From contig JARDVH010000124.1 in the NCBI GenBank assembly GCA_030324005.1, forward strand, positions 32,668,418 through 32,732,417: a stretch of DNA of 64,000 nucleotides, written 5' to 3'. Numbering within the stretch: position 1 is the stretch's first letter; every line of letters starts with the position of its first letter. A program made the translations under genes and the position numbers. Positions 1 to 64,000 of the stretch are shown piece by piece. The notes under the pieces are model-generated. The model was given only the letters and a program-made list of their open reading frames with translations. It searched no databases and had not been told where the DNA came from. This DNA is from Negaprion brevirostris (taxonomy: Eukaryota).

Positions 1-12019: not shown

Positions 12020-13050
12020 TCCTTGATATTCTTTGCTGTACCAAGTTTCAGATTGAATAAGGAAATTATCCTTTTCATTCAATACAACTGTGGGTCTTTG
12101 ACTGGCAGCCTTCTTGATATTGGTTCAGTGTATCACGTGACAAAGCCATACTCAGGCCACTGAAGTAGAAACTTCAACCTTATCTCCAATTGCAGACAAT
12201 CGTTTTGTCTCATTTCTCTATCTTACTTTGACTGGCAGTGTGTGTCCAAAATAACTTTTCTGTAAAATGTTTTCCTGTAGATAAACATTTGCATACTTTT
12301 CCTTCATTTATTAGAAAATTGTTACAGCCATTCCTTTGCCCAATTCAAATTTACATTTGATAGTTATATCTAGACAGGGACAACAGTTCTCCTCGTCCCA
12401 TTCCTGCATGAAAGATAAATAAAAATGCATCTCTTCTTTTTCTGTCTCGGATTGTAATGCAGTTTCTTCCTCAGGCTTCCCCTCTGAATCAACATAAAGA
12501 ACGGTGGGTTGCCTTTTCTTCTGTTGATTCCTCTTGGGGTCTTTTCTTCTCCCTGTCTCCAATCAAGCAGCACCTACTGGCTTCTGGCAACACTCAGTGA
12601 AATGGCCTGATTCTGCTTAGTTACGACATTTCACCTTCTTGTAAAAACATCCATCTGTATGATGATTGCTCTCACCACACCTCCAAAATGGCTGATCAAC
12701 TCTGTTCACTCCAGAGTAGTTGTAACTCCCTTGCATGTCTGGTAGTATCTTCCAACCCAAATGCTATTTTGAGAGCTCAAAGCAGATGTGAGACTGTCTT
12801 CTGCCAACAGTTTCCTCTGCATCGACATTCTCTTTAAATTATAGCAAAACAGTCTCTTATTGAATCATTTGGAAATNNNNNNNNNNATCCCTTTTGCCTA
12901 CTCTGGTTAAACTTGTTAAATAAGAAGTGACTTGTTGGTGCATGGATAATAAGCAAAAACTGTGCTCCTTCCGACATCTATTGCAGGTCCTTCTGTCTCA
13001 AAAATCTTTTTATATACTCCTGTTTCTCCTGATAGGTACTCTTCAATTTT
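12020..13050 (-). mobile_element. Gypsy LTR retrotransposon gag-protease remnant
   Basis: NDSIRD, MQRKLLAEDSLT, ALKIAFGLE, tandem zinc knuckles WRCGESNHHTDGC and KCRN*AESGHFTECC, protease-like KFELGKGMAVTI (decayed DTG). Confidence 0.85.
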
Positions 13051-14360
13051 ATAAAGTAAGCGCAGCGTGATTTTAAAAAGAAGCAACCAGTGTCAAAGTC
13101 AACCTTGAAGTAAATAAAAATGAAGTTCATTGTACTTTTTTTTAACATGCACTGTTCTGTATATGGTAAAAATGGATTTCAATAAGACCATTGAGGGCTT
13201 GCTGACAATATTTTTATTTGCAAGACATTTGTTAGTTTATATTTTGCCAAACCTATCTGTAAATGTGAGGAACTGTATGTACTTGCTATGCGGTCTGATT
13301 CTAAGAACTTCCACTTGCTTTGTACCATAAATCTCCTTTAAATTGAGCAACTGTAGTAGGACTCAGAGTGCCATTAAATTTATAATTTAATAGAACTATT
13401 TTGTGGAATGGAATCACATTGAAACAACCATTTCTCCGATTGAACTGTATAAGACAAAGATAGCAGAGCACAAAGGGAAAGTAGCAGTCTGAATGGACCA
13501 GAAGGTCTTTTCGAGACTCTTGTTTTTTGTGTATCTATGACAAAGTATGCCTGAAATTGCCAGTGCACTTAAGCAGCACCATTGTAAATGACTTTTGTAG
13601 AAATGGCAGATGTTTAACTACATTTGTCTGATATCTGTAGCTACACATGATAAATGCAGACAATAAGAAATTGCACAAATTGTAGCCATTTCTATCTCCA
13701 GACCCTATTGAACATTCCGTCAAAGAATATTAAAGGAATGCAAGGGAAGTGTAATTGCTACAATGTGCTGACTCCCATCAGGACGCTATCCAGTTTTCAG
13801 TTAACGATACACATACCATACACATCAGTGATGTCCATAATTGCCAGCTATCCATTGATTCAGTGTCAGGAAACCATGGTCCACTCTATTCCTGGAGGGA
13901 GGCACACCCAGCAGTCATTCACCCTAAGCCCTCTTTCCACTTGGAAAAAGCACTGTGTGAGAAAATGAAGCACCACGCTGAACGCTTTCACAAAACTGAA
14001 GTGTTAGAGTAAACCTACAAAGTTAGTAAAATCTGACGTGTGTGGTATTCCAATGTACCATGTGAATACATGAGGCAGAATAAAGTCTTTGTGCAAAAAT
14101 GCAGTGTTCTGCTTGAGTTTTAATACAATTCTGACACAATGGTGCTTTATTTAAACATGATATTGGGGTAAATGCACAGATGTGACTTCAGTACATCAAA
14201 TGTATAATTTTCAAGACCACCGATAGCCTCTAAAGGTAAGGAACGCAATTCAGACTGTTTTCAAGTCAGGCATTCCTGCGCCTTATTTCTCCTTTCTTGA
14301 GCAGATCTTGTCTGTTGACCAATACTATAAAGAATGGCAGGCAGTTAACGATATGCTTAT

Positions 14361-17226
14361 TCTTTCACTGACCTCTTGTGCTTTCTCCTCTCTTGCAGAT
14401 GCCTCAAGTATAAATGCTTAGCAGTCATTTTTCAAGGGAAAATAATTTTTGGTCAATTACTGCCCTTTAAAATATTTCTCGAGAATGATTTAGAGGAAGT
14501 GAAAACAGATGTGAACCATTTCCATGGAAGTTTGCCATTTGCCGAATATTTATCTGCTGAAAATTATACACAAAAGGGGCTGTAATAATTCTGTGGACAA
14601 GGGCTCTCTGCTTGCTGAAGAATTGACTTGTACCACTAGGAAGAAATCCCAGAGGCTCAAGAGTGCAAAGACACAAAACTCCTGCATGAAACAGTTACAG
14701 AAAATCTAAAGTCATAAATCCTCTTGCAGAGTTGCAGCTCTTTTGAAATCAGGTCTTTTGTAAGGAGGTTGTAACAAAGTCTATTTCTATACATCGTCCC
14801 TTTTATATGTAATAATAGTGTGTATGCCTATAGAAAACATTTAATGCACCATTGTTGTAATGCATACAACTGAGAGAAAACTCCTGTATTACTTCAGTTT
14901 CATGAAAAAAGTTAAGGGATGCCTATTGCATTGTCATATTTAAGATTGTTAACATTGTAATGGTGTGTGTTTTGAGCTTTACATACCAAACAATATTTGC
15001 AATAACTAAATCAGTTAACAGCAATTAATCTATTCATTGTAAACGGGCCTCCAATTTCTAGTCCGTTAACATAATATTTTTGTAGCAACCATTAACTTAT
15101 GTGGCTTGCAATAATGAACATTCTACTTTGAAGCAAAAAATATATAGGTTAGCAAAAGGGACGTGGTGTCTTTAAGGTAGCCTAGCAGTTTTGCCATATT
15201 AGAGCAATTATAATGATTCATTGTCTGTGTCTAATGACATGATCTCCTTCCAGAGACAGAACAGTGGGCGTTGGAAAATATACAGCAGCCCACCATGGTC
15301 AGTATGAGGCATAACAGGAAATGACTGTGGGTGTTAACCTTGTCAGAAAGACTTGGACAAAATGCTGACATTGCAGATAAGGAGCCAGCATTAAAATATG
15401 GGAAAACTATTAAAATACATATTATCGTTTGTGAAGCTGGTCCCTATGCACTAACTGAGCATGAACAAAAGGAACAACATTACTAGGACCTTGCACATGC
15501 ACACACACATGCGCGCGTACACACACACACACACACACACGCACACACTGTAACTACTTCTGTCACAAACGCTAAAGCAGGAACACCGACAAAATTTCAC
15601 CAGCTTTTGATTATACTTTTATGTATTCGTGTAAATTTAGTTTTATGCATTCTATAATTTCATTTTATGGTTGCACATAAAATAACTGGATTTTATGTAT
15701 ACCTGTTACTTGAGTTTTATGCATTTTATAATTTCATTCCTTAATTTCTTATATAGTTTAGAAATTTTACAATTTCACATGAAAAAGAGCTGACATCACA
15801 GGGCTGTGGTTTTGATTTCTATTACAGCTAAAGAAGTGTAGCAGTCATTTGCCCATAATGGTTACATTTCAGTTCTACAATGTTGCCCAATCACACATGC
15901 GGATTTAAAGGATTTTACAGCTACAGATAGCAATCCTAACCACTTAACCTAATGGTCTGTTGGTCACTTATCCTTACTGTAATAGTCTTTGCTTCATCTC
16001 ATGGCAATAATCGTATCCTGCTTATGACAAAGCTCTGTAACTAATATTGGTCATATTGAGTGATAGCTGTTCCTGAATCAAAGGTACAAAGTGAACATTG
16101 ATATCATCTGTCAATAACAGCTCTCTCAAACAGTCCTGAGCAAGTCAGCTTTATAGGCAGGTCACCTTGTAAACTATTTTAACATAATGTTGCATACAGT
16201 TATAACTATTATCCTCGATTGAGAAAGAACAGATGAAAGATTTTAATTTAGCTAAAACCTTTTTACCATTCCTTTTATAATTCTAACAAAATATAAAATG
16301 GCATGTTATGTATTTAACATCCAATTAATTGATGTTTCAAGTTAAACAATGCTGGACTAAGTAAAGGCTCATCCAATATTAAGCTCAGGGAGTCAATTTG
16401 CTATTATCTACCATTCTATTTAAAACTCTTACTTACATTTGAAATGAGTCATTCTTTTTGGTGTATGCAAATATATTTGAAAATTGAATGATCCGTAAAT
16501 AGATGGCAATAAGATGTAATTATTTTTTTAAATGGAGATGGAATAATTACAAAGTACTCTGGTTTTACAGATTTCAGTTTAAGCTCACGAAGGAGTGGGA
16601 AAAGGGATGCTACAGCTTTAAGGAATCATTGGATTGTCAAAAAAGCTTTTAAGTTTAAACACAAAAAGCGCTTAAAGATATTAAACTTAGTGGTTAAAGT
16701 AAATAAACTCACTAACACTATTTCTCACAGATGTAGAAAGGATTTTTAGAAACCATGCCAACTCCTATTTAATCCCAGATGTCTATGGAAAAACAGATAA
16801 CAGTAAATGAAAGCATATGCGGTATATGAATTCCCACTGTAAAAGGTTGATTTCACAGCTTAAACTGTGAGAGAAATTTTTTTCAAATAGAAATAAATTA
16901 AATTAAATTTTAGCTCTCTGATTCCTGAATACAACTTGAATTGAAGTTCTGTATGAAGATTATTTAAAAATGTTTAATATTCAACAATCTGATGTTTAAA
17001 AGCAGCATTTGTACATTACAGTGGAAAATATTTGCCGAGGGTATGTTTCATGCCTTGTCTATGGTCACACATTACATCCAATATTACCTGCTAGCACCAG
17101 CAGTGCAGACTAAAATTGATTGTTCCCTGTAACGTTGATCAATTTTCCCCACCATCCCAGATAACAGAACTTCCACTCACCATGACACAACATATTCCTC
17201 ACAACATCCATATATCGATCAATAAA
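14361..17226 (+). other. Strong 3' splice site and probable terminal exon / 3' UTR of an unidentified gene
   Basis: Branch point cactgac (14366-72), polypyrimidine tract and tgcag|AT at 14398/9; early stops (xASSINA* or MPQV*); about 2.8 kb TE-free AT-rich sequence; AATAAA at 17221. Confidence 0.55.
15492..15548. repeat. (CA)n microsatellite with a gcgcgcgt insert
   Basis: About 55 bp of alternating purine-pyrimidine sequence. Confidence 0.95.
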
Positions 17227-17711
17227 TTTATCACTACTTAGGCACAACTGTTGAAACAAAGACTCACACATTTACTTCAATAAAATAGGTGTGGGAAATA
17301 GAAACACAGCCCAAAGTCTGTCTAGTTCATCTTCTACTATCCTGGTAGTCACATGATGCAACAAAATGGAATGGTCTAATCGTAGCAAGCAATCCCTATC
17401 AATTAGTCTACAACAGAGATGACATAAGGAAAAATCCCCAGCAATGGAAAGGTTTGGGAACTTTAGGTTCAAAATCACTGTTCATCTCACAACTCAGGTT
17501 GTATGGGAATTAAAGATTCATACAAATGCTACAGAAGATACTTCTAAAGTTGGAGCTAAAAAGACTACCAGGCCTGACCCATTGAATGTCACTTTTAAAA
17601 GTGTGCTAAAGCATAAGGACCTGTGAGCAAACAAGACTCCCACAACCTGCAAAACATAGCTCTCCCCTTAATTGTGCTGTTTGACCCAATTGAGTTTTTT
17701 GGAGGGCAAGT

Positions 17712-18034
17712 AGAAGATCATACAATCCCTACAGTGCAAAAGGAAGCCATTCGGCCCATTGAGTCTGCACTGACAACAATCCCACCCAGGCTCTATCCCA
17801 TAACTCCACATATTTACCCTACTAATCCGTCTAACACTTAGGGGCAATTTAGTATGGCCAATCAAACTAACATGCACACCTTTGGACTGTGGGAGGAAAC
17901 CCACGCAGACATGGGGAGAACATGCAAACTCCACNNNNNNNNNNACAAAAAGACAGTCACCCAAGGCCAGAAGTGAACCCAGGTCCCTGGTGCTGTGAGA
18001 CACCAGTGCTAACTACAGTGCTATCATGCCACCC
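17712..18034 (-). mobile_element. HE1 SINE (V-SINE), near full length
   Basis: tRNA head, central ggagtttgcatgttctcccc domain and CR1/HER1-like tail. Confidence 0.92.
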
Positions 18035-19244
18035 TGAAAAGCAGCCGTGTTCATCCTATACCTATGATGGGGAGTCTAGGTAAGCCAGGAAGTCATATTG
18101 AAGTTCAGCTCCTCAGTGTTGATGATGCGGCTACTGTATACCTGTGGAGAATAGAACATGGTCAATTGTATACTATACCTTTAACACTGAAGGACATTGA
18201 CATCACCAGAACTTTGATTTCAAATCCTGGCCTGGGGTTGGGTAGGCAGGGACTGAGGCTGTTGGCAAACCATCTAACTCTATGCAGCAAGAAGCTAAAG
18301 ATCTCTTCTGAATAGACTCCAATCAGTCTTGTACGTGACAGCTGGGAAGTGATAGTTGGTCATAGTGTCATGATAATGAAGGATTAACATGTAATTCTGT
18401 TTGGAAATACTTTGAATAAAACCTGTGAGTTTTCTGTTTAGATGGATATACAACCAAAGGTATCTGAGGATGTAAAGTCAGTCAGTGGCTGAATTGCTGG
18501 TGGAGGTGTTGGGGGTGGGGCTGGGGGAGTGGTGATGCTGTGAGAGACAATGGAACCACAGCTTGTTTCCAGGCTAAGTACTTCTAGAAACTAATTGCCA
18601 TCTCCACTAGAGACAACGGGAGTTCATGGGGAATGATCACAAAATTCTGTGTGTAATGTCCAGTCAGGTTTGTGGATTCCGTTTTCCAGGAATATACAAA
18701 AACTGGGATGAAAACCAGTTGTAAAGCTGTCCCCAATCTGCCAGGGACAGCCAACTAAGATGCCATCTCAAGAATTGCATCTGGTTGAAGAGGGAAGGTG
18801 GGTTCCGAGAGCTCACAACCTAGAAGGATCGCAGTTCCACTGGCATAGATGGTCACTGGGATGGGCCATCATGAGGTGCTCTCTGAGGAGGTTAAAATTG
18901 AATTAAATAAATGGATGGCTGACAACTGCAACTGTGGCCTGGTGATTGCTGCAACTCTAGAGGGAACAGGGAGAAGAATAAAACAAGAGATCCCCATGGA
19001 CTTCACGGGCAAAAATAGCCAGACTTAATAATCAGTGGGAGGATCCAGCTGAAGTAGGCCATCTGTCACAAACTCAAGAGCATTCTAATCTTTATTGAAC
19101 TGCTTATAACATTCCTTCATGGCAGTGTTCACATGACTGTGGCAAGTCAGGTAGGACACTTAGTAATGATTGCATTTCAAAACCCAAAAATCCCTCTTTC
19201 CACAATGAACAGAAAACTTTACATGTACTATCAAGTGTAACTGT

Positions 19245-19376
19245 TGCCAGAATTCTACTGGCCCACCTATCATGGGAATTGGAGTAGGTGAGCAGCGGAC
19301 AATAAGAAGGTCCATTGACCTTGGTGGGGGTAGGATTTTATGGTCTTGGGTCAAGCGAGACTGTAAAATCCTGTCC
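19245..19376. mobile_element. About 130-bp MITE-like element
   Basis: Degenerate TIRs gccagaattctac / gtaaaatcctgtcc; second copy at 62510-62630. Confidence 0.7.
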
Positions 19377-22319
19377 TGTGAGTTAGCCACTCCACCACAA
19401 CTATTCTCATGCATTAAGAAACTGTTCATTATTCACCTCAGATTCTACACATGCATTGCACACACAGCCATTCATTCATGCAGGATTCTTAATGATACGT
19501 GTGAGCCATCATCATTTGTTTGGATGATGTTCCTTCTCTGGGGTATGTCATTCCTGAGACAATTATTGTTGGTGTGGTAACTGTAGTCAGGGTAATGTAC
19601 TCCATACAGCTCACAAGATCCGATCTTCCTGGCCAGCCGCCCACAATGAAGGAACAGCTTCTCTAGTAACTCATTTCTGCCTATGGTTCTGCTAGTATAT
19701 GTGATCGTTCATTTTCACCGTGCACAGTCAAGGTGACAACTGCTCTGCACATGTCTCAAGCTTCCACCTGGGCTGACTCCTGCTGAGAGCATTGAAGGTT
19801 TGTCATCTGAGAATTCTCAGCTCTGGCAATGGTTTGGTTTTCATGTGAAAATGAAATTTGGCTTTCTGCCATTTCACCTTGATTTTTTCACTCATGTTTG
19901 ATATTATCTTTGGCTTTAGTAGCTTTTCTGTCTAAAGATGGTAAAGTAAAGTAGGTGGATTGGCCATGCTAAATTGCCCCTTAGTATCCCAAGCTGTGCA
20001 GGTTAGGGGGATTACATTTCTCCTCAATAGNNNNNNNNNNNNNNNNNNNNNNNNNNNNNNNNNNNNNNNNNNNNNNNNNNNNNNNNNNNNNNNNNNNNNN
20101 NNNNNNNNNNNNNNNNNNNNNNNNNNNNNNNNNNNNNNNNNNNNNNNNNNNNNNNNNNNNNNNNNNNNNNNNNNNNNNNNNNNNNNNNNNNNNNNNNNNN
20201 NNNNNNNNNNNNNNNNNNNNNNNNNNNNNNNNNNNCAAAATTTCTGCTGTCTGTTTTTCTGTTTTCTACAGATAGATTTAGGGTGGAATATAACTTAATG
20301 CTGATTGTGTTGCAATTTATATCAGCTCTGGTTTGTTAATTAAATCTGGGGCAATCTTGCAGTTTTACCATCACAAGTGGAAATATTACTAGTTCGGCCA
20401 CATATCCCCACCCATTTTGACGAGAGCTGGGAGTGGAAAATTTCTAGTCATTTATGTCTCAGCCAATATTTTGCTTTCAGCCTTCAGCTTGTGTTAACTT
20501 TTCCCTGTTTGTGTTTTCTTTCTATTCTGCTGCCTTTTGCAGGTTGGAACATTTCAGTGTTTCTCTTTCACCAGCTGTGGCTTTTCTCCCAGCTTTTCAA
20601 AACTTAATTACAGCTCCACTTCTGACACCATGTTACAAGCTCAAAGACTACAGTTGTTCCAGTGTAGTATCTATATTGTACTGCTCATAACATGGTTACC
20701 CCCAGACATTCCCTCATGGCAGAGGTGACATGATCATGGCAAGCCAGTTAGGATGCTTTGTCATTGCTGCCTTTCAAAATCCAAACAGTCCACTGCAAGG
20801 AAGATCCAAACAGGACCCTCAGTCAGCCCACAAATGGGCAGTTAATTATGCTATTTAGCTACTTGCTACAGCCAGACAAGTAACCCCTGTGTTTGATGAG
20901 CTGCCTCAGGGAAAGTCACCTGGAAATGCTCCTGGTGTTGCCTTCAGGCCCATGCCTTCAGGACCAAGAAGATTCTTACCTAGGTAAAGGAGACAAAATA
21001 CTTGACTTTACTGTCTGCATGGTAGCAAAGTAGATGCTCTGACTATTATTGAATCTGCCTGACTATTAGCCATTTAATTTCAAGTGAGTGAGTATCGGAT
21101 GAGTTCCACAATAGAGAGAAATGTGGTTAGACGGCTTCCCACCCAGGCTGCAGAATAAAAATGTATCCTATCATTTCAAAGATTTCTAGAGGATGTATCT
21201 GGAAAAGTTAACTAGTTGACTATTATCTTTTTTTTTAATAGTTTTAACTAATTAAGCTAATGTAATCGATGTATTTCATTGTTAACTCAAACAATCAGGT
21301 AGGGAACAGATAAGTGCCAAGTAAAGTCCCCTGTTATACTGCAGCAACAGACTAATATAATCATGCTGCCTTAAGATCAAACTGATTGTTCTGATGTTGC
21401 ATATCTATAATTGTTCAATAGTTTGTATTGTGTCACAAAGTCATAACTGTTTCGGTTCTCAAAGCCCTATCCAAAATATAAGCAGCTCATCTTTTTCATC
21501 TATTTCAGCCATCAACCATTTCCTTTCCATTTGCCACGGCAACAGCTCGAGATCAATGTCCTCTCCAGTTTGGAAAATTGAGCACCTGACCTTATGTGAC
21601 TGAATTTACAAGGCGCCTGATCGTCTGCTGAGCGATTCATACCAACATCAAAGGATCAAGCATCAACGTGACTGCGAAAGTTTGGCCATCACCGGCAGTT
21701 ACCCCTTATGGTAATTTTTCTGATGGTTCCTACTAAAACCTGGAAATCAGAAGGTTCTGCATTCACAGCCTGTATTAATCCTGGAAGTCAAAATGAATGT
21801 GACTTCCTGCTGCCTGGGGAGGTTTTTGTCTTCCCTAACATTTTTCTCAATACAGCTGACCCCTGTGTTTCACTTCTAAATGGGACCATCCTTGATTGCC
21901 ACTTATCAAGCAGTGGAATCTGCAGCTCAACAGAATCAGTGCCACTGTGAACAAGGAATCCATTTTGATGCCATCATTATAACTTCACTTTTAAGACAAG
22001 TTATAGCCGTTAAGAAGAGCTGGGGCTTTATCCTCAGCTAGGTGTCATATAAGCCCAGTTTTGTGGACAAGCTTTTCCTTGGCTCATAACCTATTTGGAT
22101 TGGTGCAGGGTCTCCCATTGTAAAAGCCAGCAGAGTTATCTCCCAGAAGAGAGGCCTAATTTTCCTTCTGATATGGCTGGGGAAAATGAACCTCATGGCT
22201 GTTTCTGAGTCCAAATTCTATAACACTGCATCACACTCGCAGTTACTGCATTCAGATCCTAAACATTCGCAAAAGATGCAAAAGGATATTCCTCATGTCG
22301 CCATTGCCTCTTTTGCCAG

Positions 22320-22490
22320 TAGTTAGCACTGCTCCCTCACAGCACCAGGGACCTAGGTTCAATTCCGGCCGCGGATCACTACCCATGTAGAGTTTTCAAG
22401 TTCTCTTCATGTCTATGTGAGTTTCCTCCAGGTGCTCCGGTTTCCTCCCACAGTCCAACGATATATGGGTTAGGTTGATTGGCCAAATTC
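22320..22490 (+). mobile_element. HE1 SINE 5' part, running into a gap
   Basis: gttagcactgct...ggttcaattcc...ggtgctccggtttcctcccacagtcc. Confidence 0.9.
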
Positions 22491-22659
22491 NNNNNNNNNN
22501 NNNNNNNNNNNNNNNNNNNNNNNNNNNNNNNNNNNNNNNNNNNNNNNNNNNNNNNNNNNNNNNNNNNNNNNNNNGGGACAGAAAGAGTGCAAGTTTGATT
22601 TTAATAGAGCGTGGCAGCCAATACTATGACTGCTATTTGATAAGATCACTTACTATATC

Positions 22660-23680
22660 ACTCTAAAGGGGTACAGGAGGAGAGGGACCTGAATGCATAT
22701 GTACACACATTACTGGGCAGATGGAGAGGATGGTTAATAAAGCTTAAAGCATCCTGGGTTTTATTAATAGGGGTGTAGAATATAAAAGCAAGTCAGTTAT
22801 GATAAAACATAAAACACAGCCTCAACTGGAGTATTGCATTCAGTTCTGGATGCCTCACTTTGTGAAGGAAGTGAAGGCATTAGAGAGAGTGCAGAAAAGT
22901 TTCATGAGAATGGTTCCAGTGATTAGGAACTTCAGTTATGTGGAGCAATTGGAGAAATTAGGACTGTTTTCCTTGGAAAAGAGAATTGGTTGAGAGGAGA
23001 TTTGTAAATATATTCAAAGTATGTTTCCAGGGGTCTGGAAGAGCAGATAGGGAAAAATTGTCCTCATTGTGGAAGGATTGAAAACAATAGGAAGCAGATC
23101 ATAGAATCATAGAATTTTGACAGTGCAGAAGGAGGCCATTCAGCCCATCAAGTCTGCACTGACAACAATCCCATCCAGTCCCTGGTCACAATCTCATGCT
23201 CCCACATACTTACCCTGCTAATCCCCCTGACACTGGTGTCATTTAGCATGGCCAATCAACTTAACCCGCTCATCTTTGGACTGTGGGAGGAAACCGGAGC
23301 ACCTGGAGGAAACTCATGCAGACATGGGAAGAGCCTGCAAACTCCACGCGGACAGTGAACCGAGACCAGAATTGAACCTGGGTCTCTGGCACTATGAGGC
23401 AGCAGTGCTAACTACTGGTGAAAGAGGCAATGGCAACATGAGGAATATCCCTTTGCATCTTTTGCAAATGTTTAGGATCTGGATTGCAGCAACTGAGAGT
23501 GTGATGGAGACATTTCAATTGAGACATCCAAGCAAATGTTGGATTATGATCTGAAAAAAGAATGTACAGGGTTAGGGAAAGGCAGGGATGTGACACTTGG
23601 TACACTGCTCCTATGGAGAGCAGGCGCAGACACAGTGGGAGAATGGTCTCCTCCTGTGCTGTAAGAGTTCTGTGATTCCT
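22660..23680 (+). mobile_element. CR1 3' region interrupted by an HE1 SINE
   Basis: QPQLEYCIQFWMPHFVKEVKALERVQK..LEKLGLFSLEKR; resumes at 23417 and runs to the tail ctgtgctgtaagagttctgtgattc. Confidence 0.88.
23098..23416 (-). mobile_element. HE1 SINE
   Basis: atcataga tail repeats, central V domain and tRNA head. Confidence 0.92.
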
Positions 23681-23799
23681 CCGCTGGAAGTAAGAGTGGA
23701 TCAATTTCAGGCTGTGTTTTTAATGAAAGCATTCTCACAGTCAGCTCAAAATGAATTCTAGGTCATGCCATTCTTCTGCGTTAGGAGGTTTCAAGTGAA

Positions 23800-25615
23800 A
23801 TGAGCCTAAATCAGATGATACCTGATGATGACAGTATCCTGACGAGACCCTCAGGTTCTGCCAGATATGGCCACTAACCAGCACACATCTATTTGCAGTA
23901 CCTCCCTCCTTCCCTTCCTCTTCTAATTCTTCTTTGGCCTTCTGCTCTTCATTCTGATGAGTCGTGTCATCCTTTGCAAGATTGACACCTTTCTGGAAGG
24001 TTCTGTTATGGAGAGTGGAGAAGGCCGTCACAGTGACCAAGTGCCTTGCGGGAGTTTATAGTGCAGAGCACCACCCGATTGATTAAGGCACTGAAAGCAC
24101 ATCTTCAGAAGTCCAATAATCTGCTCAATGGTGGAAAGTATTTTCAGTTGTAACACTTCTCTGTCCAGCTCTTGCAAGCAGGGCATCTGTGTCCTGTGAG
24201 GTGCAGTGGTGTGGAGTTACTTGCAAAATACCACCAAGATCTGCAGGTGATTATTGGAAGGGGCTGAAGAGAAAGAAATTCAAGATCACAGTGAATTTGG
24301 TGGCTGCTGGCAGTGAAAGGGGGGTGAGTGAGACCTTCACAATAAGTGCATAAATCTCTGTAACCATAACAATCAAATAATATCCCTAATTCCTACAATT
24401 AATCCAATGTTTGTAGATTAGAGTGAAGGATGCAACAGCCTAGATTGCTGGAGGGTGAGGGAGTCATGGCAGCGATTAGGGAAGCTGAGGACAGACATGG
24501 AGGAAGCTCCTGTTATGGTCACTGACCAGTTGGACATTGAAGGAGTCGACCTGCTTGTTGATGAATCTCATTGGCCATTTGCTGGGGACTTTGATGGACA
24601 CATGGGTACAATCAACGATGCCCTGCACTTGGGAGAACCTAGTGATGGAGGTGAAGCCCACTGCCTGTTATACCTGTGAAGCAACATCTGTCTAGAATTG
24701 AATGTACTGTCCAGCTCTTGCAAACAAGGCATCTGCGAGTTGCAGCGGTGTGGAGTTATTTGCGCAACGCCACCAAGATCTACAGATGATTATTGGAAGG
24801 AATTGAAGAGAAAGAAGTTCAAAATCACAATGAACTTGATGCTACTGGCAGTGAAAGGATGAGGTCTTCACAATAAGTGCATAAATCTCTGGAACCATCT
24901 GCCTGGAGTATTGCAGTCTCCTAAAACACTGTTTCCCTGACATTTCAAAGTAGTCCACTTTTGTTGAGGATATGGCTGCCTGTTACCTCCTTGTCACTTT
25001 TCTCTCACTTCTATGCTCTGATGCCTAGAGTTTTGCCCTTCCAGCAGAGGATTTTGCTCCTCAACACCACTCGACCTAAAATCTGAGAGTCTTGCTTCTT
25101 TGTCTGGCTGCTGCCTTTCTTATGCTCATGTGGCCTCCCTATGTGTTTTGAAGCCTTGCTACTTCCCTTTATGCCTCATGATGCCAGGACGGTGTCAAAC
25201 CGCTGTGGTACCTGAGAACATATTAACCCCTCTTCCTGTATCCTGCGTACACTAGGTGGCACCTGTGTTCCAACAGCTGAAGGCCTCTCTCAGCTGTGCC
25301 CCCTTTCATAAGCCCACTTAATTTCTTGGGATGGGCAAGACTGGTGGCACAATATGTTGCTGCCTCCGTCCAATTGATCTGCCCACGACCCAGCGTGCAG
25401 CCAGTGTGCCCCCACCAGAATCTCAATGTGGCCCTCTATGAACTCTTTAATTAACTTAATTTGACTCATTTGGGAACAGGGCAGATTCTTGCAGTGTTCT
25501 TCCCCCACCCAGTTGAAAGGCGTCAGTAGCAGAATGGCTTTGAGAAACTGAATTTCGATCACGTGCCTTCTTTCATTCCCCCTCCTTGTGGGAACAATAA
25601 AAAAATCAGGCTCCG
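23800..25615 (-). mobile_element. PIF/Harbinger (HARBI1-like) transposase pseudogene and terminal region
   Basis: FSQVQGIVDCTHVSIK..FINK..SFNVQLVSDH..CHDSLTL; C-terminal TIEQIIGLLKMCFQCLNQSGGALHY; acidic tail. Confidence 0.9.
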
Positions 25616-28600
25616 GGTGTTTGTACAGTCTGCTCCTTCGAATAGACCATCTGTGATTCACATTGTTACAACACCCTTCCAAATCTGGTCACTACCCCCC
25701 AGGAAGAAAAAGTATCTTGGGTAAAACAAACAAGACAAAATAACATAAGACACTCCCTAACTCGAGAAGTTAATAAAGAGAAACCTCTAGGTTATTGTAA
25801 CATTCCTGTCAGGTACCTGGTGAGATTTTGAATTGTGACTTTCTCAGAGGATACAAACACTGGATCATGACAAATGAATTCTCATCGCTTTATAAAAGCA
25901 TCTATTCAGGGGGCCTTGAAGGAGATGTGATTGTCTCCAATCTATTTCTCATCATTATCAGCAGCCAACTTCCCACCCTCTATCTCCAAGCCACTGAAAA
26001 GCAGTCTGCTATTTTTGGTGACAATGTTGCTCTTTACAAATTGTTTAAAATAAATAGGGTAACATCTCTGCTAAAAGAGAAGAATTTTAGATGAATGTAT
26101 TAGACATTCGCACACTGATATGCCACAGAGTAATTTCAGGACACTGTGTCTGTTTGCTCTCCCAGCAACATTATGAGACATGTGTCCTCATTACTGTTGC
26201 CTACGGCTACACCCTGTTGTTAAGCTCTCTAACATATCACACCAACAAATCTGCGTAGCCACTTTCCTGGCCTTGCCAGAGACCTCTGTGATCCTCACAG
26301 GTAAAGGCTGTGTGCATTTAGAAGCCCACCAGTATGTATTTACATTTGATTTGGAAATCAAAGTGGAAAGGGGCAGAATGACAGGTGACTCTACCTTACT
26401 GGCAGTTTAGCAATGGTAGTGGTCTGCACAACTACATGCATATGATTCCCTTGTGTTTAGCCGTAGTCGGGAGGGGACCTGTAAGTCATTCTTGCTACTG
26501 AGAGGATGTGAATTTTCAACTATGAGAAACCAAAGTCTGAATAGATCTCATGCTCTACAACAATACTACAGCTAAAAAAAGAATGACGTGTACTTTGCTT
26601 TTTGTCCAAAGTATTGATAAATCAATCTACACCATATAAGTCATATTCATTGCATTCAGTCCGGATGTTGTAGTTCAATTAGATTTCATTTAAGAATCAG
26701 TCTAAGAGAAAATGGATTCCATATAGTGAAACAAAACCCTTGGTTTGACAACAATTTTTAACACAAATTGTTTTCTTTTGATTTTTCCTCTGTTCAGTAC
26801 AAGACCAAGTTCAACTTTACTTCTTGTACATAGAGTAATCCTAGGCTCTTAAACTGAATCTTTTGGTTTAACCTTTTGTAGATCTTCCATTTGCCACCAC
26901 CACCACCACCCCACCCAACAAAATAATATAAAAAGGCTTATAATTCACATTTTACTTCTCATGTTATCTCTTTTATGAAGTCCTTTCATTAAATACATGT
27001 TCAATGTCTAAGCCCAAGCTGATTCTATTGAAGGATTACGATTGTGTACTGTAAGAGTCTGTGTAACAAATTGGTGGCTCCACTGAAATACATGGACCAA
27101 AGAAAGTAATCGGAACTAAGTACTGATATTATTTTTCGTATATACCATTTACTATATTGGATAAATAAAATATTATTAATTTCTGAGTAAAGCCAAAAAG
27201 AAAATTGTTCATTAAGTCCATTATACTCGTTCACGAGGAAAATTCTAGAAACATTGGATCATTACTTCCCCTTTTCCCAAAAATGGAGAGTTACAGTAAT
27301 GACAATTGTCAGGGTGCAGTAAGAATAAGTGTGCTGGTTATTAATATTTTGGTGGCCATTAAAAGCTACTGTATATGACTAACACTGTTAGCTGATGTCC
27401 AAGCCTTCTTATACCACGGGTGGAAAAGGATACAACCTCAACACCCAGGAGACAATGATGAATCAGATGCATAGTTTGCCAACCTATTAACACTGTGACT
27501 TTCACTGCCCTGCTGCCCAGACTGCCAGAAAACATTGGTGTGCAACCAGAATAGACTGCCAGACTCAATATTTCCCACATAAAATGATCAAGGATTGGAT
27601 ATCCCCAACTAGACGGCAAGGAAATTGACATGTCCCTCTAGACCATTGGTCATAAAAATAACAATTTTGTTGATGCAGTGCCAGTTACAGATGCCAGATG
27701 CCATGATGGTGGGAAACCGATAGTGCGATATGGAAAATGAAGTTGCATATATTACAGGGAAACCTGATGTGATCCAAATTAGACTAAATTTGTGTCTTTA
27801 TGAATAAACTTGAAATGGTCTAATTAGAGTCACTATGGGTTTGCATTCACTTAAGTGCACATCTCTGGTAATTTCACACATGGTTGTCAATGGAAATCTG
27901 AATGACTAGGCAAATTAAACTGCATCTCAACTTTTGCCACCTGGCTACATTTAGACAGTCTAATTAAAATAAATAGATATGCAGCTACTTCAATGCTTGC
28001 ATTATCGTCTTTTTTTACTCTCTTTTTTGTTAAGTACATTTTCCAGTTTAATGACATGTGACACAAAAATGTTGAAGACAAAGTTTGTCAATGCCAGTGT
28101 AAAAGTGGTTTGCATTGATTGTGGATGGATTAGCAAATGGGTAATTCTGTAGTTAAGGCGATGTGTACCTTTATTTGGAAGAATAAAAAGTACATGTGCT
28201 TCTAAAGGCCTGACACTAAGTATTGAGCAAGATCAAACGTTATCAATAGTTATAGTCAGCTGGCTAAGCTGAAGCTACAAAGTTATTCAGATACGATTAC
28301 CAATCTGCAGAAATAATTGTAAGATAAGCTTCCACCCTTCCACTGTCCTCAGATTGTTCAATTTAATGTGGCCTGATTTCCGAGGTATAATAAAGCAAGA
28401 AAAGTCAAAATTATGAGATGTAGTCACTTCCGAGTCCATGGTTTTGTTTGAATCTCTCCAGTCATGTTTCAGCCCCACAGCAGTGAAACATAGGAGAACC
28501 AGTGCAGGAGGAAGTCAAGAAGTTCAGCCTATTCATGCTGATGTTTATGCTCCACCTGAGCCTCCTCCAATCCTTCCTCAACTAAATCTAGCAGCATAAT

Positions 28601-29141
28601 CTGCTAGTCCCCTCTGCTGATATGCTTATCTAACTTCATCTTATATATATCTGTACCACTCACTTCAATCACTCCCAGTTATAGCAAGGTCCACATTCTC
28701 AACATAAAGACATTCCTTCTGGATTTCTTATTAGATTTCTTGATGGCTATCTCATACTGATGGCCCCAAACATAAGGAAATATTCTCTCTGCATCCGCTC
28801 TAACAGTCCTAACTAAAATTGAGAATGACATTCTTGAGTGACCAACAATTTCCTAATCGTTAATATCTCTTTTTGTGGTCCGATTTTTGATTAAGCCTCT
28901 TGGGATACATTAAAGCTGCCCTATAAGTTGTTGTTGCAATAATAGCAATGACTGTTGCGGTATTGATGGTGCTTCCTGGAATCGGGATTCTAATCTAACT
29001 CCGACTGATGGTGTAAACATCTCCTCTGTCAATGGCACAAAAACAGAAAATGCTGGAAAATCTCAACAGGTCTGACAGCATCTATAATTGAAAGATTAAG
29101 TAAATCTCACAAAACTATTACAGATGAAGTTCAGTGTACAT

Positions 29142-29638
29142 TTAAGTTTATTTATTAGTATTACAAATAGGCTTACATTAACACTGCAATGAAGTTACTG
29201 TGAAAATCCCCCAGTCGCCACACTCCGGGGCCTGTTCAGTTACACTGAGAGAGAATTTAGCATGGTCAATACTCCTAACCAGCTCACCTTTCGGACTGTG
29301 GGAGGAAATTGGAGCATCCGGAGGAAACCCGTGCGGACAAGGGGAGAATGTGCAGACTCTGCACANNNNNNNNNNNNNNNNNNNNNNNNNNNNNNNNNNN
29401 NNNNNNNNNNNNNNNNNNNNNNNNNNNNNNNNNNNNNNNNNNNNNNNNNNNNNNNNNNNNNNNNNNNNNNNNNNNCCAGCATGTCTTTTGGACCGTGGGA
29501 GGAAACCGGAGCGCCCGGAGGAAACCCACGCAGACACAAGGAGAATGTGCAGACTCTGCACAGACAGTGACCCAAGCCGGGAATTGAACCTGGATCCCTG
29601 GCGCTGTGAAGAGGCAGTGTTAACCATTGTGCCACCAT
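29142..29638 (-). mobile_element. HE1-like SINE subfamily with alternative 3' tail (internal gap)
   Basis: Head ggtggcacaatggttaacactgcc..ggttcaattccc; tail ...ttcacagtaacttcattgcagtgttaatgtaagcct...aataaataaactt. Confidence 0.9.
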
Positions 29639-29644
29639 ACATTG

Positions 29645-30050
29645 GAGAGAAAGAAAGTAGAAGGTATGCTAGAGCAATGGGACTTAGATGACCCGTGATG
29701 TAAATCACTAAAAGTTATTTTACACGTACAACAAACAATTAGAAAGGCATTTGAATGGTGGTCTTTATTTCAAAGGGATTGGAATTCTAAAAAAAATGAG
29801 AAAGTAATGCCTCATTGTACTTTGCCTTCATCAAACAACATATTGCATTCAGTTCTGGGCCATTTGTGCAATGGGCATGGTGCAGAATGAGACCCCGAGC
29901 TTGAAGAGTTAAATTATGAAGGCATGGTGTTTAAACTGACAAAGGGATTCCTGGTGCTGATACAGAAATTTTGGTGAACCCAAAATAAGGAGGAGGCATA
30001 CTCATAATATCCTAGCTAAGTCTTGTAGGAGTCAAATCAGGAAGCTTACA
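29645..30050 (+). mobile_element. Old CR1 ORF2 3' fragment
   Basis: Decayed FISKGLEF and YCIQFW motifs. Confidence 0.55.
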
Positions 30051-30689
30051 CCAAAGGTCATGGCTCAGGGGAGGAGCACCTGCCCAATTTTAGATTGACT
30101 TCAGCGGAGAGTAAAATCGTGTGGGGTTTGAAATGTGCAGACAATCCAATCACACTGGTTTCCTGCCAGGAGGGTTAGATTAAAGACTTCCCCCCTAGGA
30201 GTTTCACCTTTGAAAATAGCTGGATTTGAATCTCAGTTGCAGACATGAAAATCTCACTACAACTCCCTGTCTCTGAAATTTAACTACTTGTGTCTTTTAA
30301 ACCTCTGTAAGACTTTAAGCAGTTAGCCAGAAGTGTTGTTGCACTTCCCTGAGCTCTATGCTTGTGTATCTGAGTGGAAAGCTGGATGGAGTGGATTCCA
30401 AGTCTTGTAAGTGCTGCAAATCATCGACTGCCAAAAGGTACACCTCACTGATCCAGTCAGGATTAACAAAAGTCTCTTATTTGGTACTGATTGCTAATCT
30501 CATGCATGATGAGACAGGATGGCAAATATGGCAATATTGAGTTCCTTTCTTGGTATTAACACTAGCTAATGTGAGGAGCATTTATTTTTAAAAAGACTTT
30601 GCATTATTATGATGCTATGCAATGTATCCCAATTCTAATGTGACTTTTCATTATTACTCTTCCTCAATTGCTATACTTCTTACCCTTAC

Positions 30690-31135
30690 GTTTGATTCTC
30701 TATATGACCTTGCCCCATCCTATCTCTAATCTCCTCCAGCCCTACAACACTCAGAGATCTCTTCACTCCTCCGCCGCTGGCCTTCTGTGCATTTCTGATT
30801 TCTTGTGCCCAATCGTGCACCGACATCGGGAGGGATTCTTCTGCTATTCATGCCAGTGGGATTCTCCTGTCCTGCTGCAATGAATGAAGATTTGGCTGAG
30901 CACCAAATTCTCCATCCTCTCCAGTGGCGGTGATAGGGTGTGAACGGCCAGAGAGTTCCAGCCATTAACTCTAAACCTCTCGCCTACTCTCTCTCCTTCA
31001 AGATGCTCCTTAAAATGTACGTTTTTGATTAAATTTGTGGTCCTAATGTTTCCTTATGTAACTTGTTGAGAATGATTATCTGATAAAACTTCTGTGAAGC
31101 TCAATGGGAAATTTTATTCTGTTAAAGATGCTTGT
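30690..31135 (+). mobile_element. L2 LINE 3' end with a nested MITE (30829-30963)
   Basis: NLLQPYNTQRSLHSSAAGLLCI and SFKMLLK motifs; L2-like tail tctgtgaagc...gttaaagatgct. Confidence 0.75.
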
Positions 31136-31567
31136 TTCCCTCATCCAGTCCTGTACAGCAACAATGAGATTGAAAAGACCATTTAAATTATATTGTTCCA
31201 CCCTAGTGTCACATCAATACACAAAAGGCTAATTTCACTGATCCTTCGCTGCCAGTAGGGAACCACATTCAAAGAGAGTGTGGCTTGGAGAATAGGAGCC
31301 ATAGTGGTGTAGCCGACTTCCACATCACCCTTGTGTAATTTTAACTCTCTGAGTGCACCCGACAAGTTTATACTTCTAGGCTTTGGGACCATCAATATTT
31401 TCACTTATCCGTAAAAGAATTACTTCTAATTTTGTTCGCAAAATACATGACACAAAATAAAAGAAGCTTTTTACAGTGGGTTTGAAATTTTTAAACAAAC
31501 CTTTTATGAAATGGCACCCAGCTTCCAAATGCTTTGGTGGGTATGGGGAGGTATGTGACCAAAATAA

Positions 31568-31703
31568 GGGCCTGATTCTCTGGCCTTTCCCTCAGCTGGG
31601 ATTCTTCAGTCTCACTGCAGTGAACGGAGATGTGGCTGAGCGCCAAATTCTCCGTTCTCATTGGCAGTGGTAGCATGGCATGAACCTCCGGCAAATTCCA
31701 GCC
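31568..31703. mobile_element. About 135-bp MITE, same family as 30829-30963
   Basis: Shared core ggat...ggctgag(c)..caaattctcc; ends ...aattccagcc. Confidence 0.75.
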
Positions 31704-33474
31704 AAGATTTTAAAAAAAATTAAAATAAATTCCGAAATGGACTAGAACGTAAGGAATAAGTAAAAATGCAAGAAATGGAAACAGCTTCAACTAAAAGGGA
31801 ATCAAGAGCAATTCCATGTTTTGAGGTTTTCTAAAACAGGAAATTGTGGCTTGGATAGTTTGGTCGACTATACTTACTAATATCACATTGCATTAACTTT
31901 ATTATTGCCATATTGAAGCTCATTTCAGTGTTAGTGTGTGGCCTTAACCAAATTTGGCCCAAAGAACCAAGAACTCTGTGAATCCAACCACCTTCTAGGG
32001 TTAATATTAATAATCCTGAAAGTTAAAAGTCTTTTTTTTTATTTTAATGACAATTCAACTTTGTATTAAACAAAAAGCTCATTATCACTTTATAAATTCC
32101 CTGTAAATTGGATTTCACTGTCATAATATAGTTACTAAAGGAGAATTAATGGACATTATGATACTGGGTGTCTTGCAAGAACTGCACCAAGCTCTTTAAT
32201 ATACTACTAAGATCTTTGATTGAATGAACAGCCTCATGTGCATGCAAATCGCTTTGGAAGTAAACTGTGATGGTCTTAAATAACTTTTTACATTGTATAT
32301 GAAAATGATATATCTCTGAAGACATAATCCAAACATTTGCTACAGTACACTCCTGTTGCTATTGTTTATAGCAAGCCTTACATTTATAGGGTGGGACCAA
32401 TTGAATGGTAGCACGTGTATTCTTTATGACTGTCCTAGTATATGAGATCAAAAATAAGTAACAAGGACAAGTTAAAAGGTTCAGTTATTGTTGTGATTTC
32501 TGCAATGATTCAGGTTTTAGTATTTCATCCTTTCCCTAAATATCCTAAATACAATACAACTAATTCATGTAGAATCATGATTGATCCCTCATTTATTAAC
32601 GGATCGGGTACGGCCTTTTCAAATAAATAATTTCTCGCAATTCACAAGTACAAGGAAAATAAAACCATAACAGCTTTATCCCAATTGCTGCACACAATGC
32701 ATAAATCTCTATTGATGACATTACTTTCAACTGAAGTCCCTCACGTTAAATTAGAAAATATTGCTGTGTCCTTCTTGTATGCCTGGCTATCTTTCTCCAT
32801 TTCCTTCTACTACGCATTCTGTCATAGCTGTGTCTTGTGTAATGAACATATTATATTCATACGCTCCAGCCGCATTTGACATGACACAGTTTCGAACAGT
32901 GTTTGGTAATTATACTCTCAATTGTCTTTTTCAAAAACAGAACTGTATAAAATATTTTAAAAATCTTACAAAAAAAGTTTAGACCTTCAATTTAGACATG
33001 GTTTGATAAGGTATTTCATGCTATAATAAAGATTTAACAATATTGACTGGTAGATGCAGTGCTGGTCCTGTTATAGTTATACATTAAGGGATGTGTGTGT
33101 GATAGGTCTAGTCAGGAGGTGCTAAGGATCTGCAAAAGGCAGAGGTAGAAAGCACTACAACAGATTATGACAGCAGCAAATGCTTGCTGAGTTGCTTATG
33201 ATGCTGACGCCTGTATCCTCAGCAGGTAGCTCTGGGATCAATCCTGTTTTGGAGGCTTGGGGTGGATCAGAGGCAGACACTGGAGCCCTGGTTCATCCAT
33301 AAGATCAACAACACATCCATAATGCACCATTATTAAGGAACAAGTTGGTCAGCAACTGCTAGCACCTGTGCATTCACAGTTTAATGCAGAAATCAGAAAG
33401 TTGCTGTTTCAATTATCCTGTTACTCCACAAGTTTAATTCTACCAATATCCCACCAAGTGATTTGACATTCAAG

Positions 33475-34248
33475 CACATGTGGTTCATTTTGACAAGTCA
33501 AATAGGATGGCAGAATATAATATTAATGGTCGGACTCTTGGCAGTGTGGAAGATTAGAAGGATCTTGGGGTCTGAGTTCAAAGGACACTCAAAGCAGCTG
33601 TGCAAATTGAAGCTGTGGTTAAGAACGTGTATGGTGTACTGGCCTTCATCAATCGAGGAATTGAGTTTAAGAATCGAGAGATAACTTTGCAGCTATATAG
33701 GACCCTGGTCAGACCTTACTTGGGGTACTGTGCTCAGCTCTGGTCGCCTCATTACAGGGAGGATGTGGAAGCCATAAAAAGGGTGCAGAGGAGATTTACA
33801 AGGATGTTGCCTGGATTGGGGAGCATGCCTTATGAGGATAGGTTGAAGGAGCTCGGCCTTTTCNNNNNNNNNNNNNNNNNNNNNNNNNNNNNNNNNNNNN
33901 NNNNNNNNNNNNNNNNNNNNNNNNNNNNNNNNNNNNNNNNNNNNNNNNNNNNNNNNNNNNNNNNNNNNNNNNNNNNNNNNNNNNNNNNNNNNNNNNNNNN
34001 NNNNNNNNNNNNNNNNNNNNNNNNNNNNNNNNNNNNNNNNNNNNNNNNNNNNNNNNNNNNNNNNNNNNNNNNNNNNNNNNNNNNNNNNNNNNNNNNNNNN
34101 NNNNNNNNNNNNNNNNNNNNNNNNNNNNNNNNNNNNNNNNNNNNNNNNNNAAGATAGAGGGTTATAGGTAAGCCTAATAATCTTTAAGGTAGCTTTGTGG
34201 GCCGAAGGGCCCATATTGTGCTGTAGTTTTTCTATGTTTCTATGTTTC
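33475..34248 (+). mobile_element. CR1/HER1 LINE 3' portion (gap inside)
   Basis: YGVLAFINRGIEFK..LYRTLVRPYLGYCAQLWSPHY..RVQRRFTRMLPGL; tail ttctatgtttctatgttt. Confidence 0.93.
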
Positions 34249-37200
34249 AATGTAATGGCATGGAGATGCAATCCATAGTCACTCATCATACCAGAAAAAA
34301 TACAGCTCATCCTAATAAAGTTAAGTGAACTTATAATGGTATTATAACTCTTAATCACTGCTAAACAACTTCTCTGGTACTGAAAATGTACCTTTACAAG
34401 CATGGAGTCACATTCCTTCAAATTTTATTGTCATAGATAATTACATAGTTTATAAAATGTTAACTTTTTCTCTCTGTCTTTTTCAATTCAGCACTTTTCT
34501 CTTTCTTTATATCACCTTCTGAAAATTATTTCACATTGAATTAAATCTTCAAACTTGTACGTCTGGTTTAGACTCAGTGTGCCTCAGTAAGGATTCTTCA
34601 ATGTGATTGGTCAAAGCAACACTGCTCTTGCTGTGTCATTATAAATCCCAGATGCCTTATAGAGGATTCTTGATGACCACATGTTACCATGCAGCATGCC
34701 CACATAAGAGCTGGGATTGAATGGGAAATTCCCAGCAAAGGTCGATGGACATTTTCCTGTTTTGCCAAACTTTCAGTCCTGCCCATGAAAGGTCCTGCTG
34801 CAGACAAGAAGGGAAAACCCCAGCCAAGGTCAATAGCCAGTATAAACACAGTTCATTTGCTGCTGACAACAAATTCCAGGTTGTTACATCTTATAGCACT
34901 TCCTCATTTTACTTGTAGCCCATACATTCTTTGCTTTCATTGACATATATCCCACATGTCCCTTACGTCTCCATTTACTGTGGGAGACATTCTAACAAAC
35001 TGAGGGAATGTATCTTCTTGACACCAAGAGTGAAATCTTTGAGCCAGCAAGTGGCAGGAGCTCCTTCCCTGTGGCTGGGATTTGAGTTCAGAATGGTACT
35101 CAAACCCATCACAGCTTCAGTATCCCAAACCAGAGAATGGAAGGTGCAGCACATCAATGAACGCAGGGCAATGCTCACTTTTTAAAAACGTATTAAATAG
35201 TTGAATAGCCATTCCTATTTGTAAGGAAAAAAATGTTGAAAGATTTAATTATGCTTCACACAACAAGCATGATTATTATAACACTGAGTCATAGAGGCAC
35301 AGGATCTTACAGTGCAGGAAAGACACTTCAGCTTGCCAACAATATGTACCATTAAAGACAATGCTAATCCCATTTTCCTCCACTTTTCCCATATTCTTGA
35401 ATATTATGATGTTTCAAGTGTTCATCCAAAGGGTTTTTAAAGGTTTCCGGCCTCCACTATTTTCAAAGGAATAAGTTTTCTCACCAGTACATTATACATG
35501 GCATTGCCCACAGTCACTTCACACATTAAATTTTCAGACAAGATGGTAATGCAATTGGGAGTGAGTCTGCAAGAAGCCCACTCTATAGAGCTATTGAGTG
35601 GTCACAGCCTAACTGTGCTCTGGCAGCTGATATAACAGAAATGAGTGGTCAATGCTGAGTTAGTGATTTACAATGTAAACATTGACTCATAATGTGACTA
35701 AATATCATAACAACTTGAAGTACAGTTTGAGGGCAGGAAGCAGCACTCTGAGTTTTTTTTTCAAATGTCATATGGATAAGGTTCCAACCTCAGCAGCTGA
35801 TAAGCCATAAGAGATATGTGCTATCAATATGCTTAAGTGTGCATATCGCGTTTATTATTGCTCATGGACCATATGCTTCATTGAGAAAAGTGTCAGTGTT
35901 TTGTCTATACTTATTCCCTCAGGTAATGCTGTATATGTGATTCAATAGCAGAAACTCATGAAAAGGTTAGCCAGAGTACATTATCTCATGAACATATATT
36001 TTAATTAAATAATGAACTACCCAATCTCTAATCAAATTAACTACTAAACCTTATACCTAAAAACAGCTGCAATTACATTCCGCTGCTTAAAATTCATTTT
36101 GATTTAATCCTGGTTCCCAGTCTCTATTTCATTTGTACAGTGTTAATTTCAGAGGCCCCCGGTCATACTCCCACTATGAGTAGGACAATAAGAGACAAGG
36201 TAATAATGGTAATCAATATTAAGAAACTAAAATCCGTGATAAGACACAATATTGACATTGCTAATTCTGCTTAAATCCCAGCTGTCAGCAGTTCAATTTT
36301 TCGACACTGGCACTCTCATTTGAAGCTCACGACAGTTCTCAACGTATATAATCAGTTATAATATAAACCATTACGGTTTACGAAAACTGGAACGCTGGTG
36401 GTGCATACAATCTATAAAGCAACTGCATTTCTTTTTAATACTGGAGAACGAGTCACCATTGTTTAAACATTATGATTTCCAAAAGCTGTCACATCACAAT
36501 ACATTAACAATTGCATTTTTAAAAGACGTATTTTCCCTCTGTGATACAGCTCCAGAGAGGGTCAGGAAAACCTTTCTATAATGGATCACTGAGCTTTTTT
36601 TATCCATTGGTTGTTAATTCCTTATTACTGATGAGACCAATCTGCAAGTTTCACATTGTGGCTGATTGTAATAAATTATCATTTATTCAGGCCTTTAATG
36701 ACTTAAACATACATTAAACCAGACTATCGTGAAAATTAGGGTAAATTATTTCAAAAATTTAAATTGCTCAGTTTAGAAATGATTCTTTTTTTAAAAAAGG
36801 AATATTTCTGCCCTGTGTAAATTCAATAAGACATGTAGTTGTTTTCCCTGAGCTTAAAACAAATACAATATAAATGTTATTGTTGAATAAATGCTCCTTG
36901 AGTTAAAAATAGCATCACATAATAATGAAAAGCCAAGCAAGGCAATCATTTATTTGTATCTTTTCCCTTGTCTTCTGAATGTAAATTTTATTCTGGAATA
37001 AATATTCATTCAGTTAAAAGAAATCCAGATAAACTAAAAATATACATGTAGGAAGCAAAATAGCACAATCTTGAATTTATAATCTGTGACAATGTTCAAT
37101 AGTGACGTAAGTGTTTTGGTGGAATTTTTACTCTGAAATACATTGCTTTGAATGTTTAATTAGACAAAATTCAAGTCACTTGGCATTGAGAGTATAATTT

Positions 37201-38912
37201 ATTTCCAGCTCCTTCCCGTCTGGAAATAGCACAAATGCGAGCGCTTTGGAACCAAGTTCAGCCAAGATTACCAAAACACAAATGGGACAGATCACAGGGG
37301 GGTCATTTTCTCAAAACATGGAACCAAACAAGTAGTCCGCAAGCCAAAAGGGAACAGAAACTGCTCAGGATGAATGCCAGATCTGCAGCCACCCTCCTTC
37401 TACCTTTCCAATTCTCAGCCCTGCTTAATTATGATTAATTGCTGCATGGATAATCAGATACAGCTTCAAAGGTTGGCGATGACAGTCCAAGGACACCGGG
37501 GAAGAAGCAAGGTAAGTATTCATGAGGAAACCAGGTCTCTTCTTCAGCCTGTAACCTCTCTTATTTTAACATTTCCAAATAGAATTAATAAGAACATTAT
37601 ATGGTTCAGGCACTTGGGGAATAGATTCGACTGCACAATTCTACTGCTGTCATTTTTAGAGCTCATGTCAATAATTTCATGTTTGCGTGCCTTTCTCTGA
37701 ATGACAGCAGTTTTAACTTTCTGTTTTATGTCTCTGCTTTCTGGGTGGCAAGCACGATCAGAAAATAAAAAAAAACAGCTGAAGGTTGGACTCATGAAGT
37801 AGCTTGGATTAATAGACTGCATTTTTCACCCCCTCCCCTTTTTGTTTCCTGTGCTCAATTCAGCACAAGCAACNNNNNNNNNNNNNNNNNNNNNNNNNNN
37901 NNNNNNNNNNNNNNNNNNNNNNNNNNNNNNNNNNNNNNNNNNNNNNNNNNNNNNNNNNNNNNNNNNNNNNNNNTGTTTCCTGTGCTCAATTCAGCACAAG
38001 CAACGGACATTGTAGAACATTTTTAGTTGCCAGCCTTCCCCTCTATCGAAATCCCTTTGGCAAAGGCATTGATCACAGTATGCCATTTCCAACCTAACAG
38101 AACTGCTAGGCCTAGTTCAACTCGTAATATTACTAGGAGGCAAATCCCTCGGTTCCAGGCGCCAGTATTTCTACTTTGGCTCCTTTCCCAGTATTGTTCC
38201 CTTCGTTACATACCAAAGTGCCTCTCAACCAGTTAATGTCTGCTATGGGAGGTCTGCTTATCCAAGGCTCAGTGCTGGACTTTAAAGAATCCAAAATGCC
38301 AACCAGTCTTGGACAAAAGCTTTTTTTTTAAACTTGCATCGGGTTCAGTTAAGTGTTATGCAATGAGGCAGTTATTTTGAATGATCAGTATGGCTGTGTT
38401 TTATGCAATAACAAATGACTGGTCCTTAACTGAAAATTGCTTGAAAGCTGAAACCACAGAAGACATCGTTATTTTCAGATTATACTGATTTTAAGCTTCA
38501 TTATTCACAGCATTTTCCATTTCTTGTCTTACCTATATTTATCAATATGTAGATATAAAGTGCGCAGCAAAACTGAAAAACAACTTCAGGTAATAGTAGA
38601 AAAATAATTACTAGACTGGTAAACATTTTCTGTCAATCAGTAAAGATCACCAATATTATATATCTTGTGTATCTCAATGTATTCTGTATTCTGCTTTAGA
38701 ATAAGCTTGTAGTTCATTTGAAAAGATCAATAACTGCATTTAACTATAAATAAAAAGTACAAATAGCACGAAAGCTTTAGACCCAATAGTTGTCATGATA
38801 CTGTTTCCATACTGAAGCCAGGAGCCAAAAAAGGACCTATTAAAAAGTTTCCTCGTCACACTATCCATTGCGAAGATATTCAGCTTTTTTGCTGCAATAG
38901 TCAATTTTGGAG

Positions 38913-39233
38913 GTCATGGAATCCTGAAGATGCAGAAGGCAGCCATTCAGCCCATCGAGCCTGCATTGACAACATTCCCACCCTGGCCCTTTCCCCGTAA
39001 CCCCAAGTATTTACCCTGCTAATCCCCCTGACACTAAGGAGCGATTTAACATGGCCAATCAACCTAATTCACTCATCTTTGGCCTGTGGGAGAAAACCGG
39101 GGCACCCGGAGAAAACCCACACAGACACTGGGAGAACATGCAAATTCCACATAGACAGTGACCCGAGACTGGAACTGAATTCGGAATTCTGGCACTCCAA
39201 GGCAGCAGTGCTAACCACTATGTCGCTGTGCCG
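38913..39233 (-). mobile_element. HE1 SINE
   Basis: Full head-body-tail arrangement; a partial second copy lies at 39398-39568. Confidence 0.9.
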
Positions 39234-42200
39234 CTTTGTAAACTCACATTGTTGATCCTGGTTCTTTATTTCTATGTTTCTGCCTATCACAGAACCAGGA
39301 CTCAGGAGCAAAGAACATGAGTTGCAAATATAAACAATTGAGTCTATCCTGTACATCTTTAAGATGTTGCTCACATAGTCACGTATTCAAATGATATCAT
39401 AGAATAATAGAATCCCTACAGTGCGGAAGGAGGCCATTTGGCCCATCAAGTTTGCATTGATGACACTCCCACCTAGGCCTTATCTCCATAACGACATATA
39501 TTTACCTTATCAATCGCCCTGATACTCAGGGGAAATTTACCATGGCCAATCAATTTAACCCACACATCGTATTCTCTTTTCTTTGTTACTGATTTCCTCA
39601 TCACGCCTTCTTCCACCACCAACTATTCCTTTGCCTAGACAGGCAGTTGAACTGTTCTGAGGCCTCTGCCAATGCTGCTAGATAACTGGTTTTCAGTAGG
39701 CAAGAAAATGAGAACCAGCTGTTTGCACCTCTTCACCCTTCAATTTTCCTCACTTGTCATGGAAAAGCAGGTTTCTCTCGTGCGCCACCTAATGCCCCAG
39801 CGGAAGTTGGGGAAAGCTGGCTATTTAGGAAACTATATGCAGAACATCCTAGCATCTTATGTTAAAATGTAGCTATATGTTCCTGATAGGACCTAAAAGG
39901 ACTGGCTTCATCTTGGTTACGTCAAGAGGATATTTTAAGCAGGGCATTTTCTTTGATCATACCTATTGGATAAAGTATTTTGACAGAAGAATCTATCATT
40001 AACGGCACCTAAAAATAAAGCTACCTTTTTTGATCCCCACGGTGGTTACTATTTTATAACTTAATGGAGATGGTGGGCTGTGGTAGCATTATCATTATTG
40101 TATGAGATATGAACCAATAAATGCTGGCTCACCAGAAAATATAGCCCCTCTTTTGTTAAAACCCCTCCTCTGACCATTATTAAATTAAAGGAATAGGATA
40201 CTCCTAATAGCCCTTCACCTTGTCTTCTTGTTTGTATAGCACAGCATAATTTATGCTAAATGAGTTTAAGATTCCTATGCAAAATACACATTCACAAATG
40301 CCACAGAATCAGTTCATCAAAAACCACTAATTCATTTACATTCATTATGACATACTAATTTACTAGTATGCCAAATTACAGGATTCAGAATTAGGAAAAA
40401 ATTACAAGCAATTACTGGGAAGTGAACAACACCTTAAAGATGAACAAGATAAGCTCAATTAGTTATCACAGCTTTGAACAAACTGCTATTTGTTGTGCAG
40501 ACCCTTCCAAAATTCTTAAAGCCCGTAAAGCTACCTGAAGATTTGGAAATAATGCAGCTGCCACATTTGGTCATAATCTTTGCGTAAAAGTATTTGAGAA
40601 ATATTATTTTAGTCTAATAAACAAAGTTCATATATTTATGATTTATGTCAGCACCTATGTCATCACATTCTTGCAACCCATGCATTTCGACTTCACGTTT
40701 AGTTTAAATTTGGGAATGTCTGTGGAGCCAGTGTTTGGGGAGCCATAACAGACTTAATCCCTTTCTCTTTTAAAACTTTTAAAAAAACTAAAATATTTGC
40801 CACTGAGTGTTGAATTATAGGCTGGACCTATAACATAAATCCAAATGGTGAGGTCATTTATAATATGATGTGTTGTAAGGGAATTTCATTATGTTTAAAA
40901 GAATGTAAAATGTGTCAATTTGATTCAAATGAGAAGTATATTAAAACCATGCTCGATGTTCCTGTGTAATAAATCTTCAACAGTCTTCTGTAAAGGATTC
41001 TGGAAATCCATAGGGAATCTAGCGTTATAACGACGATGCATACTGAACTGGAAAATTTTTTGTTGTTGAAATTTACCAGATGGGGTAAAAGACAAGTAAG
41101 GACATAGCCCCATACTGTGAGTTGGTGAATGACCTCTGTTGCATATGTAAGGTGAGATTATTGTAGAAATCTTATCGTTACTGCAGTTTCATTCAATTTC
41201 TTCCTTCATCCCATTCTTTAGGTTTATCAGAGTTAATAATGCTACATGTGCTGAAGTGCACATTTTGCAAAATCTGATTTTAAATATTTAATTGTAAAAG
41301 GGGAAAAAAATAGTTTGTAGATGGATGATGGCTGAGATACTTATTTTGTCTATTGCATATGCAAATTTTTCAACTAGTTTCAGCAAAATTGGTCGTTTAC
41401 CTTTGGAATATTTCACTGTTCTACAATCACATTAAACTTGTGCATGGGGATACTGAAGCTCTATTCTTACTATCTGCAACTGACCCTGATATATCAGCAT
41501 TTGAGCCAAGTTGTCTCTGCTGCTGTTGTTGTTGGCTTATTTTTTTCCAAAACCAACCAGAGTGTTGTCACTGTCCATCGTGGATCCCACTCAGAGCCAT
41601 TTTCCCAGAGGCTGGGTGAGGCAAGGAACTGCTATCTGCCCCACAAGCACTTGATAACCTGTTAAGTCAACTAAAAGGCCAATTAAGGCAATTGATCAAA
41701 GTCTAACTCTAAATTTCTAGTCAGCGTGTGAGCCCTCTGAGGTATCAGGAACATGTGGCAAACTGGGGTGGGTGATGTTGCAGGATCACTTTGTTTCCTC
41801 TGGTGGTTTAGCAGCTGTGGCCATTTGTAACTCTATATTTTTTAAAAGGGCTGAGAGGGTACCTTAAGTTGGAGGCACCCTCTGTCTCCTTTACCTAAAA
41901 TGGCAGCCTGCAGCTCTTTCATGCTGGACAGCCTCCTGTTGGCCCTCCAGTGCTCTGTGCTGTTTTTAATTGGATGGCCAGCATGCGCTCTGGTCTCTGA
42001 TTAACCAATCCAGCAAAAACAATGACCATTGGGTCCTGACATAGTGTTGGGTCAGGACATTCAATCATGTGGACAATAAGCTGTTACACCAAATGGATAA
42101 TCATCCCCTAACTGTCCATTCCCTTAAAGCACCAGAATGTGTGTGGTCTCTGGATAAAGGAAGGAAATAGAAATTGTGTAATTCTATATCATGAAAGTTG

Positions 42201-42469
42201 CTTTAATATCCTAGGCACCTGCTGAGCAATAGGACCTTGGTTTTCTATGTATCTTGGTTATATCTATTCTCTGCTGCAGTGTAGATGTTGTGTAGAGGGC
42301 TCTACTGGCAGATTTGCAGCACATTGACATGTTTCTGAAGAGCTAGCTGATTTATTTTCTTTTGGAGAACAGAGGCACAATCCAAAATGAAAGCATTGTT
42401 CTGTTTCTGCATCGTTGTCAAATCAGTTCCACATGTATGGAATGACTGCTTCGCCACACAAGGTATTAC

Positions 42470-42705
42470 ATTGGTTAGTGGGTAGAACTTGAGCCAAAGG
42501 TTTATGGGTTCAAGTCACATTCTATGAGCATATTGAGGCTATGGCAGTGCTGTACAGCCTAAGGTGCCCACTTTTGGATGAAACCTGAAACAGAGGTCCC
42601 GTTTTCCTGCTAAATTAGACATAAAACCTTCCATGGAATTGTACCTAGAGAAGAGTTCCCTGGACAATATTTATTTCTCACAAACAGGGAAAATCAGATT
42701 ATTTT
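42470..42705 (+). mobile_element. Deu-domain SINE (SacSINE1/AmnSINE1-like), old
   Basis: ggttcaagtc..gcagtgctg..ggtgcc..ttttggatgaaacctgaaacagagg..gacataaaacc..ccatgg..ctggacaatatttat..cagattat resembles the recalled Deu core. Confidence 0.7.
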
Positions 42706-43334
42706 CTGCAAAAAGTATAGTAAATGAATGGAAAACCAGCAGTTAGTGGCACGAGAGAGATGTGATGATCTGAGGCTGTTAAAGTGAAGAGGCTTCCCTC
42801 CATCACACCCCAAAGACTGAATTGGTGAAGATCAGTGTCAGTGAAGTCAGTGGGAGTTTGTGTTCCAAGTTTTAGACACTTGTTCCTTTCAGGTCCTTTG
42901 TCAGAACTTCAGCTGATGCAGTCAGGTTCCAGCAACACCACCAAGAATCTTCCCCATAACTGTTGTTTGCTCTCGAAGACAGTGATCTTTCCAGATGCTC
43001 ACTGTAGATTTGTGATCAGCCTGACCCAGGAAAATGGGCTGAGGATGGGGTGAACATGGAGGGGCATCTGGAAGCATTGCCTTGCCAGAACCCTATTCTG
43101 AAGAGAAGGATGAATGCAGTACTGACCTAACCAATAATGCCAATTGGTTCGTACTTTTTTAAAGTTTTAAATTTAAATGTTGACTTATATGATGTGTTAC
43201 ATAAATTGAAAGATAATAAAGATATAAGCATATATATACACATAGTTCACCGCATTCTTGGTGGCACATGGTGATATCACTGGACCAGTAATCCCAAGGC
43301 ACGGGCTAATGCTTAGTTGGAAATTAAAATTCAG

Positions 43335-43680
43335 TTAACATGGGCACAGACTGCTTCAATAACTGAGAAGTTATGAATGATGCTGAACATGGTGCAGCCA
43401 TCAGTAAACATCCCCATGCCTGATCTTAATGATGGAGGGAAGTCACTGATGAAGCAGATGAAACTGGCTAACTCTGAATACCTCCTGCATTGATGTCTTG
43501 AGACTGAGAACACTGACATGTACCAACCACAAGCATCTTCCTTTGCGCCCGCATTGAGTCAACTAACAGAGGGTTTTGCCCCTCATTTCTATTGACTCCA
43601 GTTTTGCTGCGGCTCCTTGATGATACACTCAGCCAAATGCTGCCTTGATGTCAAAGGCAGCTACTCTCACCTCACCCCTA
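43335..43680 (-). mobile_element. LINE RT fragment (same family as 11405-12016)
   Basis: GEVRVAAFDIKAAF..HQG..AKLESI..FICFISDFP..MGMFTDGCTMF (decayed FADD). Confidence 0.85.
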
Positions 43681-44040
43681 TTGCTCACTTGAAAATAGAT
43701 TTTTCCAACAGGATGTGGGACAATATTTGTCATTTAATGTGATGTCACACACACAGCTATCTTCTTTGTATGTTTCATACAGACATCCAGTTAGTGGATG
43801 TACATTAACACCATCGTATTATTTAATTGATGGATTGGTGACTTATCATCAAGCAGTATTGGCATCAGTGTGGTACATCTATTTGATCCAATTGTTCAGA
43901 TGGTGTTTTACAGGAAATAGCTGGCAACATTACCAAAGACAGAACAAGCATTGCAGTGTATTTCTGACCTCCAATCTATTAGCTAGGCGACTGCTAAATG
44001 TGTGAGTTAGAAACTGTCATTGGAAGAAAGTACGTTTCCT

Positions 44041-44258
44041 AGGGTGAGATTGTCAGGATCTTCCTGCTGGCAGGATCTTCCAGTCCTGCCAAAGTTGACC
44101 CCATCCCCACCGACCCGTGCGGTGTGACCCTCAGCAGCAGGGGGCTGAGCCATGCAAAACATCATGGACTTCAGCAGGACTGGAAGATCCCACCCGCAGC
44201 CAATGATTCACCATGTTTGCCGCATGCTGCATTGCCACTGACTGGAAGATTCAGGGAC
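44041..44258. mobile_element. MITE-like element with internal inverted repeat
   Basis: ggatcttccagtcctgc is the exact reverse complement of gcaggactggaagatcc. Confidence 0.65.
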
Positions 44259-44752
44259 CAGATTTGTGTTGGACTTGAATCCACACAGTGTGTCATTTTA
44301 TCAGGTTGTAATGTGTCTGAAAAGCTGAAGAACTATTTCAATAATCAATAGGCAATAAAAGTACCAATTTATCACCACAACCTTATCTTCAAGATTAGTT
44401 AAATTTAGGACTACTCACAAATCTTTATTGATCACCGAAAAACAAGTCACTTCTAAACCAAATTCCTTTAACTGATATTTAGATTCGAAGCCGGAGCAGT
44501 AGAACAGTGCTCCGTTTATCCATGCAGAATGAACTTATTATGATGACATTGACATAGTACCTGGTGAGCAGATTCACATTGAAAAAAAACTTGTTATTTT
44601 TCTCTGAAATAAAATTACATTGCTCAATTTGCTGAATCACCTGCACTTTGGTGCCCAAAGTACACATATGATTACAACCAAAACTGATGCCATCTTTACT
44701 ATTGCATGCATTTATTGTGATTTTACTATTTCTTTGTTACATAACAAATGAA

Positions 44753-45080
44753 TGACACGGTGGCACAGTGGTTAGTACTTTTGCCTCACAGCACCAGGGA
44801 CCCGGGTTCTATTCTGGCCCTGGGTGACTGTCCATGTAAAGTTTGCACGCTCTCCCCCTGTCTGCATGAGTTTCCTCCCAATGCTCCAGTTTCCTCCCAC
44901 CACCAAAGACGTGTGGGTTAGGTTGATTGGTCATGCTAAATTGCCCCTTAATGTCAGGGGGAATTAGCAGGGCAAATACTTGGGGTTAGGGGATAGGACC
45001 TGGGTGGCATTGTTGTCAATGCAGGCTCGATGGGCTGAATGACCTCCTTCTGCATTGCACGGATTCTATGATTCCATGAT
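44753..45080 (+). mobile_element. HE1 SINE, full length
   Basis: Head gacacggtggcacagtggttag, V domain, tail ggattctatgattccatga. Confidence 0.93.
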
Positions 45081-45419
45081 TTCTGCACTCTAGGGATTCT
45101 ACAATAACCTAAATACATGATCTTTGAAAAACAAAGAACTGTGTTTTAATGTCCAAATGCGCTGGGAGCCAAGAGGCCCAATAGTACATGGGAAAATGGG
45201 AAATATGTTGAAACCAGTGAATATGTGAGGGCTAGGAAAATTTTAAGGCAACCACTTTATTGACATCTGATTTCCAGATTTCCCATCCTATTGGCATCAA
45301 CTGCTGTGATGACAACACGCATGTCACAATCTCCAGAATTTAAAGGAACACTCCAAACAAGCAAGCAGAAGAAGTTTGATTTGGAAAGGAGAGAGAAAGA
45401 GGAAGCATTGCCAAGAAAG

Positions 45420-46200
45420 GTTGACAGTCAAAGGCTGGGTTAAGCTTTGCTAATTCCTCCCTGGATTTGTGCTGCTAGGATGCAGATCCCAGCGGAGATA
45501 TTGTTCCCTAGCAATGGGAGGTAGAAGCCAAATGGGGAAGACAAGGTTGAATGTGGGACCAAGAGGTCAGCAGCAAGAACATGGTACCATGCCTGTATCC
45601 AGTACAGGGGAGGAAAGGCAAAAGCAATGTCACATTCACCTACATGAATGTTACCCCCACCCCCTCACTGCTTTCTCTAATGCATCACTCCTCAGAGCAA
45701 CTTCCCTTTTTGGTGCATCTATCTCTGTTTCTGAATAAATTCTTCCTCACATCCCCAACTGTCTATCCATTGCTAACACTCACCCTTATCCTCCTACAAC
45801 TATATACTCATCCACTGAATGAATACATTCCATTATTTTCAATCTCTTACTTACTTCCTTACAAGAGGAGAGTATTAGACATCAGGGAGATGTGGCCCTG
45901 ATCTGACCGTTGGAGCTTTGAAGATGATTTCCTAGACTCCTGGTGACTGCCACATGCCACACAACACTCAGCCATGTTGACCTGATTTTGACAGCAAATG
46001 ATGACTTCAATTATTCTTACCTTGGCAGTACAGTGCTTATTTGCATCTTTTATTTTTCCACAGAGCCTTCACATGGCCAGCAGGAAATGGTCAAGATTGC
46101 CAAAAACAACTCCACAGCGGTGTTCAGACCCTCTGAAGATGCACTACCACAAGACCTGAGAGAATCATGCACCATAGTTGCAATTCGGTGGGGCTAGTTA
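45420..46200 (+). mobile_element. Harbinger Myb/SANT ORF remnant
   Basis: SFANSSLDL..EILFPSNGR*KP..QEVSSKNMV resembles the PRFSD..LE.L..R.VLFP.DGR..EVSS Myb/SANT start; later pyrimidine-rich acceptors. Confidence 0.55.
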
Positions 46201-46434
46201 GAGATAGTTATGAAAGGACATTTTTTGTTCTTTTTCCAGCAATTGTTCTGTGCTGCCAAATGACTAAAAAGATTTTCATTCAGCAAAGCAGAGTTTCAGC
46301 AATTTACTAACAAGTGCTCCTACTGGATTACGTATGCATGCAGAGAGGTTGGAGATGTCCCCCTCAAACATGAATGGATATTGTCATAGGCATTGCAAAA
46401 ATTACTTTTGTACATACAGTGGCCAACTGCATGG

Positions 46435-46688
46435 AGTAACAGTTCTAACCACTGTACCATCGTGCTGCCCATGTAATATAATGCAACAACAGTGCTAGCC
46501 ACTGTACCAATGTGCCACCCACATAATGTAATGCAGCAACAGTGCTAACCAGTGTACCATCACGCTGCCCACATAATATAATGCAGCAACAGTGCTGACC
46601 ACTGAAAATCATGCCGCCCACATAAAATAATGTAGCAACAGTGCTGACTACTGTATCATCATGCTGCCCATATTAGATAATGCAGCAA
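46435..46688. repeat. Five-copy 50-bp tandem repeat derived from a SINE 5' end
   Basis: agt(g)ct.acc recurs at 46441, 46491, 46541, 46591 and 46640; unit cagcaacagtgctaaccactgtaccatcgtgctgcccacataatataatg. Confidence 0.93.
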
Positions 46689-47582
46689 TCAGAAACACAT
46701 ATGCAGGTTTTCCACAAGGGTTTACACACTATGGTCCCCACCTTAAATATAATGAATGAACAGTGCTTAACCTCAGGCTTTCACCTTGGCACTGTTCTCA
46801 CCAGTACAATAGGAGCTCAGAATTGTAACTGGCTATCAGAAGGATAACAGCGAAACTTCATTCAGATCATCACCTTAACCTGCTGTTTCCTGTCCCACTG
46901 GCGAAATCTGCAGGTATAGACAGCTATCTTTGGAAGAGTCCTCATGAGCTCCAAAACCTAAAGGACATCAGCCAAGATCAAATTAATAGTAAGAGGAGGA
47001 ATATGAACTGTCAGTCTTCAACTCTGCTGAAGCCACAGGAATTGCACCAAATGGAAGCGCCAGGAAAAGGAAGAGTAGGAATTTACTCCCGGTCTGACAA
47101 AGAGTCATCCAGACTAAAAAGGATAGCTCAGTTCTCTTTCCACAGATGCTGCGAGTCCTGCTAAGATGGAATGTAAGCCCTTGTAGCTGATGAACATTCC
47201 TGGGTGATCTATGGCATATTAATTGTCATGTGTGCAACTGTTGACACCCAGTGCTTTGTAGGAAGCCAGGCAGAGCCACGAATCATATCACCACTCATTC
47301 TGACTGACATTATCACAGGCACAGTTGACATGATTGGCAGTCCTGGTAAACCGGCATCAATCATCTGGTTTACTCACTTCTATCCCGTGGATTGTGAGAC
47401 GCTGCAAATGTTTCTCCACTGGAGCTCTGGAAGGATGCAGAGGCAGAAACACTGAGGGCAGTGATAACTTTCACAGCCGCTGGTAAAACAATGCCACCAG
47501 GCTCAGATTCAAGTCTTGCTCCAGCAGTTTTAAAATGTCTGGCACCACCTGACAGATTCCCTGAGTCTCCTGTAACATTCCT

Positions 47583-47934
47583 GGGGTGGCATGTTGGCAC
47601 AGGGATTATCGCTGCTGCCTCACAGCTCCAGGGACACGAGTTCAATTCCGGCCTAGGGTGACTGTGTGGAGTTTGCATGTTCTCCTCATGTTGTGTGATT
47701 TTCCTTTGGGTGCTTCCTCCCACAGTCCAAAGTACGTGGGTTAGGTGGATTAGTTATGCTAAAGTGTTCCTTACTGTCTCGAGATGTGTAGATTAAATGG
47801 ATTAGCAATGGTAAATGTTTGGTATTACAGGGATATGGCAGGGAGAGGGCCTGGTACTCTGCCAGCATGTCAGTACAGACTCTATGGTCCGAATGGCCTT
47901 CTCTGCACTATAGGAATCCTATGATTCTATGATT
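47583..47934 (+). mobile_element. HE1 SINE
   Basis: tRNA head, V domain and cctatgattctatgatt tail. Confidence 0.9.
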
Positions 47935-48879
47935 GGGGTTCAGACACATTGGAGACTGTCTGTTGATAGGTTTCACATGCTGTTGAGCTCCTTCGAGCTG
48001 TATCTTTCTGCTGTTCCCCTCTGTTTGTGTCATCTTGTATTCGAACATCCAGCACAAGCTTTTAATGCGAGAGCATCTTCAAAATGTTCTCATCAGCCTT
48101 GAATTTGTCAGCTTATAGCAGCAGAGTGTTGATACACTGAGAACTGTTGCTGAAGAAGGATAATGTTGACGTAACATAAATATACTCACATGCTACAAGA
48201 ATGAAGTGGCCGTATTGTGTATTTAAGAGAGAAATAGCTCACTTTGCTGTGGTAATGCGTTACTCACATCAGACACGGGAGAAACTGCAGTGAGGAAGTA
48301 GCTGGAGTGATCATTTACAGGAGAGCAGGTTAGATGCTCTTTCCCACTTTCAAGGATTTTTGCCCTGCAGTAACAGCATTCAATTTTCCGCTTGCTTTGG
48401 ATTATTTTGGCAGAGGAGGACCAGCAAGAGGAAATGGCTGTCCACGATGCCAATTGGCACACGTTCGAATATAAATCCTGCCAATCTGCTACACAGCACG
48501 TTTCCCGTGCCAAACACAGCTATTTGTTAATGAGAACAGAAATGTTCCTAAGGAGCCTGAATTCAGAAAATAGGCATTGCCATAGCTGTGTTTTCACCAA
48601 GAGCTCCACTCAACAAGTGACATCTATACAGCGCTGATGCTGTACAGGGTCACAGCTCAAATCGATGTGACCCTCAGCTGGTTTTTTTTTTAGCACTGGT
48701 TCATTGTCCAGTGATTTGTCAATAGATTTTCAGGTATTATTAAATTCGGCAGATTTCTTCATATATTTTGTCACTGACCACCAAATGCAGCTCAACGGCT
48801 GATACAATTCCACACTACTGCTGCCTTTCCCAAAGCTTACATGGCCCCTTACTAAGCCACAATAGTTTTCAGATCTGCA

Positions 48880-50620
48880 TTTTTATCTGAATATGGAATA
48901 TGTTTGGTGACCTGAGCACTGCTGGAAGGGAACTTCGACTACCTCCAACTCATGTTTGAAAATTGCAATAATTTTCCAGGCAATGACTGTAATGTCCGAA
49001 TGCTGCTAGGGGCTGTGGGTTTTACACAAAAAGGAAAAGACAATTTTGAGCCCGCATTCTCCTCTGTGGAAATGGTGGAACGTATTCAAAATCCAGAAAG
49101 TACGATTCATGCTGGCGGCTTTCCGAGCTCCGTTCTTGCAGGCCTCTCGCCAGTGGAGTGGTGTGAAACACATGAGGGACTGCAGAAGGCTCATCCTAAT
49201 ACAGTAGCATTTCATTAGTGAGCACTATCTCCGGGACTTTCCCCCACCACACCAAATATCGAGCGGGTGCCAATGTGACCACGCCAGCGCCATTTATATT
49301 CGGTTCACCAAGGTGTGAACCTGTTATTGGGGTCTCCCTGGGGGTGTGAAGGTGTATATAGCCCCCAGGGAGAGGGATATGGCCAGACATTAGCCTGGCA
49401 ATGCCCCTTGTCTTTGTCCCTTGGCATTGCCCCTTGACACAGATTGACACTTCCAATTTGGCACCATGCCTACACCAACGTGGAATTGCCAACTTGGCAG
49501 TGCCAATTCTGCAGTACCAACCTGTGCCAAGGGGCAAGCCCCAGTGGGAGCCTCATGGAGGAGTTGGGGGGGATTCATTCAGATCTGTTTGTGGGCCAGG
49601 AGTAGATGCAGGTGCAGGGGATGTCCACAATGACCATTGGAGGGGGACAGGAGGAAGACTAGGTGGGAGTGGGTGGGTGCTGACTTCAACTGTGGAGGGG
49701 AAGAGGCTGATGTTCGGGGGAGGAATGGGGGAAGAGGCTGATGNNNNNNNNNNNNNNNNNNNNNNNNNNNNNNNNNNNNNNNNNNNNNNNNNNNNNNNNN
49801 NNNNNNNNNNNNNNNNNNNNNNNNNNNNNNNNNNNNNNNNNNNNNNNNNNNNNNNNNNNNNNNNNNNNNNNNNNNNNNNNNNNNNNNNNNNNNNNNNNNN
49901 NNNNNNNNNNNNNNNNNNNNNNNNNNNNNNNNNNNNNNNNNNNNNNNNNNNNNNNNGATCTGGAGGGAAAATCAATGTGTTTCTCTGGAGAGAAACATGC
50001 TGATTTCCTCGTGGGAAATAACACTACCATATTTTGGTAAGATTGCACAGATTGCACACGTAAATTCAAATTAACAACAGATTATTTGCCCAGAACAGAA
50101 ACTGAAACTAAAACAGCCAGCCAGTGCAACATCCTAATGACAACACCATCAAATCATGTGACTGGTTCTAAAAGCAGTCATGAAACTCTTTAAATATATA
50201 ACAATGGTCCCTGCCCCAAGCATGTATGTGAACACCAACACACTGCCAGGAAGCTCAAAAGCTCTTATTCTATCTTCAGTTTGACATTTCTACCACCTCA
50301 TTTCTCAAAAAGATCAAAAAGATCAAGATACTCTTACCATGTACCATGGAACAAAGCAAATGGATACTTTATTGAAGCTTATGCTACAAAGAAGTGTCAA
50401 GCTTACCATGAGTATTGTCCAAAAACCTCATTAATTGAGGCTGATTTGGAGTCTTACAGCACAAGCCATCAGATTTGTAAAGTAATTGTAATCTTGCATG
50501 TGCTGACAACTTCTCCTGGATAAGATATCTCAGCGTGGGTTTCAATAGTCAAAATGGTGATGCAGAAGAAGAAAGTTAAATTGTCAACACAAAAATAGCA
50601 GGGACACCAGCAATGAAGCA
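48880..50620 (+). mobile_element. Very old Harbinger transposase fossil, interrupted by a younger MITE (about 49040-50050)
   Basis: NVRMLLGAVGF..., PGSSKALIL, GYFIEAY, QAYHEYCPKTSLIE, GVLQHKPS..CKVIV are collinear with HARBI1-type motifs. Confidence 0.45.
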
Positions 50621-51279
50621 AGGAACATTAGTTTACAGGATTCTTTCAAATAGTTACACTATTTCCCATAACAGCAAATAGCATCTGCTAAATATGACCT
50701 GTGCCACCTACTTATGTTCAGTTTTCCAAACACGGCTTACTGTCATCTTATCCTGACCTTCCTCTGTAATCAATGGTATAGAAAGATCCAATCGCATGCT
50801 CAAGTGAAATAAAATGCATTACTTTTCTATTACATGTCTTGTGAAAGGTAACAGCTTGTGTTGGCACATTTCAGATCTTATTGAAAGATGGAGCAGACTT
50901 GATAGGCCAAATGGCCTACTTCTTCTCCTACGTAGAACATAGAAGAACTACAGCACAAACAGGCTCTTCGGCCCACAAGTTGCGCCGAACATGTCCCTAC
51001 CTACTAGGCTTGCCTATAAACTTCTATCTTACTAAGTCCCATGTACTTATACAAAAGTCTCTTAAAAGACCCTTAAAAGATATCTTACGTTTTGGACTGG
51101 ATGCTGGGTTTCACTGGAAGCCTGGTGGGATTCTGATGGTTTGTGACCTCCCTGGGCAGCGTCTTGCATCTATCTCATAGTTAAGACTGTAGTAACTGGT
51201 GTTGCACACTTGAGCTATTTCCCATATCTAATATGTCATGTGCTTGAATGGCAGACATCAGAATCTCCTGTTGTGCTAT

Positions 51280-51560
51280 GAAAAAATGAGAAACTGCTGG
51301 AAATATTCAACAGGTTTGGTAGCATCTGTGGAGAGAAATGGAACTAAGTCTTCAGGATGATGATCTTTCATCAGAACAGGAAAAGTTTAGAGATATAACA
51401 GGTTTTAAGCAAGTATATATGCAAGGTGTATCTTGGTGGAGACCAAGAGGACGACAGAAAGAAAGGTCTGCTATAGTGTGGAAGGAAGGAGAAATTAAAA
51501 TGACAAAAAGGCTAATGGTGCAAGCGAGAGTGGGAGTGGGGAGGTGGTGGTGGGAGGTAT
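51280..51560 (-). mobile_element. Penelope-like element 3' end
   Basis: Reverse complement of ...ctgatgaaagatc...tctctccacagatgct..acctgttgaatatttccagcagttt; related ends at about 29035-29085, 47090-47165 and 62733-62860. Confidence 0.7.
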
Positions 51561-52869
51561 AATGTCTAAATAATTGAGCTTTTGTTCTTCCCAAGTCCTT
51601 GTAGAAAGCTTTGCAGTTTCTGACCTAACAAATTGTTTCACCTCGCTTAATGCTGCACACTTCTGCAGCGATTAAACAGATGTCTTTGCCTTCTCGTTGC
51701 TATTTCAGGTGCTTAACTGCTTTCTAATTGCAGCCCACAGCTGATTTGGAGGATTACTGCTGTTCCCTCATCATTGGTTAGCCCATCACGCAGGCGTCAA
51801 AGCCAACATTTTAGTCCACAAAATGAAAACAACAAAATTGGATATAAACCAGCTGGAGTCAATTCTCCCCAAAACCTTTCGTAACCTACCAAGGAACTCT
51901 CAAACGGCACACAGTCATTTCTAGTCTATGGTTATTGACTATTTAAAATGTACCTTGATTGGCTAGTTACCATGTTTCCCATGAAAATGGGCTCTGCTGG
52001 AAAAGGCTGTTAGGCGATATGATATTATCATAATTTTTTCGACTCAGGTTCTCAGAGGAATGGAAGATGAAGGCTCTCCTCTAAATTTTGATAGCAAGGG
52101 CTGCATTTTTAATTAAAAAGGACTGTACAAATGGATTTGATGCCATGCCAAATTAAATTTTACTTCTTCGGATTTAAAACATTTTAAAAATTGATGTTGA
52201 ATTTGTGAATTTTTAAAACTTTGCACTCAAAGGCCTTAACGCGGTTGTTTGTATCACAAAGTCTTCTGAGTTCTATGGCTGAATTACTGTATCAAAATTT
52301 CATCTGCGTTCAAGGCAGAAACCCAGTCGTGCAACATTGTGGGCTCTGCAATATCAAAAAATAAATGCCGATTAGTCAGCCTCCTCAACATGGGTTTACA
52401 TGATAAGTGAATGATCACTTTTAGTGACATGCCTTCTTGAGTTTCTCTGACGTTACCCTGATTGAGATATGTATTAAGAGTATCAATTATATATATGTGC
52501 TGAAGAATCAATTAAAATCAAAATCCAGTCATTAACCTGCCAATCCCATGATATCAAATGCAATGTATTAGAATCAGAATCAAATCTATGTAATTAAAAG
52601 TTTGGATCTGGAATACGTACAAAAGACAAAAGTGTTCATTGCAGAGAAACCGATGAACGTGGAGCAAGCAAAATCAACCATTCAAAACTGCAAGCAAGAA
52701 TTTTCTATGCTCTTTGAAATGGCCATGTTTGTCTCCTATTACAGCCTAAAAATAACTTTTGAACAGAATCATTACACAAAACTAAAAAACTCTGATGAAA
52801 GAAAGATTACCTATATAATCTCGTAGCTTCAAACAATACAGTCACACCTTGATATAGTTACAAATAATA

Positions 52870-54075
52870 AATCGCTCACAAAGCCTCCACCCAGTCATTT
52901 CTTGCTGCCAAGCTCGGCAGCCCCACGCACACACCCAGCTCTTCATTCCTGTAGAGTGTGAGAATGGCTGTGCTATGTCTCTCCCACACCGAGGACAGTG
53001 TAGAAAGCAGCTCTGCTTCAGACAATACTGGCCCCCACCCCCAACCTCCCCACCTTCCCAGGACCCTGTTCGTGGAAGGAGCAGATTGCCACCCTTTCAT
53101 CAGGACAAGAGCATCTCTTAACCTGAGCCAAGAGGCTGTTGAGGTGCAGGTTGCCTGCCCACTTCAGGTGTAAGATGAAGGTGAAAGCCAAATATCTAGA
53201 GGCATCTGCAGTGCCTGAGACTACTATTCCATTTATTGGCATGGAACATGCAGCTCCCTATTAGGCAGGAGTCAGACATATCTCTGAGGATGAGAGAAGC
53301 TTTGTCCTCACTGCAAGTCGTCATCATTCTCCTACAGAGTCAGACCAATGGCTTCAGCCCCCTATCATTGAAAATGTGCAACCTAATGGTTAGATCGTGT
53401 TGGCACAACATCATTGGTTTGAGTTTACACCCATTGCGGGAAATCGCATCACTTCCTACTCCCACTCATTCCTGAAATGAGAGGTGAACAGTGCATCCGT
53501 TGCCTGGTGGCCAATTCTGGCCTTGTCCAATGCCCAGCATTCTTCTTCCTCCTTCTCCTTGGCATCATCAGGCCCACCACCGTCCTCAACCTCCTCTTCC
53601 GCCTTGGCATCAACAGGCCCACTGCCCTCCTCAACGCCCCCTCATCTGACAGGTCTGGTGTTTGCCCATCTCCTCCAGGTCTCGATTGTCTCCCTTCTGC
53701 AGCACTAGGTTGTGGCAAGTGCAGCAGACCATAATAATGCAGTCTATCAGACTTTGCACCTGGGGCATGCCTGCAAGGCAGGCAAAGGCTGACATCCTGG
53801 CTTGCCTGCTCCTAGTCAAAGTTGATAAACATTTCAGCCTTGGCATAAAGGCCTTCTATCAACTCCCTAATATATTTTTGAGTGTTAGACTGGGAGCTGC
53901 CACAGTTGTCACCTGTGCTGCCCTGGAATGAACCACTAGCATGAGAGTTCAGAGCAGTTGTAAATTTAAGGGCCACAGACATTGGCTGTCCTCCTGTTTC
54001 ATGGGGTGCCAGCTCATGCACTATGTGGCAGAGGTGGTTCACTGTCCCCTGGGACAGACACACTCTTCTCTAACC
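52870..54075 (-). mobile_element. PIF/Harbinger transposase, internally deleted
   Basis: PMSVALKFTTALNSHASGSFQGSTGDNCGSSQS..LYAKAEMFINF..FACLAGMPQVQ joined directly to IIMVCCTCHNL. Confidence 0.88.
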
Positions 54076-55557
54076 CTGCAGCATAACCACAATACCTAAA
54101 CTTCGCTGTGTATATTATGAAACGTTAACAATTATTCAAAAATTAGGGTGTGTTACCTTATTCAATAGGTCATATGTTGGGGCAAAGATAGTTGAGGGTG
54201 CAGGCAAGAATTTCTTCTGAACTCAACATGTTAGGGAGAAATTGATTTAATCAGAAGCAGTATACCTGAGGTGATATCTAATTTCCATGGAGGAACTATA
54301 GAGATTCACAGCACAGAAGGAAGCTACTTACCCTATCAATGTTACTGAATAGCTCTCAAAGAACTATCCACATCATCCTATTTCCCGTACTTCTCTATTT
54401 TTTAAATTTCAGATATAAATTTGTTCCTGGTAGGCCCATTCCGTGTCCTAACAACCATTCAATTCATATCAACATTCATTGTATCATCATATTTCATTGA
54501 TTGAGAAAACTATTGCTGCAGACAAATTTCTGTACTCGCTGTGAGAATGGGTTCAATTTTCAGGTATAAAAAAGGATTCAAAAATAGTGATTGGCTGTGA
54601 TGGTTGATGGAAATAAGTTGTAAAGAAGAAAAATAAAGTTGTTTATATAAATAATCAGAAAAAATAAATATTTCACAAAGTATAAAATATTTGCAAGATG
54701 AGATGTATTGGTATCAGATACAACTGAAGTTAACTAAAGGCACAACTGAACTCCAAAAATGCATTATATAAAACAACAATTGATCAGACGGCATTCCCGT
54801 AGTAAAGATTTATAGTGGCCAGAACAGCTACATAGTTCCTTTGAATAATTTAGCGTGATGGTGAGGTTTGAGAAATAGGATATGGCTGAAATGTAAATAT
54901 ATATATGCTTGTATTCATGCCCACTATTGAAGATGATACAGTGGTGGATATCTATGCTTCAAATATTGACTCCTAGAATGTAAATGCATAAACGGCCTTA
55001 GTTTGAGGCACTGAAGATTGATCACGTTGCTGGACCTAATAGCATTTAACCCAGAATCCTGGAGAAAATTAGAGAAGTACTATGTAAGCCATTCATTTAG
55101 CTGCCGAATGGTTCTTTGAAATTTGGATTAGTTTGAATTGATTGGGGAAAGAGCTTGAATGTCTTCACATATGTGCCAAGCCCCATTCATTGATCCTAAA
55201 CAGGAATATACGAACAAGTGTAGGCCTTTCAGCCCTTTGAGCTTGTTCTGCCACTATGGCTGATCCGTATCTTAACTCTATTTACCTAGTTTTGTTTAAT
55301 ATTTTGGAAATAAAGCTCTGTGATTTATGTTTTTAATAGGTTTGAATTACATAATTAAATTGTTGCATCATGAATTTCTAGCTGTACTAAAGATTAATGA
55401 TTCAATGATTCATGGTACAATATAAAATGCCAACAGGCACTAACATTTTTCACTTAAAATGCATAGTTTTACTGATGTTTGGGGACTCAAATGATGAACA
55501 CATAGGGAAACAATGTAATAGAAGATTAAGAAATTATATGATCAACATAGTTTACAG

Positions 55558-55955
55558 GGGAAGTAGTGGCACAGTAGAATTACCACTGGACTAGCAATCC
55601 AGAGACCCAGCGCAAAGCTCTGGGAACTCAGATTTCAAACTCATCATGACAGTCTAATAAAATTATAAGACCTAGGAGCAGAATTAGGCCATCTGGCCCA
55701 TTGAGTCTGCTCCATCATTGAATCATGGCTGATATTTATCTTATCCCCATTGATGACCATGAAACCATTGTTGATCGTTGTCAAAAACCCATCTGGTTCA
55801 CTAATGTCCTTTAGGGAAGGAAATCTGTCATCTTTACCTGTATGGGCCCATGTATGACTCCAGGACCACGGCGATATGGTTGACTTAAATGCCCTCAGAA
55901 ATGGAAGGCAGTTGGGTAATCAGTGCTGGCCCAGCCAGCAATAGCCACATTCCCT
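55558..55955 (+). mobile_element. Second tRNA-derived SINE family, with a nested CR1 tail (about 55665-55750, -)
   Basis: gatgaccatgaaaccattg..aaaaacccatctggttcactaatgtcctttagggaaggaaatctg..gctggcccagccagc; copies at 57576 and 63302. Confidence 0.85.
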
Positions 55956-56149
55956 AAAAATTAATAATTCTTTTTTGAAAAATCCTGTACTTCCAGAGAA
56001 AATGAGTGCAAACTGGGGGGAAAAGACTGTGTGCTAGGGTGGGGAAAGAGTGAGTGGGTGCATGGGGAGGGGGAGGAGAGATTGTGCGTGAGTAGTGAAG
56101 GGAAGAGAGAGTTTGTGCGAGGAGTGGGGGAAAAGAGGGTGTGTGGTTG

Positions 56150-56420
56150 GAAGGCATTGCGTCTTATACACACTTCTACGACTGTATGCTGCTGGTGGAG
56201 GGATTGTATAATGTGGTTAATGCTTTGTCCTGGATGGTGTCCAGCCTCTTGAATGTAGCTGGAGCTGCACTCATTCAGGGAATACAAAGTATTCCATCAC
56301 ACTCCTGACCTGTGCCTGGTCAGCCTTTGGGAAGTTAGGAGCTGAACTTCCAACCTCTGGCCTGTTTTTGTTGCCAAAGTATTTACATGTCTTGTCTAGT
56401 TCTGTTTCTGGTCAAGGTAT
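56150..56420 (-). mobile_element. LINE fragment (same family as 11405-12016)
   Basis: AQVRSVMEY..MSAAPATFKRLDTIQDKA on the minus strand. Confidence 0.8.
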
Positions 56421-57200
56421 TACACGTTGAATTTGAAAGGGTCTCATTGGAATGGAGAGGGTTTCAAAGATTTCAGCTTGCTAGGAAGCTTCAGCACTTC
56501 AAATAAAGGCAGGAATGAGGCAAGAATGCAGATATTAATCACAGAGCTGCCTGAAATCACCACACCAGTTGTGATCTTCAGGTCTGCCAGGATGAAGGGA
56601 CAGTCCATGACACGCCCACCCCAGCAAAGTGTGGGAAAATCAAATCCTTTCTCCCAGTCTGAGCCCACATAACCCCCAGAGTCCATGAGGGACCCTTCCT
56701 CTGCAGCCTGGCAGTGGGGAAAATGGCCACTGGACCTACCTCCTTGGGCCCTCTCAGGGGCCAATGCACTGGGCCAGGACGTCTATGTCAGGGTGCCGGG
56801 GCAGTGCGCTGTTGGCACTGCCAGGCATGTAGGGATGAAGGAAGGCTAAGTGGGGTGTTCTGAGAGGGAGGGGAGGCTGAGGGTGGAAAGGTTGGGTCAT
56901 CCTTATGCCTATGTGGTGTGTAGGGGGAGAGTGATCCATGATTTGAGTGGTGGGTGGGGAGGGGAGGAGGAGGAAGAAGACTTTCTTTTCTGAGGGGTTG
57001 GTAGTGCTCCCCTAGATGTTTGGGGTCCATCACACCATGCCCCTGCTTGTGGGTAGCACATGTAATGCCCAATCATGCTGTTCCCACTGGTGAGCCGGGT
57101 GAATGGCGGGTGGCTGGTGAATGGCCTGTCAAGCATGCTAATGCAGTAAAAAGTCTGACAACACCAGGTTTTAGTCCAATTGATTTATTTGATAGTAAAC

Positions 57201-57238
57201 TCACAAACTTTCGAGGGGACACCCTCTTCATCAGGTGA
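57201..57238 (-). ncRNA. Minimal hammerhead ribozyme-like motif, antisense copy
   Basis: UCAC CUGAUGA A GAGGG UGUC CCCUC GAAA GU UU GUGA on the minus strand. Confidence 0.6.
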
Positions 57239-57264
57239 ATGGAGAGTTCAGGTGAACTCTCCAT

Positions 57265-57302
57265 TCACCTGACGAAGAGGGTGTCCCCTTGAAAGCTTGT
57301 GA
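57265..57302 (+). ncRNA. Minimal hammerhead ribozyme-like motif (Penelope type)
   Basis: UCAC CUGACGA A GAGGG UGUC CCCUU GAAA GC UU GUGA: core boxes, stem I UCAC/GUGA, stem II and palindromic AAGCUU. Confidence 0.65.
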
Positions 57303-57575
57303 GTTTACTATCAAATAAATCGGTTGGACTAAAACCNNNNNNNNNNNNNNNNNNNNNNNNNNNNNNNNNNNNNNNNNNNNNNNNNNNNNNNNNNNNNNNN
57401 NNNNNNNNNNNNNNNNNNNNNNNNNNNNNNNNNNNNTGTTTACCCCAGTCCAACACCGGCACATCCACATCAAGCATGCTAATGACATTGAAATTAGTGA
57501 GTTTGCATAATTATCAGGTTGCTGCTCCCTATAGATGCAAACCCAATTGGGGCAGATGGGGTGAATCCCAACATG

Positions 57576-57930
57576 GGGGAGGGCATTGTCCCAGTGGTAT
57601 TATTGCCAAACTATTAGTCCAGAAACTCAGCTAATATTGGGATTAGGGTTCGAATCCCACCTTGGCAGTTGGTGGAATTTGAATTCAATAAAAGTCACAT
57701 GGAATTAAGAATCTACTGATGACTATGAAACTATTGTTGATTGTTAGAAAAGCCCATCTGATCCATTCGAATCCTTTAGGGAACAAAACCTGCCATCCTT
57801 ACCTGGTCTGGCCTACATATGACTCCAGAGTCACTGCAACGTGATTGGCTCTCAACTTCTCTCGTGCAACTAAGGATGGGCAATAAATGTTGGCCAGCCA
57901 GCAATGCTCATGCCCTACAGAATAAAAAAA
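57576..57930 (+). mobile_element. Second tRNA-derived SINE family, full length
   Basis: B box ggttcgaatccc; body ggtggaatttgaattcaataaa; tail gggcaataaatgttggccagccagc..gaataaaaaaa. Confidence 0.9.
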
Positions 57931-59194
57931 GTATCCTCACACTCATTGGGAATCCCCAATTTGGGCTGACGCTCAATTCAACAGGCATTGGGATTCCCGT
58001 CAGCTGTCTGAAGAGGTCGGAGAATCAGACCTGATATCTTCATGATCAGACAGAACAGCAGCAGAGAAGGAAAAGAAAAGAAGCAGATTCTGCACTCTGG
58101 ATCAAACTACCTGACAAACTAACATGTAGCTAGAGATTTGTACGTCGAGCACCAGCTTGTTCAACTCATCGTTCTGAGTTGACGTTACCCTCAATTCGAG
58201 GGACAGTCAACAAACCTGGCCTGTGTCACTCCTATATTCTGTCAGTCCACTCTGCTACACTCATGTCCTGGACACTTCCTATTATTGCAAGTCATCTTTC
58301 TNNNNNNNNNNCCAAACAGTATTGCACTCACAAAATCCACAATGTCTGTCCCAATATCATAATATTTTACATTTTAATATGGTCACCACAACCCTTTCCT
58401 CTTTCATTTCGCTAATAATTATGCACACTTTTATCTATTTCCTTTTTATGAATCTTTCTTACTCTGGTTCACAAAATCTTTGTATTTCTTCTTTTCTGTT
58501 TCCCATGGAGAATTTATTGTAAAGGATTGGAATGGCATTCATCAGAGAACCTTGTGGGAATGCAGCATGAGTTTGATATATATTATGGGTTATAAAATTA
58601 CATTTCCTATATCTTTAAAATGGCAGGAAAAAGAGACACCAAACTGAAGAGTAAAATGACAAAAGTGGAAAAGAGTTAACTTTGACTCTGACATTTTTTA
58701 AGATATGGCATTGACATTCTGCTTCTAAAAGTATATTGGAGAAAGTTATGGGCACTTTTATTAATAGCATTCTGTAAATATCTTAAAAAGGTCACCCTCT
58801 TATATGCAGTGTCTTAGTATTGCAATTTAATGCAGGAAAAAAAAAGACCCCGTCAAATTGAATTTGATTTATATCACAACGCACTGATACTATTATTTTT
58901 ATTTAAACTTGTGATATGCTCTTTATTTTAGACCTGGGAAATAGAAGCAGCAATATTAATATCACTATAATTGACAGTGATTATAATGTAATTTCCAATA
59001 TCATACTTGCTATTAATGAAAACTTCCTTTTCTTTTGGATTCACTTTAAAATGTTGCCCGCCATTCATTTTTCACAATTGTTTCTGCTGGTCAGATACAA
59101 GGACGCACCGACTTCTTGAAAGCTATCCCCGGCACATCTTCTAATTCTATCTTTTACTTGCATTCTATGTCTTTAGAACTGTTCTCTAACTCCT

Positions 59195-59370
59195 TTAAAC
59201 TCTACCTTATATTAAGCTGATCTTTCTCCACACCCTAGCCATGTCTGAAGCACTATATTCTGCACACTCTCCTTTCCTTCTCCCCATGTACTCTATGAAT
59301 GGTATGCTTTGTCTGAATAGCGCGCAAGAAACAATTCTTGTCTCTGTATACCAATACGTGTCAAATCAAA
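59195..59370 (+). mobile_element. LINE 3' tail, probably Rex-Babar clade
   Basis: Matches the reverse complement of 232-388; ends tcaaatcaaa. Confidence 0.6.
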
Positions 59371-60499
59371 AGTAGTCTTACAATTTTTCAACCCAAATGT
59401 GACGCTCCATAGCTGCTCCTGCACAAGTACGCATTTAACGCAGGTACCCTTTCATATTAACAGAGCCAACAACAGTTGGGACAATGAATCCCTATTGCCC
59501 AAGAAAATGCATGGAGATCATGTCACCACATAGTGAATATAATCTTATTGATTGGAATGGGTAGAACAAGAATAAGAAAATAATGGTAACCTTTTTTGTT
59601 GTCACTTAAAACAAGAGTAACCAACCACTCACCGACTATGACCATGGGTAAATTTAATAGGACAGAGCCAAAGGAGGAGGGATTATGAGGGATGGGGAAA
59701 GGTTTTGTCAATAGTACAGGAAAGAAGTGGTTTTAAAGAGGAACTTATACGAACAGAGGAAGCTGGAAACCCAGAGGGAATTAGGACTAATGGTATGTTA
59801 ATTGTATAACGGGCATATAAAGAGAGACTCTTCTCTCCCAAGTGACCCTGGAGAGGGAGCATGTGGTGTCCATTGATATGCATGAGGCCTTCTACAAGTA
59901 GTGGGCACTGCGGGGGCTGTTGTGTGTCATCAGCCCGAGGAACACCATTGTGATTTAATTTGCTGAGTTTCATTCTAAAGTTTGGTTTTAGTTACAGTGC
60001 TCTGCCATGGATGTCACCCACTATTTTATTTGTTTATTTTATTGCTCATTTGTTTTGTTAAAAGGGCATATAAAAGAGAGACTTTTAGCACCCAGGTATT
60101 CCTGGAGCAGGAACATGCAGTATCCACCAGTACACTTGAAACTGGTTGGCCTTAGGAAGTGCATCAATGGTCCCATGTACATTATTTTCATTTAATTTGA
60201 CGAGTTTCCTTTGAAGTTTTGTCTTTTTGTTACAGTACCTCTTTAAGGAGCTGCTAAATTATTTATTAATTAATTTGTTAATTGGTTTATTTTTATTGGC
60301 ATTCAAATGAGTATAAAGAGAGATTTCTGAGATTAGAGGGGAGGCACACATCTGTAGTATTGCATTCGACAAATAAGTCTAGTATTAAGTAAAAGACTGA
60401 GCTGGTTACCAACTGCCTTCAGCATGAATTAACATTAGCGTCTTCTGGAGAACAGTATCTAAATGTTTGAACTCATGACTGCTAACCACCAATGATAAA

Positions 60500-60665
60500 A
60501 TGAAGGGAGAGGAAGCACATACGGCCAGAGTTTGAGGTACAAAGAATGCAGAGTTTTGTAGATTGGAGATTACAATGATATTGGACAGCGAAGTCGCTGA
60601 GATATTTGAAAACAAGGGTGAGAATATTAAGTCTGAGGCATGGGACAGGAAACTGATGTGAACAC
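60500..60665 (-). mobile_element. L2 LINE C-terminal fragment
   Basis: HQFPVPCLRLNILTLVFKYLSDFAVQYHCNLQ resembles the L2 motif LHWLPV..FKIL.LVFKSLHGLAP.YL. Confidence 0.7.
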
Positions 60666-62732
60666 AGGTGTGATGGGTAAAGGATAAAATATAGGTTCAG
60701 TAGAGATTCTGAATTGGAGTACATCCATAAGGTTGTGAAACCATGCTTCATACCAGGAATTGGTCCAGAGTTTTATGTTGATTAGGCAGGCACACACCCG
60801 CAGGAGAGGACATCCGCTACACATCTTGATGTCATTGCACTTTCGCACAATAATTCGGTTGAATGGTGCATGCAAGAGTTGGAAGCCCATCTGCCAAAAA
60901 TCAAGCAGGCAATTTAGCCCATTAAGGGGCCAATTGAAATCAATTTTACATGGCCCAATGTGCTTTTACGGTTGGTGAGCAGGCCAATTGTCCAGGCAGC
61001 CTTTACGCTTTAGCTTCTACCTCTTTTCTTCATTTTTAAAACTCAAGCGAACCTGTCTATGTGTGTTTTTTATAGCCACAGCAAGTAAACCGCTGAATAC
61101 TCATTGAATTGGCAAACAGATCACTTAAAAACAAAAACCCTGGACGGAATGTTCTGCATCCCCTCGGCATGTCTTGCCGCAGCCGACAGCAGCCCACCAT
61201 TCACCAGTGGTGGGGACTTGCTGTCGGTGGGACCAGAAAATTCCACTGGCTGGAAAATTCCATCCTTTGTCATGGTCAAATGAAGAGTGGGAAAAGAGGC
61301 AAAACATTCGACCTTTCCTCACCTGATCATAACAATAAAGATTTGGAGCAATTGAGGCTGATGGTGACAAATATGTGGGTGGTTTCGCAGCTCTTGGCTG
61401 TAGCAGAGGTAGAAATAGAAGATGCAGGTGGTCATTCTGAAGGAAATAATATGAGGTAAGGAGATCATCTCAGAATGAAACAATCTGGAACAGTAGTTAT
61501 AAGGAATGGGGTTAGTACCATGAATACACAATGTTGTGGCACAGCACATGGTAGGTGCCGAGCTGTCCAAAACCTAAGTGAAACTTGAAACAGCTGTCAA
61601 AACAGTTTTGCAATTTGTGTATTATGAGGAGGTTTTCCAAAATCTGAAAATGACTTCTCAGACTAATTGTGGCGATTTAACATGAACCATCCATTAATAT
61701 AGATAATTACAAACTACATTTAAGCAAAAGAATACCTTTGACCCAGTTTACACTACTTTATAAACCTTTCTGAACAGATCTTGGTCAAATTTTCCAGAGC
61801 TAAACCATCCCCCTACTCTTGTGATGCCAACAGTCCTTATAGATTTTCTAAGCTATGAAATTCCAGTAATATTATCACATAATGCCTTGTGGATCTTACG
61901 GTATTCTTTGAGGATGACAGTTAATTATCTTTCCAGGTTAGGCCTTGCCACATTCTAAGTAGTATTCTCTGATCTCGTTCACACCACCCCCACTGCCAGC
62001 GAGAATGAAGAAGTTGGTGCTTAGCCACTGTAGCAACACCGGAGAATCCTAACGGCAGTCAAAATCAGAGGTTTCTGGCATTTGTCTTTGTTGAGATCTT
62101 ACCTTCCACCACCACAGACACACCTTCAATGTTTTCTTAAATCTGTTTCTGTTCTTTGATCTTATCCTCTACCGTTTCCTACAAGCCTTTAGAAGCTCAA
62201 TCTTCCCAGAATTGATTAACCCTTGTCTTTACTTTTTTTTTAATTTTAAATGTAAACTTACCCATCTTTTCTCATATATTTACAGTCTTCCATTTATATG
62301 TTCCCTTTTCATGTACAATAGCCAACTTTAAACTATCTCTTTCTTTTCCTTATATAAATTCTTATGTAATATCTTCTTGCACCCCTGGTTCATCTACATA
62401 TCAAGCCACTTGCTTTACACTTTCCTTATTGATGTTTGAGCTTTGAAGCTTGCTGTTTCTAATTCCATTCAACAAATCAGACCCCCATCAGCTTGGTTTC
62501 CATATATATGCCAAAATTCTACTGCCCCACCTATCATGGAATTGGAGCAGCTGAGGGGCAGACAATGGGAGTGTTGCTGACCTCGGGAGGAATTTCTGGA
62601 CTCGCTCGAACAAGGTTGTAAAATCCTGCCTATTCAATGTGAAATTCCCAAACCAAAACAACATTGAAACTCCTTATTCCTGACAAGAATGACAGTTGAG
62701 AACGATCCACACGACAAGATGTGCTAAGCAGG

Positions 62733-62860
62733 CTCTGGCGAAAGGTCATCTAGACTCAAAACGTTGACTCCATTCTCTCTCACAGATGCTGTCAAACCTG
62801 CTGAGTTTCTCCAACATTTTCTGTATTTATTTCAGATTCCAGCATTCGCAATATTTTACC
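62733..62860 (+). mobile_element. Penelope-like 3' end with decayed hammerhead motif
   Basis: ctggcgaaaggtcatctagactcaaaacgttg..cacagatgctg..ctgctgagtttctccaacattttctg. Confidence 0.7.
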
Positions 62861-63301
62861 TTAGTCTATGATTGGATATTGCCTGCCCCTTGCCATGACA
62901 TGCATTTTTGGAACTGCATGTTATTGGCTGGGTTTACCAGGGTCCTGCTGACTTAGTAATTCTTAATATTTGAACTGACTAATTTGACAGCTCCCCTTTC
63001 TATTCAATGTAGTTGATGTTTCCACAGCTCTTAAGTCTTCCATTTTCACCATTTTATCAGATAATCAACCAATAGTAACAAAGGAAGCAGCATGCAAACA
63101 ACAACAAAATAAATATTTATACAACATACTTTTCAATTGCAATTTTCAGGTGTCTTAAACTGATTTTGGAAGTTCCCCACTTCCTGTGCCAACCACTTTA
63201 TTTTGTCTCTGAGTTGAACTGTTTTAAGCATCAATATGTGTAGAATTAAGAAGTTTTCTCAATGGATCTCATTTCTAAAGGCTGAACTAACACTGTTCCA
63301 T

Positions 63302-63660
63302 CTTTTTTTATTCATTTGTGGGACATGGATGTCACTGGTTGGCCAGCATTTATTGCCCATTCCTAGTTGACCTTGGAGGGCAGTTGAGAGCCAACCACAT
63401 TGCTGAGGCTCTGGAGTCACATTTGACCAGACCAGGTAAGGATGGCAAATTTCCTTCTCTAAAGGACACTAATGGACCAGATGGGTTTTTCTGACAATTG
63501 ACAATGGTTTCATGGTTATCGGTAGATTCTTAGCTCCAGACATTTTGATTGAATTCAAATTCCACCAGCTGCCATAGCAGGATTCGAATCCACTTCCACA
63601 GAATATTAGCTAAGTTTCTGGGTTAATAGTCTAATAGTAATACCATTAAGCCACAGCCTA
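63302..63660 (-). mobile_element. Second tRNA-derived SINE family, full length
   Basis: Reverse complement of the family at 57576-57930. Confidence 0.9.
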
Positions 63661-63914
63661 CCCTATTTGTCTGCCAACCCTTGCATTACCATCCCACGGA
63701 TTAGCATTCTCTGCTATCATTCTGAAGTCAAAGTTGCATTCATAACTGTTGGACAAAGGTCAAGAAGCCTGTAAAAAGACTATGAAGTCTTGCTCTGAAT
63801 GGTAATGGATATTTGTGAGGTATATATACACCTAATGAAGTTAATTTTCTCAAGTTGCATACAAGAAAATTTCTACTAATATCGGTGCATGAATTAAAGG
63901 AGTCAGCTTGATTT

Positions 63915-63985
63915 TGAACAAAGAAAGAACAAAGAAAATTACAGCACAGAACAGGCCCTTTGGCCTTCCAAGCCTGTACCATCTG
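63915..63985 (-). mobile_element. CR1 3' tail
   Basis: aaagaacaaagaaaattacagcacagaacaggccctttggcc is the reverse complement of the tail type at about 5520-5562. Confidence 0.8.
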
Positions 63986-64000
63986 ATTTAAAACTCCCTA

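Follow-up and report, generated by a model that had tools for sequence, protein, structure and literature searches.

A young palindromic Penelope-derived insertion in Negaprion brevirostris with a decayed hammerhead motif on each strand, and its probable origin by twin priming

The window, the whole stretch of DNA analyzed here, is 64,000 nucleotides of the Negaprion brevirostris assembly, and the locus under study occupies its positions 57129–57484. Two inverted arms, each with a hammerhead motif, lie around a 4-nt center and between the two copies of a target-site duplication (TSD). Its features, from left to right, are given below.

57129–57143 (+): left copy of the 15-bp TSD, equal to 57470–57484; single contigs of runs X2 and X3 fuse 57128/57129 to 57470/57471
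57144–57249 (−), 106 nt: untailed pLTR arm, inverted, element positions 0 to −105, where 0 is the untailed end
57201–57238 (−): hammerhead motif of the minimal type I, with cleavage predicted between 57205 and 57204
57250–57253: 4-nt central insert between the two arms, each of which stops at −105
57254–57336 (+): tailed pLTR arm, element positions −105 to −23, with 1 transition relative to the family majority
57265–57302 (+): hammerhead motif of the minimal type I, with cleavage predicted between 57298 and 57299
57337–57436: assembly gap (100 N), where 23 bases (−22 to 0) are predicted from the family sequence if the arm is continuous
57437–57469 (+): Penelope tail, positions +1 to +33; in longer copies the ATG of the ORF comes next
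57470–57484 (+): right copy of the 15-bp TSD, 100% identical to the left copy

In full, the arms span 57144–57249 and 57254–57469, the latter crossing the gap and including the tail, and the first three bases of the TSD equal template positions +34 to +36. The original prediction had described a palindrome of 84-bp arms with a 2-nt loop, five mismatches and a 15-bp TSD. Arm comparison recovered 57167–57250 and 57253–57336, 94% complementary with 2 nt between them, and located all five mismatches (57180/57323, 57181/57322, 57207/57296, 57213/57290 and 57230/57273); the TSD was likewise found as an exact direct repeat, and the finder returned a repeat of at least 10 bp at 2 of 300 random control positions. 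Each mismatch is a transition away from the family majority, and both arms are affected. Relative to that majority, the left arm (57144–57249) carries four changes, all transitions, the right arm one and the tail two, one of these at a polymorphic site. Barring the ambiguity at that site, all changes in the arms and tail are transitions, and four lie in CpG.

The central insert and its flanking bases repeat the 9-mer of 57231–57239. Because the family base at −106 is A in 64 of 64 arms, the central bases of the locus are not a continuation of the template; from their sequence, the 4 nt were likely copied in from a template at a join made through microhomology. Two 9-mer copies identical to element positions 57234–57242 also occur in the left flank (57098–57111 and 57116–57129), fewer than 35 bases from the insertion site. 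The flank with both 9-mers is present in empty-site contigs and therefore predates the insertion. The match between flank and element is probably due to chance, at rough odds of a few percent, and homology-assisted targeting through these 9-mers may also have played a part.

Elsewhere in the window, 150 of the 154 open stretches of at least 72 aa were scanned and contained no host-gene domain, the matches being one weak unrelated hit and one reverse transcriptase (RT) fragment (911–1138, +; RVT_1, E = 5.5e-6, below the cut-off). PDB sequence searches returned nothing useful. A dispersed repeat at 57595–57931, 63302–63645 and 55751–55896, possibly SINE-like, shows 77–78% identity between copies, and each of the four runs contains it in great abundance. 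Another dispersed repeat, ~300 bases long (17717–18021, 22226–22485, 23098–23417, 38914–39230, 44753–45080 and 47587–47778) is present in many copies at 70–85% identity.

The insertion is real, young and lineage-specific. In runs X2 and X3 (organism B), individual contigs pass from one flank to the other through a single 15-mer, with nothing inserted, and one contig of run X4 (organism C) lies on both flanks; the flanks of these relatives differ from the window by ~2–4%. Contigs of run X1, which may be the assembly's own sample, contain both outer junctions with 0 differences, across 56717–57165 on the left and 57445–57637 on the right. Flank cover is missing among the contigs of run X11, and this, like the lack of a contig across the center, carries no weight either way. 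An assembly fold-back, one of the refutations foreseen with the original prediction, would draw on the 100-N gap adjoining the right arm and on the center, for which, as for 57337–57436, no bridging contig was found among those listed, so that the center is taken from the assembly alone. This artifact is extremely unlikely, because contigs of the relatives carry the empty site with one TSD copy. A folded-back assembly would also yield identical arms, whereas these differ at five sites; in addition, the TSD is present, the X1 contigs hold both outer junctions and gap-free loci show the same architecture. Most copies of the family in the same assembly (G000, L062–L176) have an N gap directly at their inner end, and the palindromes must therefore systematically break assembly, so that their true frequency is undercounted.

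The arms belong to a family with more than 7,000 copies in the genome. A 25-mer of the arm gave 7,189 exact genome matches, the hammerhead with its flanks gave 7,734 compared to 0 for the reversed control, and the motif of the locus's own subfamily gave 1,134. Longer copies extend upstream through the 3′ UTR into the end of an ORF, and in one of them (L094) the ORF end, 3′ UTR, hammerhead and tail are contiguous. In the other direction, 135 copies run on past the tail into the ATG, which in L399 opens an ORF reaching the RT region. The same segment is thus found after the ORF end (L094) and before the ORF start (L399), as is the case for a pLTR. RVT_1 was matched below the cut-off upstream of the endonuclease (EN) piece in L097 (E = 5.6e-5). 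The EN piece itself gave no Pfam match, but its homolog P0002, at 85% identity with 96% cover, scores above the Pfam cut-off for GIY-YIG; one homolog of the C-terminal piece is annotated in a shark. The architecture of the parent ORF, RT followed by a C-terminal GIY-YIG, was read from broken copies only. As the ORF combines RT with GIY-YIG and has a pLTR at both ends, the arms can be assigned to the pLTR of an EN+ Penelope-like element (PLE), in agreement with the predicted Penelope origin and inverted pLTR arrangement. A 36-nt tail on the right arm only, the 15-bp TSD and the empty site are those of an EN+ insertion. Judged by sequence, the locus is two 5′-truncated pLTR copies of such an element placed head to head. 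Older Penelope subfamilies with other stem II sequences (L049, L154 and L163) have the same inverted tailed structure near younger copies.

On each strand, the hammerhead reads CUGANGA-A-stem II-GAAA-GCUU and is closed by UCAC/GUGA, at the places that had been predicted. The assignment to minimal type I hammerheads with a palindromic AGCU also stood at the family level. In 12 copies chosen by their endonuclease region and not by the motif, CCTGA and AAGCT were invariant while stem II differed. Stem II pairs 2–4 were paired in 80 of 90 cells compared to 65.9 after shuffling, and 0 of 5,000 shuffles reached 80; the sample was 30 loci with 25 distinct stems, among which related copies inflate the result. 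The covariation check suggested with the original prediction therefore came out positive for stem II, while most of stem I and pair 1 of stem II were fixed by the search pattern. Conservation of the core relative to its flanks, the other suggested check, was mixed, as the core was invariant but many columns of the 3′ UTR were equally so. From these alignments, the hammerheads look to be under selection at the family level. A search of Rfam at E ≤ 5 gave no hammerhead match; seven of its nine matches were to generic miRNA hairpin models, and all seven fell below their gathering scores.

At this locus, the anticipated competition between the long hairpin and the ribozyme fold was borne out, the hairpin being far more stable in predicted folding. 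Its predicted energy is −142 kcal/mol on either strand, and forcing one or the other hammerhead was predicted to cost 58.6 or 63.6 kcal/mol against it. Both motifs have also decayed. In the − motif, the dimer palindrome changed from AGCU to AGUU (57207) and N7 from C to U (57230), and its helix III duplex is predicted at −1.4 compared to −6.7 kcal/mol. In the + motif, G10.1–C11.1 became G–U (57290, a CpG). Neither motif consequently has both an intact G10.1–C11.1 pair and an intact dimer palindrome, each showing one defect. With one sense motif per strand and the antisense arm transcribed first in either direction, no dimer can form in cis. The fold cost, the single sense motif per strand and the decay changes speak against the claim that RNA of either strand could carry a working self-cleaving motif, and under the folding model both motifs are very probably inactive passengers locked in the hairpin.

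A hairpin of this stability on either strand might instead serve as a functional hairpin-RNA or small-RNA locus, an endo-siRNA source or an A-to-I editing substrate that silences the family. Antisense small RNAs from rotifer Penelopes appear in the available text of PMC3846280, and such a role would be compatible with the twin priming favored below. Three relatives' runs are nonetheless without the insertion, the transitions in the arms stand unrepaired as under neutral decay, and the scanned open stretches hold no host-gene domain, although a long intron is still possible. We consider this role very unlikely.

The exact center of the locus occurs once in the genome. At 99 loci, a short center is flanked by hammerheads on both sides, and the joins of these loci vary, ranging in the 50 listed from 4-nt overlaps to 15-nt inserts. 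Gap-free joins at other loci were overlaps of 1–5 nt, blunt or locally templated inserts. The unique center and the varied joins indicate that the palindrome was made at insertion, with no sign of movement as a unit, and the same two observations count against its original description as a short non-autonomous retroelement. A palindromic retroelement of this kind, moving as a unit and using its hammerhead on either strand, would fit the TSD, the two motifs and the young age, and some joins do recur (−101/−106 in 5 of 50 loci and −119/−107 in 3 of 50). The commonest of them, −101/−106, has the tail on either arm (L213 compared to L251) and so arose more than once. Given also the decay change in each motif and a probability of ~1e-42 to 1e-45 for the hammerhead fold within the hairpin, movement as a unit is largely refuted, and we see hardly any room for it.

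The outer ends of the arms are bimodal. Among 95 ends, 54 lay at −9 to +7 and 40 at +32 to +38, the latter value being the end of the reference sequence, and one fell between. The two modes correspond to the pair of reverse-transcription start sites that bound the tail in the anole element (PMC11167929). In a position-ordered sample from contig C1 (90 loci fetched, 2 duplicates dropped and 60 of the remaining 88 unclassed), a tailed arm was paired with an untailed arm in all 28 resolvable pairs. A TSD was found in 27 of the 28, and in 14 of these it was 12–13 bp. The same pairing was seen in 24 of 26 pairs among 58 best matches, 21 of 25 among 50 double-hammerhead loci, 21 of 27 among 30 loci (of the six exceptions, four have a partial tail and two a gap), and in a last sample of 90 loci it was seen in 20 of 24 pairs (the exceptions being three untailed pairs and one tailed pair). 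In the last sample, 66 of 90 loci were unclassed; here and in the C1 sample, many unclassed loci have an arm entering an assembly gap. The samples overlap in a few loci. Exceptions to the pairing include ~4 gap-free loci with two untailed arms and one locus with two tailed arms. The deeper arm was the untailed one in 17 of 21 gap-free pairs, a count biased upward because BLAST misses short untailed arms. Subfamily tags agreed between the arms at 79 of 87 sites compared to 60.4 expected, and the stem II distance was 1.44 within loci compared to 5.04 between them (16 of 50 loci readable). This arm-to-arm comparison was used in place of a column-wise count of shared and private variants (162 and 278), which was dropped as the single-subfamily alignment misplaces stem II.

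In the established geometry of target-primed reverse transcription, a TSD implies two 3′ overhangs. In vitro, the protein of an anole PLE cuts either strand and extends it, starting at two sites that define the tail, according to the available text of Frangieh et al. (PMC11167929). The overhangs, the pairing of tailed with untailed arms, the shared tags and this two-strand extension together point to twin target-primed reverse transcription, and we think it probable that both target nicks primed on one element RNA in a one-time event at the site. The element's protein would nick both target strands 15 bp apart and leave two 3′ overhangs. One overhang would prime at the tail site, aided by the 3-nt match, and the other at a site 36 nt upstream of it. 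Both cDNAs would halt at −105, where an RNA initiated in the pLTR probably has its 5′ end, and the cDNA ends would join by microhomology with the 4-nt templated insert before fill-in. Thereafter, the arms would decay independently, mainly at CpG, and transcripts running through the locus would adopt the long hairpin instead of the ribozyme fold.

Copying by fold-back, gene conversion, or a pair of RNAs transcribed from a single source locus would be compatible with the shared arm tags too. Self-priming (snap-back), in which one cDNA or antisense template folds back and is copied into the inverted arm, has been proposed for rotifer Penelopes in the accessible part of PMC3846280; it would account for tags common to both arms and for the shared end point of this locus's two arms on either side of a 4-nt loop. 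A folded tail-primed cDNA cannot, however, yield the deeper untailed arm of 17 of 21 gap-free pairs, a tally that ascertainment favors, and an untailed cDNA folding back has no source for the tail. Moreover, the inverted arm ends at the second reverse-transcription start site and not in copied target DNA. Snap-back suits the symmetry of the locus but not the family pattern, and as a general explanation we judge it unlikely; at this locus, twin priming may have been completed by a local snap-back.

Both arms of the locus end at −105, where a preferred inner stop was evident in the family. The 93 hammerhead-anchored arms comprised 51 true ends, 38 gap-cut arms and 4 indels. Ten of the 51 true ends lay at −105/−106 compared to 1.9 expected (p = 2.7e-5, or 2e-3 after 74 windows), 2 of the 10 being microhomology joins to the mirror arm. 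In the double-hammerhead set, 33 of 100 ends lay at −105 to −107. The simplest reading is that −105 is probably a candidate 5′ end of the pLTR-initiated RNA. A TATA-like motif lies only 20 nt upstream of this stop, compared to the ~30 nt of the TATA-to-start spacing rule. Read-through RNA is needed for the 44 of 93 arms that extend to −111 or deeper. The ribozyme cut site did not emerge as a preferred inner end: 1 of 52 ends was at −61 and 0 at −60 in a constrained and weak sample of 30 loci, and inspection of 100 rows by eye gave ~2 each at −60 and −61 compared to ~4 at −59 and 5 at −62. Within L009:1560–1645, eight consecutive bases of the tail could pair with −36 to −29, a stretch conserved across subfamilies, in a stem-loop that would enclose the untailed start site. 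This stem-loop folds no better than shuffles (z = −0.45).

Twin priming by itself leaves the regularity of the pairing to be accounted for. Either strand used both start sites alike in vitro, as described in the available text of PMC11167929, and the pairing of tailed with untailed arms is therefore not predicted by that alone. It would follow if one protein dimer held one RNA and allowed one reverse-transcription start per start site and one per target nick, so that in nearly all inverted insertions one arm would be tailed and the other untailed. The pile-up at −105/−106 would then mark the 5′ end of the RNA, with this locus as the limiting case in which both cDNAs run off. Taken jointly, we give these two propositions an even chance. 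If the dimer reading is true, thousands of stubs form an in vivo record of the Penelope mechanism, and the inverted pLTR and one-sided tail are explained without self-priming or ribozyme cleavage.

The locus itself is a neutral, lineage-specific stub, and the family is of modest importance, for what it says about the copying mechanism. Hammerhead counts in such genomes would mostly tally dead passengers, and such palindromes commonly cause assembly gaps. The near-strict pairing of tailed with untailed arms and the preferred inner stop each provide a sharp prediction for the in vitro system that already exists.

Among known systems, LINE-1 offers a parallel in its twin priming: a single RNA is primed from both nicks, and the product is a 5′-inverted insertion that is joined by microhomology and has a TSD. 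In LINE-1, the two segments are adjacent and not duplicated. The proposed Penelope event shares the priming of both nicks on one RNA, the microhomology join and the TSD; unlike in LINE-1, both starts fall within 36 nt, so the same stretch would be copied twice and a palindrome would result. This reading for Penelope was not found in the openly available literature searched; Supplementary Figs. S1 and S2 of PMC11167929 may bear on the claim of two-strand priming.

The architecture of inverted insertions is already published (available parts of PMC3846280, PMC8557442, PMC2377424 and PMC6765202). Insertions of Pen2a_Av and other EN+ PLEs, as presented in the accessible text of PMC3846280 and, for the general scheme, PMC8557442, likewise have a head-to-head inverted 5′-truncated pLTR, a short TSD, a tail of 30–40 bp at one end only and assembly gaps at such structures, whereas both arms of the present locus are stubs with no ORF between them. 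In these texts, the tail is treated as optional and the inversion is attributed to self-priming or left open; here, by contrast, the pairing of tailed and untailed arms was counted and points to priming from both nicks. The portion of PMC8557442 available calls the formation of tandem and inverted PLE structures undefined.

Minimal hammerheads of metazoan PLEs, in the sections of Cervera and de la Peña 2014 (PMC4209133) at hand, share with this family the extra base between A9 and 10.1, G10.1–C11.1, a palindromic 15.2–16.2 and a family-specific stem II. The same sections report low activity even as dimers and opposite-strand motif pairs 100–700 bp apart. At this locus, the motifs sit nearer to each other than in those pairs, their cores being ~35 bases apart; both have decayed, and folding predicts that the hairpin keeps them locked. 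Immediately 5′ of the predicted cut, the locus has U where sister subfamilies have A. Non-LTR (animal) retrozymes are also non-coding, PLE-derived and equipped with type I hammerheads, and one was considered as an identity for the locus. It was ruled out, as the available text of bioRxiv 10.64898/2026.07.22.740005 describes head-to-tail tandems with hammerheads on one strand, while the locus has its arms head to head and a single motif on each strand, the gap being unread.

Another close system, Poseidon of Anolis carolinensis (PAc; Frangieh et al. 2024, PMC11167929), also has two internal reverse-transcription start sites bounding the tail. In the available text of that study, insertion in vitro proceeds without ribozyme cleavage, the steps after priming are left unvalidated and inverted insertions are not derived from two-strand priming. 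The PAc ORF starts inside the hammerhead, and the start sites lie more than 100 nt into the ORF; in the shark element, by contrast, ~100–130 nt separate the hammerhead from the ATG that follows it, and the ATG also marks where the tail ends.
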